Source: an uncultured Candidatus Saccharibacteria bacterium (lineage in GTDB: Bacteria > Patescibacteriota > Saccharimonadia > Saccharimonadales > 2-12-FULL-41-12). From it: DNA of 64,000 bases. Below are positions 1 to 64,000 of the stretch, in pieces. The stretch lies in contig CAZFPJ010000001.1 in the NCBI GenBank assembly GCA_964521095.1, positions 224,166 to 288,165 on the forward strand. Reading direction: 5' to 3'. The translations under genes were made by a program, and so were the position numbers. Numbering within the stretch: the stretch's first letter is position 1; the number at the start of each line of letters is the position of its first letter. The notes beneath the pieces were generated by a model, which saw only the letters and a program-made list of their open reading frames with translations, was not told the DNA's origin and made no database searches.

Positions 1-728
1 CTGTCGGCATAGTCGGCTCGCGCAAAGTCAGCACTTACGGACGCCGGGTTACTCAAAATTTTGCCTACGAATTATCCAAAAGTGGGGTAGTAGTCGTTAG
101 CGGGCTTGCCTTGGGAGTAGACAGCATCGCCCACAGAGCAACTCTGGACGCAAAAGGTTCGACTATTGCTGTCTTGCCGTGTGGCATAGAGTCTATATAT
201 CCAGCCTCTCATGTGGGTCTAGCAGAGCAAATTTTGGATAGAGGCACACTAATAAGCGAATATCCTGCAAGCGAACGCCCCATGAAACACTACTTTATTG
301 GGCGCAACCGTATTATCGCTGCCCTGAGCGACATACTCATTATTACCGAAGCAGCCGAAAAAAGTGGCTCCTTGCACACAGCAAACTTTGCCTTAGACCT
401 AGGCAAGCCCGTCTTTGCCATACCTGGCAACATAGATAGTCCTACTAGTGCCGGGACCAATCAGCTAATCCGATCTGGCGCCATACCAGCTCTTAGCCCC
501 AAAGATGTCCTTGAAGAACTGGGCATAAAAGATACAGACAGAACAGCCTACATACCAGAAAATGAACACGAAAAAGAGATTCTTACAGCTATTGGCAAAG
601 GTGTCCACGAGACCAACCTGCTGGCCAATAATTCTAATCTGCCCCTAAATATACTGCAACAACAACTAACACTCCTAGAAATCAAGGGCGTCATCAGAGC
701 AGAAGCCGGACGATGGTACATTATATGA
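1..728 (+). CDS. dprA: DNA processing protein DprA/Smf (5-prime partial, reading frame starts at base 3)
   Basis: The frame stays open to the window edge (VGIVGSRKVSTYGRRV...SGLALGVDSIAH...NRIIAALSD...GSLHTA). These are typical DprA Rossmann-domain motifs. It lies upstream of topA, as in many bacteria. Confidence 0.85.
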   Translation, partial: VGIVGSRKVSTYGRRVTQNFAYELSKSGVVVVSGLALGVDSIAHRATLDAKGSTIAVLPCGIESIYPASHVGLAEQILDRGTLISEYPASERPMKHYFIGRNRIIAALSDILIITEAAEKSGSLHTANFALDLGKPVFAIPGNIDSPTSAGTNQLIRSGAIPALSPKDVLEELGIKDTDRTAYIPENEHEKEILTAIGKGVHETNLLANNSNLPLNILQQQLTLLEIKGVIRAEAGRWYII

Positions 729-811
729 ATTACACGCGGGGGCCCTATTGCAATCAAAAACAAAACCGCGTAGTCTGTAAGTTTAACCGCTAAAGCTGTA
801 TTATTAGACAA

Positions 812-3103
812 ATGAGTAAACCAAACCTAGTCATAGTAGAAAGTCCTGCAAAGGCTCGTACTATCGAGAAATACCTCGGTAGCGACTACTCCGTCAAAAG
901 TAGCTTTGGTCATATCCGTGACTTGCCAAAAAAAGGTCTATCTATAGACAAAGAAAATGATTTTACACCAAAATACGAAATTAGTGACGACAAGAAAAAA
1001 GTTGTCAGCGAATTAAAAAAACTTGCTAAAACAGCTCAGACAGTCTGGCTGGCCAGTGATGAAGACCGCGAAGGAGAAGCTATTGCTTGGCACCTGTGTG
1101 AAGCGCTGGGCCTCGACAAAAAGCAAACCAAACGGATTGTCTTTCACGAGATTACTAAACCAGCTATTGAGCACGCCATTAAAAATCCCCGAACAATAGA
1201 CGAAAATTTGGTTGATGCCCAACAAGCTCGTCGCGTATTAGATCGTTTAGTAGGATACGAGCTCTCTCCCGTACTATGGAAGAAAGTAAAAACTGGCCTT
1301 AGCGCTGGACGCGTCCAATCTGTAGCAGTTCGTCTAATCGTCGATCGAGAACGAGAAATTGCCGATTTTACAGCATCGTCCAGATTTAAAGTATCGGCCT
1401 TATTCAAAGCAAGTCAGGAAGAAATTAAAGCAGAGCTCAGCAAGCCTCTGCCCGATGAAGCTCAATCTACAGACTTCCTAGAACGCATAAAAAATAGCAA
1501 ATTTACTGTTTCGGACATCTCTAAAAAATCTGCTATACGCAACCCAAGCCCGCCATTTACAACTAGTAGCCTCCAGCAAGAAGCGGCCACCAAATTAGGT
1601 TTTAGCGTCAAACAAACCATGGCAGTTGCTCAGCGCCTATACGAAAACGGCCATATAACCTATATGCGTACTGACAGCACCAACCTATCGGCTACAGCCA
1701 TATCCGGTGCAGAACAATATATCAAAAAAAATCTGGGCGACCAGTATCACCAAGCTAGACAATACAAGACTAAAAACGCTGGCGCCCAAGAAGCTCACGA
1801 AGCAATCCGCCCGAGTAATTTTGCCATCAAAGACGCTGGCGACGATGCCACGCAAGTAAAGCTGTATAATCTTATCTGGCGACGAGCCGTGGCGAGTCAG
1901 ATGGCCAGCACAAAAATAGAGCGAACCGAACTGACTATAGACATCAGCGGACAGCCAGAAACTTTTATAGCAAAAGGGGAAATAGTAGTCTTTGACGGAT
2001 ATCAAAAAGTCTATGGTACTGGCAAAGAAGACACTGTATTGCCAATTATCAATCAGGGAGATGTCTTACCTCTAATAAGCGCCACGGCAATCCAATCTTT
2101 TGGTAGACCACCAGCTCGCTACTCCGAGGCATCTCTGGTTAAAAAACTTGAGGAATTAGGCATCGGTAGACCCAGCACCTATGCCCCAACTATATCGACC
2201 ATTCAGGCAAGAAAATACATCGAAAAGAGTGACTCCGAGGGCAAAGAGAGAGAATTGATTAATGTCACCCTCAAAGACAGCAAAATCAATAGACAAATCA
2301 CCACCGAGACAACAGGGGTGGAGCGCAACAAACTACTACCCACTCACCTGGCAGATATTGCTACCGACTTTTTAGTAAAATATTTCAACCAAATTGTAGA
2401 CTATGACTTTACCGCCAAAGCCGAAGCCGACTTTGACAAGATAGCCAAAGGGGACCAAAAGTGGAATGCCGTAATCAAGGCCTTCTACAAAGACTTTCAC
2501 CCCTTGATCGAAAATTCGGCCACAGTTAGTCGACAAGAAACCAGTAAAGCCAGAACCTTAGGCGAAGACCCAAAGACAAAGAAGCCCATCATCGCCAGAT
2601 ACGGCCGATATGGCGGTATGTTGCAAAAAGGCGAGGTTGAGTCCGAAGAGAAGCCAGCATTCGCAACCCTGCCCGAAGGCGCCACCGTAGAAACCGTCAC
2701 TCTAGAGCAAGCCCTCGAGATGTTTAAGCTACCAAGGGAAGTCGGCACAACCGAGGATGGCGACATCATAAAAGCCAACATCGGTCGGTTTGGGCCGTAT
2801 ATACAGATCAACAAACTCTTTGTGTCTATTAAGCCACTCGACCCGTTGTCTATAACCGAAAAAGAGGCTCGCGAGCTATACAAAGAAAAGCTCCAAAAAG
2901 AAGCCGACAAGCTCATAAAGCAATTTGACGACAACATCACTATTATCAAAGGTCCTTACGGTCCATACATAACCGATGGCAAGAAAAACGCTCGCATACC
3001 AAAAGAAACAAAACCAGAGGACATAGATCTTAAAACAGCCAAAGAACTACTCGCCAAAGCCCCCGCAAAGAGCAAACGCCGATCTCGTCGCTCTAGCAAA
3101 TAA
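812..3103 (+). CDS. topA: DNA topoisomerase I (type IA)
   Basis: 763 aa. TOPRIM N-terminus (LVIVESPAKARTIEKYLG, DEDREGE) and active-site region (ITYMRTDS). The C-terminus has Cys-less GxxGPY repeats and a basic tail. Confidence 0.95.
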   Translation: MSKPNLVIVESPAKARTIEKYLGSDYSVKSSFGHIRDLPKKGLSIDKENDFTPKYEISDDKKKVVSELKKLAKTAQTVWLASDEDREGEAIAWHLCEALGLDKKQTKRIVFHEITKPAIEHAIKNPRTIDENLVDAQQARRVLDRLVGYELSPVLWKKVKTGLSAGRVQSVAVRLIVDREREIADFTASSRFKVSALFKASQEEIKAELSKPLPDEAQSTDFLERIKNSKFTVSDISKKSAIRNPSPPFTTSSLQQEAATKLGFSVKQTMAVAQRLYENGHITYMRTDSTNLSATAISGAEQYIKKNLGDQYHQARQYKTKNAGAQEAHEAIRPSNFAIKDAGDDATQVKLYNLIWRRAVASQMASTKIERTELTIDISGQPETFIAKGEIVVFDGYQKVYGTGKEDTVLPIINQGDVLPLISATAIQSFGRPPARYSEASLVKKLEELGIGRPSTYAPTISTIQARKYIEKSDSEGKERELINVTLKDSKINRQITTETTGVERNKLLPTHLADIATDFLVKYFNQIVDYDFTAKAEADFDKIAKGDQKWNAVIKAFYKDFHPLIENSATVSRQETSKARTLGEDPKTKKPIIARYGRYGGMLQKGEVESEEKPAFATLPEGATVETVTLEQALEMFKLPREVGTTEDGDIIKANIGRFGPYIQINKLFVSIKPLDPLSITEKEARELYKEKLQKEADKLIKQFDDNITIIKGPYGPYITDGKKNARIPKETKPEDIDLKTAKELLAKAPAKSKRRSRRSSK

Positions 3104-3178
3104 TTATTAATGCACATATTGGACATTAGTGTTGATTTAGTGATACAATATACCTAAGTAAAAAAGAGAGGGAACTGT

Positions 3179-3207
3179 TTGACTATAGCTAATTTTAGTG
3201 TTATAAT
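3179..3207 (+). promoter_or_regulatory. Sigma-70-type promoter TTGACT-17-TATAAT
   Basis: TTGACT at 3179-3184, a 17-nt spacer, and TATAAT at 3202-3207. It sits 55 nt upstream of the 3262 start. Confidence 0.5.
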
Positions 3208-3261
3208 TATGCTAATAGTTAACCGTTTACACTGAGTAATTAGGCAAGGAAGCACGACTAT

Positions 3262-4290
3262 ATGACACAAAAGCAAATAGAAGAAGCAATCAAAGCCATC
3301 CTGGCGAGTATCGACCGTGAACGCGAACGCGAGATAGTTGCACGGCGCTACGGACTCTTTGAGCGTCGAGAAACCCTAGAACAAATAGGGGAGCTACTTG
3401 GAATTACCCGTGAACGAGTCCGTCAGCTAGAAAAAGCTGTCGTAACCAAGCTAAGAGAAGCATCTTCAAAGGGCGACATAGCGCCCATAAACGAGTTCGA
3501 CAAGCAATTGACAGATTCACTAGCCGAACTAGGTAATGTAGCTCGCGTGTCTACAATTGTGGAGCATCTAATCGGCAAAAAGGGAACCAAGGTTGACGAA
3601 TCAAGAATAGCCTTTATAGCTGACCTAGCTCCTAGCGTTAGCCTCATTTCTGACAACGATCACTACTACCAGTCTGTGTCTATCACAAAAATACACGATG
3701 ACAAGAGTGTCCAGAAGCAAGTAGCCAAACTAGTAGATACCATCAAATCACTCGGAGAACCGCATCCTATCGAAAAAATCACCGAGGTCGCTGGCCACAC
3801 AGACGCCAAGCATGTAGCCGCTCTTTCTAGCACTTCTAAAAACCTAGCTACCTTGGGTGGAGTATGGGGTTTGGTCAAATGGCCAACAGTTAACCCAAAA
3901 AATATTCGCGACAAGATTTATGTTGTACTGCAACAAAATGGCAATCATATGCACTTCAATGAGATCGCCAAATCTATTAAAGACTCCGACTTTAAACGCA
4001 AAGATGTAACAACTCAGGCAATCCATAACGAACTTATCAAAGACAAGCGCTTTGTGTTGGTAGGTCGTGGGATATACGCTCTTAAAGAGTGGGGCTACAA
4101 AAAGGGCACCGTTGCCGACATCATCACCGATGTATTAAAAAAGGCCAACAAGCCCTTGCATCGCGACGATATTGTCCAAGAAGTCCTAAAAAGTCGTTAT
4201 GTCAAAGAAACTACAATACTTTTGAACCTACAGGGCAAAGACCAATTTAAACGAGTTGCCAAAGCAACCTACGAACTCCAAGAAGCCTAA
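3262..4290 (+). CDS. Sigma-70 region-4-like HTH protein with C-terminal HARE-HTH-like winged helix
   Basis: N-terminus RRYGL..TLEQIGELLGITRERVRQLEKAVVTKL matches the sigma region 4 pattern. C-terminus HFNEIAKSI...RFVLVGRGIYALKEW resembles a HARE-HTH/RpoE-delta-like domain. Confidence 0.6.
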   Translation: MTQKQIEEAIKAILASIDREREREIVARRYGLFERRETLEQIGELLGITRERVRQLEKAVVTKLREASSKGDIAPINEFDKQLTDSLAELGNVARVSTIVEHLIGKKGTKVDESRIAFIADLAPSVSLISDNDHYYQSVSITKIHDDKSVQKQVAKLVDTIKSLGEPHPIEKITEVAGHTDAKHVAALSSTSKNLATLGGVWGLVKWPTVNPKNIRDKIYVVLQQNGNHMHFNEIAKSIKDSDFKRKDVTTQAIHNELIKDKRFVLVGRGIYALKEWGYKKGTVADIITDVLKKANKPLHRDDIVQEVLKSRYVKETTILLNLQGKDQFKRVAKATYELQEA

Positions 4291-4320
4291 GAAACTCAAC
4301 AAAAGCCCCTCAAAATACAA

Positions 4321-4554
4321 GTGAAGCCTCACGAGAAAACACCACCATTAGAGCCCATAATGTCTAGCGCACCAGAGCAGATCGGACAAACAGCCATATC
4401 TCTGGCTCAGGCAAAAACTAACTTACCATTTGCTTATAGATTGCCAACTATACGCAACCAGGCCAGTGAAGGGCAGGTAGTCAACACTAATCCACCTCTG
4501 GCACACATACCTCACCACCGCTTTGGTGACCGCCTAAACAAGAATAAAGACTAA
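4321..4554 (+). CDS. Hypothetical small protein (weak call; GTG start, alternative ATG at 4360)
   Basis: It is the only ORF in a 280-bp gap. It has no recognisable motif. Confidence 0.25.
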   Translation: MKPHEKTPPLEPIMSSAPEQIGQTAISLAQAKTNLPFAYRLPTIRNQASEGQVVNTNPPLAHIPHHRFGDRLNKNKD

Positions 4555-4569
4555 CCCTACACAACTACT

Positions 4570-5301
4570 ATGGAAAAATGGGAAGTCATACCATCGGTTA
4601 GTACAGCAACCGGCCCAACAGGGGCGGGAAGAATGCCGATGGGGGAGTTTTTAGGCAGATTTTATCCAGATATAGAAAATCCAGTTATAGACATTGATAT
4701 AGATGCTGTCCAGCAGGCTATAGGTACCCTCAACATCGCTCCCGACGCCACTCCTGCAACCATACGACTAGAAATAGCCCCTTATATAGATCCGTTCACT
4801 GAAAGTGGCATACGCGGGACTATGGGCTTTGCCAGGCCAAACAAAGACGGCGAAGCAGACTCCGAGATAAAAATTGGCTTAGGAGAGTTAACTCAAGAAG
4901 GTATGGGCATATACTCTGACAAAGATCGTCAAGTAACTGTTGTGCACGAATTACAACACGCGGTAGATTTTGCGAGCCCGTCAATCATGAACAAACATGG
5001 CAAGTTCAAAGAGGCATACAAAGAACTAAAGCTCCATGCGCCCTATGATCCACGCCGCCTGATGCTAACTGGCATCATAAAGTTTGTAAATACTGTCGAT
5101 AAGATCGTTAAAGATGCCAAAACTCCTGATAACCCCTACACCTATCAGGAGATACAACTATACAAGCAGGCCCAAGATGTCTACTACAAATCTCCCCTAG
5201 AAAAACGAGCCCGCAAGGCTTCCAAGATAGCAAAAAAGATCCCCCAGATCATTGGCGTATCTAATCAACTATCTGACGAACAAAACACGAACATCGAATA
5301 A
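4570..5301 (+). CDS. Hypothetical protein with HExxH motif (possible zinc metallopeptidase)
   Basis: 243 aa. VVHELQHAVDF is encoded at 4945-4959. No other family signature was recognised. Confidence 0.55.
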   Translation: MEKWEVIPSVSTATGPTGAGRMPMGEFLGRFYPDIENPVIDIDIDAVQQAIGTLNIAPDATPATIRLEIAPYIDPFTESGIRGTMGFARPNKDGEADSEIKIGLGELTQEGMGIYSDKDRQVTVVHELQHAVDFASPSIMNKHGKFKEAYKELKLHAPYDPRRLMLTGIIKFVNTVDKIVKDAKTPDNPYTYQEIQLYKQAQDVYYKSPLEKRARKASKIAKKIPQIIGVSNQLSDEQNTNIE

Positions 5302-5473
5302 TTGATAAAATTTGTAATAAAATACAAAATCAATATAATCCCACGCAAGTCTAAGAACTAGAAGACAGTAGGGCAACAAGCAAATAAAACAAACTTTGGT
5401 TAAATTTTAAAAATAAATCAAAAACTACAAGCAGAGCAGTGATACAGCAGGTCTTCTGGAGATATAAACATCA

Positions 5474-5501
5474 TGTCGCACAATGTATATTTTACGACTT
5501 T
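5474..5501. other. dif-like 11-6-11 imperfect palindrome (candidate Xer recombination site)
   Basis: ATGTCGCACAA-TGTATA-TTTTACGACTT. The arms match 8/11 as an inverted repeat. The central hexamer is identical to that of E. coli dif. The site lies at the point where gene orientation converges. Confidence 0.35.
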
Positions 5502-5531
5502 AATATATGTTTCATAGATGATAACCAATAC

Positions 5532-5552
5532 CTCCCCGGCTAGGGGAGTTTT
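5532..5552 (+). terminator. Rho-independent-like terminator hairpin
   Basis: CTCCCC-ggcta-GGGGAG followed by TTTT. It is about 230 nt downstream of the 4570..5301 ORF. Confidence 0.4.
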
Positions 5553-5872
5553 AGTCTGTTACGCCAAAAATTCCTCGTCGCTTAAGACCAAAGCCCTCTG
5601 TGTAAACTAGCACATGGATATCCTCATGCACTCCTTAGTTACTGCCCCCGTAGCTATAGGTGCTATGTCGCTAAATAGTTTTCCACAATGTGGATTTGCA
5701 TTTTCACGCTTTTCACAGCCTTGTAATATTTTTTACATATCCCCTGCTTTTGCCGCCCTACTCTCAATATTTTGACTTTTGGGTTATTAAATTGTTTTAA
5801 TATGTTTTTTTGTTTTTTCTACTCATCTACACAATGCGAACAAAAAACGAACTAGGAGAGGAGAGTGGGGTG

Positions 5873-6766
5873 CTATTTTACAAAAGCTCGTTCTGGAACC
5901 CTTATGTCGATATACTCGCTTGGCTGAATTTGATCGTTCTCTAGCCTCTCTCTTATAGCAAAGAAGGTGCCTATCCCCTGCCTAGCATCTGTCTTGAGAT
6001 TAAATTTTACGAAATACTTATCTTGGTCAAAGCGAACTCGTATCTCTGTACCTGCAGGCTGGAGCTCTATCTGACTAATCTTTATGTTTTTAGCCTCTGA
6101 TTGCCTATACAACTGCTTAACATATGCAATCTGCTCTGTGGTTAGGGCTGGCTTGCCTAAAGACAATGAGGTTGACGAAGTGTCTACAATAACTGGCAAA
6201 TCACTTACCGACAATGTTGGTGCTTTATCGTTCAAGTCACACAGGACTCGCCCATTGCTCCCTATAATATATGTGGCATTGTTACTGCTAACCAGCGCTT
6301 CGGGTTCTGCCATCATAAATTTAACCCTTGGTTTGTGTTGCAGAAACGGAGTCGTAACTACAATTTCTTGCAATTCGGGGAATTCTGCTTCTATTTGCTC
6401 TGATAGCTTTTGGTTATTAATTGTTGGCTTAAGTCTATTCCAAATAGAGGAGTTTAGCTTATTATCTATACTTTTTTGATACTCTGCTCCGTCCCTTACA
6501 AAAGCTTGTTCGCCGACGATATCTAGCTGAGCATGGGTATCCAAAACAATACTCCTGACAAATATAGCTAACAAGACGACTCCACACAACACATACGGTA
6601 GCCTCTTGACCCACAACCTAGAAGTTTGACGAGGATCCTCAGTAGCTCCCCTGCCGAAAAGCCTATCTCTGGAGTTCCTAGACGATCGATAAGAGAACAC
6701 TGGTTGCTTTTTCTGCTTTGACGACCTCAGGAGTCTGGCGCTATGTTTATTGTGTTTCAACTTCAA
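5873..6766 (-). CDS. ftsQ: Cell division protein FtsQ/DivIB-like (POTRA)
   Basis: 297 aa with a basic N-terminus, one TM segment and an extracytoplasmic domain. It is the last gene of the dcw cluster. Its TTG start overlaps the murG stop (TTGA). Confidence 0.65.
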   Translation of the reverse strand: MKLKHNKHSARLLRSSKQKKQPVFSYRSSRNSRDRLFGRGATEDPRQTSRLWVKRLPYVLCGVVLLAIFVRSIVLDTHAQLDIVGEQAFVRDGAEYQKSIDNKLNSSIWNRLKPTINNQKLSEQIEAEFPELQEIVVTTPFLQHKPRVKFMMAEPEALVSSNNATYIIGSNGRVLCDLNDKAPTLSVSDLPVIVDTSSTSLSLGKPALTTEQIAYVKQLYRQSEAKNIKISQIELQPAGTEIRVRFDQDKYFVKFNLKTDARQGIGTFFAIRERLENDQIQPSEYIDIRVPERAFVK

Positions 6767-7929
6767 GAAATATCTCCAGCGCTACGGGCTTGCTTGATTA
6801 ACAAATCACTTAATAAATCGGTTGCGCCATCAGGCACTAGTTTGTGTAAATTATTACCAAGTTGAGTACGCATCTTGGCATCGGTTAGCAAACTATCTAC
6901 CGTATTTTTTAGTTCGTCTCCAGATAAAATTTGATTCTCCTCTAGCACTATGGCTCCACTGGCTTTTTCTAGAATTCTAGCATTGTGTAGTTGATGCCCG
7001 CCCGTCAAATACGGGTTTGGCACTATTATGCAGGCCTTAGCTTGGACTGCAAATTCAGTAATAGCCGTTGCTCCAGCACGAGCAACTATAATATCTGATG
7101 CAGTAGAGTAAAGTGACATTGGACTCAAGAACGAAGACGCCAAAACTCTAGGCCTATATTTTGCATCAATATTCTTATACACATCCTCGTTGTCTTTACC
7201 TGTCTGATGTATAACAAACAAATCTTTGTGTTGCTTGAGAATATCCGGAATAATGCGACTAACCCCAGAATCTAGACGCTGAGCACCGTTACTCCCCCCG
7301 GTAATGAGCATTATCTTTGATTTTTTGGCATAGCCAAGTTTTTGCTTGGCTGAGGCCATGTCGGACGAAGTTACTTTTGTAAAATCTTTACCGACTGGGA
7401 CACCGACAAAAACTATCTTATCTTTGCTATAACCATAGTTCTCTACGGGCATGCCAACGGCATTAACCCGAGCCTTTTTACCAATAATCCTATTAGTTAG
7501 GCCAGCGATAGCGTCTGAGTCATGAGTGATGTACGGCACTCTCAATATTCCGGCAGCCAGCCCAATTGGAACACCAACAAAACCACCTTTTATAAAAATA
7601 ATATCGGGCTTTTCTTGCCTCAAAAGTCGTAGACTCTGAATAAATCCTCTTGCCAAACGGAATATATCACGAATATTCAAAAGAATAGTTTTTATATCCA
7701 AGCTCTTAGCAATGGATTGTCCATGATAACGACGCAATTTGCCTGCCGAGATAGTATAGGCTCTATCGATCCCAGCACTATCTATATCGATAATGGACGA
7801 GAACTTGCCCCCTTTTTCGGAGACAATAGACAGATAGATGTCAGGCTGTTTCTTGCGTAGTCTATCAGCGACCGCCAGAAGTGGCGTAATATGTCCGCCG
7901 CTTCCCCCGCCGACCAGCATAATTTTCAT
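6763..7929 (-). CDS. murG: UDP-N-acetylglucosamine--N-acetylmuramyl-(pentapeptide) pyrophosphoryl-undecaprenol GlcNAc transferase
   Basis: MKIMLVGGGSGGHITPLLAVA N-terminus, the GGSNGAQ region, and dcw context. Confidence 0.9.
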   Translation of the reverse strand: MKIMLVGGGSGGHITPLLAVADRLRKKQPDIYLSIVSEKGGKFSSIIDIDSAGIDRAYTISAGKLRRYHGQSIAKSLDIKTILLNIRDIFRLARGFIQSLRLLRQEKPDIIFIKGGFVGVPIGLAAGILRVPYITHDSDAIAGLTNRIIGKKARVNAVGMPVENYGYSKDKIVFVGVPVGKDFTKVTSSDMASAKQKLGYAKKSKIMLITGGSNGAQRLDSGVSRIIPDILKQHKDLFVIHQTGKDNEDVYKNIDAKYRPRVLASSFLSPMSLYSTASDIIVARAGATAITEFAVQAKACIIVPNPYLTGGHQLHNARILEKASGAIVLEENQILSGDELKNTVDSLLTDAKMRTQLGNNLHKLVPDGATDLLSDLLIKQARSAGDIS

Positions 7930-9151
7930 TACTGCTCTCTCCTGTTGTTACATTGCGTACTGGTGCAAAACTAGTATACCGTGATATCTGAAAAACTATA
8001 CCCAAAGCCCCCATGACAAACACCAAACTAGTTCCCCCGTAGCTAATAAAAGGCAGTGTTATTCCTTTTAGAGGCAGAAGCCCTATCATGGCTCCAATAT
8101 TGATCATTGCCTGCACGCTCACCCAAGTAAGAACGCCCGCAACTACCAATCTAGAAAACAGATCTGAACTATGTATAATTATTTTCCTAAACCTGGCAAA
8201 AAGCCACATATACAGTGTTATCACCAAGCTAACACCTACAAACCCAAATTTTTCGGCAATGACTGCAAATACCGAATCGTTAGCGGCTTCCGGCAGATAT
8301 CCATAGGCCTGCACGCTTTTGCCTAGGCCCAGCCCAAACATGCCACCACTTCCAACTGCTATCATTGCCTGGCAGGCCTGATACCCGCTAGCCTGACAAT
8401 CTGCCGATGGGTTCAAAAATGTCTCTACTCGTTGCCGTCTGTAACTACTAGTAGAGATTGCCAGCAACAACCCGATCGCAATGACGCCAAAAACTAACAA
8501 TATACGACCAACAGGCAACCCTGCCGTAAAAGACATAACCATAATAATGGCTACCATAACTCCGGTAGAGCCCAGATCGCTCTCTAAAACCGACACAACT
8601 AATCCAATCAATGCCATTAGGATCAACAGAGGCCTAAGGGTCTTACTGGTCGAACTCATAGAGTCAGAATTAACTCTATCAACCAAAAATACAGCCAAGC
8701 CAATAACCAAAGCTAGCTTTATAAGCTCTGCCACCTGAAACGACATCCCCCCCGCCTGAATCCAGCGCGAAGCACCGTTCACCTCACTGCCAAACAGTTG
8801 AACAGCACCCGCAGAGATTAGTGCAGAGATAGCAAGAGCTTTCCAACTCCTCTTCCAGGCATCAATAGGCACGAAGCTACATATACCAAAGACTATCAAT
8901 CCAAGCAAAATAGCTACCACCTGCTTGCCTGTAAAGTAGTTCTCGCCTACATTACGAGAAGCCGCTAGCCCAGGGCTAATAGAGTACACAACGACCAACC
9001 CTATGCCAAGCAAGGCTAAGCATAGTATCAATAACATATAATCTGGCCGGTGTTTTCGTGACAAAACCCTACTATCCCCCGCCCTAGACGGAGCTACTTG
9101 TCTATTTGGACGAGCCAGCTTGCTTGGTTTTCTGCCACGATGACTAAACAT
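7865..9151 (-). CDS. ftsW: SEDS-family peptidoglycan polymerase FtsW
   Basis: 428 aa and polytopic. SEDS motifs are present (SEVNGASRWI, LPEAANDSVFAVIAEKFG, GITLPFISYGGTS). There is an AGGTGAGG RBS before the ATG. The 3-prime end overlaps murG by 65 nt. Confidence 0.85.
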   Translation of the reverse strand: MFSHRGRKPSKLARPNRQVAPSRAGDSRVLSRKHRPDYMLLILCLALLGIGLVVVYSISPGLAASRNVGENYFTGKQVVAILLGLIVFGICSFVPIDAWKRSWKALAISALISAGAVQLFGSEVNGASRWIQAGGMSFQVAELIKLALVIGLAVFLVDRVNSDSMSSTSKTLRPLLILMALIGLVVSVLESDLGSTGVMVAIIMVMSFTAGLPVGRILLVFGVIAIGLLLAISTSSYRRQRVETFLNPSADCQASGYQACQAMIAVGSGGMFGLGLGKSVQAYGYLPEAANDSVFAVIAEKFGFVGVSLVITLYMWLFARFRKIIIHSSDLFSRLVVAGVLTWVSVQAMINIGAMIGLLPLKGITLPFISYGGTSLVFVMGALGIVFQISRYTSFAPVRNVTTGESSNENYAGRRGKRRTYYATSGGR

Positions 9152-9162
9152 ACCTCACCTCT

Positions 9163-10206
9163 CTATATATGATAAGCATCGAGCAAGAAGATCATTAGTC
9201 CAATTACACCAAATACCTGCCCCATAACCCAGAACCTCATGGTGACCTTGGTCTCGGGCCAACCTGAAGCTTCGAAATGGTGATGTATCGGCGCGACTTT
9301 AAAAATCTTCTTTCCTCGAATTTTCTTAGATAATATCTGTAGTAGCGTAGAACCTGCTTCGGCCACAAACACTGCTCCAATAATTGGCAACAACAAAACT
9401 GTATCGGTAATCATGGCCACCACCCCCAGGGCCGTACCTAATGCAAAAGAGCCTACATCTCCCATAAAAAACCTAGCCGGATAAATATTGAACCATGTAT
9501 AGCTCAGTAACGCTCCAACCACCGTCATACAGAAGCCAGCCACACCTAGGCGCCCCTCCAAAAAAGCGATGATCGCATAAATAGCAAATGCCATAGCAAC
9601 CAAGCCACCTGCAAGCCCATCAAGGCCGTCGGTTATATTGACGGCATTTGCAGTACTGACTATTACCAGAACAAACAAAGGTATAATCAGCCAACCAATA
9701 AAGATACTGCCAAAACCAGGCACATTAATGCTATCTACATCTAACTTAAAGTAAAAGAACAATCCGCCAATCAGAGCTATCGCAGTCACCAGCAAAAACT
9801 TCATCTTGGAATTTAGCCCAGCTATGCCCAACCCATTGCCTCGTAAATTAATGATGTCATCTATCAGCCCAACTAGTGCAGCGCCAACAAAAGCGGCCAG
9901 AGGTAACCATGTTTGCTCTCTAGACAGATTAAAAAGAAGTGTCACTAATGTTACAGACACCAAAAATATTAACCCAGCCATGGTTGGAATATGGCGTTTG
10001 TGTTTTTCTTCGTGCAATTTAGCAAATATCTTGGCCTTTTCGCCTGTTACTGCGTCAGTCCGGGGTCGCTTCCACCACTCGTATTGATATGCCAAAGTTG
10101 TATAAAGAGGCGTTATAATCATGCTCATAGCAAAGCCTAAGAAAGCTAAAAATAGTATCTCTACTAGCTGGCTGTTCTCGATACTTATCAAAAATGAGTT
10201 TGTCAT
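9163..10206 (-). CDS. mraY: Phospho-N-acetylmuramoyl-pentapeptide transferase
   Basis: 347 aa. Motifs: PTMAGL, NAVNITDGLDGLA, MGDVGSFALG, APIHHHFE. Confidence 0.92.
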   Translation of the reverse strand: MTNSFLISIENSQLVEILFLAFLGFAMSMIITPLYTTLAYQYEWWKRPRTDAVTGEKAKIFAKLHEEKHKRHIPTMAGLIFLVSVTLVTLLFNLSREQTWLPLAAFVGAALVGLIDDIINLRGNGLGIAGLNSKMKFLLVTAIALIGGLFFYFKLDVDSINVPGFGSIFIGWLIIPLFVLVIVSTANAVNITDGLDGLAGGLVAMAFAIYAIIAFLEGRLGVAGFCMTVVGALLSYTWFNIYPARFFMGDVGSFALGTALGVVAMITDTVLLLPIIGAVFVAEAGSTLLQILSKKIRGKKIFKVAPIHHHFEASGWPETKVTMRFWVMGQVFGVIGLMIFLLDAYHI

Positions 10207-10279
10207 AGTTTTGTTTTATCCTTGGTTAGGTCTGCTACTTATTATACCGCTTATCGACCTTGTTACCTATACTCTATAG

Positions 10280-11995
10280 CTACGGGCTCATGGAGTAATT
10301 ATTGATCAACATATCGGCAACCTTGCCAAACATAGGTGCTGCCGCTTTTGTGCCAGCATATCCAGGAACATGGGGCTCTATCATGCTCACCATAATCACA
10401 TACCGTGGCTTGTCTGCTCCGACATAACCGACAAAAGTTCCGTTATAACGATCGTCATAATACCCACCGCCACTCTTGGATATTTCTGCAGTCCCAGTTT
10501 TGCCACCAATTCTATATCCTGGGCGCTTCAAAAAAGTATAGTTTTTGGCAACAGAATTTTCGTGCATCAATCTCATTTCTTCAGAGACCTGTGGCTTTAC
10601 TACATCAGATCTAACAACTGCAGGCTTACCCTTGTCTGGCTCGACCAAATGAGGCTTATAATACACACCTCCATTAACCGTAGAAGAGAATGCCCCCGCA
10701 AACTGCAGAGGAGTAATATTAATGCCCTGCCCAAAGGTTGTATTGGCGTATTGGATGTTCAAGCCCCAACCGTCATTTGGACTAGGGACATAACCCTCGG
10801 ACTCATATCCCTGCTCTATCCCCGTCTTCTTGCCAAATTGATAATGATTGGTTAAGTAGTCATACCATTTATTTCGTGCTTGTTCATTAATCTTTCCGCC
10901 CCCTAGTTGCATTAGCACCCATGTAGCACCTGTATTAAGCGAATACCTCAAAATATCCGAGGTCGAACGAGTTGCCGCACCACCATCTTCCTCCACATTT
11001 CTGATCGTTGCCTCGTCTACCTTCCAGTAACCTGGGTCAGGATAGGTAGTGTTGGCGTTAATAACCCCTTCGTTCATACCAGATGCCACCGTCAATGTCT
11101 TCATGACAGAACCAAGCTCAAAAGGTGCTCCAACAGAAGCATTGGCAAATAAACTAGTGTCGCTGACTTTATAAAACTCTGCCGGGTTGTAGGTAGGATA
11201 ATTAGCCATAGCTTTAACTGCACCAGTAGATGTGTCTAGAACAATCACACTGCCCTGTTTTGCCTTGACCGAAGGCACATGCTCTTTTAGCATATCTTCA
11301 ACCTTGCGTTGCATCCCAAGATCAATAGTCAAAGATACTTGCTTCCCTTGCACGGGTTCCTGCCTAACATTATCGCCATTAGCCGCCAAAGGCACTCCAC
11401 GAACATCCGTAATGGCCTTTAGTGCACCGTTTTTACCTCTTAGCTCTTTGTCTAGATACTGTTCTATACCATAAGAACCCTTGCCTTCGTCATTAACAAA
11501 CCCAAGCAACTGAGACGCTAAAGACCCTTGGGGATATGTACGGATAGACTCAACCCTAACCCCAACTCCCTTTAGCTCCAACTTCGTTATTTGGTCATTC
11601 TGAGACTTATTAAGCCTCTTGGCTAAGACTGCATAGCGAGTCGATTGCTTCATCTTTTTCTTGTAATCCGAGGCATCACCTTTAGTGACTTTCGCTAGAT
11701 CCTCAGCTGTTTTGTCTGCATCCTTTATGTATTTAGGGTCTGCAAACAAGGTATAAGTATCTTCATTCAGCACAATTGGCACCACCGCACTGCCGTCGTG
11801 CGCCGTGATAATGCCTCTCTCGGCAGGGATCTCGTACTCTTTATACTGCCCACTCATAGCCGCCTGAGCATAATATTTGTGCTGGATAACCTGTATGTAA
11901 AAAAGTCGCAGTATAAAAATTGCAAAGATAAATATAACTACACCAAAAAATAGGTCTAATCTAACCGCACTATGTTTGAGTGATGATCGTTGCAT
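10280..11995 (-). CDS. ftsI: Class B penicillin-binding protein / division transpeptidase FtsI
   Basis: 571 aa with an N-terminal TM segment and a PBP dimerisation domain. Transpeptidase motifs: SVMK (SxxK), SLN (SxN), KTGT. Confidence 0.85.
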   Translation of the reverse strand: MQRSSLKHSAVRLDLFFGVVIFIFAIFILRLFYIQVIQHKYYAQAAMSGQYKEYEIPAERGIITAHDGSAVVPIVLNEDTYTLFADPKYIKDADKTAEDLAKVTKGDASDYKKKMKQSTRYAVLAKRLNKSQNDQITKLELKGVGVRVESIRTYPQGSLASQLLGFVNDEGKGSYGIEQYLDKELRGKNGALKAITDVRGVPLAANGDNVRQEPVQGKQVSLTIDLGMQRKVEDMLKEHVPSVKAKQGSVIVLDTSTGAVKAMANYPTYNPAEFYKVSDTSLFANASVGAPFELGSVMKTLTVASGMNEGVINANTTYPDPGYWKVDEATIRNVEEDGGAATRSTSDILRYSLNTGATWVLMQLGGGKINEQARNKWYDYLTNHYQFGKKTGIEQGYESEGYVPSPNDGWGLNIQYANTTFGQGINITPLQFAGAFSSTVNGGVYYKPHLVEPDKGKPAVVRSDVVKPQVSEEMRLMHENSVAKNYTFLKRPGYRIGGKTGTAEISKSGGGYYDDRYNGTFVGYVGADKPRYVIMVSMIEPHVPGYAGTKAAAPMFGKVADMLINNYSMSP

Positions 11996-12045
11996 ATATA
12001 AAAATTAAGGCAGGTCCGCTCTTTTACCCCTGTTGTGTCCTAAGA

Positions 12046-12390
12046 CTACCTTACGGTTGCTGTAGGAGCCACCGACACTAAGTCTTTAGCAGGTGCACTG
12101 TTCGCCACACGGTCCAATGACTGCAACCTTGCTGCACTCAATTGTAACTCGTCATGCTCTTTTTGGAGCTGAGAATACTGTTTCTCATAAGCATCTACCT
12201 TGTAACCGCTAGCATTGGTTTTGGTAACCTGAGTTAAATACAAGAGCCCGAGCAAACAGCTCAAAACTACTAATATAACTGTGTTGCTAACTGGTCCAAG
12301 AGCTCTTGTTTGGTCGCCAAAATTGACAACATTTTGATGACGAGTGGCAAATTTTCTGCGCCCCATCGATAATGAACTTGAATATGTCAT
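12046..12390 (-). CDS. ftsL: FtsL-like small bitopic division protein
   Basis: 114 aa with one TM segment followed by a coiled-coil-like stretch (YEKQYSQLQKEHDELQLSAARLQS). It lies between rsmH and ftsI. Confidence 0.5.
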   Translation of the reverse strand: MTYSSSLSMGRRKFATRHQNVVNFGDQTRALGPVSNTVILVVLSCLLGLLYLTQVTKTNASGYKVDAYEKQYSQLQKEHDELQLSAARLQSLDRVANSAPAKDLVSVAPTATVR

Positions 12391-12430
12391 ATTTCTTTTT
12401 GTTTTGTTTAGTTTAATATTTGTTTTTGGT

Positions 12431-12461
12431 GCTCTCTCTCGCTTTTTTTACGAGAGAGAGC
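12431..12461. other. Perfect 11-bp stem / 9-nt loop hairpin in the rsmH-ftsL spacer
   Basis: GCTCTCTCTCG-cttttttta-CGAGAGAGAGC. No U-tract follows it on either strand. Confidence 0.6.
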
Positions 12462-12560
12462 TTGAGCTTTACGCTCGCGCTTGGCCTATATAACCTTTAC
12501 GCGGATTTTGTAAGCTCGGGAAGTGCTTCTTACCTGTATAGGCATGGGGCATCCCCTTTT

Positions 12561-13445
12561 CTATATTTTTATTTTCGCTACGGCCCGAAGTTTTGCACTC
12601 CTTGCTCGTGGATTAAAAACTATTTCTTTTTTGCTACCCGATATAGGTGACTTGGTTATTATACGAACTGATGCATCGTACCGTTCCCCGCCTGCTTCGG
12701 CAAACGCCAACTTAACCAGTCGATCCTCGAGGCTATGAAACGAAATAACAGCTAATCTGCCTTCGTTACTGAGTAACTGCATCCAAATCGGTAGAGCTTG
12801 TTCTAACAATACAAGTTCTTGATTTACAGCTATCCTTAGTGCCTGAAACACCTTAGTAGCTGGATGTGTCTTTTGCCAGCCCCTAGAGGTTCGAGCAACA
12901 ATCGTTGCTAGCTGAGTAGTCGTTTGGTACGGACGATGCTCGATAATCAACTTAGCAACACGCGAAGCCCCTCGGACTTCACCGTATTTATGCAGAATGT
13001 TTGTTAACTCAGCTTCGCTAGCGGTGTTAACCAAATCTGCAGCAGTAGTTGACTGCCGTTCGTCCATGCGCATATCCAAAGGACCTTCCTTTGAGAACGA
13101 AAACCCACGCATAGCATTGTCAAGGTGCGGTGATGATACACCAAGATCTGCCAAAATAAGATCGAACTTTTTACCACTATCAAGTAATTTCTTGCTCGCA
13201 GACAAGAAATCGTCGTGCATAACTGCAACCGATGAACTCTGTTCAAAGTTCTCTTCGAGGTAAGACACTGCATTTTGATCGCGATCGACCAAAACAAGTG
13301 AACCTTGTGGACCTATCTTTTTGGCAACTTCTTGCGCATGACCACCGTAACCGGCAGTTAAGTCCAAATATGTCTGCCCCTCTTTAGGCGACAGTACACT
13401 TATTACCTCATCGAGTAATACTGGTATATGTTTGTTTTGACTCAT
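12561..13445 (-). CDS. rsmH: 16S rRNA (cytosine1402-N4)-methyltransferase
   Basis: HIPVLLDEV, GGHA, DLGVSSPHLD, SFHSLEDR, and an NPRARSAKLR C-terminus. Confidence 0.92.
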   Translation of the reverse strand: MSQNKHIPVLLDEVISVLSPKEGQTYLDLTAGYGGHAQEVAKKIGPQGSLVLVDRDQNAVSYLEENFEQSSSVAVMHDDFLSASKKLLDSGKKFDLILADLGVSSPHLDNAMRGFSFSKEGPLDMRMDERQSTTAADLVNTASEAELTNILHKYGEVRGASRVAKLIIEHRPYQTTTQLATIVARTSRGWQKTHPATKVFQALRIAVNQELVLLEQALPIWMQLLSNEGRLAVISFHSLEDRLVKLAFAEAGGERYDASVRIITKSPISGSKKEIVFNPRARSAKLRAVAKIKI

Positions 13446-13799
13446 TTTTGTTTTTCTTGGGGTATATGCCCGTAGAACGCATTTGCTCTACAAGATCACC
13501 TATTCAGCAGCCAGTTGTTTATTTTTTGAAGTTTTTGTTTTTGTAGTTTGAGAAGTTTTAGTTTTTCTATCAACTTAATTTAGTTGATGGATAGAACTTC
13601 TCTGTAAGTTTTTAGAGACTTATGTGTGAGGTGGAGTTTTGGGAGGTGTTTTAATAGAAAGTACGAGGGTTTTTATAAAGTGGTTATCCCTTTGATTCCA
13701 CTTACTGACTGCCAAATAGCTAATCTCGGCTTTGCTACGATGACATATGCTTTTTTTGTTTTATCTAACCCAAATTTTTAATGTACTACAACGCCGAAA

Positions 13800-14168
13800 C
13801 TATTTAGTCTCGGGTGCCATAAGCCGCCAATATCGCCCAACCCCAACAGCAACAATATCTTTATCTATCCCAGCATAATCAAGTTGATGCTGTTCAAGGG
13901 TGATACGACCCTGCTTCTCGTCTATGCTAGTTTCGACTTTTCCCATACGAAACTGGACATTCAAATCAGCAATCCGCTCATCCAAGATATCGCCATCTAG
14001 GCGAGGCTCTACCAACTGATCCCATACCTCTTTCGGGTACAAGTGCAGATAGGCGTCAAACCCTCTTGTAACAACCGCCCCGTTCGCAAAGGCATGTCGA
14101 AGTTCGGCAGGTATAGTCAGCCTGCGCTTCGAGTCCAGCTTGCGTTCAAAGTAGTCGATGTTTGACAT
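13800..14168 (-). CDS. mraZ: Transcriptional regulator MraZ (short, 122 aa)
   Basis: Two SpoVT/AbrB-like halves carry the DxxxR signatures LDSKRRLTIP and IDEKQGRITL. It is the first gene of the dcw cluster. Confidence 0.85.
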   Translation of the reverse strand: MSNIDYFERKLDSKRRLTIPAELRHAFANGAVVTRGFDAYLHLYPKEVWDQLVEPRLDGDILDERIADLNVQFRMGKVETSIDEKQGRITLEQHQLDYAGIDKDIVAVGVGRYWRLMAPETK

Positions 14169-14231
14169 TGGTAGCCTTCTATTAATTTGCTAGTGGTTTT
14201 TGTTTTTTTGGTAGGAAAACTGTTTTGGTTT

Positions 14232-14330
14232 TACCTACGATTACCCACTAACACTAGCTTACTACCCACAACTCCCCACAAGCAAGTCTTTTCTACCCAC
14301 TTTACAGGTAAAATACCCCAAGTTATCCAC
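14232..14330 (-). promoter_or_regulatory. Array of about 7 phased GTGGG(T)A repeats (putative MraZ operator)
   Basis: Plus-strand TACCCAC-like 7-mers start at 14232, 14242, 14263, 14273, 14294, 14314 and 14324. Spacings are 10, 21, 10, 21, 20 and 10 nt. The array lies 64-162 nt upstream of the mraZ start. Confidence 0.5.
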
Positions 14331-14427
14331 AGATACAGGCTCAAACACAATATCTAGCGTTAGCTGGGTATAGCACAACACTAGGCTATCTATCGCCCTC
14401 TAGGTTGGAATGAGAGACATCCTTATA

Positions 14428-14456
14428 TTGATAATTGATTAATTTAATGTTATAAT
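14428..14456 (+). promoter_or_regulatory. Sigma-70-type promoter TTGATA-17-TATAAT
   Basis: The -10 box ends 8 nt before the ATG at 14465. That implies a leaderless or nearly leaderless mRNA. Confidence 0.45.
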
Positions 14457-14464
14457 AAAGAGAT

Positions 14465-15610
14465 ATGTCAGAGTTCATTGTTGAAAGACTTGCCTACCCC
14501 AAGCTCAAACCAGAAGAGACATCCCTTCGTGTGCCTGAGGTAGAGGAAGGTTTATACAAAGAAAATCTAGAGATTATCAACCGTTCATTTCGAATCATAG
14601 AAGATCCGTCTACCGGCAAGCGATTCGAGATTGCTACGGCCGGAGCACCTCATGACCGTACCCAGACTGTTGACTGCGAAAGCTCTACTTATAGATCTAG
14701 CCTATCCAACAATGTTGGCAATGCTGTTGAGTTTGCCGAAAACGCTAGTCTGCACCCAGAACGAACCCGGCTGTACATAAGCTCTCTTGGCAATGGTGGC
14801 TCATCATATTTTGATAAAAATGAGCGCAGACACCTCCGCGAGACAGGCCGGTTCACTCATGAAAAACCTAACGGCCAGCCAGAAGCATTGCCCACCATCC
14901 AAGCCTTAGCAGGCGCCTTAAAGGCCAACGACCTAAAAATTGGGCGCATATCTGCAAACTCTGCTGGAGGGCCACTGGCCACTGCCCTATCACTTGAACT
15001 TCCTGAGGATCAACTAACCCATATCCATCTCAAGGGCCAACCAAACATCTCCGAGCGAGGCTTGATCCGTGACATGTTTTTCGGCATGTTTATAGTAGAA
15101 AACATGATCAACAACCCTAAAAATGAAAAAGCCAGCCAAGACCCCTGGAAGATGTCTTACCAGCTAAAAGAAGAAGCCGAGACACTCCTTGGGAACATAC
15201 ACAATGTAGATGAAAAAGAAATCGCTCTGACAGGACTAAGCTACCTAACAAAATTATATACAGATACGAAGGCATATTCGCGAGGAGCAGCTAGCATGAA
15301 AGACATCATGGTAGACAGAGGTAGTCCAATCGGACCAGCTGTTTTCGACACACGCAACATGCTTGCCAGACACCCAAAACTCAAAACCACCTTTCATTTC
15401 ACAAAACAAGACAAGCTGTACCGGTCTTTTAAAAATGACGAGTTTCATCAATTTGGCGACATAGAGAGGTTCCTAAGGCACCTTCGCTGGAGTCTTCATG
15501 ACAAATTCGCTCAAGACACCGAGGCAATCTTGCACGACGGAACACACGCTGACCACACCCACTACCCATCTCGTCGTTGGGCCGTAGAAAACTACGCCTT
15601 CAAGCGTTAA
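14465..15610 (+). CDS. Hypothetical protein (possible alpha/beta-hydrolase-like; ANSAGG nucleophile-elbow-like motif)
   Basis: 381-aa ORF with its own consensus promoter. The only weak motif is ISANSAGGPLA. Confidence 0.55.
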   Translation: MSEFIVERLAYPKLKPEETSLRVPEVEEGLYKENLEIINRSFRIIEDPSTGKRFEIATAGAPHDRTQTVDCESSTYRSSLSNNVGNAVEFAENASLHPERTRLYISSLGNGGSSYFDKNERRHLRETGRFTHEKPNGQPEALPTIQALAGALKANDLKIGRISANSAGGPLATALSLELPEDQLTHIHLKGQPNISERGLIRDMFFGMFIVENMINNPKNEKASQDPWKMSYQLKEEAETLLGNIHNVDEKEIALTGLSYLTKLYTDTKAYSRGAASMKDIMVDRGSPIGPAVFDTRNMLARHPKLKTTFHFTKQDKLYRSFKNDEFHQFGDIERFLRHLRWSLHDKFAQDTEAILHDGTHADHTHYPSRRWAVENYAFKR

Positions 15611-16317
15611 ATCGTCGCTTTGACTAAAATAGGCATATGGTCCGATATGCCTCTAGGTAAAGTTTTTACCAGATTAAGTTCGGCATTAAAAGTCGTTACA
15701 AAGTCAAAATGCCCCTTGAACAACAGGTTTCTGTAGGTTGGGCTGTCGGCAAGGTGCATCTCATAACCATAGCTCTCTATGAAATACTTCAGCCTTTTTT
15801 TGAATAGCGGATAGTTATAATCGCCCACCATAATTGTTGGCGTATCGCTACTGCTCCTGTTTAGCTTTTTATACGCATTGGCTATTTGTTCTCTGCGCAT
15901 ACTATTTGGTGTCACCAAATGCGTGGCATGGAACGAAGCAATATTGATATTTTTACCAGTCATATGGTCATGAAATTCAGAGAACAATAACCTCTCTCGG
16001 TCTTGAGCAAGGATCTTTTTGTAAATAATCTTCTCGTACAAAGTTTCTTCTAGCAGACAGCTCTCGCTATAAAGCTGAGAAAATCTGCCCTCTCTAGCGT
16101 AGATGGCGAGCCCTAGGTGTCCAGACTTGGTTGTGCCCTGCAAGGACAGCTCACCAATACGGCTTGGCATTCGCGCAGAATAACACTCTTGTATGCAAAT
16201 TATATCTGTATTATGATCACCCACTAGCTCGTCTAGCTCACCAAGAGCTTTATTGAACTTGAGGTTATAGCTCAAAATGTTTATCTGGTTTAGGTTTTTT
16301 GACTTATATGATTGCAT
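15607..16317 (-). CDS. Endonuclease/exonuclease/phosphatase (EEP) family protein
   Basis: ILSYNLKF, DIICIQE, and the GISDHMPILV C-terminal signature. Confidence 0.75.
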   Translation of the reverse strand: MQSYKSKNLNQINILSYNLKFNKALGELDELVGDHNTDIICIQECYSARMPSRIGELSLQGTTKSGHLGLAIYAREGRFSQLYSESCLLEETLYEKIIYKKILAQDRERLLFSEFHDHMTGKNINIASFHATHLVTPNSMRREQIANAYKKLNRSSSDTPTIMVGDYNYPLFKKRLKYFIESYGYEMHLADSPTYRNLLFKGHFDFVTTFNAELNLVKTLPRGISDHMPILVKATI

Positions 16318-16356
16318 CTTTATTTCGCTAATGTCTATTCATACACTAAAGCGCGT

Positions 16357-17622
16357 TTAGTGTTTAGAGTCAAGCCAAGTAGCTAGCCATTTGGCACTAG
16401 GTCTGATCTTTCGTTCCATGTTTTTATTGCGCTTAACTTCTACCAGACCAAACTTTGGCCACCAGCCGTAAGCCCACTCAAAATTATCAAGCAAACTCCA
16501 ATGCAGATAACCCCTAAGGTCAACCCCTTCACTTATTGCCTTTTCCATGGCAATTATTGACTCCTGCAACCACCATTGACGGTACTCATCGTCGCCATCG
16601 GCCAGTCCATTTTCGGTTACAAAAATTGGCTTTTTGTAATGCGCCCAAGTCCGTAGCAACAGCGGATACAGACCCTCAGGCTCCATGTACCAACCAAGGT
16701 CATTAAGCGGGACTTTGGGGTTTGCTCTCTTGCCTAGCCCTTTGTAATAATCGCTAAAATAATAGTTCACACCTATAAAATCTTGAGTCCGCCTAATACG
16801 ATTCAAGAACCACCAATTCCAAAAATATCGCATAAACCTTGTCGACATGGCATCCAGTAAATTACGCGGACGCTTTGCCTGTATATTGGCCAAGCTAGCT
16901 GCTGTTCCAACCTGCAAAGTCGGCTTAGCTTTCTTTAGTATTTTGTAAGCCTTTTTATGACACCTAACCATATTCCAATATGTAAACGACGCTTTAATGA
17001 TATTCTTTTTGTTTGGAGGCCACTCGCCAGTAATGTACCCAAAAGTAACAAAATTGTTAGGTTCATTCAGCACCAAAACATACTCGACATCGTCTATTAA
17101 TTCTTTGGCTATCTTTTTTACAAAAGCTTCAAAATACTTAACATTTTCTAGCTTTTCAAAACCACCCTTTTCGTCAAACCAAACAGGTACGGTCCAATGC
17201 CATACATTCAAAAAAGGTTCTATCTTTCTTTTGCGCAATTCGGCAATATACGACTTGTAGTACTCTATTTCTTTATTGTCCCATTTGCCTTCTTGAGGCT
17301 GTATGCGCGACCACTCTATCGTAAATCTAAACGAGTTCAAGTTAAGCTCTTTTAGTATGTCAAAGTCTTCCTTGTATCTGTTGTAGTGGTCAACCCCGTC
17401 TCCAGAGATATAGTTTTCTGGCTCTTCGGCCTGCGACTTTATATCATGCCATCTGGGTAGCCAACTCAATCTTTGGTGTGCAGTCTGAGCTAGGTCGCGA
17501 GCATTGGCTAGCTCAAAAACCGTCCACTGGTTATGATTACCGCCCTCAACCTGATGCGACGCCGTACTAGCCCCCCAAAAGAAATGCTTTGGAAACACAT
17601 CTGTATTTTCGTCTTGCTTCAT
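16357..17622 (-). CDS. Glycoside hydrolase family 1 beta-glucosidase
   Basis: FPKHFFWGASTASHQVEGG, LNEPN (acid/base Glu), FVTENG (nucleophile Glu). Confidence 0.9.
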   Translation of the reverse strand: MKQDENTDVFPKHFFWGASTASHQVEGGNHNQWTVFELANARDLAQTAHQRLSWLPRWHDIKSQAEEPENYISGDGVDHYNRYKEDFDILKELNLNSFRFTIEWSRIQPQEGKWDNKEIEYYKSYIAELRKRKIEPFLNVWHWTVPVWFDEKGGFEKLENVKYFEAFVKKIAKELIDDVEYVLVLNEPNNFVTFGYITGEWPPNKKNIIKASFTYWNMVRCHKKAYKILKKAKPTLQVGTAASLANIQAKRPRNLLDAMSTRFMRYFWNWWFLNRIRRTQDFIGVNYYFSDYYKGLGKRANPKVPLNDLGWYMEPEGLYPLLLRTWAHYKKPIFVTENGLADGDDEYRQWWLQESIIAMEKAISEGVDLRGYLHWSLLDNFEWAYGWWPKFGLVEVKRNKNMERKIRPSAKWLATWLDSKH

Positions 17623-17639
17623 CTGCCTACTATTATAAC

Positions 17640-18092
17640 CTACTCTGACAATCCAATGGCTTGCCTAGGGTCACCCGAAAAATTTACTTCGTCAAACAGC
17701 ACCATAGCTTTTGGAGTCACTTTGTATAGACGATGCTGGGCAGTTCCTGCTTTATAATTTTTTACAAAATCTTTACCAACACCGTACTTGGCAACATATT
17801 TAGATGCCACAGATTCAATCTCATCAATATCGGTTATCATCTCGGCTACACCTTCTACCTGCAAACCTATAATCGGCCAATCATGTTTTACCACTATCGC
17901 AACTGCAACTTTATTATGATTTTTTATTTCTTTGCTATGTCTTCGTTCTGGAGTGCTCATCCAATACAGGTTTTTCCGTTCGTCGCAGACAAAATACACT
18001 GTACATATCCAAGGCTTATCACCATCGACAGTAGCAACCTGCATGAGCCGAGAGTCTTCTAGATATTCTGCTACTAGTTTTTCTTTGTTCAT
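17640..18092 (-). CDS. Pyridoxamine 5-prime-phosphate oxidase-like FMN-binding split-barrel protein
   Basis: 150 aa. The pattern LMQVATVDGDKPWICTVYFV...LYWMSTPERRHSKEI is typical of the PNPOx/general stress protein 26 family. Confidence 0.7.
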   Translation of the reverse strand: MNKEKLVAEYLEDSRLMQVATVDGDKPWICTVYFVCDERKNLYWMSTPERRHSKEIKNHNKVAVAIVVKHDWPIIGLQVEGVAEMITDIDEIESVASKYVAKYGVGKDFVKNYKAGTAQHRLYKVTPKAMVLFDEVNFSGDPRQAIGLSE

Positions 18093-18109
18093 AACATTAT
18101 TGTACCAAG

Positions 18110-18853
18110 CTATCTACCCAATCCCATATAATATTGCCTGTTTTTGTCAGACAATTTTTCGATGGCGTACCGTAGTTGAGTACGGGGCATTTCGTGTGCA
18201 TGCTCGTCCAAAAAATCTAGCAATATGGCTTCGTCTATTCTCTTACCAACTTCGCGGAGCATCCAGCCCACTGCCTTTTGGATTAAATCGTGTTGATCGT
18301 GTAGCAAAATTTCTGCAATATCAATAGCCTCTCCAGCACTTCCCTTTTTAATAAACGCAAACGAAGCAATCATGGCTACTCGTTTTTCCCACAAATTATC
18401 GCTCTGGGCTAGCTCTATTAATTTTTGATGCGAAGACTGTGCCACCAAATATTCGCCGACCACCCCTGGCGCCGTGACATCTACCAGATCCCAGTTATTG
18501 ACTCTACCTTGGGCTACATTGCGCAGATACATTTCAAATATTTCTTTCTTTTCTGGCTCGCTGGATTTTGGATATTTGTAAGATAAAATTATTAAGCCCG
18601 CCAGTCGATGTTCGTGAATTGGGCTATCCAAAAGTTTTTGAATTTCAGGGTATGCTAGACTCACAAATTGTTTGCAGACTTTTCGAGTATTCGGCACCCT
18701 AACTCCTATAAAAACATCTCCCTCTCCGTACTCGCCTGGGCCAGTTTTGAAAAACCTTTGCAACACCACTGCGTCGCTGTCGCTAGCATATTTTTGTAAC
18801 TCTGCCTGAAGCTGACTAGCCGTCATCGGTATATCCTTATTTTTTGCGGTCAA
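18110..18853 (-). CDS. DNA alkylation repair protein (AlkD-like HEAT-repeat family)
   Basis: LQRFFKTGPGEYGEGDVFIGVRVPNTRKV, WEKRVAMIASF, GWMLREVGK. Confidence 0.75.
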   Translation of the reverse strand: MTAKNKDIPMTASQLQAELQKYASDSDAVVLQRFFKTGPGEYGEGDVFIGVRVPNTRKVCKQFVSLAYPEIQKLLDSPIHEHRLAGLIILSYKYPKSSEPEKKEIFEMYLRNVAQGRVNNWDLVDVTAPGVVGEYLVAQSSHQKLIELAQSDNLWEKRVAMIASFAFIKKGSAGEAIDIAEILLHDQHDLIQKAVGWMLREVGKRIDEAILLDFLDEHAHEMPRTQLRYAIEKLSDKNRQYYMGLGR

Positions 18854-19394
18854 AATATCTTAGCTGTTTTTTCTGCAGATCCAAACGGATGATGTATTTT
18901 TCGAAAGGTTTTAACAAACTCGAATATTGCCTGTTTGGTGCTAGCACCTTCAGCATTTTCTTTTTCTTATGCAGGTATTCTATGAGTCCATAAAAATCGC
19001 CATCGCCCGAGACAATCACGGCTTTGTCGTAATTGGGCAATTCTTTCATGGCATAAAGTACCAAATCTGCGTCTATATTCCCTTTTGTTGGAGGCTTATC
19101 TTTTGCCTCTTTCTCCTCTTGGGTCAAATTAATGTCTAAAGTTGGCTTAAGAACAACCAAAAATCCCAGTTCGTGCATATATTCGTACAAACTTTCGTGC
19201 TCTTGCATATAGCCGATAAACATATACGCGTTCACCACATTGTATTCATCTTTTAGGTACTGCCTAAACTTTCGCCAGTCCATCTTAAAGCCGGCCTTTT
19301 GTACGCCAAGGTTCAGGTTTTGGCTATCAATAAAAGCATACGCTCTTGGCTTGCCCTTGCTAGACCTTCGTTTGATAATTTGCTTTGGTTCCAT
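18837..19394 (-). CDS. NYN/LabA-like domain protein (predicted RNase)
   Basis: AFIDSQNLNLG and VIVSGDGDFYGLIEYL. It overlaps the AlkD-like gene by 17 nt. Confidence 0.7.
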   Translation of the reverse strand: MEPKQIIKRRSSKGKPRAYAFIDSQNLNLGVQKAGFKMDWRKFRQYLKDEYNVVNAYMFIGYMQEHESLYEYMHELGFLVVLKPTLDINLTQEEKEAKDKPPTKGNIDADLVLYAMKELPNYDKAVIVSGDGDFYGLIEYLHKKKKMLKVLAPNRQYSSLLKPFEKYIIRLDLQKKQLRYFDRKK

Positions 19395-19404
19395 AATTTT
19401 TTTC

Positions 19405-19803
19405 TCACTTTTCTAATTTTAATAATGCTAAAAATGCATACTCATGTCCAGCCGGAACCGCAAAAGGCATCCATTTGTCAGACTGCTTTTTGTTGGACTC
19501 TTTATAAAATCTAGCCCCTAAAGTATCGCCGAAAGAAGCCGGCTTTTTGGGAGCAATGAACTTTTCGATTTTACGAGCCGACCACTTCTCTATCAGTTTC
19601 TTAACCTCATCTATACCCAAAACTACATGGGCGCTAAACAACACATAGGTAAAGCCCATCTTGCTATTAATTAGTACTGCCTCGTCATCTTTTAGATATT
19701 CCACCTTGGCAATACTCATAATATTGCCATGCGCTTTCGGCAAGGCAAACTGCGCCAACTTATTGCTGGCCGAATCATAACGAAAATTTCGCGGTACTCC
19801 CAT
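19405..19803 (-). CDS. Hypothetical protein
   Basis: 132-aa ORF packed tightly between neighbours. No motif was recognised. Confidence 0.5.
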   Translation of the reverse strand: MGVPRNFRYDSASNKLAQFALPKAHGNIMSIAKVEYLKDDEAVLINSKMGFTYVLFSAHVVLGIDEVKKLIEKWSARKIEKFIAPKKPASFGDTLGARFYKESNKKQSDKWMPFAVPAGHEYAFLALLKLEK

Positions 19804-19838
19804 TGTGATTTATTTTACCACCTTTGGTCTCTATAACT

Positions 19839-20795
19839 TTATCGTAGCAAGCTTTTTAAGGGCACCAACACCGGTACACCCTGCTCGGTACGACCAGAAG
19901 AATACACATCAAGTTGCCCCTGATCGATAAAGGCTCTACTTGGGCCAGTTCGGCAGTAAGCAAAAGATACATCAAACATCTCTGGATATACATCTACCGT
20001 TCTTTGCATATCGCTAAATAATATCCCCTGACCATCACCGCCTCGCTCCAAGTTATCCTTTGTGCCAAACATAAAGTCTTTGGCGCGAATTGGCTTTGCC
20101 CTAAAAAGAGTAGAGCCGTTTAGGTAACTCAGCCTCTGCTTATTTAAGCCTATCTGAAATTCTTCACCTTCGAATAATCTATGAGCCAGCTTACCAATCA
20201 TGCGGAGTTTTTCTACTCTATCCATGCCCCCTGCTTCTACGATAGCCCTAAGCTGGCCAAACACTCTGTCGCCTTGCAAATCCTCAAAACTATGTGCATC
20301 AATTGGCTGAGTAGGCTCTATATAACTACCATCTGCGCAAACCATGGTTGTTTCGGTAATACTGGCAATTCTGCCCAACCCATCTACTCCTGTAACAGAG
20401 AGGTCGCTGTGTACTACCATGTGTGTCAGCCTTTTGTAGACATCATCATGCTTAGGGTCATAAACATCCATCAAAAAATAGCCGTTATAATATCCTTGAG
20501 CAACCAGTCCTCCCTCTAGCGTAGTAGCCAAATCACCGGGCCCCGAATCTTTGTAGGGCAAACTCAGTATGCTAGACTCTCCGTATTCATCTATGCCTGG
20601 CGTCAATATATCCCCAGCAACCGCCACCTGCTTATTTAGTAACGGATTAGTCCCATCGAGCTTATTTATTGCTTCTTGAAGCTCTGCGTTCGCCTCTTCG
20701 GTAAAATCGTTATAACCACTAATCTGCCTATCCATCTCTCCGGCCTCGTGGTTCAATGCCCTCACTAAATCTAAAGGGCCTTTCTCTATCGACAT
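19839..20795 (-). CDS. Hypothetical protein (orphan, cytoplasmic, acidic)
   Basis: 318-aa ORF. No motif was recognised. Confidence 0.6.
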   Translation of the reverse strand: MSIEKGPLDLVRALNHEAGEMDRQISGYNDFTEEANAELQEAINKLDGTNPLLNKQVAVAGDILTPGIDEYGESSILSLPYKDSGPGDLATTLEGGLVAQGYYNGYFLMDVYDPKHDDVYKRLTHMVVHSDLSVTGVDGLGRIASITETTMVCADGSYIEPTQPIDAHSFEDLQGDRVFGQLRAIVEAGGMDRVEKLRMIGKLAHRLFEGEEFQIGLNKQRLSYLNGSTLFRAKPIRAKDFMFGTKDNLERGGDGQGILFSDMQRTVDVYPEMFDVSFAYCRTGPSRAFIDQGQLDVYSSGRTEQGVPVLVPLKSLLR

Positions 20796-20843
20796 AAGCT
20801 CATCCTACATCCGCGCCAGACATAGCGCAAGCATAGGCGCGAT

Positions 20844-21107
20844 CTAGTCGGCTAGGTATTTGGCCTCGACCTGCTGTTGGTTGATGCCGTTTGTTATGTC
20901 TGTAAAACCTTGAGCCTGCAAAAAGCCTTTCGACACATTAGATCTACTGCCACTTATGCAGTACAGCACCAGTGGCGTATCTTTTGGAACATCTTTTAAC
21001 TTATCGGCTCCTGACATAATCTCGGCGGGTGGGATATTAATAGCATCCTGCACATGCCCTCTTGCAAACTCTTCTGGCTCCCTAACATCTATAAAAACTG
21101 TATTCAT
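20844..21107 (-). CDS. Single-domain rhodanese-like sulfurtransferase
   Basis: FIDVREPEEFARGHVQDAINIP and the active-site loop YCISGSRS. Confidence 0.8.
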   Translation of the reverse strand: MNTVFIDVREPEEFARGHVQDAINIPPAEIMSGADKLKDVPKDTPLVLYCISGSRSNVSKGFLQAQGFTDITNGINQQQVEAKYLAD

Positions 21108-21126
21108 GGGTTATATTATACCAAAA

Positions 21127-22050
21127 TTACAAAGTTAACATTAACGAACCCGAGACTATTACGGCGATAGACAAGGCTTTTTGCGCCAATACTCGCCTAG
21201 ACAAATCTTCTGGCTCCAGCCCTCTAAAAAACCGCATCAACAAGATCGCCAAAACCAACACAAAAGCCGACTCAAAGGCCTCGACTGCTTGCACAAAGGC
21301 AATCGGCACCAAAAGTATCGCATAGTTATGCGCTACCCTGCCCGCATTGCCCACAATATTACTAAACAGCATGATCGCAGATAGTTTGCGCCGCCTGCTG
21401 GTCCTAAACAATCGCATAAATTGTTTGCGATTGCGTGACACCAGCAATATAACAAGGCTGGTCATAACTGCTCCAGCAAAAAACCAAACCAGAGCACTCT
21501 GGAATCCAATACTCTCGTAAGACATCTTAAAGCCAACGCTCCCCGCAACAGATGCAACGCTAGATGTAATAACTAGCGCCATAACCACCCAGTTAACTCG
21601 AAACATGTGCTTCACGACCCGACTATCCACCAATATACCACCGGCTACGATAATTAATATCCCTAGTATATGTATAGGAGCAATCTTCTCACCCAAAAAT
21701 ACACCCGCTAAGATAATGGCAAAGATCGGCGAAAAAGAATACAGTGGCGCTATCCGGGTGACTTCTTCCTTTTTGACGGCTTTATAATAAAAATACCCTG
21801 CACAAAAATTTAAAACCCCACCAATTATGGCTGGAACAACCTGCCTCCAGGTTGGCACAGTTGTAGCAATACCCGGATTAAGGGCAATCATAAAGACAAT
21901 CACCACCACCCCGGTCAACCCAGACACCAGGCTAATCTGCATGTTTGATACACCTCGGCCAAACTTTGTAATACCCACTTTATCAATATGGTAAGTAGTC
22001 GCCCAAATAAGCGGAGCCAGTAGTGCTATAAAAAACCAATGTGGAATCAT
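21127..22050 (-). CDS. EamA/DMT-family transporter
   Basis: 307 aa with about 10 TM segments and the two-EamA-repeat architecture. Confidence 0.75.
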   Translation of the reverse strand: MIPHWFFIALLAPLIWATTYHIDKVGITKFGRGVSNMQISLVSGLTGVVVIVFMIALNPGIATTVPTWRQVVPAIIGGVLNFCAGYFYYKAVKKEEVTRIAPLYSFSPIFAIILAGVFLGEKIAPIHILGILIIVAGGILVDSRVVKHMFRVNWVVMALVITSSVASVAGSVGFKMSYESIGFQSALVWFFAGAVMTSLVILLVSRNRKQFMRLFRTSRRRKLSAIMLFSNIVGNAGRVAHNYAILLVPIAFVQAVEAFESAFVLVLAILLMRFFRGLEPEDLSRRVLAQKALSIAVIVSGSLMLTL

Positions 22051-22144
22051 AATATTGTTTATTTTTGTTTATTTACCTGCCTATTATACCATCTTATGGG
22101 TGGCACAGAACAACCCGTATTGTTATTACTTTACCGTATTATTT

Positions 22145-22837
22145 CTATTTTAGTGTATTAGGTTTCTTTATGTCGTTTTCTTTCACGACAAGTTGGTGTA
22201 ACGCCTCAAAGACATCTTCTTGAGCAAAAGATATACCCGTTGAATGCCTTAATTTTCTCCTTACGCAGTTCACTACATCGCTGGTATAAACATGTTTAGA
22301 AAGATTCTCTGGAGTAAGAGCATCAAACCGTTTCCAGTATGTTTCGAGTTCGTTTTTTAGTATTGCATGCTTGCACAAATTGACTAAATCTTCCGAGCTT
22401 TGTTTCATAGTTTTAAGGTCGCTAAGGTCATATTCAAACACTTTATGTATACTTATCGGCTTATCGAAAATTACTCTATATAGCTGTATCTGTTTTCCAT
22501 TAAATAGCATGATCCAATCAATGCCTTCATTGGCAGCATAGCTTACGCTCTGTCTCAAATGCCTTTCGTTCAAATCAAGCTGTATAGACTTCACCTCAAT
22601 AACAAAATGCTTTTTCCGTGCAATCTGAATAATATAGTCTGCGTACTCACCCCTGATGTTATATTCGGTTTTAATATCTTCCAATTCTACATAGCCCAGA
22701 ACTTCAGTCAAGAAATAGTTGACCATTAGCCTGGTACCTGACTCATCCAACTCCAGATTTGTCTTTTTAGTTAAGTATTTTTTTCTATACTCTCTTAGTC
22801 TTTTTTCTAATTGGTTTTTTTGATGCAGAGTAGGCAT
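22145..22837 (-). CDS. HsdR_N-like PD-(D/E)xK domain protein (type I restriction enzyme R N-terminal-like, stand-alone)
   Basis: ESGTRLMVNYFLTEVLGY...YADYII...VIEVKS matches the D...E-x-K nuclease core pattern. The gene is AT-rich. Its start overlaps the glyQS stop. Confidence 0.55.
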   Translation of the reverse strand: MPTLHQKNQLEKRLREYRKKYLTKKTNLELDESGTRLMVNYFLTEVLGYVELEDIKTEYNIRGEYADYIIQIARKKHFVIEVKSIQLDLNERHLRQSVSYAANEGIDWIMLFNGKQIQLYRVIFDKPISIHKVFEYDLSDLKTMKQSSEDLVNLCKHAILKNELETYWKRFDALTPENLSKHVYTSDVVNCVRRKLRHSTGISFAQEDVFEALHQLVVKENDIKKPNTLK

Positions 22838-24261
22838 TATTTTGCTCCTAATTTTAGATTACTTATCTTAACTCGTTCCTGCTTGGTGGTGTCGCGGTGG
22901 CGAATTGTGACGGTGTCGTCTTCTAGTGTGTCAAAGTCTATTACTACGCAGTATGGGGTGCCAATTTCGTCTTGTCGGCGGTAGCGTTTGCCGATGTTGC
23001 CGTTGTCGTCCCACATGACAGCGCCGTGTTTTTGCTTTAAGGCTTTATAGACTTCCCTAGCCTTTGCAACCAACTCTGGCTTGTTTTTAAGTAACGGTGA
23101 CACTGCGTATTTAACTGGAGCAAGGTGTTCTGGGAGCTTCAAGTACACTCTTTTTTCTCCGTTAATTTCGTCCTCTGTATACGCACTCGTCAACACTGCG
23201 ACAATTGCCCGCTCTACACCAAAACTTGGCTCTATCACATGCGGAACAAACGATTCTTTGCCGTCTTTGGTGCGGTATTCCATGTTTTTGCCAGATTCTC
23301 TTTGGATGTTACCAAGGTCAAAATCTGTTCGATATGCCAGACCAAGCAATTCATCGCGCTTGTGCGGGAAATCAAATTCAAAATCGATAGTTCGTTTGCT
23401 GTAATGTGCCCTGTCCGCCTCTTCTACCTCTAGCTTGTGAACTGATTCTTTTGGCAGACCTAGCTCACCTAGGAAAACTTCAATATCTTTGACCCACTTA
23501 TCAAATTCTGCCTTCCAGCTATCAGGGCGGATGAAATATTCAATCTCCATTTGCTCGAATTCTCGAGAGCGGAACACAAAATCCCGTGGGCTAATCTCGT
23601 TTCTAAAAGCCTTGCCGATCTGTCCAATACCAAATGGCATATCTGGGTAAAAGCTATCCATCACGCTCTTGTAATTTGTAAATATCCCTTGTGCCGTCTC
23701 TGGCCTCAAGAATACAGTATTTTTACCTACATCATCTCTTGACTCTGTACTTATTGGAAGCTCTATCGTATCTATCTTTTCATCATCGAACACTCTCAAT
23801 AAATCTTTTACTTCTTGTTTTGAAGCCTTCATTGTTCCTAAAATATCTGCAGTGGGGCCAATCTTTGTTTCGAACATCATGTTGAACTGCTTTGCTTCGC
23901 CAAAAGTGCCTGTTTTGCCACAAGTTGGGCATTTGCCTCCCTCCAGGTGGTCTGCCCGAAACCGCCCTTTACAGTTAGCGCACTCCACAAGCGGATCTGT
24001 AAAAGTATCTACATGACCGCTGGCTTGCCAGACTTTTTGGTTCATCAAAATACTAGCATCTACTCCATACATGTCCTCGCGGTCATCTACAAAAGTCTTC
24101 CACCACAAGTCCTGAATATTTCGCTTCAGCGCCACGCCAAGCGGACCGTAGTCCCATGTACCACTCAAGCCACCGTATACTTCACTGCCCTGGTATATAA
24201 ACCCACGGCGCTTACATAGGCTAACAATATCTTCCATTTTTACATTACTCATTAATGCCAA
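22837..24261 (-). CDS. glyQS: Glycine--tRNA ligase (alpha2 homodimeric type)
   Basis: CKRRGFIYQGSEVYGGLSGTWDYGPLG, FRNEISPR, and a class II core. Confidence 0.93.
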   Translation of the reverse strand: MALMSNVKMEDIVSLCKRRGFIYQGSEVYGGLSGTWDYGPLGVALKRNIQDLWWKTFVDDREDMYGVDASILMNQKVWQASGHVDTFTDPLVECANCKGRFRADHLEGGKCPTCGKTGTFGEAKQFNMMFETKIGPTADILGTMKASKQEVKDLLRVFDDEKIDTIELPISTESRDDVGKNTVFLRPETAQGIFTNYKSVMDSFYPDMPFGIGQIGKAFRNEISPRDFVFRSREFEQMEIEYFIRPDSWKAEFDKWVKDIEVFLGELGLPKESVHKLEVEEADRAHYSKRTIDFEFDFPHKRDELLGLAYRTDFDLGNIQRESGKNMEYRTKDGKESFVPHVIEPSFGVERAIVAVLTSAYTEDEINGEKRVYLKLPEHLAPVKYAVSPLLKNKPELVAKAREVYKALKQKHGAVMWDDNGNIGKRYRRQDEIGTPYCVVIDFDTLEDDTVTIRHRDTTKQERVKISNLKLGAK

Positions 24262-24309
24262 TTATACCTCAACAGATCCCTCCAAGCCTACCCCCTTGCA
24301 ACAGCTAGG

Positions 24310-25017
24310 TCAAACATGCGACCGGATGAGTTGATAAAAAAGCTTGTGAGCGGCTGGTACAAGTTTTTCAATATCTTTGACTTGCATAAGTTTTTGAGGA
24401 GTTTTTGTACTCGGAATAAGTCGAAGGAACTTGATATGATTTTGTGTAAAATTACCCCTGTTATTTGCCACAAAACACTGGCTATCGTAGTCAAACGAGT
24501 ACGAATTTACTTGCTCAAGACTACTCCCGTTTGATGCAGTTGCCAAGTTAGGCAGACTACCAATCTCGTGCAAGATATTTATACTAAACCAAAGCTCCAC
24601 CAAATCTTTTGTTATCTCTAGGTCATCTAGGGCAGTAAAAGCCTCTACCAATAATCCGTAAAAGCCCTCTCCACCACCGTCTTCGGCTAATTTACTGACT
24701 GTCTTTAGAAAATCATAGCCCAACATAGTCCGATTTAAGTCTTTGGATATATTTTGAAAATGCCTATCCAGTCTGCTGGAAGTGAGAATATATAACTCAC
24801 CCCTGCCCTTTGTCAGGCAGACAGTGTTTTCGCTAAACAGCTCTATACCACCAGCCAGCTTACTTTTACCCGCCCGCACACCTTTGGCAAGCACACTAGC
24901 TTTGCCAGACTGTCGACCGAGTACCGTTAATATCCTATCCCGTTCGCCATAATCAACCCGCGACAAAACTATAATTTTATCTGTTACTTGGTTCAAATAC
25001 TGCCCCCGCGACAACAC
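24310..25017 (-). CDS. recO: DNA repair protein RecO
   Basis: IVLSRVDYGERDRILTVLGRQSGKASVLAKGVR marks the OB-fold N-terminus. It has a GTG start that overlaps the upstream gene by 41 nt. Confidence 0.8.
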   Translation of the reverse strand: MLSRGQYLNQVTDKIIVLSRVDYGERDRILTVLGRQSGKASVLAKGVRAGKSKLAGGIELFSENTVCLTKGRGELYILTSSRLDRHFQNISKDLNRTMLGYDFLKTVSKLAEDGGGEGFYGLLVEAFTALDDLEITKDLVELWFSINILHEIGSLPNLATASNGSSLEQVNSYSFDYDSQCFVANNRGNFTQNHIKFLRLIPSTKTPQKLMQVKDIEKLVPAAHKLFYQLIRSHV

Positions 25018-25360
25018 TCTCTAACTTTTTAAATGTCGTTGTTGGTTTATAAAGATGATCTACAATTCCTAGCCGGTGCATGATGTCTTGACTTAAATCT
25101 GCAGTCTCTGCGGATATGCGACTATATATGACTACCGGAATACCCGCCCAATCTTGATGAGACCGAAGTTCGTACAAAAATTCTAAACCGTTATGAACGG
25201 GTAAAGCCAGCTCCATTACTATCACGGCAGGAGAATTTTCTGCACAGTACACCGCTTGTTGAGCACTAAAAGCAACCTCTACCTCGTGCCCTGCGTTCTC
25301 AAACCATAACTTTGTGGCTTCGGCTAACTCTTTGTTAGACTCTAAAAGTAAAATTTTCAT
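24977..25360 (-). CDS. Stand-alone receiver (REC) domain protein with Glu at the phospho-acceptor position
   Basis: 127 aa with a CheY-like fold pattern. ILLLESN stands where DD is usual. VIVMELALP stands where D-L/M-x-M-P is usual. The conserved Ser (VVIYSRIS) and Lys (LYKPT) are retained. Confidence 0.7.
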   Translation of the reverse strand: MKILLLESNKELAEATKLWFENAGHEVEVAFSAQQAVYCAENSPAVIVMELALPVHNGLEFLYELRSHQDWAGIPVVIYSRISAETADLSQDIMHRLGIVDHLYKPTTTFKKLESVVAGAVFEPSNR

Positions 25361-26073
25361 ACAAAAGAAAGTTGTTCGCTTTTTATTAGCTCAATACCGA
25401 TACCTCTATTTTTAAACCTCTTAATCGGCAAGATCCGGCCACCCATAGCAAGTGCCAGACTCTCGGCTAACGCCAGTTGGATTCCATTACCACTTAAATT
25501 CTCATGAGAAGAATAAACCTCTCCTTGCAGACTTCGTGAGATCAACAAATCTGCCTCAGACAGGGCAACACCACCAGAGACAGCAACACCGGCCACAACC
25601 TGATTGTCTGAGCGCTTAAAAGCAGACAAACTAAGGACTCTATGGTCCTTGTCCTGATGAGATAGACAAAATAGCTTAATCAAGCAATTAAGGGCTACTG
25701 TGATTGCCCGTCTATCTACCATAACTGGCTTGTTGTAGCTGGCGTCAATCTGAACCTTGTAATTGTACTTCTTTGCGAATAGCATGTTAGCCTGAGACAC
25801 TTCGTAAAAAACAGAACCCATAGTTGTAGGCTCTAATGGCAATAGGCTCTGGCCATATTCGCTCTGGGCGCTCAATAAGTAGCTATCGACAAGCTGGAGA
25901 GCCTGTTCGCTAATGTATTGAATTTCAGACAAAACAGCCTTGTCGCCTGTTTTTGCAGACAATTCTGCCAACCGTGCTACAGAGATTAAAGAATCTTTTA
26001 ACTCAGCAACCGTACCCCTCGCTACCCTGTCGGGTGACAACACATTACCGATATCCAATGGTTTGTACGCCAA
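25357..26073 (-). CDS. Soluble histidine-kinase-like protein lacking the phosphorylatable His (degenerate DHp + HATPase_c)
   Basis: AELKDSLISV stands where HELRTPLTSI is usual (His to Ala). An N-box-like VALNCLIK is present. The G1 box is degenerate (VSGGVAL) and the G2 region is G2-like (GNGIQLALAESLALAMGGRI). There is no TM or sensor domain. It has a TTG start. Confidence 0.5.
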   Translation of the reverse strand: MAYKPLDIGNVLSPDRVARGTVAELKDSLISVARLAELSAKTGDKAVLSEIQYISEQALQLVDSYLLSAQSEYGQSLLPLEPTTMGSVFYEVSQANMLFAKKYNYKVQIDASYNKPVMVDRRAITVALNCLIKLFCLSHQDKDHRVLSLSAFKRSDNQVVAGVAVSGGVALSEADLLISRSLQGEVYSSHENLSGNGIQLALAESLALAMGGRILPIKRFKNRGIGIELIKSEQLSFV

Positions 26074-26118
26074 CGAAAAATACCCTCACTTTTATAGAAA
26101 GTAGTATACCACGCAACT

Positions 26119-26766
26119 CTATGGCTGGAACTGAAAGTTGGGCAAAATAATGCCGTTAAAGTCTTTGAGTCCGTCTGTTGTCTCGGTAGATATTTTGATA
26201 GTTTTATCACGAAGCGGTAAAACAACTGCCGCCCCTTGCCTGCTAGGAGTTATTGCTCCGTCAAAACGCATACCAACTTCCTTGGGCATTTTTGGCAAAG
26301 CATAGGCTACCGCCGTTAACTTTTTATTCTTTACCTGGCTGTCATAGCCTCTAATTACTTGATCATAAGCCTGCTGTACTACCTCTATTTTGAGCATCTG
26401 TGAAGCCTCGTTGCCTCCTGTTACGATATCTCTGTTAGCCAATACGGTCATGCCTCTGTCGTTATTTTGATCAACGAACATACTCCAAGTCTTGGGGTAC
26501 TTTAAGCTTATTGTTCCCAGCGACTCTGGGCCGGTATACCCTTTTAGAGGTTCCTTTTCTCTCTCTAAAAATTCGTTGTCTTTGTCGCTATTGGCCTTTT
26601 TGACGGCTACGCCAACTGCAGAGGCTGACTTTTTGTCACTATGGTCTTTGTAGTCTTGCCTTTCCATATAAGCCCACACGCCAAAACCGACTGCTCCAAA
26701 AAAGAATATGACGCTAAAGATTAGGGGTATAAGCAAGATATTTATTTGCCCACTCTGATTCTTCAT
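26119..26766 (-). CDS. Hypothetical membrane-anchored/secreted protein
   Basis: 215 aa with a single N-terminal TM segment (INILLIPLIFSVIFFFGAVGFGVWAY). Confidence 0.6.
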   Translation of the reverse strand: MKNQSGQINILLIPLIFSVIFFFGAVGFGVWAYMERQDYKDHSDKKSASAVGVAVKKANSDKDNEFLEREKEPLKGYTGPESLGTISLKYPKTWSMFVDQNNDRGMTVLANRDIVTGGNEASQMLKIEVVQQAYDQVIRGYDSQVKNKKLTAVAYALPKMPKEVGMRFDGAITPSRQGAAVVLPLRDKTIKISTETTDGLKDFNGIILPNFQFQP

Positions 26767-26804
26767 ATTGCTAATGTTAACCGATATCGTAGCAAAAATG
26801 CAAC

Positions 26805-27290
26805 CTACTTATATGTATACAAAAAGACACTGCGGGTTCTTTTGGTGGGGCGCTTACCTTTTATGTCAAAAGCAAAGCTAGCCAGCTTGATAGGTTTATG
26901 ACTATAATTCTCAAATTTCTGGTCGAGCTTGTCCATGTATTTTGGCAACAGGAATACGAAAACTCCATCTGCCTTCGGCAAATCTCTTCGCCAAAAGTTA
27001 CCCCAAACAATCTTGACATTGTCTCTGTATCTTATAGTTACAAAATACGAGATAATTACCAAAAAAGGATTTAGCTCGTAACCAATTACCTTAACCCCCC
27101 GCTCGGCAGATCGCCTAAGTATTCTGCCGTCTCCAGACCCGAGCTCTAGCATGGTTTGACCCGCTTTTAGGTCTAGCGCGTCCAATGCTTCTTCTGCCTG
27201 AGGCTTCAGCGTTGGCACATATGGCGCCCCAAAAAAGACTACAAAACAAAATAAAAGGACTATAAGCCCAAGGATTACCCAGACGATCAT
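26805..27290 (-). CDS. Class I SAM-dependent methyltransferase (N-terminal TM anchor)
   Basis: Motif I LELGSGDGRI and the acidic loop GYELNP. Confidence 0.75.
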   Translation of the reverse strand: MIVWVILGLIVLLFCFVVFFGAPYVPTLKPQAEEALDALDLKAGQTMLELGSGDGRILRRSAERGVKVIGYELNPFLVIISYFVTIRYRDNVKIVWGNFWRRDLPKADGVFVFLLPKYMDKLDQKFENYSHKPIKLASFAFDIKGKRPTKRTRSVFLYTYK

Positions 27291-27469
27291 GTCTTATTGA
27301 TCACCTTAAACGAGTGCTCTGTGTCGGCTAGATATTTGTCTATGCTAGCAAGAACCTTTTGGGCTTCTTTATGCAACACGACCGCCTCATCTACATCTAC
27401 CGCTTCGTCTTGAAGTTTATTAACAATCTCGCCTAACTTCGCTTTCAGATCTTGATACTTGTCTGCCAT
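27287..27469 (-). CDS. xseB: Exodeoxyribonuclease VII small subunit
   Basis: 60-aa helical protein (LGEIVNKLQDEAVDVDEAVVLHKEAQKV) directly downstream of xseA. Confidence 0.8.
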   Translation of the reverse strand: MADKYQDLKAKLGEIVNKLQDEAVDVDEAVVLHKEAQKVLASIDKYLADTEHSFKVINKT

Positions 27470-28585
27470 TTATCCCTCGCTCTTTACTTTTATAATACCA
27501 TCTGCAAACTCTACAGATAACGACTGCCCGGACCGAACCTGGCTAGCTCTACTAACATAGCGCCCCGACACATCTCTTGCCAATGCATAACCTCTCTTCA
27601 GAGGGGCTTTGGGGTCGAGCAAGGCGACCATATCACGCAAAGCTTTTGTCCTATTTTTTGCCGTATTTATTTTAGACAGAACCAAATCGTTAATAGTTTT
27701 TGTATTCAAAGTTACATCCTGTTGAGCTATTTTTATAACACTCTTTAACAAGTAGTCCACCTCTTTGCTCTGTGCGACAACATACGCTTTTTCTGCAGTC
27801 CTGTCTGGTACCAAAATCTCACCAGCATTGCTGGGGGTGCTAGCTCGTCTATCTGCAACCAACTCCGCCAGACTCTCGTCTGTTTCGTGACCAATCGCAA
27901 CCAAAGTAGGTATACGACTTCCAGCTACTGCGCGCACCACAGCTTCTGTGCTATAAGCAGACAAGTCATCTACGCTACCGCCACCACGAATCAACACCAA
28001 CACTTCTGGGGGTTCTGACATCTGATTGCAGACACTGACAGCCTCTACGATCTGTTTCGGCGAATCCGCTCCCTGAACCTGTGTATCAAAGAGTAAAATC
28101 TCTACTCTTCCCCATCTGGCGTCTATTATTTTACGAAAGTCTGCTAGCCCTGCCGAAGCCCGAGAGGATATAACACCAACTCTTTCGGGTGGATATGGCA
28201 AGGCTCGCTTGCGAGATGGATCAAACAGCCCCTCTCTGAATAGTTTTTTTGCAAGCAAGTCCTGAGCCTTTTTGATAGATCCTTCCCCAGTTACAGTAAT
28301 CTCCTGGATCGTTACGCTAAAACCATACTGCGGGTGCAACCGAGGAGATCCCTGCACTTCTATTGTTAAACCGTCCTCTAGCGGGCCGGGCAATTGCCCA
28401 ACTGTACCAAAAAATTTTACGCTTGCTAGCTCGTCCTTTAAGTCAAAATACACCCATCTATTTCGGCTAATCCGAAAGTTGGATATCTCCCCAACAATCC
28501 GAACACTTGGGTACATAAAATTAACAGACTGATTAAAAACTGCTACAAATTCCGAAGCAGAAAATGTTGGTTCCGCTCCTATCAT
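27470..28585 (-). CDS. xseA: Exodeoxyribonuclease VII large subunit
   Basis: OB-fold N-terminus (VRIVGEISNFR...WVYFDLKD), RGGGS, and GHETD. Confidence 0.88.
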   Translation of the reverse strand: MIGAEPTFSASEFVAVFNQSVNFMYPSVRIVGEISNFRISRNRWVYFDLKDELASVKFFGTVGQLPGPLEDGLTIEVQGSPRLHPQYGFSVTIQEITVTGEGSIKKAQDLLAKKLFREGLFDPSRKRALPYPPERVGVISSRASAGLADFRKIIDARWGRVEILLFDTQVQGADSPKQIVEAVSVCNQMSEPPEVLVLIRGGGSVDDLSAYSTEAVVRAVAGSRIPTLVAIGHETDESLAELVADRRASTPSNAGEILVPDRTAEKAYVVAQSKEVDYLLKSVIKIAQQDVTLNTKTINDLVLSKINTAKNRTKALRDMVALLDPKAPLKRGYALARDVSGRYVSRASQVRSGQSLSVEFADGIIKVKSEG

Positions 28586-29634
28586 TTGGCTTTTTCTGGA
28601 CTATTAATAGCCTGATGATAAAAGAAATAACCTGGTGGCAACTGTATCGCTAGTGTCAGCACCCTATACATAATAGTCACCGGTATACTAAGTGCCGCCG
28701 GGACTCCCGCTGTAACCAAAACGGCAGTCATAAGCGCTTCATACACCCCAACCCCCCCTGGTAAAACTGAAATCAATCCCGCTGTATTTGCAACGCCGTA
28801 AGCCAAAATAACTGCCCCAATATTTACTGGTGAGTCAAAAGCTAAATACACTGCATAAATTGTAGCTATCTCGGTGAGGTTAGCCAAAAATGCCCATACC
28901 AACGGCCCTTTTAATCTACTAATGTCTTTCGTAATGATTATGTAGTTCTCGTGGAGTTCAAAAAACAACTCCCTAGCCTTTTCTACATTAATTGTCTCTG
29001 GGTGCTTTGGACGAACAACCTGGATCAGCCTGTTGAGCATCCGAGTAGCCTGAGTAAAGAAGGCGTCAATACGGCTCTCGCTACCAACGATATACGCCAT
29101 CATTAGTGTTGCTACCACAACCAGCGTAACAATAGAACTAGCCACCAGAATAGTTAAGTTATTGGCTTTGCCAGAAACCGCCAAAATAAACAAACCAACC
29201 AGCAAAAGAACCTGGAAAGATATAAATCCAGTCACAAAACGCATCATTTGCACCAGCGTCGACTTGCCGGCACTTACGCCCATGCTCTTCATCCGAACCC
29301 CAAAATATGAAAACCCAGAGACGCCCGCGCTCGGGAATACATGGTTTACAAAATTTAACTCTAACATTAGTTTATACAGCGGTTTATAGTCGACCTTTAT
29401 TTTTAAGATCTCAAATAGCTGTCTGTATAACACTGTATAGCTATGATAATTAAGCAGTTGCCAAAGAAGCACAAAACCAAGAACCCACAAATGAACCTGC
29501 TTAAGGTTACTAAAGGTATCAACAATCTCACCACGCAGTAAAAATATCAGCAAGACCAACGCTCCAAGCGTAAACCAAGTCAAAAACAATCGTAGTCGTC
29601 GACTTTTATGTCGCTGTTTTTCTTCCTCGCTCAT
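28582..29634 (-). CDS. Flippase-like/UPF0104 (lysyl-PG synthase TM-region-like) membrane protein
   Basis: 350 aa with about 8 TM segments. It has a basic N-terminus and a PGGVGVYE motif near the C-terminus. Confidence 0.55.
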   Translation of the reverse strand: MSEEEKQRHKSRRLRLFLTWFTLGALVLLIFLLRGEIVDTFSNLKQVHLWVLGFVLLWQLLNYHSYTVLYRQLFEILKIKVDYKPLYKLMLELNFVNHVFPSAGVSGFSYFGVRMKSMGVSAGKSTLVQMMRFVTGFISFQVLLLVGLFILAVSGKANNLTILVASSIVTLVVVATLMMAYIVGSESRIDAFFTQATRMLNRLIQVVRPKHPETINVEKARELFFELHENYIIITKDISRLKGPLVWAFLANLTEIATIYAVYLAFDSPVNIGAVILAYGVANTAGLISVLPGGVGVYEALMTAVLVTAGVPAALSIPVTIMYRVLTLAIQLPPGYFFYHQAINSPEKAK

Positions 29635-29661
29635 AGTTTTACTATTATACTAGACTTATCT

Positions 29662-30852
29662 ATGCAAAGTTTATTTATTTTAGGCCGACAACCCGACCTA
29701 GGCCTGGCCGAACTAGAGAGCCTGTATGGCTCGGCCAAGGTACAATCTGTTTCCAAAATGTCTGCAACCGTAGACATAGAGCCTAGTCTGGTTAATTTTG
29801 CTCGGTTGGGCGGTATGGTTAAATTTTGCAAAATATTAACCACGCTGGACACCACCAACTGGCAAGACATCCATCAATTTCTAATAACTACTGCCCCGGA
29901 ACACGCAAGTAGCCTGCAAGACGGCAAACTACGAATAGGGCTAAGTGCTTACGGTATTAAAACCAATCCAAAAGAACTTATGGCTACAGGCTTAGAGCTC
30001 AAAAAACACATTCGCAAATCTGGCAGGTCAGTTCGGCTTGTACCCAACAAAGAAACTGCTCTTAACAGCGCTCAGGTTTTACATAATCAGCTAACTAGCA
30101 AACTCGGCTGGGAGATAGTTTTTGTGCGAAGTGGTGACAAAACAATTGTCGCGCAGAGTATTGCTGTGCAAGACATCGAAGCCTACGCCAGGCGAGATCA
30201 AGCCCGACCAATGCGAGATGCCAAAGTCGGTATGCTTCCCCCCAAACTTGCCCAAATCATCGTTAACCTGGCTACTCCAAATATTCAGACCAATCTAAAA
30301 AGCATAGTCCTAGACCCATTTTGTGGCACAGGAGTAGTTTTGCAAGAAGCCAGCCTCATGGGTTACGGCACCTACGGCTCCGATCTTGATCAAAAAATGA
30401 TTGACTACACAAAAGCAAACCTGCAATGGCTAACAGACACCAACAAAAATCTACAATCCAATAGCGATAATTTTTACAGCCTAGAACAAGGCGACGCCTG
30501 CACCCACAGATGGAGTAGCTTTAACTCTATTGCGACAGAAACTTACCTAGGGCGCCCTCTATCTTCTCTGCCCGACACAAAAACTCTAACAAAGATTATT
30601 CGAGACTGCGACACTATCCATACAAAATTCTTAAAAAATGTAGCGAAGCAAACAAAACCAGGCTTTCGTATGTGCATTGCTGTGCCCGCCTGGAAAACTC
30701 ACAAAGATTTTAAACACCTACCCACCCTTGATAATTTAGCTGGGTTGGGTTATAATCGTACTAAATTTGTTCATGCAAAAGAACACGAGCTAATTTATCA
30801 CCGACCAGGTCAATTTGTAGCCCGTGAACTCGTAGTATTAGAAAGGATATAA
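29662..30852 (+). CDS. Putative RNA/DNA methyltransferase (UPF0020/Trm11-like)
   Basis: LPPKLAQIIVNLA and DPFCGTGVVLQEA (SAM motif I). I prefer the start at ATG 29662. The 29608 start in the ORF track overlaps the divergent gene. Confidence 0.7.
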   Translation: MQSLFILGRQPDLGLAELESLYGSAKVQSVSKMSATVDIEPSLVNFARLGGMVKFCKILTTLDTTNWQDIHQFLITTAPEHASSLQDGKLRIGLSAYGIKTNPKELMATGLELKKHIRKSGRSVRLVPNKETALNSAQVLHNQLTSKLGWEIVFVRSGDKTIVAQSIAVQDIEAYARRDQARPMRDAKVGMLPPKLAQIIVNLATPNIQTNLKSIVLDPFCGTGVVLQEASLMGYGTYGSDLDQKMIDYTKANLQWLTDTNKNLQSNSDNFYSLEQGDACTHRWSSFNSIATETYLGRPLSSLPDTKTLTKIIRDCDTIHTKFLKNVAKQTKPGFRMCIAVPAWKTHKDFKHLPTLDNLAGLGYNRTKFVHAKEHELIYHRPGQFVARELVVLERI

Positions 30853-30853
30853 G

Positions 30854-31126
30854 ATGTCAAAAGTTAAAGCAGGTGGTTCCAGTAAAAACAACCGAGATAG
30901 TGCCGGTAAACGGCTCGGCGTTAAACTATTTGGTGGCGAAAAAGTAAAAGTAGGCCAAGTCATCGTTCGTCAGACCGGTCTTACTAAACGAGCTGGCAAA
31001 GGCACCAAACTCAGCCGTAACTTCACAATCCATGCCGACCGAGATGGAACTGTCGCATACGGCACCCGAAAAGTTCGACTTTTTAGTGGCAAGACCGTTC
31101 GACGCACCGAAGTAACTGTCGAATAA
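30854..31126 (+). CDS. rpmA: 50S ribosomal protein L27
   Basis: KAGGSSKNNRDSAGKRLGVKLFGGE... is the canonical L27 sequence. There is no N-terminal propeptide. Confidence 0.95.
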   Translation: MSKVKAGGSSKNNRDSAGKRLGVKLFGGEKVKVGQVIVRQTGLTKRAGKGTKLSRNFTIHADRDGTVAYGTRKVRLFSGKTVRRTEVTVE

Positions 31127-31172
31127 CCAATAGAATAATAAAGTTGAGCTAATGTAAAAATTACGGCTAAAC

Positions 31173-31201
31173 TTGTAATTTTTCTTATAGTCAACTATAC
31201 T
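31173..31201 (+). promoter_or_regulatory. Candidate promoter TTGTAA-17-TATACT
   Basis: It lies upstream of the LPXTG gene. A GGAGAGGA RBS follows at about 31228-31235. Confidence 0.4.
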
Positions 31202-31238
31202 ATATCTTTGAGAAAATTATTGTATCGGAGAGGATATT

Positions 31239-31991
31239 ATGGAGCATTTGAGAGCATTGTACCAAGATAATGGCGTAAAGAGGTTGTTGTTAGCCGGCTG
31301 GATCCTTCTAACACTGACGACTTTTGCTACCCTGTCGTTTGCTATCCAAAGTCGGGCAGACGCTTCTGCTTCTAGGCCTTCTAGCAAATGTAAAACTTCA
31401 CGAAATATCATAAATATTTCAGGAACTACAGCCACAGCCACCTTTGATGTTCCCCGAGGATGCCCTGGCACCCATGTTTTGCTGGCTTCTTACACAGCGC
31501 CCAACGGGACAGACGGTAAGCCATATTCAGAACAAAAACTGTACTCCTCAAACCGCGCTAAGTTTGGTCCAGGCCGACACCAAATTTCTATCAAGATTCC
31601 AAATTGTTACTATCAGGTAGATCTTGCTCGTGGCACAGTGTTGCAAAACTTCCGTAGCACTACTTACACACAGTCGCCAAGCCATGTACTTATGGCAGCC
31701 CGACATGGTGGCAACCAATCTTGCGGACCGGTCACTCCGCCACCAGTACAGCCTCCTGTCACCCCTCAGCCTCCTGTTATCATCCAGCAACAACAAAGCC
31801 AGAGTCAAAGCACTGTAGTAAACAATAACATCACAACTGCATCGGCTAAACAGTCTGACGAATATGTACAATCAGGAACTGCACTACCAGAAACTGGCGC
31901 TAGTGCCGGCACAATAGTTGCAACTTTCTTTGGAGTAACTAGCATCAGCTCAGTGCTCTACAAAATAGCCATCTCTCGCCTCTTCGTCTAG
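31239..31991 (+). CDS. LPXTG-anchored surface protein
   Basis: N-terminal signal/TM segment. C-terminal sortase signal: LPETG, a hydrophobic stretch, then a basic tail. A Pro-rich linker (PPPVQPPVTPQPPV) is present. Confidence 0.75.
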   Translation: MEHLRALYQDNGVKRLLLAGWILLTLTTFATLSFAIQSRADASASRPSSKCKTSRNIINISGTTATATFDVPRGCPGTHVLLASYTAPNGTDGKPYSEQKLYSSNRAKFGPGRHQISIKIPNCYYQVDLARGTVLQNFRSTTYTQSPSHVLMAARHGGNQSCGPVTPPPVQPPVTPQPPVIIQQQQSQSQSTVVNNNITTASAKQSDEYVQSGTALPETGASAGTIVATFFGVTSISSVLYKIAISRLFV

Positions 31992-32023
31992 TCAAAAACA
32001 CGATACATCCTATGCCTAGCGCC

Positions 32024-32830
32024 TTAATTAATGCCTAGTTTTTGGCCGAAGCGGATGGCCTCATAACCTCTTGTCGTCAGAAACGGATGGCTGGCTAATG
32101 ATTGAGCGAACAGCTTCATCATACCGTGGCTAATCTTTTGCTGATACGCTATGCCCTCTTCGCCCATATCGGTAGCAAATCGTGATCCAACATATACTTT
32201 TGTTAGTGCTGTCACTACCGTGTGCGGGTCTTTGGTATAAGCTACAGCCATGCGATCAGCCGCAAGCTCTGCCCGGCGATTCCAGAAGCCAAATATCCAT
32301 CCAATTACCGGCCCAAGGATTGGCACCAAAGCCGCTATTGGCAGAGTGTATGCACTCACCCATGTATGCTTGAGTTTGACATGACCCATCTCGTGCACCA
32401 AAATACATCGCACTTCTTGCTCTGTTAGCTCTTCTACTACTGCCGAATGCAAAACAATTGTGTACGGCTTCATATAGCCAAAGGCAAAAGCATTAAGATA
32501 CGGATTTTGGCTGATAAATATATCAACCTGAGGCATATCCAAATCATGACTAATTTGGTCAGCCATAATTTTTAAATACTGATGCCGTCCATTTTGTACC
32601 CTCAAAGCATTACCAATGAAGCTAATCTGTTGCAACTTAATATAGAACAAAGCTAGTCCAAGAATAGACAATACGACTATCCACGAAAAGAAAAAGACCA
32701 CAGGGTTCCCGTCTATAATTTGGAGGAAAAGACCAATAAATAATATAAGTAGCGTAACCATCAAAACAACTGTATCACCCCTGCGTTTGACTTGTTTTAC
32801 AAGCATCTTAGCCGAGGCTTGATTATTCAA
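32024..32830 (-). CDS. M48-family zinc metalloprotease (HtpX-like)
   Basis: HEMGHVKLKH (HExxH) in a polytopic membrane protein. Confidence 0.8.
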   Translation of the reverse strand: MNNQASAKMLVKQVKRRGDTVVLMVTLLILFIGLFLQIIDGNPVVFFFSWIVVLSILGLALFYIKLQQISFIGNALRVQNGRHQYLKIMADQISHDLDMPQVDIFISQNPYLNAFAFGYMKPYTIVLHSAVVEELTEQEVRCILVHEMGHVKLKHTWVSAYTLPIAALVPILGPVIGWIFGFWNRRAELAADRMAVAYTKDPHTVVTALTKVYVGSRFATDMGEEGIAYQQKISHGMMKLFAQSLASHPFLTTRGYEAIRFGQKLGIN

Positions 32831-34100
32831 ACTTGGCGCCCTTTATAATCGAGTCTATTTTGGTTGCCTGCTCTTCATACACATCTAATCTTTCTAGTAC
32901 ACCGACAATGTAAGTTTTGCCAGTCTCAAACGAGATTACCATCCTCATCTTGAGAGCAATCTTTTCGTTAAGCTCTTTGTGCGTACAGATTATCTTTACA
33001 TTAACCTCAAGATACTTAAACTCGGGCGTAGTAACCGTAGGAGTTATGTCCGGAGAATCACTACACTCAGATGCAAAGCTCTCTTTGAGACCATCGCTCA
33101 TTGCCTTAGTCGTTTCATCTAAAACCCCAGGTTGCTGGAGGGCCTCTTTAATCTGAGCTGGCGTAGCACCGGCAAATTCTTTCTCTACTCCCGCCGATAC
33201 AATGACACCTCCGCTGTTAGAACCCATATAGTTTTTTGATGAACCGTCCTTTAGGTCAACTGTACTGCGAGCATACAATCGCATTTTTTGGCCATCCTCT
33301 GTTCCGTCGCTCTCGACAGAGTAGGTCTTGGGAGTATCAATAGTAACCTTTGCCCCATCTGCTTCAAAAGTTTTAGAAACAGTACTGCTGTAGTCAGGTT
33401 TTTGCAGGGCTCCTATGAACCCACCCACAAAACCAACCCAAAAACCAATTGAAATAATCGTAGTGATCAAGCCAATTACTATACTAACAATACCCGTTAT
33501 CAATAGTGGCTTTCGCTTGCCCCTGGAACCCTTAATGGCTGATATTATCCCTAAAACAAACCCTATCGGCGCAAATATTACTGTTAACACTAAAACTAAG
33601 GCAATTATGCCAAGGATTGGGCTCTTTTGGTCTTTCTCGTAATAATCCTGCCCTGCTCCAGAAGCCAGAGGACCACCCACAGGTGGCTGAGTAGTGTTCT
33701 GCGCTCCAGGCACTGTCTGTTGAGCGGGTTGAGCACCAAGCGCAGGCGGTATTTGCTGAGAGGGTTGCGGTTGAGTCTGGTCAGGCTGAGACGGCTGTGG
33801 ACCAAATCCTGCCGGGAACTGCTGTGGAGCAGACGCTACAGGTGAGCTTGGTGCTGATTGAGGCTGGGCGATGTCCTGCATCGGAAACGGTGCAGGTTGT
33901 GGCTGAGGGGTTGGCACAGGTTGTTGTGGCTGAGAAGGTAAACTCTCTGGGAACTGCTGTGGAGCAGACGCTACAGGTGAGCTTGGTGCTGATTGAGGCT
34001 GGGCGATGTCCTGCATCGGAAACGGTGCAGGTTGTGGCTGAGGGGTTGGCACAGGTTGTTGTGGCATCGATTGCTGATTAAACGGATCCTGGGGGTTCAT
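32823..34100 (-). CDS. Pro/Gln-rich repeat membrane protein (DUF4190-like TM pair plus C-terminal extracytoplasmic domain)
   Basis: 425 aa. The N-terminal low-complexity PQ region contains an exact 39-aa duplication within a 45-aa period. TM hairpins and a globular C-terminus follow. Confidence 0.7.
   Translation of the reverse strand: MNPQDPFNQQSMPQQPVPTPQPQPAPFPMQDIAQPQSAPSSPVASAPQQFPESLPSQPQQPVPTPQPQPAPFPMQDIAQPQSAPSSPVASAPQQFPAGFGPQPSQPDQTQPQPSQQIPPALGAQPAQQTVPGAQNTTQPPVGGPLASGAGQDYYEKDQKSPILGIIALVLVLTVIFAPIGFVLGIISAIKGSRGKRKPLLITGIVSIVIGLITTIISIGFWVGFVGGFIGALQKPDYSSTVSKTFEADGAKVTIDTPKTYSVESDGTEDGQKMRLYARSTVDLKDGSSKNYMGSNSGGVIVSAGVEKEFAGATPAQIKEALQQPGVLDETTKAMSDGLKESFASECSDSPDITPTVTTPEFKYLEVNVKIICTHKELNEKIALKMRMVISFETGKTYIVGVLERLDVYEEQATKIDSIIKGAKFE
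33814..34065. repeat. Two perfect 117-bp direct repeats with 135-bp period (in-frame, coding)
   Basis: 33814-33930 is identical to 33949-34065. An 18-bp spacer separates them. Confidence 0.95.
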
Positions 34101-34182
34101 AGACTATTCCTTTTTTATCTACTCTAAAGTGTTTATGATTACTAAAATAATAAACTATGTCCTCTGCATACTGCAAACTAAT

Positions 34183-35550
34183 CTAGTGCGTAGTTTTGTA
34201 ATCTTTAGAGAATCTAGCTATATTTTGCTTCAACTCCTCGATTCTATCTGCTGATATGTCCTCGGTCATGCCAGGCCCAAACACTTCTAGTGCTTTGTCC
34301 GGATCATCAAGACAATAGGCCGTAGCTCGCATCACATAAAACCCACCGTCCTTACTACGGCCAGGACCTAACATATATCCTTCGTTGTCTCCCATTCGCC
34401 CAAAAACAAACCCTGGAGGCAATTCAATCCCGTTAAATGTAACTGGCTCCGAGTTAATGTAAGTCTCTGCCCCGTGTTCTTTTGTCTTATAGATAAACGC
34501 CTTCCCTCCCATTTGCGCTTTTTCTGGACCGCTTACCGGATGGAAGCTATCGCTAAAATACACTTCACTATCCTTGCAATTGCCGTCTCTCATATGAACT
34601 TTACCTTTTGTAACAGGGATATCTGTCTCGAGGCTGGGCCTATCACCAATTTGATTAATCAAGTTAACCACTAGGTCAGTTGCCGAATCACCCGTATATT
34701 CTAGCTGGGCAGGATTACCGCTCGTATCTTTTAAAAACGATATGCCTCTCTCTGGCTGATTAATGCTTTTTGCAAGCTCTCTGGTTAGCCAAGCGTATCC
34801 ATTGCCATAACGGTCATCCTCTTCCAGCGCCAACTCTCTCACAGCTTCTTCCGTTAAGCCTAATCCAGCTTTATCAATAGCTCCAAGCAATGCCTTGCCC
34901 GAAGAAGTACTTATAAATATTTCCTGGTCCTTGCCTGCGTCTATCAACTCTATTACTGGCTTCATTGTGCCTTCATCTGTGTGCTCAAATTTGACCAAAC
35001 GATTCGCCCCTGGCTCCTCAAAATAATCCATAACAGACAGGCTGATGGGGTCATCCGGATCAAGTCTCACCCCAAGCTCTAGCTTGCCAACCCTCGCCAG
35101 CTCGTCTCTTTTTTGGATCTCCTCATCGTAGCTGTCAAAAATAGTAGACTGCAGTTCTTGTGCAATGGTCAGTATCTTTTGATGCACAGGTGATGCGCTG
35201 TAAATATCACGAATCTGTTGACTGCGTTCATCATCGGATATTTCATCATTGCCCTCGATTGTAACTATCCCGCCTTTAGCCACTGAGTACAATAATCCAG
35301 CATCTGAAAGCATTTTATAGTCTCGCCTATACTCATTTTTAGGAATATCTCGCTGGATAAAGCCAACATTATCTTCGGCAATCTTGCCAACTGCAAGGCT
35401 GTAGGCATTATCTACTACATGAGATAGCCGATGCATAGCACTCCTTGCCAACGCCTCCCGCCTAACCTGCATCAACTCATCATACATCTGAGCTCCTTCG
35501 GGAGGAGTCATCTGTTGTTCTACAGGCACAAGGGTTGGTGAGGCTTCCAT
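34183..35550 (-). CDS. Hypothetical protein (455-aa orphan)
   Basis: Long ORF with its own consensus promoter. No motif was recognised. Confidence 0.65.
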   Translation of the reverse strand: MEASPTLVPVEQQMTPPEGAQMYDELMQVRREALARSAMHRLSHVVDNAYSLAVGKIAEDNVGFIQRDIPKNEYRRDYKMLSDAGLLYSVAKGGIVTIEGNDEISDDERSQQIRDIYSASPVHQKILTIAQELQSTIFDSYDEEIQKRDELARVGKLELGVRLDPDDPISLSVMDYFEEPGANRLVKFEHTDEGTMKPVIELIDAGKDQEIFISTSSGKALLGAIDKAGLGLTEEAVRELALEEDDRYGNGYAWLTRELAKSINQPERGISFLKDTSGNPAQLEYTGDSATDLVVNLINQIGDRPSLETDIPVTKGKVHMRDGNCKDSEVYFSDSFHPVSGPEKAQMGGKAFIYKTKEHGAETYINSEPVTFNGIELPPGFVFGRMGDNEGYMLGPGRSKDGGFYVMRATAYCLDDPDKALEVFGPGMTEDISADRIEELKQNIARFSKDYKTTH

Positions 35551-35585
35551 TTGTATTTTTGTTTTATATAATTATTAACATATAT

Positions 35586-35614
35586 AATATAGCAAAAATA
35601 TTACTATTTGTCAA
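35586..35614 (-). promoter_or_regulatory. Sigma-70-type promoter TTGACA-17-TATATT (minus strand)
   Basis: Plus-strand tgtcaa at 35609-35614 and aatata at 35586-35591. It lies upstream of the 34183..35550 ORF. Confidence 0.45.
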
Positions 35615-35630
35615 CCGTTCACCTCTGTTT

Positions 35631-36008
35631 TTATGCTAAATGTTGTTTGATTCGTTCGACAACTTCGGCAATAACTACCTGAGACTTCACAAGGTAATCA
35701 TTTACGCCAAGTGCTCGAGCTCGCTCTTTGTCGCTATCTTGGCTAAGTGCAGTCAGCATTATCACCTTTGCGTTCGCCGTATCTGGGTTGTTCCGCAAAA
35801 TATCCAGTACATCAAAACCACTAACTCTGGGCATCATTACATCTAGCAAAATTAAGTCTGGCACAGACTGAGTTGCCGCAGCTATCGCCTCTTCGCCGTT
35901 GGCCGCTCGTTTGGTATTAAATCCTTCTGCCTGCAGTCGCATCTCATAAACACTGCCTAGGTTTTCGTCATCTTCTACTATTAAAATTGTTTTCATTTTG
36001 TCACTCAT
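35631..36008 (-). CDS. Single-domain CheY-like response regulator (canonical)
   Basis: ILIVEDDENL, DLILLDVMMP, VIMLTALS, DYLVKS. All phospho-acceptor residues are present. Confidence 0.85.
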   Translation of the reverse strand: MSDKMKTILIVEDDENLGSVYEMRLQAEGFNTKRAANGEEAIAAATQSVPDLILLDVMMPRVSGFDVLDILRNNPDTANAKVIMLTALSQDSDKERARALGVNDYLVKSQVVIAEVVERIKQHLA

Positions 36009-36032
36009 ATTGTTTATGCTAAACGATTTTTG

Positions 36033-37619
36033 TTATTTTTTCAAGCTACGGACAAATCCAACAAAGAGTGGATGTGGACGAGTTGGTCGCGAGTTAAACT
36101 CTGGATGGAACTGACTAGCTACAAAATACGGGTGTTCAACCGCCTCGATAACCTCTACCAATTCACCGTCTGGACTCAAGCCAACCGCCTTAATTCCCCA
36201 AGCTTCATATTGATCCCTATAGCTGTTGTTGCACTCGTAACGATGCCGATGGCGTTCATTAACAGTCGTATCACCATATAATGCTTGAGCTTTACTACCT
36301 TGCTCGAGCTTGCAGGGGTAATTACCCAGACGCATAGTGCCACCAGTGTTCTCTTTGCCCTTTTGGCCATTCATAGTAGCAATCACTGGATTCTTCGTAT
36401 CGGATGCAAACTCCGCAGAATTAGCGTCCTTCAGGCCAGCATTGCGAGCCGCCCCAATAACAGCCACCTGCAAACCCAAACACAAGCCCAAGTATGGTTG
36501 GTTATTCTTCAGAGCAGTCTGCGCAGCCAAGATCTTGCCCTCAACTCCTCGGCTACCAAAACCCCCAGGCACCAAAATGCCATCGTATTGCTTCAGGCTA
36601 TCTGATTTTTTGAGAGCTTCAGCATCTACCCACTCAATGTCCAAGTCCACACCTTCTACCCAAGAAGCCGCCCTTAGCGCTTCAAAAACCGAGATATAAG
36701 TGTCTTGATTGTCTAAATATTTAGCTACTACACCAACCTTATACACTTCGCCCGCAGATGATGTAGCGTTAGAAACCATTGTCTGCCATTCCCGATAATT
36801 AGGTTCTGGAGTTTTTAGCCCCAAATGATTTACGATCCGCTGGGCAACACCCTGCTCTTCTAGGGTGAGCGGTACCTGATAAATCGTCTCGGCATTTGGA
36901 AGCAAGGCTACTGCATCTTTATCTACACCACCGTGCAAACTTAGCTTACTGCGAACCTCTTGCGGAGGGGCTACTTCGCTACGAGACACCAAAACATCTG
37001 GGATAATACCAACTGCCCGAAGGTCTTTGAGGGCATTTTGGGCAGGTTTGGTTTTGATCTCTTTGCTAGCCCCCAAATACGGCAGATACACTACATGAAC
37101 AAACACACAGTTACTCTTGCCCAATTGCAGGCCAAGCTCACGAATCGCCTCTATAAACGCTGGGCTTTCGTAGTCACCAACTGTTCCACCTATCTCTACG
37201 ATATGCACATCAAAGTCTTTACTGGCCTTTAACACTGCCTCTTTAATGACGCCAGTGAAATGAGGCAACACCTGTACTGTTTGGCCTAAAAACTTACCAT
37301 TTCTCTCGTTCTGGATAAGGTCTCTGAGCAGTCTACCACTCATAACGCTACTATCCTGAGATAATTCTATGTCCAAGAATCGTTCATAATGTCCTAGGTC
37401 TAGGTCAGTTTCGGCACCGTCAGCAGTCACAAAACACTCACCATGCTCCGCCGGATTGAGAGTGCCCGCATCTACATTCAAGTATGGGTCAAGTTTTTGC
37501 AAGTTGACACTAAGCCCTCGCGCCTGAAGAGTCCGTCCAATAGAGGCCGCTGTTATGCCCTTCCCAAGTCCGGATAATACACCTCCGGTAACAAAAATAT
37601 ATTTTGTCTGCTTCGTCAC
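36033..37619 (-). CDS. pyrG: CTP synthase
   Basis: KYIFVTGGVLSGLGKG, a GATase domain with GLCLGLQ, and HRHRYE. GTG start with a GAGG RBS. Confidence 0.95.
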   Translation of the reverse strand: MTKQTKYIFVTGGVLSGLGKGITAASIGRTLQARGLSVNLQKLDPYLNVDAGTLNPAEHGECFVTADGAETDLDLGHYERFLDIELSQDSSVMSGRLLRDLIQNERNGKFLGQTVQVLPHFTGVIKEAVLKASKDFDVHIVEIGGTVGDYESPAFIEAIRELGLQLGKSNCVFVHVVYLPYLGASKEIKTKPAQNALKDLRAVGIIPDVLVSRSEVAPPQEVRSKLSLHGGVDKDAVALLPNAETIYQVPLTLEEQGVAQRIVNHLGLKTPEPNYREWQTMVSNATSSAGEVYKVGVVAKYLDNQDTYISVFEALRAASWVEGVDLDIEWVDAEALKKSDSLKQYDGILVPGGFGSRGVEGKILAAQTALKNNQPYLGLCLGLQVAVIGAARNAGLKDANSAEFASDTKNPVIATMNGQKGKENTGGTMRLGNYPCKLEQGSKAQALYGDTTVNERHRHRYECNNSYRDQYEAWGIKAVGLSPDGELVEVIEAVEHPYFVASQFHPEFNSRPTRPHPLFVGFVRSLKK

Positions 37620-37694
37620 TTTTCCTCGCCTAAACTTAAGCTTTCGCTATTAATACTATCTTATATACAAGGGGTAAGGCAACCCCTCTTGGCG

Positions 37695-38912
37695 CTATTG
37701 GAGCTTGGCTAGCCCCGCATCCAATTGAGTGTCCCTTTTGGCACTAATATCGGCGTCGGACAATTTTACTTCTTGATCTGGCTCTATACCCTGCTTGTCG
37801 ATGTTGTGGCCGTTGGGAGTAAACCAACGAGCAATAGTTACTTTCAGTATCGCTCCGCCTGTAAGCTCTCGAACCTCTTGCACGCTACCCTTGCCATAGC
37901 TCTTGGCGCCAACCAAGGTAGCTACCTTGTTATCGCGAAGCGCACCAGCCGTAATCTCGCTAGCGCTAGCACTACCCTCGTCAATCAGAACCACCGTAGG
38001 CACACCCTTAAGTGTAGCTGTCCCGCTAGAATAAAATGTTTTCACTGCTACATTGTTGCGCTTTTCCTGGAGGATTGTCGCGCCTTTATCTAGCCATAAA
38101 CTAGACACACCAACTGCTGCATCAAGCCGTCCGCCTGGGTTGCCTCGCAGATCAAGTACCACCCCTTTAACCCCTTTTTGCCGAAAATCATTAGCCGATT
38201 TCGCTGCAAGCTCGACCGTATCATCTCCGTAGCGATTAATTGTCATGACCCCGATATTACCATCTACAATTTTGCTCTCCACGCTAGGTAAAGCAATCGT
38301 GTCGCGGGTAATCGTCACTTCAAAAGACTTACTGTCTCGGACAATTTTGAGTTTAACTGGGGTACCCTTCGGCCCTCGAATCTTATTGACGGCCTGGTTA
38401 ACACTGGCATTGTCCAGGCTCTCGCCATTGGCCTCTACAATTATATCTCTGGGCTTTAGGCCCGCTTTTTCGGCTGGAAAGCCAGCAATCGGCGACACTA
38501 TAACAATATTACTACCATCTTTACTGAGCTCTGCGCCAATGCCTTCAAAAGATCCACTAAGTTGTTCGTTAAACTTCTTAGCCTCGGTTGCATTCATAAA
38601 TTCCGTATATGGATCACCGGTAGCACCCACCAAACCTTGTTTCATGCCGTCTTGTAGTTTTTGGGTATCAAGCTGTCCGTCAAAACTCTGGCGAAGCATC
38701 TGATAAACTTCTTGGGTGCTAGTCGTATCTATCCTTGCTGGCGCGTTTTGTTGGGTCGAACGACGATACAGTGCATCTGGACCAAAAACAATCTTGCCCT
38801 GACCAAAACCAACCCCTACGCCAAATACTGCCAACAAAATCGCTACATTCAAGCCCGACTTTAAAACGGTTTTTACTCTTTTGTTCTGTAATTGCTTTGG
38901 CAATTTCAACAT
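37695..38912 (-). CDS. ctpA: S41 C-terminal processing peptidase with PDZ domain
   Basis: N-terminal TM segment, PDZ domain (GLKPRDIIVEANGE), DLRGNPGG, GSASASE, and catalytic-Lys-region SYGKGSVQ. Confidence 0.88.
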   Translation of the reverse strand: MLKLPKQLQNKRVKTVLKSGLNVAILLAVFGVGVGFGQGKIVFGPDALYRRSTQQNAPARIDTTSTQEVYQMLRQSFDGQLDTQKLQDGMKQGLVGATGDPYTEFMNATEAKKFNEQLSGSFEGIGAELSKDGSNIVIVSPIAGFPAEKAGLKPRDIIVEANGESLDNASVNQAVNKIRGPKGTPVKLKIVRDSKSFEVTITRDTIALPSVESKIVDGNIGVMTINRYGDDTVELAAKSANDFRQKGVKGVVLDLRGNPGGRLDAAVGVSSLWLDKGATILQEKRNNVAVKTFYSSGTATLKGVPTVVLIDEGSASASEITAGALRDNKVATLVGAKSYGKGSVQEVRELTGGAILKVTIARWFTPNGHNIDKQGIEPDQEVKLSDADISAKRDTQLDAGLAKLQ

Positions 38913-39007
38913 ACAGCCTACTCTTCTCCCCTTTTGTTTGTTGCTTCTACTAAAACTATTCTAACACTTTATAGTCGGAATATTATTAGAAAATTGCCAC
39001 CAAAAAA

Positions 39008-40159
39008 CTAGTAATAGGTATTGTAATTACAGGCCGCTGGCCCGCCACTCATGTGAGCATAAACACTTTTTGTACCATTACTGTGTTCGATTATGGCGAC
39101 ATATCCATACTCATTACGACTAGTGCCAAGCATCTGGTTCGAACAGCCTCTGTACATATGTCCGCTAGCTATAGCAAAGATTGGCGCACCAGCAGGACCA
39201 GCATAGTCAATACCCGGGTGGTAACCCCTTGCATATATGGGGTCAGGATTGCCAAATGCCTGGCTAATCCAGCCCGGAGGCATATTTATTGGCTTTGACT
39301 GAATGTAAGGAGCGGGATTTATAACTCCATTACCACTACGAACTTCGAGGTGCAAGTGAGGCCCAGAAGACAAACCAGTACTGCCAATAGAGCCTACAAC
39401 ATCACCCGCAGAGACCGGCCCAACAGAAGCAACTCTATAGCTACCGCTGTTCAAGGCTCTAGCTAACGCCGATTCGGCGGCAGCCTGCTGTTTTTTTAAC
39501 TCTTCAACTTTACCTCTATAAGCAGCTTCTTGGCCCTGTGTTTGAGCTAGCAAACTAGCTCTGTTAGCCCTAGAGTCGTCCAAAGCCTTCTTTGATGCCT
39601 CAAGTATCTTAAGCTGTTGCTTTTGCTCTTCCTGCTGCCCAGCAATCTGTTGCTTTAATTTTATAACTTTGTCTGTAGACTCCTGAATGCCGACCTTTAG
39701 GCGCTCCAAATATTCTTGCTCGTCTATATATTGAGAAAAACTATCGCTCCCGACCAATAACTCAACAGAAGATGCATCGCCTCTCTTGTACAAAGCCCTC
39801 ATATTAGCTTTTAGCAGACTTTTTTGGCGGTCCAACTCTTTTTGAGCATTATCCAACTCTATCTGAAGTTGCTTGATCTTTGTAGTCGTAAGTTCAATCT
39901 GGGTACTCGATTGTTGTATCTGGATGTCTAACGATCCAATCGCCGCCTTTAGAGTGTCCCCCTCTGCTTTTAGGGCTTCGGCCTGAGCCTTGTTGGCGTC
40001 TATCTCTTTCTGTAACTGTGCGGACTTAGCCTTTAGCTGGTCAACCGACTCGGCCTCAGTTCGTCTTGTAGAAAACGGAGCAAAACTAAAACTCAACAAG
40101 AACATACCAACCAACAGGACTGGTAGACTTCGTGACGCTAGTTGTTTTGGCGTTTTCAT
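39008..40159 (-). CDS. Coiled-coil M23/LytM peptidase (EnvC/PcsB-like), with catalytic motifs in permuted order
   Basis: Signal/TM segment, then a roughly 200-aa coiled coil. STGLSSGPHLHLE (HxH, 39356-39364 region) then PRECEDES GYHPGIDY (HxxxD, H at 39218-39220). I chose the start at ATG 40159 (MKTPKQL...) rather than 40285. Confidence 0.8.
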   Translation of the reverse strand: MKTPKQLASRSLPVLLVGMFLLSFSFAPFSTRRTEAESVDQLKAKSAQLQKEIDANKAQAEALKAEGDTLKAAIGSLDIQIQQSSTQIELTTTKIKQLQIELDNAQKELDRQKSLLKANMRALYKRGDASSVELLVGSDSFSQYIDEQEYLERLKVGIQESTDKVIKLKQQIAGQQEEQKQQLKILEASKKALDDSRANRASLLAQTQGQEAAYRGKVEELKKQQAAAESALARALNSGSYRVASVGPVSAGDVVGSIGSTGLSSGPHLHLEVRSGNGVINPAPYIQSKPINMPPGWISQAFGNPDPIYARGYHPGIDYAGPAGAPIFAIASGHMYRGCSNQMLGTSRNEYGYVAIIEHSNGTKSVYAHMSGGPAACNYNTYY

Positions 40160-40196
40160 TTTCACTCTGTTTATTTTGGCTAATTTACCATCCGTA

Positions 40197-40225
40197 ATTA
40201 TACGCTTATGCCTTAAAAAATACAA
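40197..40225 (-). promoter_or_regulatory. Candidate promoter TTGTAT-17-TATAAT (minus strand)
   Basis: It lies in the ftsX-M23 intergenic region, about 38 nt upstream of ATG 40159. Confidence 0.45.
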
Positions 40226-40300
40226 GACCCCTACCCTCCTTAAAAAACACGAGTTACCTAAGTGCCGGACCCGCAGACTATACAAGATACCATGCCAAGC

Positions 40301-41257
40301 TTACCATCGCTTGAGTTTGAGATATTTTTCCATCGCAAGCGCGCTAGAGAACATGCCCACCAAAATACCTACCAAGATAGTAGCAAGATAAACTACGATC
40401 ATGGTTGACGGCTTAGTAAAGAACTCATAAGTTGCAGAAAACTCTGCTTGCGAAGATATCTTGGTGCCAATAGACAATATGATTGAATAAACCGCAGTTG
40501 ATGCGATGATTCCGGCGACTACTCCATAAATCGCCGTCTCTACCAAAAACGGACCCCTAATATAACCCGGTGTAGCGCCAATCAACTTCATGTTACGAAT
40601 CTCTTCGTTGCGTGTATATATAGCAATCCTAATCGTATTAAAAATTATCAAGATAGAAATAACCGTAAAAATACTCGCCGCCACTATGCTGGCAGAGGTT
40701 ATAAACTTCTGGACAGAAGCAGCCCGGTCAATCGTCTTCCTGGCGTCTGTACGACCCAAAGTTATACTATCTACCACACTACTAAATTGCTCCTGCTTGG
40801 CAACCTTCTCTATATCACCCAACTTACTCAGATCTTTCACACTTATCTCATAGGATGCCGGCAAGGTGTCTCCACCGAGCAAAGTCAGCCCTTCCAGCAA
40901 CTGCGCGTCGTTCTTGAAGCTACTAGAAAATCGCTCTTTGGCAACATCTTTCGACACATAGTCGACACTCTGCACTTCTGGGTTCAAAAGCAACGCTTTT
41001 TGTAGTTCTTTTGTGACATCTGGATTAGCATTGTCCTTTAAATAAATAGATACTTTCAAGTTTTTAGACAACTCGCCAATAGCATTATTGGCAGTAACAT
41101 TCAGAACAACCGTAAACAAGATAATCACCAATGCCACCAGCATGACAGCAATAGCAGCGATACTCAGCCACGCGTTCCTAAAAACATTGTGAGCACCAGC
41201 TTTAAGTATCCTATAAAAAGTAATGATCCGATGTTTTAGGTCTAATTCGCGCTTCAT
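40301..41257 (-). CDS. ftsX: Cell division ABC transporter permease-like protein FtsX
   Basis: 318 aa. The topology is TM1, a large extracytoplasmic loop, then 3 TM segments. Its start overlaps the ftsE stop. Confidence 0.85.
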   Translation of the reverse strand: MKRELDLKHRIITFYRILKAGAHNVFRNAWLSIAAIAVMLVALVIILFTVVLNVTANNAIGELSKNLKVSIYLKDNANPDVTKELQKALLLNPEVQSVDYVSKDVAKERFSSSFKNDAQLLEGLTLLGGDTLPASYEISVKDLSKLGDIEKVAKQEQFSSVVDSITLGRTDARKTIDRAASVQKFITSASIVAASIFTVISILIIFNTIRIAIYTRNEEIRNMKLIGATPGYIRGPFLVETAIYGVVAGIIASTAVYSIILSIGTKISSQAEFSATYEFFTKPSTMIVVYLATILVGILVGMFSSALAMEKYLKLKRW

Positions 41258-41937
41258 TCTTTGTATTCTCCACCGGCTTTATCGCTAACTATCACGCCCT
41301 TTTCGATGCGAATTACTCGCCTTTTTAAACGATTCACCACCTCCTGGTTGTGTGTCGTCAAAAGCACCGTTGTGCCATAGCGATTAATCTTTTCTAGGAC
41401 TTTTATGACATCCCACGCGTGCTTGGGATCAAGATTACCTGTTGGCTCATCAGCAATCAATATCTTTGGTTGCCGCACCACCGCCCTAGCAATCGCCACT
41501 CGCTGGCGCTCGCCACCAGATAGCTCGCTCGGATAGCTATTTTCTTTACCTTTTAGCCCTACTATATTCAAAACTTTTGGCACAGTATGTTGTATTTCTC
41601 TGTTGCTCATGCCAACTATCTCTAGCGCAAATGCCACATTTTCAAAAACTGTTTTGTTAGAAAGCAATTTAAAATCCTGAAAAACCACGCCAATCCGCCG
41701 TCGTAATTGTGGAATATTACGATCTTTCAATTTATCGTAGTCTATCCCGCCAACAATTATTTTGCCGCTAGTTGGCCGTTCCTCGCGAGTTAGAAGCTTA
41801 AGCAATGTCGACTTGCCGGCACCAGACGGACCAATAATTATCACAAATTCCTTGGGCTCTACATGCAAATTCATCCGCTCTATAGCAGCCCCGCCTCGCT
41901 TTGTATAGTTTTTGCTTACTCTGTCCAACAGAATCAT
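41254..41937 (-). CDS. ftsE: Cell division ATP-binding protein FtsE
   Basis: Walker A GPSGAGKST, signature LSGGERQR, Walker B ILIADEPTGNLD. Confidence 0.92.
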   Translation of the reverse strand: MILLDRVSKNYTKRGGAAIERMNLHVEPKEFVIIIGPSGAGKSTLLKLLTREERPTSGKIIVGGIDYDKLKDRNIPQLRRRIGVVFQDFKLLSNKTVFENVAFALEIVGMSNREIQHTVPKVLNIVGLKGKENSYPSELSGGERQRVAIARAVVRQPKILIADEPTGNLDPKHAWDVIKVLEKINRYGTTVLLTTHNQEVVNRLKRRVIRIEKGVIVSDKAGGEYKE

Positions 41938-42016
41938 ATATAAGCATTATAGCAAACATCAAAACTCCTGCCTCAAGACTTTGTATTATCCACATATAGC
42001 CTAGCAACAGATATAC

Positions 42017-42045
42017 TTGACTAAAACGCATATTTAATATATAAT
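42017..42045 (+). promoter_or_regulatory. Sigma-70-type promoter TTGACT-17-TATAAT
   Basis: Consensus hexamers, followed by an AAAGGAG RBS about 10 nt before ATG 42100. Confidence 0.5.
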
Positions 42046-42099
42046 GAGCGAAGTGCAAAAGCATAACTACTAAATCTACAAAAAGGAGATTTACAAAAA

Positions 42100-42321
42100 A
42101 TGGAACAAGCAAGCATACCAAAACCACAAGATGACTCCCAGGTTCAAGAATGGGAAGCTATACTAGCTAGCGAAAACATGCCAGCAGAATTAATCAATAA
42201 CGATATCCCTAGCGGTGACGCCCTCGATATTAATGACCCTGTCGCTGCCAAAGACCGTAACGAGCAAGTAAAAATAGAAGAACGCAGCGAAATTATCTTC
42301 GACAAATCCGAAGAACAGTAA
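42100..42321 (+). CDS. Hypothetical small acidic protein
   Basis: 73 aa with a good RBS. It is the first gene of a 3-gene orphan cluster. Confidence 0.45.
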   Translation: MEQASIPKPQDDSQVQEWEAILASENMPAELINNDIPSGDALDINDPVAAKDRNEQVKIEERSEIIFDKSEEQ

Positions 42322-42332
42322 AGGACAGGCAT

Positions 42333-42911
42333 ATGGCCAACGAGATAATCAAGAACAATCAGCAGGAGCTAATACTACAACGAGCAAAAACGCTCGAGCA
42401 AGTTAGTGAGTGGCCACAACACCAAGACATTAGCAAACGCGCCCAACGAGAGGTGCTCAAGACTATGGTCGCTCTCCCTGCAGAACCCAGCGAAGCTCAG
42501 GCAGATAAGCTTCTTGATCTAGTTGGCGACCATCATAAAGTTAAACTTCGCGAAGTCTTGCCCGCACAGTCTGTAAAAGCAATCATTGGCGAACGAGACC
42601 CTAAATATACTGTAAGCGACCTTGCCACCGAATTTGGTGTAGATAAAGTATATGCCGCCATAGACTACATGTGGGAGCTCGGTGAGAGCAAAAAAGACGA
42701 CGAAGAAAGTCATCAAGAAAAGCTTGATACAGTCGCGGTACTTGGTGCTACCAAAATTGCATCTGTACACGACTTAGACACATCCCAAGAAATATCTAGT
42801 TTGGTAGAAAGATACTCTGAAGAACGCGAGATCAGCGTTGTTGCTGGATTTAATGAGCTAGTAGCCATCGACGCCGACGAAGCTAGTCTGCGCATGGATC
42901 ACAAGCTCTAA
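42333..42911 (+). CDS. Hypothetical protein
   Basis: 192-aa acidic ORF. It starts 12 nt after the previous ORF. Confidence 0.55.
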   Translation: MANEIIKNNQQELILQRAKTLEQVSEWPQHQDISKRAQREVLKTMVALPAEPSEAQADKLLDLVGDHHKVKLREVLPAQSVKAIIGERDPKYTVSDLATEFGVDKVYAAIDYMWELGESKKDDEESHQEKLDTVAVLGATKIASVHDLDTSQEISSLVERYSEEREISVVAGFNELVAIDADEASLRMDHKL

Positions 42912-42931
42912 TATTATAAAGGTTTAAGAAC

Positions 42932-43981
42932 ATGTTATTCGCCGACTCACCTTTAGAACGCCTACACCTAGACCCCGAACTAGTGCAAAGTGTTGGTGAA
43001 GACCCAGAGCTAATGCGCAAACTAGCGCGAAGTGGCTTTAGGACTATAGTTGCGGTTAATCACCCCGATGTCGGTGGAGACGGCAGCTTAATAGACCAAG
43101 CCAAAGACGCCATAGACGAGATTGACGAAGCCGAAGATTCGGAGATTACAGACCTCGTAGACGAATTTCTTACAGAACGGTTAAATGACCCAGATGCCAT
43201 ACAAGAGACGCTAAAAAATGACGAGAGAATATTACAAGCAGAACGCAATAAGCGAATCGCCGAAACCTCTGCCCTGCTAAAGTGCGGTCTGTCAGAAAAA
43301 CCAAAGTTTAAAAAAATGATTCTACAAATTGGGATTCAACCCCCGTTGAATGAGGATGACCCATGGACTATGTTAAGCGACGACCCAAACCCAGACCCTC
43401 TTGATGTCATCATCAGCCACACCCCCAACCTAGTTCTTCTCGACTCTAGCCTTAAGGGCAGTAGTCTTGAGCTTCAACCCGAAGACATAAGTTTTTTTGA
43501 CAAACACAGAGCCGGTAGCACAGAAGACTTCGAAGACGAAACCGGAGGCAGTTCTGGCACAAACTTAAGGCGCGACGATTTCAAGATACATAACGACGGC
43601 ACAGTTAGTTTGCAAAATATGAACGACGAAAGCATGAACGACCCGAGCAATGAAGATGCTATCTACAGACAGTTCAAACCCACACCTCTGCACCTATCGA
43701 GCGTTAAGCCCAGAATTCTAGGAGTTGTAAAACGAGAAGACCTAGAGGAAAGCCTAAAGCACAACCCCCTACAAGCTACTGCTAGCCCATCCAGCACCCT
43801 CCAGCTAACACATAATCAAGACGCCGATTCTATCAACTGGAGCCCCGTATCAATAGCGCCTTGGCTAGGATATATGGAGCCAGCAACCGCCAAAAATATA
43901 GAAGGCCAATACATAGTCGTTGCTAACGAAGACGCCGACCAAGTAGCTATACTGGGCTTGGTCCGCCGACTAGAAACCTAG
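42932..43981 (+). CDS. Hypothetical protein with N-terminal J-domain-like segment (HPD motif)
   Basis: ELMRKLARSGFRTIVAVNHPDVGGDGSLIDQAKDAIDEI resembles J-domain helices II/III. HPD is encoded at 43061-43069. The rest of the protein is an orphan. Confidence 0.55.
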   Translation: MLFADSPLERLHLDPELVQSVGEDPELMRKLARSGFRTIVAVNHPDVGGDGSLIDQAKDAIDEIDEAEDSEITDLVDEFLTERLNDPDAIQETLKNDERILQAERNKRIAETSALLKCGLSEKPKFKKMILQIGIQPPLNEDDPWTMLSDDPNPDPLDVIISHTPNLVLLDSSLKGSSLELQPEDISFFDKHRAGSTEDFEDETGGSSGTNLRRDDFKIHNDGTVSLQNMNDESMNDPSNEDAIYRQFKPTPLHLSSVKPRILGVVKREDLEESLKHNPLQATASPSSTLQLTHNQDADSINWSPVSIAPWLGYMEPATAKNIEGQYIVVANEDADQVAILGLVRRLET

Positions 43982-44046
43982 TCTATATATTCTCTTAAAA
44001 GTACCTGCCTGCTTTACAAAGATCCTTGCAAGCATTGCGCTCATGG

Positions 44047-44075
44047 TTGCATCTGGTAGCCATTTCGTCATAATT
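44047..44075 (+). promoter_or_regulatory. Candidate promoter TTGCAT-16/17-(C)ATAAT(T)
   Basis: It lies upstream of an AAAGGAG RBS and the GTG start at 44095. Confidence 0.4.
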
Positions 44076-44094
44076 ATTTAAAAAGGAGTTTGCC

Positions 44095-44883
44095 GTGTCG
44101 GAAATTTTAGAAAACGAACAAAGGCTATCTGCCAATGAATACCCTGGTCGAGGGATCATACAGGGGCTAGGGCCCGACGGAGAAAGTGCTATTCAAATCT
44201 ATTGGCTCGAGGGACGAAGCGAAGGCTCCCGTAATCGCATCCTCGAAGAGAACGAAGGGGTTGTCCGTACTGCACCATATAAAGAGGTTGAAGGAGAAGA
44301 TCACAGCCTAACTATCTATAACGCTATGCGAGGAGACAAAGTTCGAAGGCTACACGAAAAATATGATGCTAATTTTCATATTGTCTCTAACGGCCATCAA
44401 ACAGATCCAATCTTCGAAAAAGTATCCCACGAGCAATATCTAATATCACGCTTTAACGCATTCGGGGAGGCTCTCCTAAATTGGGCTTATGAACCTGACA
44501 AACCAAATTTTACTCCTAGAATATCTGGGATGATATATATCCAAAATCTATACGCTCAGAGCAGATTATCGATTATTAAACGTGTAACCGAATATGGAGA
44601 GATTGACCGTTCATTAGATGCTACAGAGTTTCTGCCAACCCCTGAAGTATATGAAAGAAATAAAGGGTTGGGAAAATGCGTTCATACTTATGATGGAGAT
44701 GGCGATCCAATCCCTTCCTTCTCTGGCGATCCTTATACCGTGGGGCTAGAACAAACTGCCGAAGAAAATGCCGAAAAATTCGCAGAGATCCTAGCTGGCG
44801 ACAATTTTGTTAGCCTGGTCGCCAAAGCCATTCCCCTTGATGGATCAAAACCGACCTTCCACATCATCAACAAGAATCAATAA
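44095..44883 (+). CDS. IMP cyclohydrolase-like (archaeal PurO family-like) protein
   Basis: N-terminus YPGRGIIQGLGPDGESAIQIYWLEGRSEGSRNR matches the remembered PurO pattern Y-x-GR...G....Y.V..RS..SRNR. The assignment is from memory only. Confidence 0.55.
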   Translation: MSEILENEQRLSANEYPGRGIIQGLGPDGESAIQIYWLEGRSEGSRNRILEENEGVVRTAPYKEVEGEDHSLTIYNAMRGDKVRRLHEKYDANFHIVSNGHQTDPIFEKVSHEQYLISRFNAFGEALLNWAYEPDKPNFTPRISGMIYIQNLYAQSRLSIIKRVTEYGEIDRSLDATEFLPTPEVYERNKGLGKCVHTYDGDGDPIPSFSGDPYTVGLEQTAEENAEKFAEILAGDNFVSLVAKAIPLDGSKPTFHIINKNQ

Positions 44884-44889
44884 TAAACA

Positions 44890-45975
44890 CTAGTTATTAG
44901 TTAAGTCTTTGGCGTTTGCCTCAATAAAACCCGATAAATCGCCGTCGAGAACTTTATCGACATCAGTCGTCTCGTGTTTTGTGCGCAGGTCTTTGACTTG
45001 TTTGTACGGATGCAACACATAGTTGCGAATCTGGCTTCCCCACTCATTAGCCTGGGCAGGGCCTTTTAGTTCTGCGATAGTTTCTTTATGTTGCTCTAGT
45101 TGTAAAGACGCTAATTTGGAGCGCAAAATAGTTAGTGCTGTTTCTTTGTTCTGAATCTGCGAGCGTTCGTTTTGGATGCTTACCGTGATGTTAGTCGGTA
45201 AGTGCGTCACGCGCACAGCAGAGTCTGTAGTATTAACACTCTGTCCGCCATGCCCACCTGCACGAAATACATCAATCCGTAAATCTTTGTCGTCCAGCGG
45301 TACTTGTTCGGGCGTTTCAACTTCGGGCAAAACTTCAACTTTTGCAAAACTGGTTTGGCGTAGATTGTCAGAGTTAAAAGGGCTAAGTCGCACCAAGCGG
45401 TGTACACCATGTTCGCCTTTCAATTTCCCGTATGCCAGATTGCCTTTTGCCTCTAAAGTTGCACTTTTTATACCTGCTTCGTCACCGCTGGACTCATCGA
45501 GAAGCCTAATACTAAAGCCAGACTTTTCTGCCCAACGAGAGTACATTCGCAGGAGCATCTGTGTCCAATCTTGCGCATCGGTTCCGCCTGCTCCTGCATA
45601 AAAATTTAAGATAGCATTGCCGTGATCGTATGGCCCACTATAGGCTAGCTCTTTTTGCATATCCCGAAACTGATTTTGTAGTTTTTGCAGTTGTTGTTCT
45701 ATCTCGGCAAGCAGAGACTCATCGCCCAGCCCAACAAGTTCTTGCGTGTCTTTTGCGGAAGCCAACAGATCATCCCATGGCAAAATTTGCTGTTCGCTAG
45801 ACGCGATCTTTTGCATAACAGCTTGTGCAGACTGATTATCTTGCCAAAAATTTTCGGCTTGTGACTGCGTTCTTAACGCTTCTAACTCTGTTTTTTTAGA
45901 ATCAATATCTAAAGATTGTCTTGCACTTGTAATATCTTTTACTAAACCGCTAACACTCTGCTTTAATTCTTGCAT
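44890..45975 (-). CDS. prfB: Peptide chain release factor 2 (single uninterrupted frame)
   Basis: The SPF tripeptide (RLSPFNS), GGQ (AGGHGGQSVN), and a full-length 361-aa ORF with no frameshift site. Confidence 0.93.
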   Translation of the reverse strand: MQELKQSVSGLVKDITSARQSLDIDSKKTELEALRTQSQAENFWQDNQSAQAVMQKIASSEQQILPWDDLLASAKDTQELVGLGDESLLAEIEQQLQKLQNQFRDMQKELAYSGPYDHGNAILNFYAGAGGTDAQDWTQMLLRMYSRWAEKSGFSIRLLDESSGDEAGIKSATLEAKGNLAYGKLKGEHGVHRLVRLSPFNSDNLRQTSFAKVEVLPEVETPEQVPLDDKDLRIDVFRAGGHGGQSVNTTDSAVRVTHLPTNITVSIQNERSQIQNKETALTILRSKLASLQLEQHKETIAELKGPAQANEWGSQIRNYVLHPYKQVKDLRTKHETTDVDKVLDGDLSGFIEANAKDLTNN

Positions 45976-46033
45976 ATCTACTAGACTACTCTATAAACCC
46001 TCTCTCCACCAACATTCTCTGATTGATCAACTA

Positions 46034-46062
46034 TTGACTTTTATGCAGTATTATGATAGTAT
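46034..46062 (+). promoter_or_regulatory. Candidate promoter TTGACT-17-TAGTAT
   Basis: The -10 box ends 6 nt before ATG 46069. That implies a leaderless mRNA. Confidence 0.45.
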
Positions 46063-46068
46063 GCATAG

Positions 46069-47199
46069 ATGCAAAATCCAAAAAGCCAGCCCGTACCCCT
46101 AAGTCAAATCGATCATGAACTGCCCCCAGAAATGCAGTTCGAAGCATTAACCTTCCAGAGCAAAGATGGTGAGCCGACCATACCTCGCCTTCTTGATGAT
46201 GAAGGTCAGGCGACCTTTGCTGGCGAGCTTGCCTCGAAAGCGCTGTCTAGCCTTGGATCAGAAGGCCTTTCGAGCAAAGAGCAAGCAAATATTGCCAAGC
46301 CCTTGGGTTCCTTGATGCTATCGGCCAACCGAAAAAGCGTTCGAGAATTACTGAGTTCTCTAGACTCAGACGAACGGATAGTTGCAATATCAGGATTACA
46401 CCGCCTCAAAAGTTATCATAAAGCAGAGCAACCTCATAAAACACAAGCGGTTGCCTACCCATCGCCTACTGAAGTCAAAAAGCCAACAAAAAAACAGAAA
46501 GAGCAACCTTCGGAAACGACTAAATTACTAGACAGGTTATCAAATCCTAGCAAAAAAACTGACCCCCTTGTTATTACCACAAAATTTTTTGAAAAAAGAA
46601 TATCTTCTGTCATGTCTCCAAAAGACTTGTTTGACGACATCGTTAATATAGAACAATATATCGGGACAGAAATGACCGGCGAAGCAATTAGCTTAGCAAG
46701 TGTCCGAGCCATAGATAAAAAAGCAAGGCAGAAACTACCAGACTCAGCATCTGTGTCAAAAAACCTCAAGAAGTCAATCTATGCCTGGGGAACCTTGGCG
46801 GCCAATATGATAAATGATCCTGACATAATAGATACTGATGACAGATTTTTCCAGCTAGCCCTGCAACAACTCTCTACACGACAACAGCTATTCGCTTTAG
46901 GAGCATCAAAGAAAGAGCATAATAGCATACCAGCGATACATCAGACCCTGCTAGATATAATTCAAGAAAATTGGACAATGGCACAAAACGCATCTCAAAA
47001 AGGATCTCTAATACTTCAAGTAGCTACTGCAAACTTTGCGATAGCCTCGGATGAATGTGCAGACTATACCAAAAAGACTCTGTTCAAAAAAGCTGAGAAC
47101 AGTAATTTGCATGGCAAAATTTGGATGAACCACATGAGCAAGGTTGGCCCCGACAAAATAAGAGCAGTTATAGACACAAAATCTCCCTTCCTAGCCTAG
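46069..47199 (+). CDS. Hypothetical protein (376-aa orphan)
   Basis: Long ORF. No motif was recognised. Confidence 0.6.
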   Translation: MQNPKSQPVPLSQIDHELPPEMQFEALTFQSKDGEPTIPRLLDDEGQATFAGELASKALSSLGSEGLSSKEQANIAKPLGSLMLSANRKSVRELLSSLDSDERIVAISGLHRLKSYHKAEQPHKTQAVAYPSPTEVKKPTKKQKEQPSETTKLLDRLSNPSKKTDPLVITTKFFEKRISSVMSPKDLFDDIVNIEQYIGTEMTGEAISLASVRAIDKKARQKLPDSASVSKNLKKSIYAWGTLAANMINDPDIIDTDDRFFQLALQQLSTRQQLFALGASKKEHNSIPAIHQTLLDIIQENWTMAQNASQKGSLILQVATANFAIASDECADYTKKTLFKKAENSNLHGKIWMNHMSKVGPDKIRAVIDTKSPFLA

Positions 47200-47212
47200 A
47201 ATAATATTCGGC

Positions 47213-47240
47213 AAAAAAACCTACCCTTCTTATCGGGTAG
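47213..47240 (-). terminator. Rho-independent terminator (minus strand)
   Basis: On the minus strand: CTACCC-gataagaa-GGGTAG followed by g and T7. It starts immediately after the stop of the 47241..47642 ORF. Confidence 0.5.
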
Positions 47241-47642
47241 CTATCTGGTCGTGCAATAAAAACCCCCGAAAGGGCTAGTTTTGCATTCTGTAAATGTTGG
47301 AGCTTTATATGTTGGTGCATATTCTGTTGTTTTAGTCTGTTGGGGCACATAGATAGCCGACGGTTGTTTATTTAACTCTGCCTCAAGTTTGTTAATTTTA
47401 CCTCGAAGTTCAGAGGTGGTATTCATCTCGCTAACCCATTTACTGTTTAAGTCTTTGCTAGAGTTCTCTAATGCCTGGTAAGCATGTGTCTGTTCATTGA
47501 GCTTACTAGCTAAATTACTTATTTGCCCCCTAGACTGAACAATATAGTATGTCAAATAGCCTGCAAGGCTCACGAAAATCGTAAGCAGTACGAAAAAATC
47601 TATTTTTGTAGGAAACTTATTCTTACTACTATTCTGCCTCAT
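47241..47642 (-). CDS. Hypothetical membrane-anchored coiled-coil protein
   Basis: 133 aa with an N-terminal TM segment and a helical region (LNEQTHAYQALENSSKDL...KINKLEAELNK). Confidence 0.55.
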   Translation of the reverse strand: MRQNSSKNKFPTKIDFFVLLTIFVSLAGYLTYYIVQSRGQISNLASKLNEQTHAYQALENSSKDLNSKWVSEMNTTSELRGKINKLEAELNKQPSAIYVPQQTKTTEYAPTYKAPTFTECKTSPFGGFYCTTR

Positions 47643-47657
47643 CTTTGTTCGCTCTAT

Positions 47658-48950
47658 CTATGGTTTGGTCCAAAATTGGTTGAGTTGGTCATACAGAGCC
47701 TGGACATCGTTGCTTTGGCGATTACCAAGAATTCCCAAGCCCCAATTACCTTGCTCAAACAATTCGTTTGAGGCATAGACAATCTTGGTCTTATTGACAG
47801 CTTTTATGCGGTTGGGTATTAACCCGTAATCTTCAATGTGATCATCAAAAAAGTAACGACTCATATAGCCGTATGCAAGACCACCGACCGTCTGAGTGCT
47901 CCGTTGAAAGCGACCTATGCTGTACTGTTTTGCGGCCTCTATGTCCTCGGCGCTTATGTCTCCAGCCAAGACTTTTTTGAGCTCGTCTATCATGATGCTA
48001 AACAAAGCATGGGCATTGTCTGGCCTAACCTGTGCCCCAAACCACCAGTTTGTAAAATCGTTACCCCAGCCAACCCCAGAACTCATGCCATACACTAGGC
48101 CTTGTTCGCGAGCGGTACCCAGTATGCGCGAATACAGCGTGCCCGTAAGTGATGTGTCTATTAAGTTAATGGCGTCTCGCAATTCTTCGCTTAGACACTG
48201 GTCTTTGAATGTGTCGAAGTAAAAATAGTAATTCCGTACACTGTTATTTGCAATATATAGTGGTTTATCTAGGCCTTTTGGACGATTGGTCGGAGCAGGC
48301 TTACGGCCTCGGCCTTTTGGCAATTTCATATTCTCTAAGGTGGCTTTTATTTGCTGTCTTCTGGTGGCTGTTATTTTACCGGCAATAATAAAACGCATGT
48401 TACTAGTAGTGTGAGTCTTTTTATAATGCTCTTGAACATCATCGAGGTTTACATTTTTGAGTAACTTGAGGCGCTTTTGATAAGTTGTCGCCCGAAAGCC
48501 ATAAGCCTCGCGCAGAGCTAAACTTAATCTTTGAAAATGATTGTTAGAACGAGAGGACAACTCTTCGCGGACATTACCCACCTCTGCCTTAAATTCGTCC
48601 TGCAAAAATAATGGTTCTGTAATTGCCAGTACCATGCAGTCAAGAATTCGTTGCCACTCTATGTCGGCACACTCGGCTTCGTAAGTAATGTCGTTGACAC
48701 TGGTGCTGGCATTTGAATAAGCACCGTTTTTTTCGAATTCTGCCTGAAAGTCACGAGCTTTTGGATATGCTTTGTTAGCACCAAGAAGTAAATGCTCCAT
48801 AATATGAGGCGCCTCCCATTTATCTTCTGGAACCAAAAACTCTCCAGCTCGGAAACTAATATGAACACTCATCACGCTAGCATCTGGCACATTAATCAAA
48901 AGCCCTCTTGCACCGTTGTCTAGGACCAGCTCTTTTACATCGTGCTTCAT
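47658..48950 (-). CDS. M16-family (pitrilysin-like) zinc peptidase
   Basis: Inverted zinc motif HIMEH (HxxEH) near the N-terminus. The 430-aa length fits an M16 two-domain protein. Confidence 0.8.
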   Translation of the reverse strand: MKHDVKELVLDNGARGLLINVPDASVMSVHISFRAGEFLVPEDKWEAPHIMEHLLLGANKAYPKARDFQAEFEKNGAYSNASTSVNDITYEAECADIEWQRILDCMVLAITEPLFLQDEFKAEVGNVREELSSRSNNHFQRLSLALREAYGFRATTYQKRLKLLKNVNLDDVQEHYKKTHTTSNMRFIIAGKITATRRQQIKATLENMKLPKGRGRKPAPTNRPKGLDKPLYIANNSVRNYYFYFDTFKDQCLSEELRDAINLIDTSLTGTLYSRILGTAREQGLVYGMSSGVGWGNDFTNWWFGAQVRPDNAHALFSIMIDELKKVLAGDISAEDIEAAKQYSIGRFQRSTQTVGGLAYGYMSRYFFDDHIEDYGLIPNRIKAVNKTKIVYASNELFEQGNWGLGILGNRQSNDVQALYDQLNQFWTKP

Positions 48951-51557
48951 CTATTTTTTGCGCTTTTTTGCGTTTTTCTTGTTCTGGCGTTCGGCTTTTC
49001 TAGATTTTTTGATTTTCTTTTTCTTTTTGGCTACGATTGCCTGCTCTTCGCTACTACTCACAAAGTCTGTTTCTGCAAATTCTTCTAGATCAAGAATTTT
49101 ATCTGCATTATCTACCGAGCTCTTGGCTGCCTTTGTTAGCTCTGTTTCTACCGGCCTATTAAGCTCGGCCTCGGAAACTGGACGAGCGTTAAACAGTACC
49201 TGCACTATATCGTGCCTTAGGCTGTGTTGCATATTTTCGAATATTCGTTGAGATTGCGTACGGTATTCTACCAATGGGTCTCTTTGCCCGACACCCATCC
49301 AGTGGATCCCCTCACGCAAGTGATCCATGTTTTCTAGGTGTTGCATCCAGTAGTTGTCTAGGGTCTGCAGGTATACATCGCGTTCAACTTTGCGCAAAAT
49401 CTCTGACCCAAAAAGCTTCTCTTGCTTATCGTAAGCCTTGTCTATCTCGGCGATTAGTTGCTTCTCGAATTGATCGGCTGGCAAATCAAAAAGCTTATCT
49501 AGCGTTTTATCTGTTAGCGGGAAGTGATTTTTTAAAACATCCTCAAAATCCTCGTTCAGGCTACTAGGCGAATTAACTAAGTCACTCACCTGAGTATGGA
49601 TGAAATTCTTGACTCGTTTATGGATATCCGCCTGATGCAAAATCTCTTTTCGCATACTGTAAGTCGCTCTACGGTGACGGTTCATCACATCGTCATACTG
49701 AACAACATTTTTACGCGTATCAAAGTTAAAGCCTTCGACTTTTTTCTGCGCGCCCTCTAGACTCTTGCTAATTACGCGGTTCTGGATTGGTGTTTCATCA
49801 TCTACTTTTAGCCTATCCATAACCCGCATAATGCGGTCGCCGCCAAATATACGCATTAGATCATCCTCGCAACTTACAAAAAATTGCGATGCACCTGGGT
49901 CACCCTGACGACCAGATCGGCCACGAAGCTGATTGTCTACCCTTCTAGATTCGTGACGCTCACTACCAAGCACAAACAGTCCGCCAGCCTTCTTGGCGTC
50001 TTTGTCTAGCACAATATCTGTACCACGACCGGCAATGTTGGTAGCCAAGGTTACTGCTCCCTTTTGGCCAGCCTTGGCAATAATGGCTGCCTCTTTCTCG
50101 TTGTTTTTGGCGTTTAGAATCTGGTGAGGTATTTTCTCTTTTTTAAGAAGCTTGGTCAGTAGCTCATTCTTTTCAATAGAAGCCGTACCGATCAACACCG
50201 GTTGGCCTTTTTTATGAAGTCGCTTGACCTCTTTGATGATTGCTTTAAATTTTCCAGCCTCTGACTTATAAATTTTGTCGGCCATGTCATCCCTAACAAG
50301 CTTTTTGTTGGATGGAATTTCTAAAACATCGAGCTTATAAATCTGATGGAACTCTTCAGCCTCGGTTGCCGCCGTACCAGTCATACCAGAGAGCTTCTCG
50401 TACAAACGGAAATAATTCTGAAAACTGATTGTGGCAAGAGTCTGAGACTCTTCTTGAATCTCTACGCCTTCTTTGGCCTCGATTGCCTGATGGAGTCCTT
50501 CGTTGTATCTCCTACCCTTTAGCAAACGACCTGTGTGTTCGTCTACGATCACTACTTCGCCATCTTTGGTGACAACATAATCTTTGTCTCTTTTGAACAA
50601 ACCTTGGGCCCGCAGGGACTGCTCTAGGTGATAGATTGTACGAATATTGGTTGTTGCATACAGGTTATCGATGCCTAAAATCTTTTCGACTTTGTCGATT
50701 CCCTTATCATTTAATGCTACTTGTTTGCGCTTTTCGTCTACTTCGTAGTGCTCGTCTCGTTTTAAGTTACGAACAACCTTAGAAAATTGCAGATAATATT
50801 CGCTACTAGCTGTCGATGGAGCCGAGATAATAAGTGGCGTCCTTGCTTCATCAATCAAAATTGAGTCTACCTCATCCACGATAGCAAAATTAAGCTCTCG
50901 CTGGCGTAGTTGGTCTACTTCCCTGACCATGTTGTCACGCAAATAGTCAAAACCAAATTCGTTGTTGGTGCCGTAGGTTACATCTGCAGAATATGCCTCT
51001 TGTCTGGTGCAAGGTTTTAACTTTTGCATACGAGGGTCGTCGTGATCTTTGTTGTTAAAATCTGGGTCGTACAAAAAAGACGCATCGGCAATAATTACAC
51101 CTGTCGATAAGCCAAGAAAATGATATAACTCACCCATCCAACCAGCGTCTCGCTGAGCTAGATAGTCGTTAACGGTTACTATATGAACCCCCTTACCAGT
51201 TAGACCATTTAGATATACTGGAGCTGTAGCAACCAAAGTTTTACCTTCTCCCGTCTTCATCTCGGCAATGCTACCCATGTGAAGCGCCATGCCACCAACC
51301 AACTGTACATCAAAATGACGCATACCTAGCGTACGCAGAGAGGCCTCTCTGGCAATGGCAAACGCATCTGGTAGCAGCTTGTCTAGTGATTCTTTTTCAA
51401 GGCGCTTTTTTAGCTCTGAAGTTTGCTCGGCCAACTTTTTGTCCGACATCTTTTTGTATTTTTTTTCTAGACTATTAATATCGGCGACTTTCTTTTGCAA
51501 CCGCTTAACCGTGCGCATCTGAGGATCACCCAAAATTCGTTTTACAACCGTCTTCAT
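48951..51557 (-). CDS. secA: Preprotein translocase ATPase SecA
   Basis: 868 aa. MKTGEGKTLVA Walker A, DEVDSILIDEARTPLIIS, TNMAGRGTDI-like NIAGRGTDI. The Lys-rich C-terminal tail has no Cys/His zinc finger. Confidence 0.96.
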   Translation of the reverse strand: MKTVVKRILGDPQMRTVKRLQKKVADINSLEKKYKKMSDKKLAEQTSELKKRLEKESLDKLLPDAFAIAREASLRTLGMRHFDVQLVGGMALHMGSIAEMKTGEGKTLVATAPVYLNGLTGKGVHIVTVNDYLAQRDAGWMGELYHFLGLSTGVIIADASFLYDPDFNNKDHDDPRMQKLKPCTRQEAYSADVTYGTNNEFGFDYLRDNMVREVDQLRQRELNFAIVDEVDSILIDEARTPLIISAPSTASSEYYLQFSKVVRNLKRDEHYEVDEKRKQVALNDKGIDKVEKILGIDNLYATTNIRTIYHLEQSLRAQGLFKRDKDYVVTKDGEVVIVDEHTGRLLKGRRYNEGLHQAIEAKEGVEIQEESQTLATISFQNYFRLYEKLSGMTGTAATEAEEFHQIYKLDVLEIPSNKKLVRDDMADKIYKSEAGKFKAIIKEVKRLHKKGQPVLIGTASIEKNELLTKLLKKEKIPHQILNAKNNEKEAAIIAKAGQKGAVTLATNIAGRGTDIVLDKDAKKAGGLFVLGSERHESRRVDNQLRGRSGRQGDPGASQFFVSCEDDLMRIFGGDRIMRVMDRLKVDDETPIQNRVISKSLEGAQKKVEGFNFDTRKNVVQYDDVMNRHRRATYSMRKEILHQADIHKRVKNFIHTQVSDLVNSPSSLNEDFEDVLKNHFPLTDKTLDKLFDLPADQFEKQLIAEIDKAYDKQEKLFGSEILRKVERDVYLQTLDNYWMQHLENMDHLREGIHWMGVGQRDPLVEYRTQSQRIFENMQHSLRHDIVQVLFNARPVSEAELNRPVETELTKAAKSSVDNADKILDLEEFAETDFVSSSEEQAIVAKKKKKIKKSRKAERQNKKNAKKRKK

Positions 51558-51671
51558 TTACTTATCAACCCCTCTTTTCTGTTCAAATTATGGCTCTTTA
51601 GCTTGTCTAAAATATTTTGAGAATAAACAAGAACCTGCACTCTAACAAAGCCCTTCAATAAAACTGTAAAT

Positions 51672-51700
51672 ATTATACAGTAGTTAACTGCTAGATGTAA
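51672..51700 (-). promoter_or_regulatory. Candidate promoter TTACAT-17-TATAAT (minus strand)
   Basis: It lies in the hpf-secA gap. Plus-strand atgtaa at 51695-51700 and attata at 51672-51677. Confidence 0.45.
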
Positions 51701-51706
51701 GGGGTT

Positions 51707-52066
51707 TTATCGACTACGACTGAGTATGTTCACCATGCGTTTGCGGAGTCCAGGTCCAGCATGCTTGGCTTTATATTTTTTAAGCTGAATCTTTAACTTT
51801 GCTTCTGCCTCGTCAATCGCTGCTTCTATACTCGAGCCTCGAGCATTGACCGTTAGCTGACCGTGGGGCAAAAATATGATCACTTCACATCCATGCTTTA
51901 TTTTGTCTTTGGCGCCAAGTTGCTTGAGCTTCACCTCTGCGTGCATGCTCTCTCTAGCTTTGGGCGATACGAATTTATCTAGATGACCAATCTTATCTTC
52001 TACATATTCCTTCTTTTTGGGTGTTAATTTGCTATGAATTGCACTAATCTCTAATTTTTGAATCAT
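51707..52066 (-). CDS. hpf: Ribosome hibernation promoting factor (short form, HPF/RaiA family)
   Basis: 119 aa. The pattern is MIQKLEISAIHSKLTPKKKEYVEDKIGHLDKF...AEVKL. Confidence 0.8.
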   Translation of the reverse strand: MIQKLEISAIHSKLTPKKKEYVEDKIGHLDKFVSPKARESMHAEVKLKQLGAKDKIKHGCEVIIFLPHGQLTVNARGSSIEAAIDEAEAKLKIQLKKYKAKHAGPGLRKRMVNILSRSR

Positions 52067-53365
52067 CTAGATGACCTCCTTGTTTAGATATTTTTTCAAG
52101 ACTTCGGGGACAATAACATCACCTTCTTTAGTCTGATTATTCTCTACTATGGCAATCAGTGGCCTCTCTGAAAATACGGTTGCATCATTTGTATGAACCA
52201 ACCTCGTGTTGCCTTCTTCATCTTTGTACTTTGTTTTAAGTCTCCTAGCCTGGTAGTCAGTCATGTAGTCTGCGGTGTGGGTTTCGCGGTAGGCGCCCTG
52301 TCCCGCCATCCAGCTGTCGATATCCCAGCCACTTGCATTTGGACTGCCAATGTCTGCAGTGCACTTTTGTACAAGTCGATATGGTATTTCTAGCTCTTCC
52401 ATGAGTTCCCTCTGCAAAGCAACGAACAATTTGTGCTCTTCTAGCCCAATTATTTCGGAAGAAAAGCTTTCCATCTCTAATTTATTAAACTGATGCAACC
52501 GGATTATGCCCTCAACATCTTTACCATAAGAGCCAGCCTCGCGCCGAAAAGCTGTGGTGTAGCCAACATATCGCAAAGGCAGTTCGTTTTTATTCAGTGT
52601 CTCGCCCTGATGCATTGGCACCAGAGTATGCTCTGCGCTGGCATTGAGCCACAGATCATCTTCGGCTAATTTGTAGGTAGTTTCTGACTTATCTAACCTA
52701 GCTGTCGCTTCATAAACTTCAGTCCTGGCTACTGCCGGAGGAAGCACTGGCACAAACGGCTTGTCGCTAATATTTAAACCATACTTATCAATAACTCGCT
52801 TAATAAAACTCTGGTCACCTAGTCTATCTATGCCAAACTGCATCAATGCCATTTCTAGGCGAACCAAGTCGCCTTTTAGGTAAGCAAACCGAGCCCCTGC
52901 CACTTTTGCGGCTCGCTCTTTGTCGATCCAGCCCTTGGCCTCACCAATCTCTACATGACTCTTTGGTGCAAAATCTAGCTGTTTGGGTTCCCCGACAATC
53001 TCGGCTACAACATTTTCGTCCTCACTAGCACCAACCGGCACTCCTTCGAGTGGCATATTGGGGACTTGCTTGAGCAAGTTATTTAACTGCAAATATATAG
53101 CGTCAAGTTTGTGCTCTAGATCCACCAGCTGTTCTTTGATCTGCTTGCCTTTTTGCAAGCCTTGTTCGGTAGGCTTTCCACCTGATTTTTGGAAAGAAGA
53201 AGCATGTTCGTTGCGCTCACGGCGTTTGTCCTCGACTAATTGCAGGAGCTCTCGCCACTGTCTGTCAAAACCCAACAGTTGGTCAATATCTATCTCGACA
53301 TTTTTTTGCCTGGACTTTTCCTGGACTAGTTCTGGGTTGTCTCGTACGAATTGAATATCTATCAT
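52067..53365 (-). CDS. serS: Serine--tRNA ligase
   Basis: MIDIQFVRDNPE, a coiled-coil arm, and class II motifs (FRREAGSYGKD, HQFNKLE). Confidence 0.95.
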   Translation of the reverse strand: MIDIQFVRDNPELVQEKSRQKNVEIDIDQLLGFDRQWRELLQLVEDKRRERNEHASSFQKSGGKPTEQGLQKGKQIKEQLVDLEHKLDAIYLQLNNLLKQVPNMPLEGVPVGASEDENVVAEIVGEPKQLDFAPKSHVEIGEAKGWIDKERAAKVAGARFAYLKGDLVRLEMALMQFGIDRLGDQSFIKRVIDKYGLNISDKPFVPVLPPAVARTEVYEATARLDKSETTYKLAEDDLWLNASAEHTLVPMHQGETLNKNELPLRYVGYTTAFRREAGSYGKDVEGIIRLHQFNKLEMESFSSEIIGLEEHKLFVALQRELMEELEIPYRLVQKCTADIGSPNASGWDIDSWMAGQGAYRETHTADYMTDYQARRLKTKYKDEEGNTRLVHTNDATVFSERPLIAIVENNQTKEGDVIVPEVLKKYLNKEVI

Positions 53366-53373
53366 ACCTCTTA

Positions 53374-54168
53374 TTATACCTTTTTATTTAAGTGTTTTAG
53401 AGTTAGTTCGGTGCGAGAACGAGCGTAGTCGCAAAATTCACAGGGCTTTGTTGGGTCCATAACTTTATAGCCAACAGCTGGCATCTCGTCAGAATCTAGA
53501 GTGGATTTCATTTGCTCTATCACGCCATCTACCCAGTCGAACTTGCCATGATGTGGGAAAACATGAGTTTCAAACTTAACTACATTGTCGAACTTTTCGT
53601 GTGCCCAACTACCTGTTGCATACACAAAATAACCTGTTGTGCTCACCTTAAAGCCATTTTGATGCAACAACCACTGGTATATCTCCATCTGTCGTCTGTA
53701 CATATCGTGCCAGGTACCTTCTGCACCGAGCGATTTAACCGGCTCAGCCTTTGCAGTAGCCTTATAATCTACCACGATTAGCTGGTCATCTTTGTCTATC
53801 CAGACATCGTCTACCGCCCCAAAAATATGTAAGTTTGTCGACTCGTGCAAAGTACTAATGCCTGTAAAATTGGCTCGCCAAGTGTTTAGGTCTTTGTGCT
53901 TGTACGGAATTGCATCGACACCAAATTCACTCATTAAGGGGTGTGGTTGGGCTTTTTCTCGGTAAGAATCAAATTCTTTTTTGAAAAGCTCGTCGATGGC
54001 TTTATTAATGTTAAACGGTGGGCCTGATGGCCTACTAATCTTTAGCCGTGCATCAAGCCAAAAACACCTTGGGCACTGCATGAATAGCTCTATCTTACTT
54101 CGAGATAGTCTGTACGGAGCTTTTTGCCCCGGTTGATACGGCGGATTCCGCCTGCTTACATATGCCAT
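53374..54168 (-). CDS. PD-(D/E)XK nuclease family protein with Cas4/AddB-like four-Cys arrangement
   Basis: N-terminal SRSKIELFMQCPRCFW, core GAVDDVW...LIVVDYKAT, and C-terminal CEFCDY. Confidence 0.7.
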   Translation of the reverse strand: MAYVSRRNPPYQPGQKAPYRLSRSKIELFMQCPRCFWLDARLKISRPSGPPFNINKAIDELFKKEFDSYREKAQPHPLMSEFGVDAIPYKHKDLNTWRANFTGISTLHESTNLHIFGAVDDVWIDKDDQLIVVDYKATAKAEPVKSLGAEGTWHDMYRRQMEIYQWLLHQNGFKVSTTGYFVYATGSWAHEKFDNVVKFETHVFPHHGKFDWVDGVIEQMKSTLDSDEMPAVGYKVMDPTKPCEFCDYARSRTELTLKHLNKKV

Positions 54169-54195
54169 TGCTTAATATTATACGCTAAAGTGCAG

Positions 54196-55098
54196 TTATA
54201 TTTTGGTGAATAATTCTGGACGCGTCTGTGGTAGACCGCTAAACTCTTCTGCTATTTTTTTAGTTAACGGACCAATATTCTTTGAGATTATTGTATTCTC
54301 AATCTGGCTACACCAGGTTATGTCGGTTGCTGTACCGCTAAAAAACACTTCGTCTGCTTGCAAAAGTTCATCGCGAGACACCTTGCGCTCGGCTACCTTT
54401 ATACCTAGCTCCTCGGCAATCTCTAGCACCGTTCTGCGAGTAATGCCTTCCAGTATGTCGCTATCTATAGATGGCGTAATAAGCTGACTGTCTTTAACGA
54501 GAAACAAGTTCATTACCGCACCTTCACTGACAAATCCATCTTTGTCTAACATAATTGACGAGTCAAAACCTTTGGCTTTGGCTTCACTAATAGCTAGTGC
54601 CGAATTAATATATCCGCCAGTAGCCTTGGTGCGAGGAGGAATAGACTTATTACTGTTTCGTTGCCAATCCGAGATATCGACTCGTAGCCCGTTTGGTGAC
54701 TGAAAATAAGCTGGCATATCTAACATATATACGGCTAGCTCGTAGTCGCCTGCTATGTCAGGAGAGATATTTGTGTCGCTCCGATATATGAGTGGGCGTA
54801 TGTACGCTGTTGTCTTTGGGCTATTTTTTTGGGCAGTATTTAAGATGGCTTTTTTTACCAATACATTGTCAAAATTATAATGAAACCCCAGAGCTTGTAC
54901 GCTTTGCTTCATGCGCGCAATATGGTCATCTAGCCGAAAAATGGCTACTCCAGCATCTGTTTTGAAAGCCTTAATCCCGCCAAAGATACCCGTGCCGTAG
55001 TGCAAGGCATTTGTCATAATAGAAATTTGAGCCTCTTCTATTGGTACGACTTTCTCTTCAAAAAAAGCGTATGGATACGGTTTAAAATTTTTACTCAT
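54196..55098 (-). CDS. ilvE: Branched-chain/class IV aminotransferase
   Basis: 300-aa fold-type IV pattern (HYGTGIFGGIKAF, YIRPLIY, GGYINSALA, EGITRRTV). Confidence 0.85.
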   Translation of the reverse strand: MSKNFKPYPYAFFEEKVVPIEEAQISIMTNALHYGTGIFGGIKAFKTDAGVAIFRLDDHIARMKQSVQALGFHYNFDNVLVKKAILNTAQKNSPKTTAYIRPLIYRSDTNISPDIAGDYELAVYMLDMPAYFQSPNGLRVDISDWQRNSNKSIPPRTKATGGYINSALAISEAKAKGFDSSIMLDKDGFVSEGAVMNLFLVKDSQLITPSIDSDILEGITRRTVLEIAEELGIKVAERKVSRDELLQADEVFFSGTATDITWCSQIENTIISKNIGPLTKKIAEEFSGLPQTRPELFTKI

Positions 55099-56165
55099 TT
55101 TGTTTTTACCCCAACTGGATACGAACCCAATACTTTACAAATTTGTGTATGACGAGACATGTCGTCTACTGCCCTAGCTACCTTGGCGTCCTTTGTGTGT
55201 CCAATAAAATCAATATAAAAAGCATACTGTCCTGCCTTGTATGGCTGAGACTCCAAGCGGGTCATAGATATGTCATTGCCCGCCAGAACCCCAAGGAGTT
55301 CATGCAGTGCACCCGGCTTGTCCTTGATCACACAAACAAGAGAAGTCTTGTCATCCCCAGTTGGCTGTGTCTCGAATTTACCAATAGCGATAAATCGCGT
55401 TTGATTATCTGGCTGGTCATTAATGCCCTTTTCGACAATATTAATATCGTATATTTCGGCTGTTTTGTTGCTGGCTATCGCTGAAGTGCTCGGCTCTTTC
55501 GAAGCCATCTCGGCTGCGGCTGCATTGCTATCTACAGAAATCTGCTTGGCCTTTGGCAAATGAGTTGCCAGCCATGCTCTGCATTGCCCGAAAGACTGTG
55601 GATGGGCATAAATAGTTTGAATTTCTGCTAGCTCTGACTGCTTGGACAGCAAACAATGCACCACCGGCAAAGTAATCTCGGAGACAATCTTTGCATTTGT
55701 ATCTAGCAATAGCTTATGCGCCTCTCTAACGGCTCCTTCTGACGAATTTTCAATAGGAATTACAGCAATCTGAATAGTACCTGCCTCGACCGAACGGAAC
55801 ACTGCCGGCAGGGTCTGCTCACTCTCAAGACTAATATCTTCGCCAAACAAACGCTCCACTGCCTCCTGACTATAAGTCCCTTTAGGGCCCAAGTAACCTA
55901 CCTTTAACTTGCCAGCTAACTGTATATTCCTAAATTGATTTATGACCGATGCAAAGATAGATCCTATGGCTTCTTCTGTTAGTGGGCCGGTATTTTTGGT
56001 AACCAACCTCTTGACAATCTGTTGTTCTCGCTCCGGCCGAATTGCCGAGCTACCCTGCTTGGTCTTTTTGACAGCCAAACTGTATCCTAGCCTTTCGTTT
56101 AGCAACGCCAAAATTTGATCATCGATTTTATCGATTTCTGTTCTTATGTCGTTTAATTTATCCAT
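55095..56165 (-). CDS. pheA: Bifunctional chorismate mutase / prephenate dehydratase (with ACT domain)
   Basis: CM (IRTEIDKIDDQILALLNERL), PDT (VGYLGPKGTYSQEA, TRF), ACT (TSLVCVIKDKPGALHELL). Confidence 0.9.
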   Translation of the reverse strand: MDKLNDIRTEIDKIDDQILALLNERLGYSLAVKKTKQGSSAIRPEREQQIVKRLVTKNTGPLTEEAIGSIFASVINQFRNIQLAGKLKVGYLGPKGTYSQEAVERLFGEDISLESEQTLPAVFRSVEAGTIQIAVIPIENSSEGAVREAHKLLLDTNAKIVSEITLPVVHCLLSKQSELAEIQTIYAHPQSFGQCRAWLATHLPKAKQISVDSNAAAAEMASKEPSTSAIASNKTAEIYDINIVEKGINDQPDNQTRFIAIGKFETQPTGDDKTSLVCVIKDKPGALHELLGVLAGNDISMTRLESQPYKAGQYAFYIDFIGHTKDAKVARAVDDMSRHTQICKVLGSYPVGVKTK

Positions 56166-56191
56166 GTATGCTCTTCTACGATCTTTCCCTT

Positions 56192-57202
56192 TTACTTTGT
56201 TGCGACAATTTGTGCTATCTCTGCAACAGCCAGCTCCATCTCGTCTGCGCCAATGCAGTCGTCGGTCTTGCTAAGACCTCTTTCTAAATGCGCCTCTAGC
56301 ATTATACCTCTAAAGCCAGCTATATCACTCTGCTTTATCATCGCAGACAGGTGCGCTAATGCTCTTAGCTGGCCATCGGCAGTTTTTTGGCCACCGTGTG
56401 CCACCGCGTTACCATGCGCACAATCTACCAAGAAAGGCTCGTCATCTTCTGCAGTTTCAAAAATTTGTTTTTCAAATTTTTCTGGACCATCAATCTTGTC
56501 ACCGCCCCGCAAAATCAATCCTGTGCTTTTGTTGCCTACAGAGTCAACCTCGACCAACTGGTTATTCTGGTCGATTATGTCTACTTTATGTGGTTGACCG
56601 GAGGTTTTTATAGCATCCAAAGCTGACCCTACACTTCCGCTTGAATCGTTCTTGAACAGAACCGGGATGTCATTATGCGCTGACACAGCATGCCTAAGCA
56701 TGGTATCTTCTACATTTCGTGCACCAACCCAACCCATAGTCAGTAGTCCACCAAATCTTGCAAAATGCTTTTCGTGCATCAGCTCGATTGCCAAGGGAAC
56801 TCCAGTATTAGCAAGATTAGACATCAGCTCGTATGCCTTCTCTAGATTGGTATTTTCTAGCCCCACCCAACCAAGGTTAGTCCTTGGTTTTGCAGGCGGA
56901 GTCCGCATAACCAACAGTATATTCTTATTAATATTAGGGTCTTTGCTTAATGCACTAACTCTTTCTCCTAAACGATAAATTATAGGCACGCCATCGCTAT
57001 CTATCTGCTCGTCTAAAGAACAGGGACCAACTACAACAATTTTTCGCTTATCTTGGCCTTTTAATATGTCATTAACGGCCTGTCTGTTTTGGTCAATCCG
57101 CTCGCTTACCCCTAGATCAAGTGGGTACATCCGATCCAGCTCTTCTGGTGTAATTGGGTGTCGCAATATTTCCCTTTCACTATTTTTTTCTAATACTTCC
57201 AT
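56192..57202 (-). CDS. aroG: 3-deoxy-7-phosphoheptulonate (DAHP) synthase, class I alpha (AroF/G/H-like)
   Basis: ILKGQDKRKIVVVGPCS, KPRTNLGWVGL, GARNVED, FKNDSSG, ILRGG, DCAHGN. These are collinear with E. coli AroG motifs. A GGAG RBS lies 5 nt upstream. Confidence 0.9.
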   Translation of the reverse strand: MEVLEKNSEREILRHPITPEELDRMYPLDLGVSERIDQNRQAVNDILKGQDKRKIVVVGPCSLDEQIDSDGVPIIYRLGERVSALSKDPNINKNILLVMRTPPAKPRTNLGWVGLENTNLEKAYELMSNLANTGVPLAIELMHEKHFARFGGLLTMGWVGARNVEDTMLRHAVSAHNDIPVLFKNDSSGSVGSALDAIKTSGQPHKVDIIDQNNQLVEVDSVGNKSTGLILRGGDKIDGPEKFEKQIFETAEDDEPFLVDCAHGNAVAHGGQKTADGQLRALAHLSAMIKQSDIAGFRGIMLEAHLERGLSKTDDCIGADEMELAVAEIAQIVATK

Positions 57203-57216
57203 TATATCTCCAAATT

Positions 57217-57250
57217 AAAAATCGCCTCGTTCTTTTCGAGGCGACCTTTT
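57217..57250 (-). terminator. Intrinsic terminator hairpin in the aroG leader (candidate attenuator)
   Basis: On the minus strand: TCGCCTCG-aaaagaa-CGAGGCGA followed by TTTTTAATTT, which runs straight into the aroG RBS. The stem is 8 perfect bp at 57222-57229 / 57237-57244. Confidence 0.6.
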
Positions 57251-57269
57251 TCTTTTTTAAAATTAAATA

Positions 57270-57329
57270 CTAGCTAGCCGCCTCAATATAGTCGGTAAAA
57301 TATCCTTGCCAGCTAATAATATTTTTCAT
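57270..57329 (-). CDS. Candidate 19-aa leader peptide MKNIISWQGYFTDYIEAAS
   Basis: ATG at 57329 and TAG at 57270-57272. It contains Trp, Tyr, Phe and Tyr codons. Its last codons (GAG GCG) can pair with the 5-prime arm of the terminator. Confidence 0.3.
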   Translation of the reverse strand: MKNIISWQGYFTDYIEAAS

Positions 57330-57357
57330 ATCAATAATAATCCTATCACCAAACAGT

Positions 57358-57942
57358 CTAATGGACAAATACTGGTTGCAATATTAATTCGCGATTAGTT
57401 ATTTCGGCTATTTTATCTAGTCGACTTATTGTTCTACGATTATCGAAGTGTCCCACATGGTCTTGGTCTAAAAGAGCAACGCTACAATGTGGAGTATAGC
57501 TATCTGGACTGTTTGGATCGGGCACTAGCGGGAACCCAGCTTCCTTGTAATTATTAGAACACTGAGCAAACTCGTTTATCAACTCGTCTGACTCTATGCC
57601 AAACGCCAGCTTATACTTAGATCCAGCGCCATAAATCCCAATTTTACCGACAGTAGCAACAATCTGCTCACTACATGAAGGAATTTGCTCAATCATATCA
57701 CTGGTCTTTGGGCCGCTCTCTCGAAGGCGTTTATTGAACCGCTTAAAACCAACCACCGTAACAGACAGATCTTCTACCTTAAAGAATCTATCTGTGCCCT
57801 GAATCTCCGCCCGAAGAGCTTTGGATGCATCTTCAAATACCTCAAAACTCTCGGGGCTAATCTTTCGGCGCACAGCATAAACGCCACGATTATTGGCTAC
57901 CTCCACCACTTGCCTATTGTGATTGGGCTTTCTCTTGGCCAT
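57358..57942 (-). CDS. Hypothetical protein (weak 2H-phosphoesterase-like HxS motif)
   Basis: 194-aa ORF. Only one H-x-S/T-x motif is present (TPHCSVAL). Confidence 0.5.
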   Translation of the reverse strand: MAKRKPNHNRQVVEVANNRGVYAVRRKISPESFEVFEDASKALRAEIQGTDRFFKVEDLSVTVVGFKRFNKRLRESGPKTSDMIEQIPSCSEQIVATVGKIGIYGAGSKYKLAFGIESDELINEFAQCSNNYKEAGFPLVPDPNSPDSYTPHCSVALLDQDHVGHFDNRRTISRLDKIAEITNRELILQPVFVH

Positions 57943-57982
57943 CTAATACATATAATACAATACTACTCCTAGTTTGTCACTA

Positions 57983-58672
57983 TTACAGAAGTTTACTGAC
58001 AGCAACAATAGATGCTGTTTCGGCTCGCAGTATATGATTGCTCAAATTCATCTGCAAAAAACCACTACTCGCAAAAAGTTGTTTTTCTTGATCGCTCCAA
58101 CCACCCTCTGGGCCGATAAAAATACCTATTTTTTTGGCAGTATCAATGCTAACAGAATCTTCCCCGCCCTGCTCACAATACACACCTACTAAACCTTCTC
58201 TGTACTGCTCCACCGCCTTTTGTAAGTGGACAGGTTCGCGAACTACAGGAATCGTGGATCGCCCAGATTGCTCGCTTGCTTCAATAACTATCTTGTGTGT
58301 TCTGTCTATATTAAAATTTGTACGAATTGTCCGCTCACTCAACACTGGCACAAAGTTCGAGACGCCTAGTTCTGTGCATTTCTGCAATATATGATCGTTA
58401 TTATCTTTTTTGAGTAAACTCCAGAACAGATACACATGCCTCTTTGGCATAGAAGGCTCTAGCTCGGTTATCATCTTTAGGTGAGCCTCTGTTTTGGAAA
58501 GCTCCACAACTTCATACAGCCGGTCGGTACTTGTTCCGTCAAACAAACCTACCTTCTGTCCAGGACGAAATCGCAACACACGATTCCATTGCCACAACAG
58601 AGCATTATCGTGTAGCCAAAAATCCTGTTTTAGCTTTATCTCTTCACCAACAAAAAATCGATGAACCCTCAC
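57983..58672 (-). CDS. rsmE: 16S rRNA (uracil1498-N3)-methyltransferase
   Basis: MRVHRFFV start, a PUA-like N-terminus, and a SPOUT C-terminus (IFIGPEGGWSDQE, LRAETA). Confidence 0.85.
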   Translation of the reverse strand: MRVHRFFVGEEIKLKQDFWLHDNALLWQWNRVLRFRPGQKVGLFDGTSTDRLYEVVELSKTEAHLKMITELEPSMPKRHVYLFWSLLKKDNNDHILQKCTELGVSNFVPVLSERTIRTNFNIDRTHKIVIEASEQSGRSTIPVVREPVHLQKAVEQYREGLVGVYCEQGGEDSVSIDTAKKIGIFIGPEGGWSDQEKQLFASSGFLQMNLSNHILRAETASIVAVSKLL

Positions 58673-58687
58673 CCCTTTTCAAGCCCT

Positions 58688-59473
58688 TTATTTATTTAGC
58701 GATGCGATAATAATCAAGCCAAGGACAATCTTGCTAGCAAGGTCTACGAGCAAATGGTTTCGTTCGATGAGTAGGTATTCTTTCCATCCCTTGCGTCCGC
58801 TAATGTGCAGGTATCTGTTAAGGCCAAACAAAAAGAAGCTCACTATAAGCGTTGCGGACAAAGCATAAATACTCCAAGAGAATCGCTCCATACCATAGAC
58901 AGCAGTGCCCACAATATTAGCTAGGAGTGGCAACAATGCCATCAGCCCAGTAAATACACTCAGGCCAAAAGCTAGCCATTTCTTACTGCCAGAAAATGCA
59001 ATTTCCCTTTCGGAGATCCAGCCAAGCAATGACGACACAAGCACTAGTGCACCTACAAGCTTTAGGGTAGCTAGGTCGCTAATGCCAGACAATAAACTAA
59101 CTACAACCAACGATATGGCTGTGGTAACACCTATAAATATCCATTTGTAACCAGACACCTTCTTTTTTAAGGTAGCCTCGTAGTTGTTGCGAAGTTTTGT
59201 GGCAAGTAAGATCGATAGAACTGCTGTAGCCACAAACATACCGGCAAAAAGATACCGCACCTGAACTGTGTACAGCTCTTTAAAGGCTGGGGCCAAAACA
59301 ACTTCATTACCCTGCGCCAAAACATTTCTAGCCATATAGCTTAGCCAAACATCTACTGTCTGACTAGCCAAAGCTACTGCGGATACTACGGCCAAAACCG
59401 CTGTGATAACTGCACTAGCAATATTAGTTTTTTTAATCTGCTCTTGTAATACTTTTTTCGTTGGTACTTTCAT
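58688..59473 (-). CDS. Heliorhodopsin-family-like 7TM protein (Lys retained in TM7; counterion Glu absent)
   Basis: 261 aa with 7 predicted TM segments and a long TM1-TM2 loop. It is collinear with remembered heliorhodopsin 48C12 blocks:
- NYEATLKKKVSGYKW vs RYSASLMKNQNIFRW
- SGISDLATL vs CGIADIVAL
- LLGWISE vs LFGWLQE
- RKGWKEYLLIERNHLLVDLASKIVLG vs KGKWSNYLRGERAYIVLSLVAKSALA
Lys248 is encoded at 58730-58732. Confidence 0.55.
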   Translation of the reverse strand: MKVPTKKVLQEQIKKTNIASAVITAVLAVVSAVALASQTVDVWLSYMARNVLAQGNEVVLAPAFKELYTVQVRYLFAGMFVATAVLSILLATKLRNNYEATLKKKVSGYKWIFIGVTTAISLVVVSLLSGISDLATLKLVGALVLVSSLLGWISEREIAFSGSKKWLAFGLSVFTGLMALLPLLANIVGTAVYGMERFSWSIYALSATLIVSFFLFGLNRYLHISGRKGWKEYLLIERNHLLVDLASKIVLGLIIIASLNK

Positions 59474-59511
59474 AATGCATTAACTATACCATACTTTATA
59501 CAATCTGTAAT

Positions 59512-61044
59512 TTATCGTTCAAGGCGCAAACGAGCGACTAGCCAATCTCTGGGTAATATGCTCAAAAACCAACCAGCTCTTGGGCCAGCATCTTTATTAA
59601 TCGTTACCCTATAAATAGTCTGAAATAGATCTTTTGGACCCAAGCCACTGCTGTCTCTTAGTTCGTATATAGCTTGGTGAAACCAATTGCCGTCGGCGTC
59701 GTTGGGGGCATTGTCTATTTTGCTAGCAAGATCCGACAAAAACTTTTTCTGAATGTCACTAAAACTACTTTGGTCTACTGCATCGACAAGCTCAAAAACT
59801 ACATCCTCGGGTGCCCAATTTTGTAGCCAACTGTCGATAAAAGCTAGCTCCCGGATGATGACTTCTCTCTGTTTTTGGGCGGTTTCTTTATGCTCTGTCC
59901 GCTCAATTACCTCTAAAGTTTTATTAACATCTTTTAGTGACGATTGGTAACTAGCTACAAGATGAGTAAAAGGAATATTACTAATAGTTTGGTCTTCTAC
60001 ATCGGCCATGCATAGCCTTACAAGTTGCTGTTCGGTCTCTGTTTTATTGGCCTTTGCAATGAGCTCGGCAAACTCGTCGACCAAACGAATCAGGGTCGGG
60101 CCTTGGTCAAAGAACAGTTGCTTTTCGGGAGCATACCGCAAAATAAAATACCAAACAATCTCAGGGGGCAGAACCTGGAGCAATTCCGATGCAGTGATTG
60201 TATCGCCAGCACTTTTGCTCATCTTTTTAGTTTCGCCTGTGCGATTAATAAAGTTATACGGTATAGGCACTGGGGCAGTGCCTCCGAAGACCTCGGCGAC
60301 GATTCGCTTGCCAGTGTCATATGACCCACCTTTTGTAGCATGATCTCGCCCAAATGGCTCAGCACCCACACCAAACAAAGGCCACCTAGCAGGCCAGTCA
60401 ATTCGCCAACTTAGTTTTACATCTCCACTGGCGTAACTAACCGTCTGTTCACCACCATCTTTATCTGTACATACAATTGTTTTGTCATCTTTGTTTATAG
60501 ATATATACTGCCGATTCTTAAGATATCCGTCCTCTATAATCTGCACGGGTGACCACTGCTCATTTAGTTGTCTACCAGAAACCTCCTCTAGTATTGTCTT
60601 GATTTTTGGTAAATTTTCTAACGCCGTTTCTATAGGCTCAACAAAATACCCACTCCGGTATTTTTCGTGTGCTCGCACAATATCCATATCGAGCTTCATA
60701 GCCTTCGAAGCGTCTAATAGATCATTCAAGAAATAATCTGCATAAGATTGCTTGGAACCGTCTGGTGCTGGTACATCTGCCAGTGGTTTGCCCAAATATT
60801 GGCTAAAGTTCTCTGGCACATCTGCAGGAACTTTCCGAAAAGAATCCAGGTCATCCACAACATGTGTGTGTGTAGCCTCTCGGCCTCTAAAGCGAAGTTC
60901 TCTGGCTATTATCTCTGCTGTCAGTACTTCTCGGAGTGTACCGATATGATAAGTCCCAGACGGCGACACGCCAGAGCTAACTACAATTTCCCCCTTAGGG
61001 TTTTTTGCAATAACTTCATCGACTACATTATTTAACCACTGCAT
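59512..61044 (-). CDS. lysK: Lysine--tRNA ligase, class I (archaeal-type)
   Basis: SGVSPSGTYHIGTLREV (HIGH-like) and KMSKSAGD (KMSKS). The length and order fit a class I LysRS. Confidence 0.9.
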   Translation of the reverse strand: MQWLNNVVDEVIAKNPKGEIVVSSGVSPSGTYHIGTLREVLTAEIIARELRFRGREATHTHVVDDLDSFRKVPADVPENFSQYLGKPLADVPAPDGSKQSYADYFLNDLLDASKAMKLDMDIVRAHEKYRSGYFVEPIETALENLPKIKTILEEVSGRQLNEQWSPVQIIEDGYLKNRQYISINKDDKTIVCTDKDGGEQTVSYASGDVKLSWRIDWPARWPLFGVGAEPFGRDHATKGGSYDTGKRIVAEVFGGTAPVPIPYNFINRTGETKKMSKSAGDTITASELLQVLPPEIVWYFILRYAPEKQLFFDQGPTLIRLVDEFAELIAKANKTETEQQLVRLCMADVEDQTISNIPFTHLVASYQSSLKDVNKTLEVIERTEHKETAQKQREVIIRELAFIDSWLQNWAPEDVVFELVDAVDQSSFSDIQKKFLSDLASKIDNAPNDADGNWFHQAIYELRDSSGLGPKDLFQTIYRVTINKDAGPRAGWFLSILPRDWLVARLRLER

Positions 61045-61100
61045 AAATATACCTTCTAGATTACCGGATATCGACAGATATATCTAGTGAGGCTTTTCCT

Positions 61101-61559
61101 TTAAGATATGTTGGCAATAACAAACTTATTCGTTTCGACTGGCGTTTTAATCTCTACGCTTTCGCCCTCTTTTTTGCCAAGCAAAGCCATACCTATCGGT
61201 GATTCATCGGATATCTTGCCATTTAGCGGATCGGCCTCTACCGTGCCAACTACCTGAAAAGTTTTTTCAACCTTACCATCCTTTAGCTTAACTGTGCTAC
61301 CAAGCCTAACAGAACCGTTAGCTCTTGGTTTTGCTATAACCTCAACATTTTGCAAAATGTGCTCAAGCTCAGAGATTCGAGCTTCGGTTCGCTCTTGATC
61401 GTCTTTTGCTGCATGGTATTCGGCGTTCTCACTTAGGTCGCCCTGCTCTCTTGCGGTCTTAATAGCATCGGCAATCTCACTCCGACGAGCCACTAACGCG
61501 TCGTGCTCTGCCTGCAATTCGGCAATTCCCTCTTTGGTCATATGAAATTGTTTCTTCAT
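61101..61559 (-). CDS. greA: Transcription elongation factor GreA
   Basis: MTKEGIAELQAEHDALV...DLSENAEYHAAKDDQ. I chose the start at ATG 61559, which has a GGAG RBS, rather than 61601. Confidence 0.88.
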   Translation of the reverse strand: MKKQFHMTKEGIAELQAEHDALVARRSEIADAIKTAREQGDLSENAEYHAAKDDQERTEARISELEHILQNVEVIAKPRANGSVRLGSTVKLKDGKVEKTFQVVGTVEADPLNGKISDESPIGMALLGKKEGESVEIKTPVETNKFVIANIS

Positions 61560-61631
61560 GGTACTTCTCCTTATATAAAGTGACGCTTCTTTCAGCGCCA
61601 ACTAAGATACGGTCATGTAGATTATAGCTAT

Positions 61632-62882
61632 TTATTGTTGGTTTGCAAGTCGATTTACTAACATCTCTTTGGTTAGTTCTTCTGTGTCTTTTTCCGTGCG
61701 CTTTTTGAACTCAAATTTGCCAGCCTCAACCCCTCTTGGACTTACTACTACACGATATGGAATTCCTAGCAGGTCCGCATCTGTAAATTTAGAACCTGGC
61801 CGTTCGTCTCGATCGTCCCATAGAACACTTATACCCTTCTGCGTAAGTTCGTCATACAGCTCTTTTGCCTCTTTATCTGTATCGCCAATTTGCACAAGAT
61901 ACACCTTGAACGGTGCAATATTTTCTGGCCAAACCAAGCCCCTTTCATCGGCAAAATGCTCGGCAATAACACCCATGAGTCGGCTGACGCCAATACCATA
62001 GCACCCGGCAATTATTGATTTTCTCTGCCCTTGCTCATCTGTAAAATAAACATCCAATGCATCAGTGTATTTACTCTCTAGATGAAAAGTATTCCCTACC
62101 TCTACCGCTCGTTTTTCTACCAAATTATTTTTATCAAGACCGAGTTTTGCCAAATTTTCGTCGGTCATAATTTCTTCATTGATGGCTATTTTTTTGGCCT
62201 CATCAACAAAGATCTTATCTTCTCCAACATCACTCAGGGTCTGAAACTCATCCGAAAAACGACTGGTAAAAATCCCACCATCAGCATAAGTTCGGTATGT
62301 TTCGTCGCCCAGACCAAGCCGTGCGTAAACCCTGCGATAAGCCTCGATGGCTCTTTCATAAATCTCTTCGTGCTCTTCTTGTGTACGGGCAAAGCTGTAC
62401 ATATCTTTCATCACGAATTCTCGTCCCCGAAGTAATCCACTTTTTGCCCTCAGCTCATTGCGAAACTTCGGACCAATCTGATACACCGAAAATGGTAAAT
62501 CTTTATACGAATTCACATAGTCTCGCAAGACATCAACTATTGGTTCTTCGTGTGTCAGCCCCACACCAAGCTCTGTGCCGTTAGCTAGCTTGGTCTTAAA
62601 CCAGTTATCTACCTTTTTCTCGTCCCAACGGTCGGTCTTTTCCCAGATATCTTTTGGTTGTAGGGTTGTCATGGCTAGCTCTTGCCCACCAACAACATTC
62701 ATCTCTTCACGGACAATCTGCTTAATATTTTCTAAAACCCTAAGTCCAAGTGGCAAATACGCATAAACTCCAGCCATTTCTTTGTGGATGTACCCAGCTC
62801 TTATTAAAAGCTGCGCATTTTGTGCCTGCTCGTCAGCTGGGGTATTTTTCTTGGTTTTTGTAAAAAGTCCCGATACTTTCAT
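61632..62882 (-). CDS. proS: Proline--tRNA ligase (bacterial-type core, INS editing domain reduced to about 40 aa)
   Basis: LLIRAGYIHKEMAGVYAYLPLG, FRNELRAKSGLLRGREF, GCYGIGVSR. About 416 aa from ATG 62882. Confidence 0.9.
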   Translation of the reverse strand: MKVSGLFTKTKKNTPADEQAQNAQLLIRAGYIHKEMAGVYAYLPLGLRVLENIKQIVREEMNVVGGQELAMTTLQPKDIWEKTDRWDEKKVDNWFKTKLANGTELGVGLTHEEPIVDVLRDYVNSYKDLPFSVYQIGPKFRNELRAKSGLLRGREFVMKDMYSFARTQEEHEEIYERAIEAYRRVYARLGLGDETYRTYADGGIFTSRFSDEFQTLSDVGEDKIFVDEAKKIAINEEIMTDENLAKLGLDKNNLVEKRAVEVGNTFHLESKYTDALDVYFTDEQGQRKSIIAGCYGIGVSRLMGVIAEHFADERGLVWPENIAPFKVYLVQIGDTDKEAKELYDELTQKGISVLWDDRDERPGSKFTDADLLGIPYRVVVSPRGVEAGKFEFKKRTEKDTEELTKEMLVNRLANQQ

Positions 62883-62917
62883 CTTCTTTATTCTACTACA
62901 AGAACAACTAAACAACC

Positions 62918-63247
62918 CTACCGTTTCACAAACTTAAGTGCCCTATTCTCCTTCAAACGAATTTGCAAGGCGTCTCTCATGGCCCTCAAGACCAAAGATT
63001 CTATTGCAATATCTTTCAGGAGATACTCGCTTACAGATTCCCTGCCCAATAAACCATTCGAGTCGCCCCGCTCGTCAATATACTGCTTGGTCTCCTCAAT
63101 CCTCTCCTCTATCTCCTGTTGACTTTGCTTATCAAGACCAACCGTAGCATAGGCCAAAGTTTCCTGCGCCTCATAAGATTCTTTGTATTCTTCTATCAAA
63201 GTGCGTCTATATATTCGCAGTTCTCTACAGTGTTCTGTTTCCATCAT
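62918..63247 (-). CDS. Hypothetical protein
   Basis: 109-aa helical/acidic ORF immediately upstream of proS. Confidence 0.5.
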   Translation of the reverse strand: MMETEHCRELRIYRRTLIEEYKESYEAQETLAYATVGLDKQSQQEIEERIEETKQYIDERGDSNGLLGRESVSEYLLKDIAIESLVLRAMRDALQIRLKENRALKFVKR

Positions 63248-63299
63248 TATTCCTCAAATAAAAAAAGCCTCCTCGGCCCTAGTAGCTACTTATTGTATA

Positions 63300-64000
63300 T
63301 TATCTACTTACCAATATAAAGAGACTCAAAAATGCTAAAAAGTTCTTTGTCATATGCACCAAAACTCCCGCCCAAATTGTTCCAGTCTTTTCGCGCAACC
63401 AAATCAAAACCATAGATAACAAAAATGTATCTACGGCCGCCGTCCACAATGGCGGGTGGCCACTGCCAAGTTGTAGGTGCGCAATACCAAAAACAACACT
63501 CACCACTAAAGCAGAGATTACTTTATTCATCTTTTGGCGAAGACCAGTGTACAAAAATCCTCTAACCAGAACCTCTTCAACAATAGCCGGAAAGACTACT
63601 AAACTAACAAAAACCAGTATAAGGGCTAGCCCTCTAGTTCCTTCGAATCCAATCTGCTGTTTTTGATCAAAGTCTATCTCGGGCAACACCATCCTCAGCA
63701 ACCCGAATCCGAAGGCCAGCAAAATAAAATACACTACAAAAGCCGGTATGGCATAGAACATTTTTGTAACGCTAGGCTTCTTAACCCCGAAAAAACTCCA
63801 AGATATAGATCGTCGCCTAATAAAAAGCCACAGCAAAAGCATTGTAACTAGTTCGATGATAGCTATAAAAACAAACTGTCCAACAGCCGACTGCTCGAGC
63901 ATTCTAGAAGCCTGGTCAACACCTTGCCCAGTTATAGCAATATACAGCCCGAGCAAAAGTCCTGCGAATAACTGCGACCCAAAATAAATGCCAAAAGTCA
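63300..64000 (-). CDS. CPBP-family intramembrane glutamic endopeptidase (CAAX protease-like), 5-prime partial
   Basis: EEVLVRGFLY, FGIAHL, HMTKN. The frame remains open upstream of 63956 to the window edge. Confidence 0.8.
   Translation of the reverse strand, partial: TFGIYFGSQLFAGLLLGLYIAITGQGVDQASRMLEQSAVGQFVFIAIIELVTMLLLWLFIRRRSISWSFFGVKKPSVTKMFYAIPAFVVYFILLAFGFGLLRMVLPEIDFDQKQQIGFEGTRGLALILVFVSLVVFPAIVEEVLVRGFLYTGLRQKMNKVISALVVSVVFGIAHLQLGSGHPPLWTAAVDTFLLSMVLIWLREKTGTIWAGVLVHMTKNFLAFLSLFILVSR

Follow-up and report, generated by a model that had tools for sequence, protein, structure and literature searches.

The 155-nt gap in front of a DAHP synthase gene of a Candidatus Saccharibacteria bacterium very probably carries a ribosome-mediated (leader-peptide) transcription attenuator, which would respond to tryptophan, tyrosine and phenylalanine and would gate read-through into an aroG-pheA-ilvE operon. 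From the sequence, its relatives and folding, we assign this reading a probability of about 0.85. The locus lies in what is called the window here, i.e., the whole 64-kb stretch of DNA that was analyzed. An earlier sequence-only reading of the same DNA had proposed a leader-peptide attenuator at this place, and the proposal has been strengthened by nine further loci with conserved geometry and by compensatory changes in both competing helices.

Genes of the locus

The gap (57357-57203, minus strand, 155 nt) separates an unannotated 194-aa ORF (57358-57942) from aroG (56192..57202, minus strand). The aroG product, a protein of 336 aa, was assigned to the class I-alpha (AroFGH-type) DAHP synthases by Pfam (PF00793, 97 bits) and is a divergent representative. 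It scored 145.5 bits against TIGR00034, under the cut-off of 173, has ~30-35% identity with proteobacterial AroF/G/H and forms part of a small divergent clade. Two genes follow on the minus strand, one for a chorismate mutase/prephenate dehydratase/ACT protein (PheA, CM-PDT-ACT; 55095..56165; NF008865, 260 bits, above cut-off) and one for a class IV (IlvE-type) aminotransferase (54196..55098; NF005146, 309 bits, above cut-off), and these two overlap by 4 nt. The aroG-pheA-ilvE order given in the sequence-only reading is thus confirmed by the Pfam and NCBIfam profiles. No further shikimate-pathway genes were found in a Pfam survey of 40 other ORFs of the 64-kb window. The SerRS of the window has 79% identity with a protein named 'Candidatus Saccharibacteria bacterium' at NCBI. 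The neighborhood of the locus also fits Saccharibacteria, with a heliorhodopsin, a class I LysRS and tightly packed genes that lie mostly on one strand.

Terminator and competing helices

On the minus strand, the gap contains a GC-rich hairpin composed of UCGCCUCG (57244-57237), the loop AAAAGAA and CGAGGCGA (57229-57222), followed by the U tract UUUUUAAUUU (57212..57221). When G-U and A-U pairs are included, the stem extends to 13 bp (57246-57220). Its folding energy is -18.3 kcal/mol compared with -6.5 +/- 2.1 for shuffled sequences (z = -5.7; 0 of 200 shuffles as good), and the 155-nt gap as a whole folds with z = -3.7. Only 5 nt separate the end of the U tract from the aroG Shine-Dalgarno sequence GGAG (57208..57211, minus strand), which in turn lies 5 nt before the ATG at 57202, and there is no space for a promoter after the terminator. 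Both the hairpin with its U tract and its closeness to the aroG ribosome-binding site had been pointed out before, and both stand. In the 64-kb window, no other co-directional gene has a strong intergenic terminator hairpin immediately before it (here at a distance of 19 nt), and such a hairpin is therefore not routine at the gene junctions of this genome.

The 5' arm of the terminator, GGUCGCCUCG(A) (region 3; 57236..57246, minus strand), is common to two alternative helices according to folding and covariation. In the terminator it pairs with the 3' arm CGAGGCGAUU (region 4; 57220..57229, minus strand), which was delimited by the fold and by terminator covariation. In the antiterminator, identified by duplex energy and covariation, the 11-nt strand UUGAGGCGGCU (region 2; 57286-57276, minus strand) pairs over 11 bp with GGUCGCCUCGA (57246-57236). 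The energy of this 2:3 duplex is -19.1 kcal/mol, compared with -10.7 +/- 2.5 in 1000 dinucleotide shuffles (p = 0.004), and until the terminator 3' arm has been transcribed, this pairing is what the MFE fold of the nascent RNA shows. An alternative pairing of GAGGCG with CGCCUC had been noticed in the sequence-only reading; this complementarity is real, but the helix comprises 11 bp rather than 6. The terminator and antiterminator energies, the comparison of which was suggested in the same reading, are -18.3 and -19.1 kcal/mol, respectively.

A third helix appeared in the MFE fold. Region 1, UAUUAGCUGGC (57318-57308, minus strand; codons I4-W7 of the leader ORF described below), forms an 11-bp stem with 57278-57268 (-15.1 kcal/mol in the untranslated leader). 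The 3' end of region 2 overlaps this stem, and the 1:2 anti-antiterminator hairpin sequesters that end of the antiterminator strand as long as the leader is untranslated. The 1:2, 2:3 and 3:4 layout is the classical four-region design.

The leader ORF and its probable start

The leader ORF (57329-57270, minus strand) was read from the sequence and has aromatic-rich counterparts in nine relatives. It comprises 19 codons and a UAG stop (57272-57270), the latter 3 nt past region 2, and encodes MKNIISWQGYFTDYIEAAS. The end-product codons of the pathway are the Trp codon UGG (W7; 57309..57311), which lies within region 1, and the Tyr-Phe codons UAU UUU (Y10 and F11; 57297..57302), which are predicted to be the last stall positions leaving region 2 uncovered. 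The ORF and its Trp, Tyr and Phe codons agree with the sequence-only reading. The aromatic run of the window leader consists of two codons only (YF), with W separate. In a MAFFT alignment, Y10-F11 line up with the relatives' YWF/FFY runs (UAUUUUACC vs UGGUUUACC).

As had been remarked earlier, the Shine-Dalgarno-like AGGA (57344-57341) lies 11 nt upstream of the leader ATG and is a poor match. The same holds more widely, as the mini-ORFs of the window and its relatives are without good Shine-Dalgarno sequences, and GGAG or AGGAG stands in front of the structural genes. In seven of nine loci, the start codon of the mini-ORF is preceded by a TAnnnT hexamer that ends 5-10 nt upstream of it (binomial 5e-5). 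Promoter-like sets with 17-nt spacers were seen in L093 (TTGACA, 17 nt, TAGTCT, 7 nt, ATG), L091 (TTGCAT, 17 nt, TACACT, 7 nt, ATG), L005 (TTGGCT, 17 nt, TAAGCT, 7 nt, ATG) and, by eye, L098 (TTGCAG, 17 nt, TACAAT, 7 nt, ATG). The window candidate, which came from a promoter scan, combines a possible -35 hexamer TTGTCC (57363..57368, minus strand; low confidence), located inside the 3' end of the 194-aa ORF, with a possible -10 hexamer TAGGAT (57340..57345, minus strand) that overlaps the AGGA. The arrangement TTGTCC-17 nt-TAGGAT-10 nt-ATG scores 8/12, which is weak and the weakest of the compared loci; in DNA this rich in AT, promoter-like matches are about as frequent as expected by chance (31 vs 26 expected).

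The position of the TAnnnT hexamers 5-10 nt before the start codons suggests a leaderless transcript or a very short 5' UTR, and the mini-ORF is probably translated from such a leaderless or nearly leaderless transcript. In the Corynebacterium diphtheriae ilvB leader the transcription start site is located at the start codon, and corynebacterial leader-peptide genes can be leaderless (PMC5784534), providing a precedent for leaderless translation of leader peptides (PMC5784534, PMC11857589). By analogy, we infer that the same arrangement applies here.

Two further candidates were considered at this place. A possible promoter inside the mini-ORF (CTGGCA-16-TATATT) was discounted, as such matches occur at chance frequency and this one is not conserved, and a TTG-started 32-aa ORF running into the upstream gene was rejected as implausible.

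Relatives with the same architecture

The sequence-only reading had also suggested a comparison with related genomes, and here the mini-ORF and the covarying stems proved to be conserved in nine other Saccharibacteria lineages (L004-L006, L008, L010, L091-L093 and L098), in each case ahead of DAHP-synthase(-like) genes. The loci compared are those of the members of the divergent DAHP-synthase clade. L091-L094 were obtained from a metagenome scan; a group A alignment used as query gave no match in the metagenomes. A contig search with the single window DAHP synthase gave no match, and one with an 11-sequence DAHP synthase alignment and a generic pattern picked up nothing but distant DAHP synthases, proteobacterial ones and others. 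RpoA of L006 has 77-78% identity with Candidatus Saccharimonadales/Saccharibacteria proteins. Three further assemblies of the window organism contain the window leader in identical form.

In group A, the leader is followed by genes for PDT and DAHP synthase, and the peptides are MRITCMNWNGFFYNCFLRGGLAS (L004) and MQTKCMNLNGFFYNCFFEAVRPVSA (L005). In group B, the DAHP synthase gene follows the leader directly in L008 (VQHIDFQNTYWYTATNRDGLFAVYMLS), L010 (MTTRQTFDFYWFTSR), L091 (MKQIANQQYWFTGTTRGGLFRVFA), L092 (VNKHTTHNPYWFTGFAIRRYAYCFV) and L093 (MSSVQNNQYWFFTDSRGGKFCMSA), and a 91-aa ORF is placed in between in L006 (MTFMTHQNNYWFTGTSVAVCSVRS). In L006, L008 and L010 the next gene is trpS, the identity of which was confirmed by NCBIfam. 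The abundant lineage L098 (peptide MSRLIWNVFYFTGSNEADGSVLA) has a DAHPS-like gene followed by tyrA, pheA, ilvE and trpS; its DAHPS-like protein (322 aa) has 31% identity with P0004 (E = 3e-35) and a Pfam score under the cut-off. The aromatic operons downstream of the leaders thus have the forms aroG-pheA-ilvE, pheA-aroG, aroG-trpS and aroG-like-tyrA-pheA-ilvE-trpS.

Every leader is followed by a GC-rich hairpin and a U tract just before the Shine-Dalgarno sequence of the first post-leader gene. Measured from the first codon of the mini-ORF through the U tract, the leaders are ~105-145 nt long (~110 nt to the terminator in the window). In nine of the ten, the stop codon lies past region 2, and in L010 it lies just before region 2. 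The primary sequences of the leaders differ and the geometry is kept. Around the aromatic run, the relatives' peptides read MRITCMNWNGFFYNCF..., MQTKCMNLNGFFYNCFF..., ...NNYWFTG..., ...NTYWYTA..., ...FDFYWFTSR, ...QQYWFTG..., ...NPYWFTG..., ...NQYWFFTD... and ...WNVFYFTG.... Together with the window, the runs at codons 9-13 are YF, FFY, FYF, YWF, YWY, YWFF and FYWF. The leaders of L005 and L008 each do without one of Trp, Tyr and Phe; L008 has Y in place of the F of the others, and the aromatic character is therefore kept.

No leader was found at the DAHP-synthase homologs L009 and L097 or at the distant L094. L095, which has tyrA-pheA-ilvE and no DAHP synthase, has a 42-nt gap without leader, and in L096, a syntenic locus (SerRS 71% identical) without aro genes, the homologous 202-aa gene is not followed by a hairpin. 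In L006, the leader adjoins a divergently transcribed upstream gene, for which reason the L006 hairpin cannot be the terminator of that gene. From the contexts of L095, L096 and L006 we conclude that leader and terminator travel with DAHP-synthase-first operons, although the link is not absolute.

Statistical and covariation tests of the shared design

The W/Y/F run starts at codon 9-11 in ten of ten leaders. Among random small ORFs from six frames of the same DNA (n = 1903), 2.7% had a run of at least three and 0.6% had one of this length with its start at codon 9-11; for runs of at least two with that start the share was 2.9%. The real proteins of the window are 8.2% aromatic. The eight to nine N-terminal codons of the leaders are unrelated in sequence and constant in number. 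Region 2 starts 40-49 nt after the start codon at every locus. The last aromatic codon and the core of region 2 are 12-16 nt apart (counted from the first nucleotide of the codon), and the spacing to the best duplex is 6-9 nt in the four loci where this duplex is longer at the 5' side (L004, L005, L092) or includes outer pairs. An indel of 1 nt downstream of the aromatic run sets L004 and L005 apart; their peptides end differently because of the change in frame, and both frames stay open past region 2.

Complementarity between leader and terminator was better than in 1000 shuffles in the first eight loci (p = 0.001-0.086; Fisher-combined 2e-10, a combined value that is overstated because the loci are not phylogenetically independent, L004/L005 being close to each other and likewise L006/L091/L093). 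The corresponding values for L093 and L098 were p = 0.002 and p = 0.02. As long as a leader is untranslated, its region 2 is folded into an upstream 1:2 structure, with energies between -11 and -21 kcal/mol across all loci. The Thr-Gly codons that follow the aromatic run directly in group B and L098 read ACCGGC and supply the 5' strand of this hairpin, and this role explains why ACCGGC is conserved at the nucleotide level.

Covariation was assessed on a nine-sequence composite of region 2 and regions 3/4, as the helices were out of register in a full-length MAFFT alignment of the leaders. For the antiterminator, 90% of the cells were paired compared with 28-55% when the partner was slid, three two-sided pair changes were present (AU/UA 4:4, GC to AU, UA to CG), and the covariation score of 0.278 was reached by one of 500 shuffles; the terminator had 84% paired cells and three compensatory pairs, and its score was reached by three of 500 shuffles, all of these values coming from an alignment that leans towards structure because its segments were anchored on complementary cores. 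At single region 3 positions, the partners in region 2 and region 4 change in step.

Alternative explanations

A very unlikely alternative is that the RNA itself is the sensor, either as a miniature T-box-like element or as a ligand-binding riboswitch, without translation of the mini-ORF; the conserved UAUUGGUUUACCGG would then serve as specifier or ligand site. This idea draws on the 15-nt block UAUUGGUUUACCGGC, which is identical, including synonymous positions, in L006, L091 and L092, with the shorter UAUUGGUUU also in L093, and which has been kept though the DAHP synthases are only ~40-45% identical. The block also has what we take to be a loose likeness to the T-box core GGUGGUACCGCG. However, cmscan with 4227 Rfam models, among them Phe_leader and Trp_leader (the E. 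coli pheL and trpL families), the leu/phe leader and T-box, gave no match in the window at gathering score, and at E values up to 10 there was none in the window leader or in seven relatives' leaders. The window leader is thus no member of the Rfam leader families or of the T-box family. Moreover, the leaders are too short for a Stem I, and ACCGGC is accounted for as a strand of the 1:2 hairpin. Several features instead speak for translation. An in-frame start codon is placed at a constant 8-10 codons upstream in otherwise unrelated sequence, the frames are open past region 2 in nine of ten loci, even across the L004/L005 frameshift, the L010 stop just before region 2 resembles that of E. coli trpL, and the corresponding position in group A is occupied by other aromatic codons (FFY, YF).

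Even less probable is that the hairpin simply serves the upstream 194-aa gene as its intrinsic terminator, that aroG owes its expression to leaky read-through and that mini-ORF and complementarity arose by chance. The hairpin does lie 110-140 nt downstream of a co-directional gene and looks bidirectional, with an A tract upstream and the U tract downstream, and the promoter-like matches mentioned above are at chance level. Against this stand the absence of a hairpin after the homologous 202-aa gene of L096, which is without the aro cassette, the presence of the same device behind a divergent gene in L006, other co-directional junctions in the window that have no terminators and the recurrence of mini-ORF, run position and antiterminator in ten lineages with covariation. 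The least probable alternative, a TnaC-like arrest peptide with the motif [YW]-F-T-[GD] that would sense a free aromatic amino acid in the ribosome tunnel rather than tRNA charging, draws on the conservation across groups of the residues after the aromatic run (T, then G/D/A/S), but pairing as region 1 already explains the conserved T-G codons, the peptides share neither sequence nor length in other respects, and biosynthetic genes and trpS need induction upon starvation, which stalling at hungry codons gives directly.

Folding with a masked ribosome footprint and proposed mechanism

For the leader-peptide attenuator, the effect of a ribosome was modeled by constrained partition functions, all of them equilibrium models only. 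In the free window leader, the terminator state was preferred by 11.9 kcal/mol. With a footprint centered on W7 to F11 the preference dropped to 1.9-2.6 kcal/mol (2.3 at W7), and it climbed again from T12 on because region 2 becomes covered. In these models, W7, Y10 and F11 are the productive stall sites, and Y14 lies too near region 2 and would mask it. The sequence-only reading had assumed stalling at all W/Y/F codons, which would hold for the former three but not for Y14; its expectation that a ribosome translating the full leader favors the terminator agrees with the renewed bias from T12. Even with a stalled ribosome, P(antiterminator) in the window was at most 0.04 at equilibrium. Since equilibrium never favors the window antiterminator, the switch has to be kinetic, and we infer from the models that it would depend on 2:3 being transcribed before 3:4. 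In the ribosome-masked partition functions for L004, L005 and L006, the antiterminator gave way to the terminator once the ribosome was just beyond the aromatic run, and in those for L010 it did so within the last codon of the run. P(antiterminator) values for L008 and L098 were left out, as the automatically picked pair sets were wrong.

The mechanism proposed here combines the sequence with the classical E. coli trp model. Transcription would start at or just before the mini-ORF or arrive from the upstream gene. If the leader is not translated, region 1 (57318-57308) would pair with the 3' part of region 2, the 3:4 terminator would form and transcription would stop at the U tract (57221-57212). 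When charged aromatic tRNAs are plentiful, the ribosome would reach the UAG codon at 57272-57270 and cover region 2, and the terminator would again form. When Trp, Tyr or Phe is scarce, the ribosome would stall with W7, Y10 or F11 in the A site and cover region 1, leaving region 2 (57286-57276) free to pair with region 3 (57246-57236) once the latter has been transcribed; no terminator would then form and the polymerase would proceed into aroG. The species sensed would be charged tRNA-Trp, tRNA-Tyr and tRNA-Phe. With one codon each for Trp, Tyr and Phe, the attenuator would be multivalent, which would explain the earlier caveat that the regulatory codons occur singly and not in runs; most relatives are alike in this respect. 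Multivalent sensing fits the control of a common first enzyme.

Comparison with known attenuators

In mechanism, the proposed attenuator is of the E. coli trpL/pheL type. The closest functional analog is aroR-aroF of Corynebacterium glutamicum, where a leader peptide with Phe-Tyr-Phe is encoded upstream of the DAHP synthase gene aroF (PMC11802643, PMC4046766). Both systems feature a short mixed aromatic run, a DAHP synthase operon and a choice between terminator and antiterminator, and the L098 leader carries F-Y-F just as aroR does. The likeness is a functional one, between a system of Actinomycetota and one of Saccharibacteria/CPR. In contrast to aroR, the Saccharibacteria leaders usually add a Trp codon, such that all three aromatic amino acids are represented, and trpS is part of the operon in many of the lineages.

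The E. coli pheL-pheA and pheST attenuators likewise control a CM-PDT or an aminoacyl-tRNA synthetase via a leader peptide with cognate codons (PMC11802643). While pheL has runs of seven Phe codons for one amino acid, the Saccharibacteria leaders have one to four mixed aromatic codons. E. coli trpL has the same four-region design, with its regulatory codons in or just before region 1. The stop codon of L010 is placed just before region 2 as in trpL, whereas most Saccharibacteria copies stop after region 2, and the trpL attenuator responds to Trp only whereas the Saccharibacteria one would be multivalent. Multivalent attenuators control the thr operon (Thr and Ile) and ilvGMEDA (Leu, Val and Ile), with many codons of each kind. 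These leaders likewise mix end-product codons, but in the Saccharibacteria leaders there is essentially one codon per amino acid. The features that distinguish the present leaders are the phylum, approximately one codon each for Tyr, Trp and Phe, and the frequent co-regulation of trpS.

Possible significance

CPR bacteria, Saccharibacteria among them, are known for tiny genomes with few recognizable regulators and almost no amino acid biosynthesis. Our search of the literature for Saccharibacteria attenuators and for leader-peptide attenuation in CPR found nothing relevant. We tentatively raise the possibility, which we regard as rather doubtful, that this is the first amino-acid-sensing cis-regulator described in CPR and represents a family of Trp+Tyr+Phe attenuators that is specific to Saccharibacteria, multivalent and leaderless. 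If this is so, these episymbionts would couple transcription to translation and monitor the supply of (host-derived) aromatic amino acids, and the regulated DAHP synthase, the gene of which often has trpS as its only partner and no further shikimate gene close by, would serve a partial or host-complemented pathway and not a complete de novo one. A conserved attenuator would show that CPR bacteria have retained a classical mechanism coupling transcription and translation and that some lineages tune genes for aromatic amino acids and TrpRS to tRNA charging. The mini-ORF together with the four regions could serve as a sequence handle for regulated metabolic cassettes in CPR metagenomes. The comparison also flags the divergent DAHP-synthase clade, one member of which falls under the Pfam cut-off and has no Pfam family on record, and the Y-W-F design with single codons would provide a compact example of multivalent attenuation.

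Variable aro genes in a conserved gene neighbourhood

Comparison of the window with two syntenic relatives, L095 and L096, gave insight into the genomic setting of the aroG-pheA-ilvE operon. Judged from sequence, one syntenic slot appears to house a variable cassette made up of the aro genes; the slot is located upstream of the genes for a PD-(D/E)XK nuclease and SerRS in all three stretches and follows a gene for a 194/202-aa protein in the window and in L096. In the window, the slot is filled by aroG-pheA-ilvE (54196-57202, minus strand). The closest relative, L095, carries tyrA-pheA-ilvE without a DAHP synthase gene at this place (6015-8716), and in L096 (region 8516-9993) the slot is empty.

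The conserved 194-202-aa protein, which is encoded between rsmE and the cassette slot (window 57358-57942, minus strand; L005 3373-3963; L096 8516-9124), had no match in Pfam or NCBIfam. Two genes upstream of the leader, the window encodes a heliorhodopsin (58688-59473, minus strand; PF18761, 95 bits), and this gene is syntenic in L095, L096 and the group A loci L004 and L005. A lysyl-tRNA synthetase of the class I type is also encoded here (59512-61044, minus strand; PF01921, 331 bits). L004 instead has a class II enzyme (PF00152) with an OB anticodon-binding domain, assigned at the level of synthetase class, which is situated at the left end of the locus, further upstream in the neighbourhood.

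DAHP synthases and the remaining shikimate pathway

In L098, a locus from an abundant Saccharimonadales lineage, the first gene of a tyrA-pheA-ilvE-trpS operon (9454-10422) encodes a divergent DAHP-synthase homologue of 322 aa with 31% identity to the DAHP synthase P0004 (E = 3e-35). The protein scored 21 bits against PF00793, under the cut-off of 25.5 bits, and no Pfam family is on record for it or its clade in the collection searched.

None of aroB, aroD, aroE, aroK, aroA and aroC was found among the 50 window ORFs searched with Pfam (1-64000), and in group B loci trpS is the sole neighbour of the DAHP synthase gene. In such a reduced genome the enzyme may thus stand alone as an orphan first step; alternatively, the other pathway genes may be located elsewhere.

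Further features around the leaders

In group A, the putative promoter immediately preceding the mini-ORF is overlapped by an imperfect inverted repeat (TAGCAC...GTGCTA, L004 3975-4003; CACAGG...CCTGTG, L005 3969-4003). This repeat could serve as an operator through which the operon is controlled at a second level, or could have arisen by chance. The group B locus L006 contains a 91-aa ORF without family match between attenuator and DAHP synthase gene (4685-4960), seen in this one lineage only.

On the plus strand, too, the window terminator has the form of a terminator (57222-57256; stem, then CCUUUUUCUU). As no plus-strand gene converges on it, this bidirectional appearance is probably a side effect of the A tract that precedes the stem.
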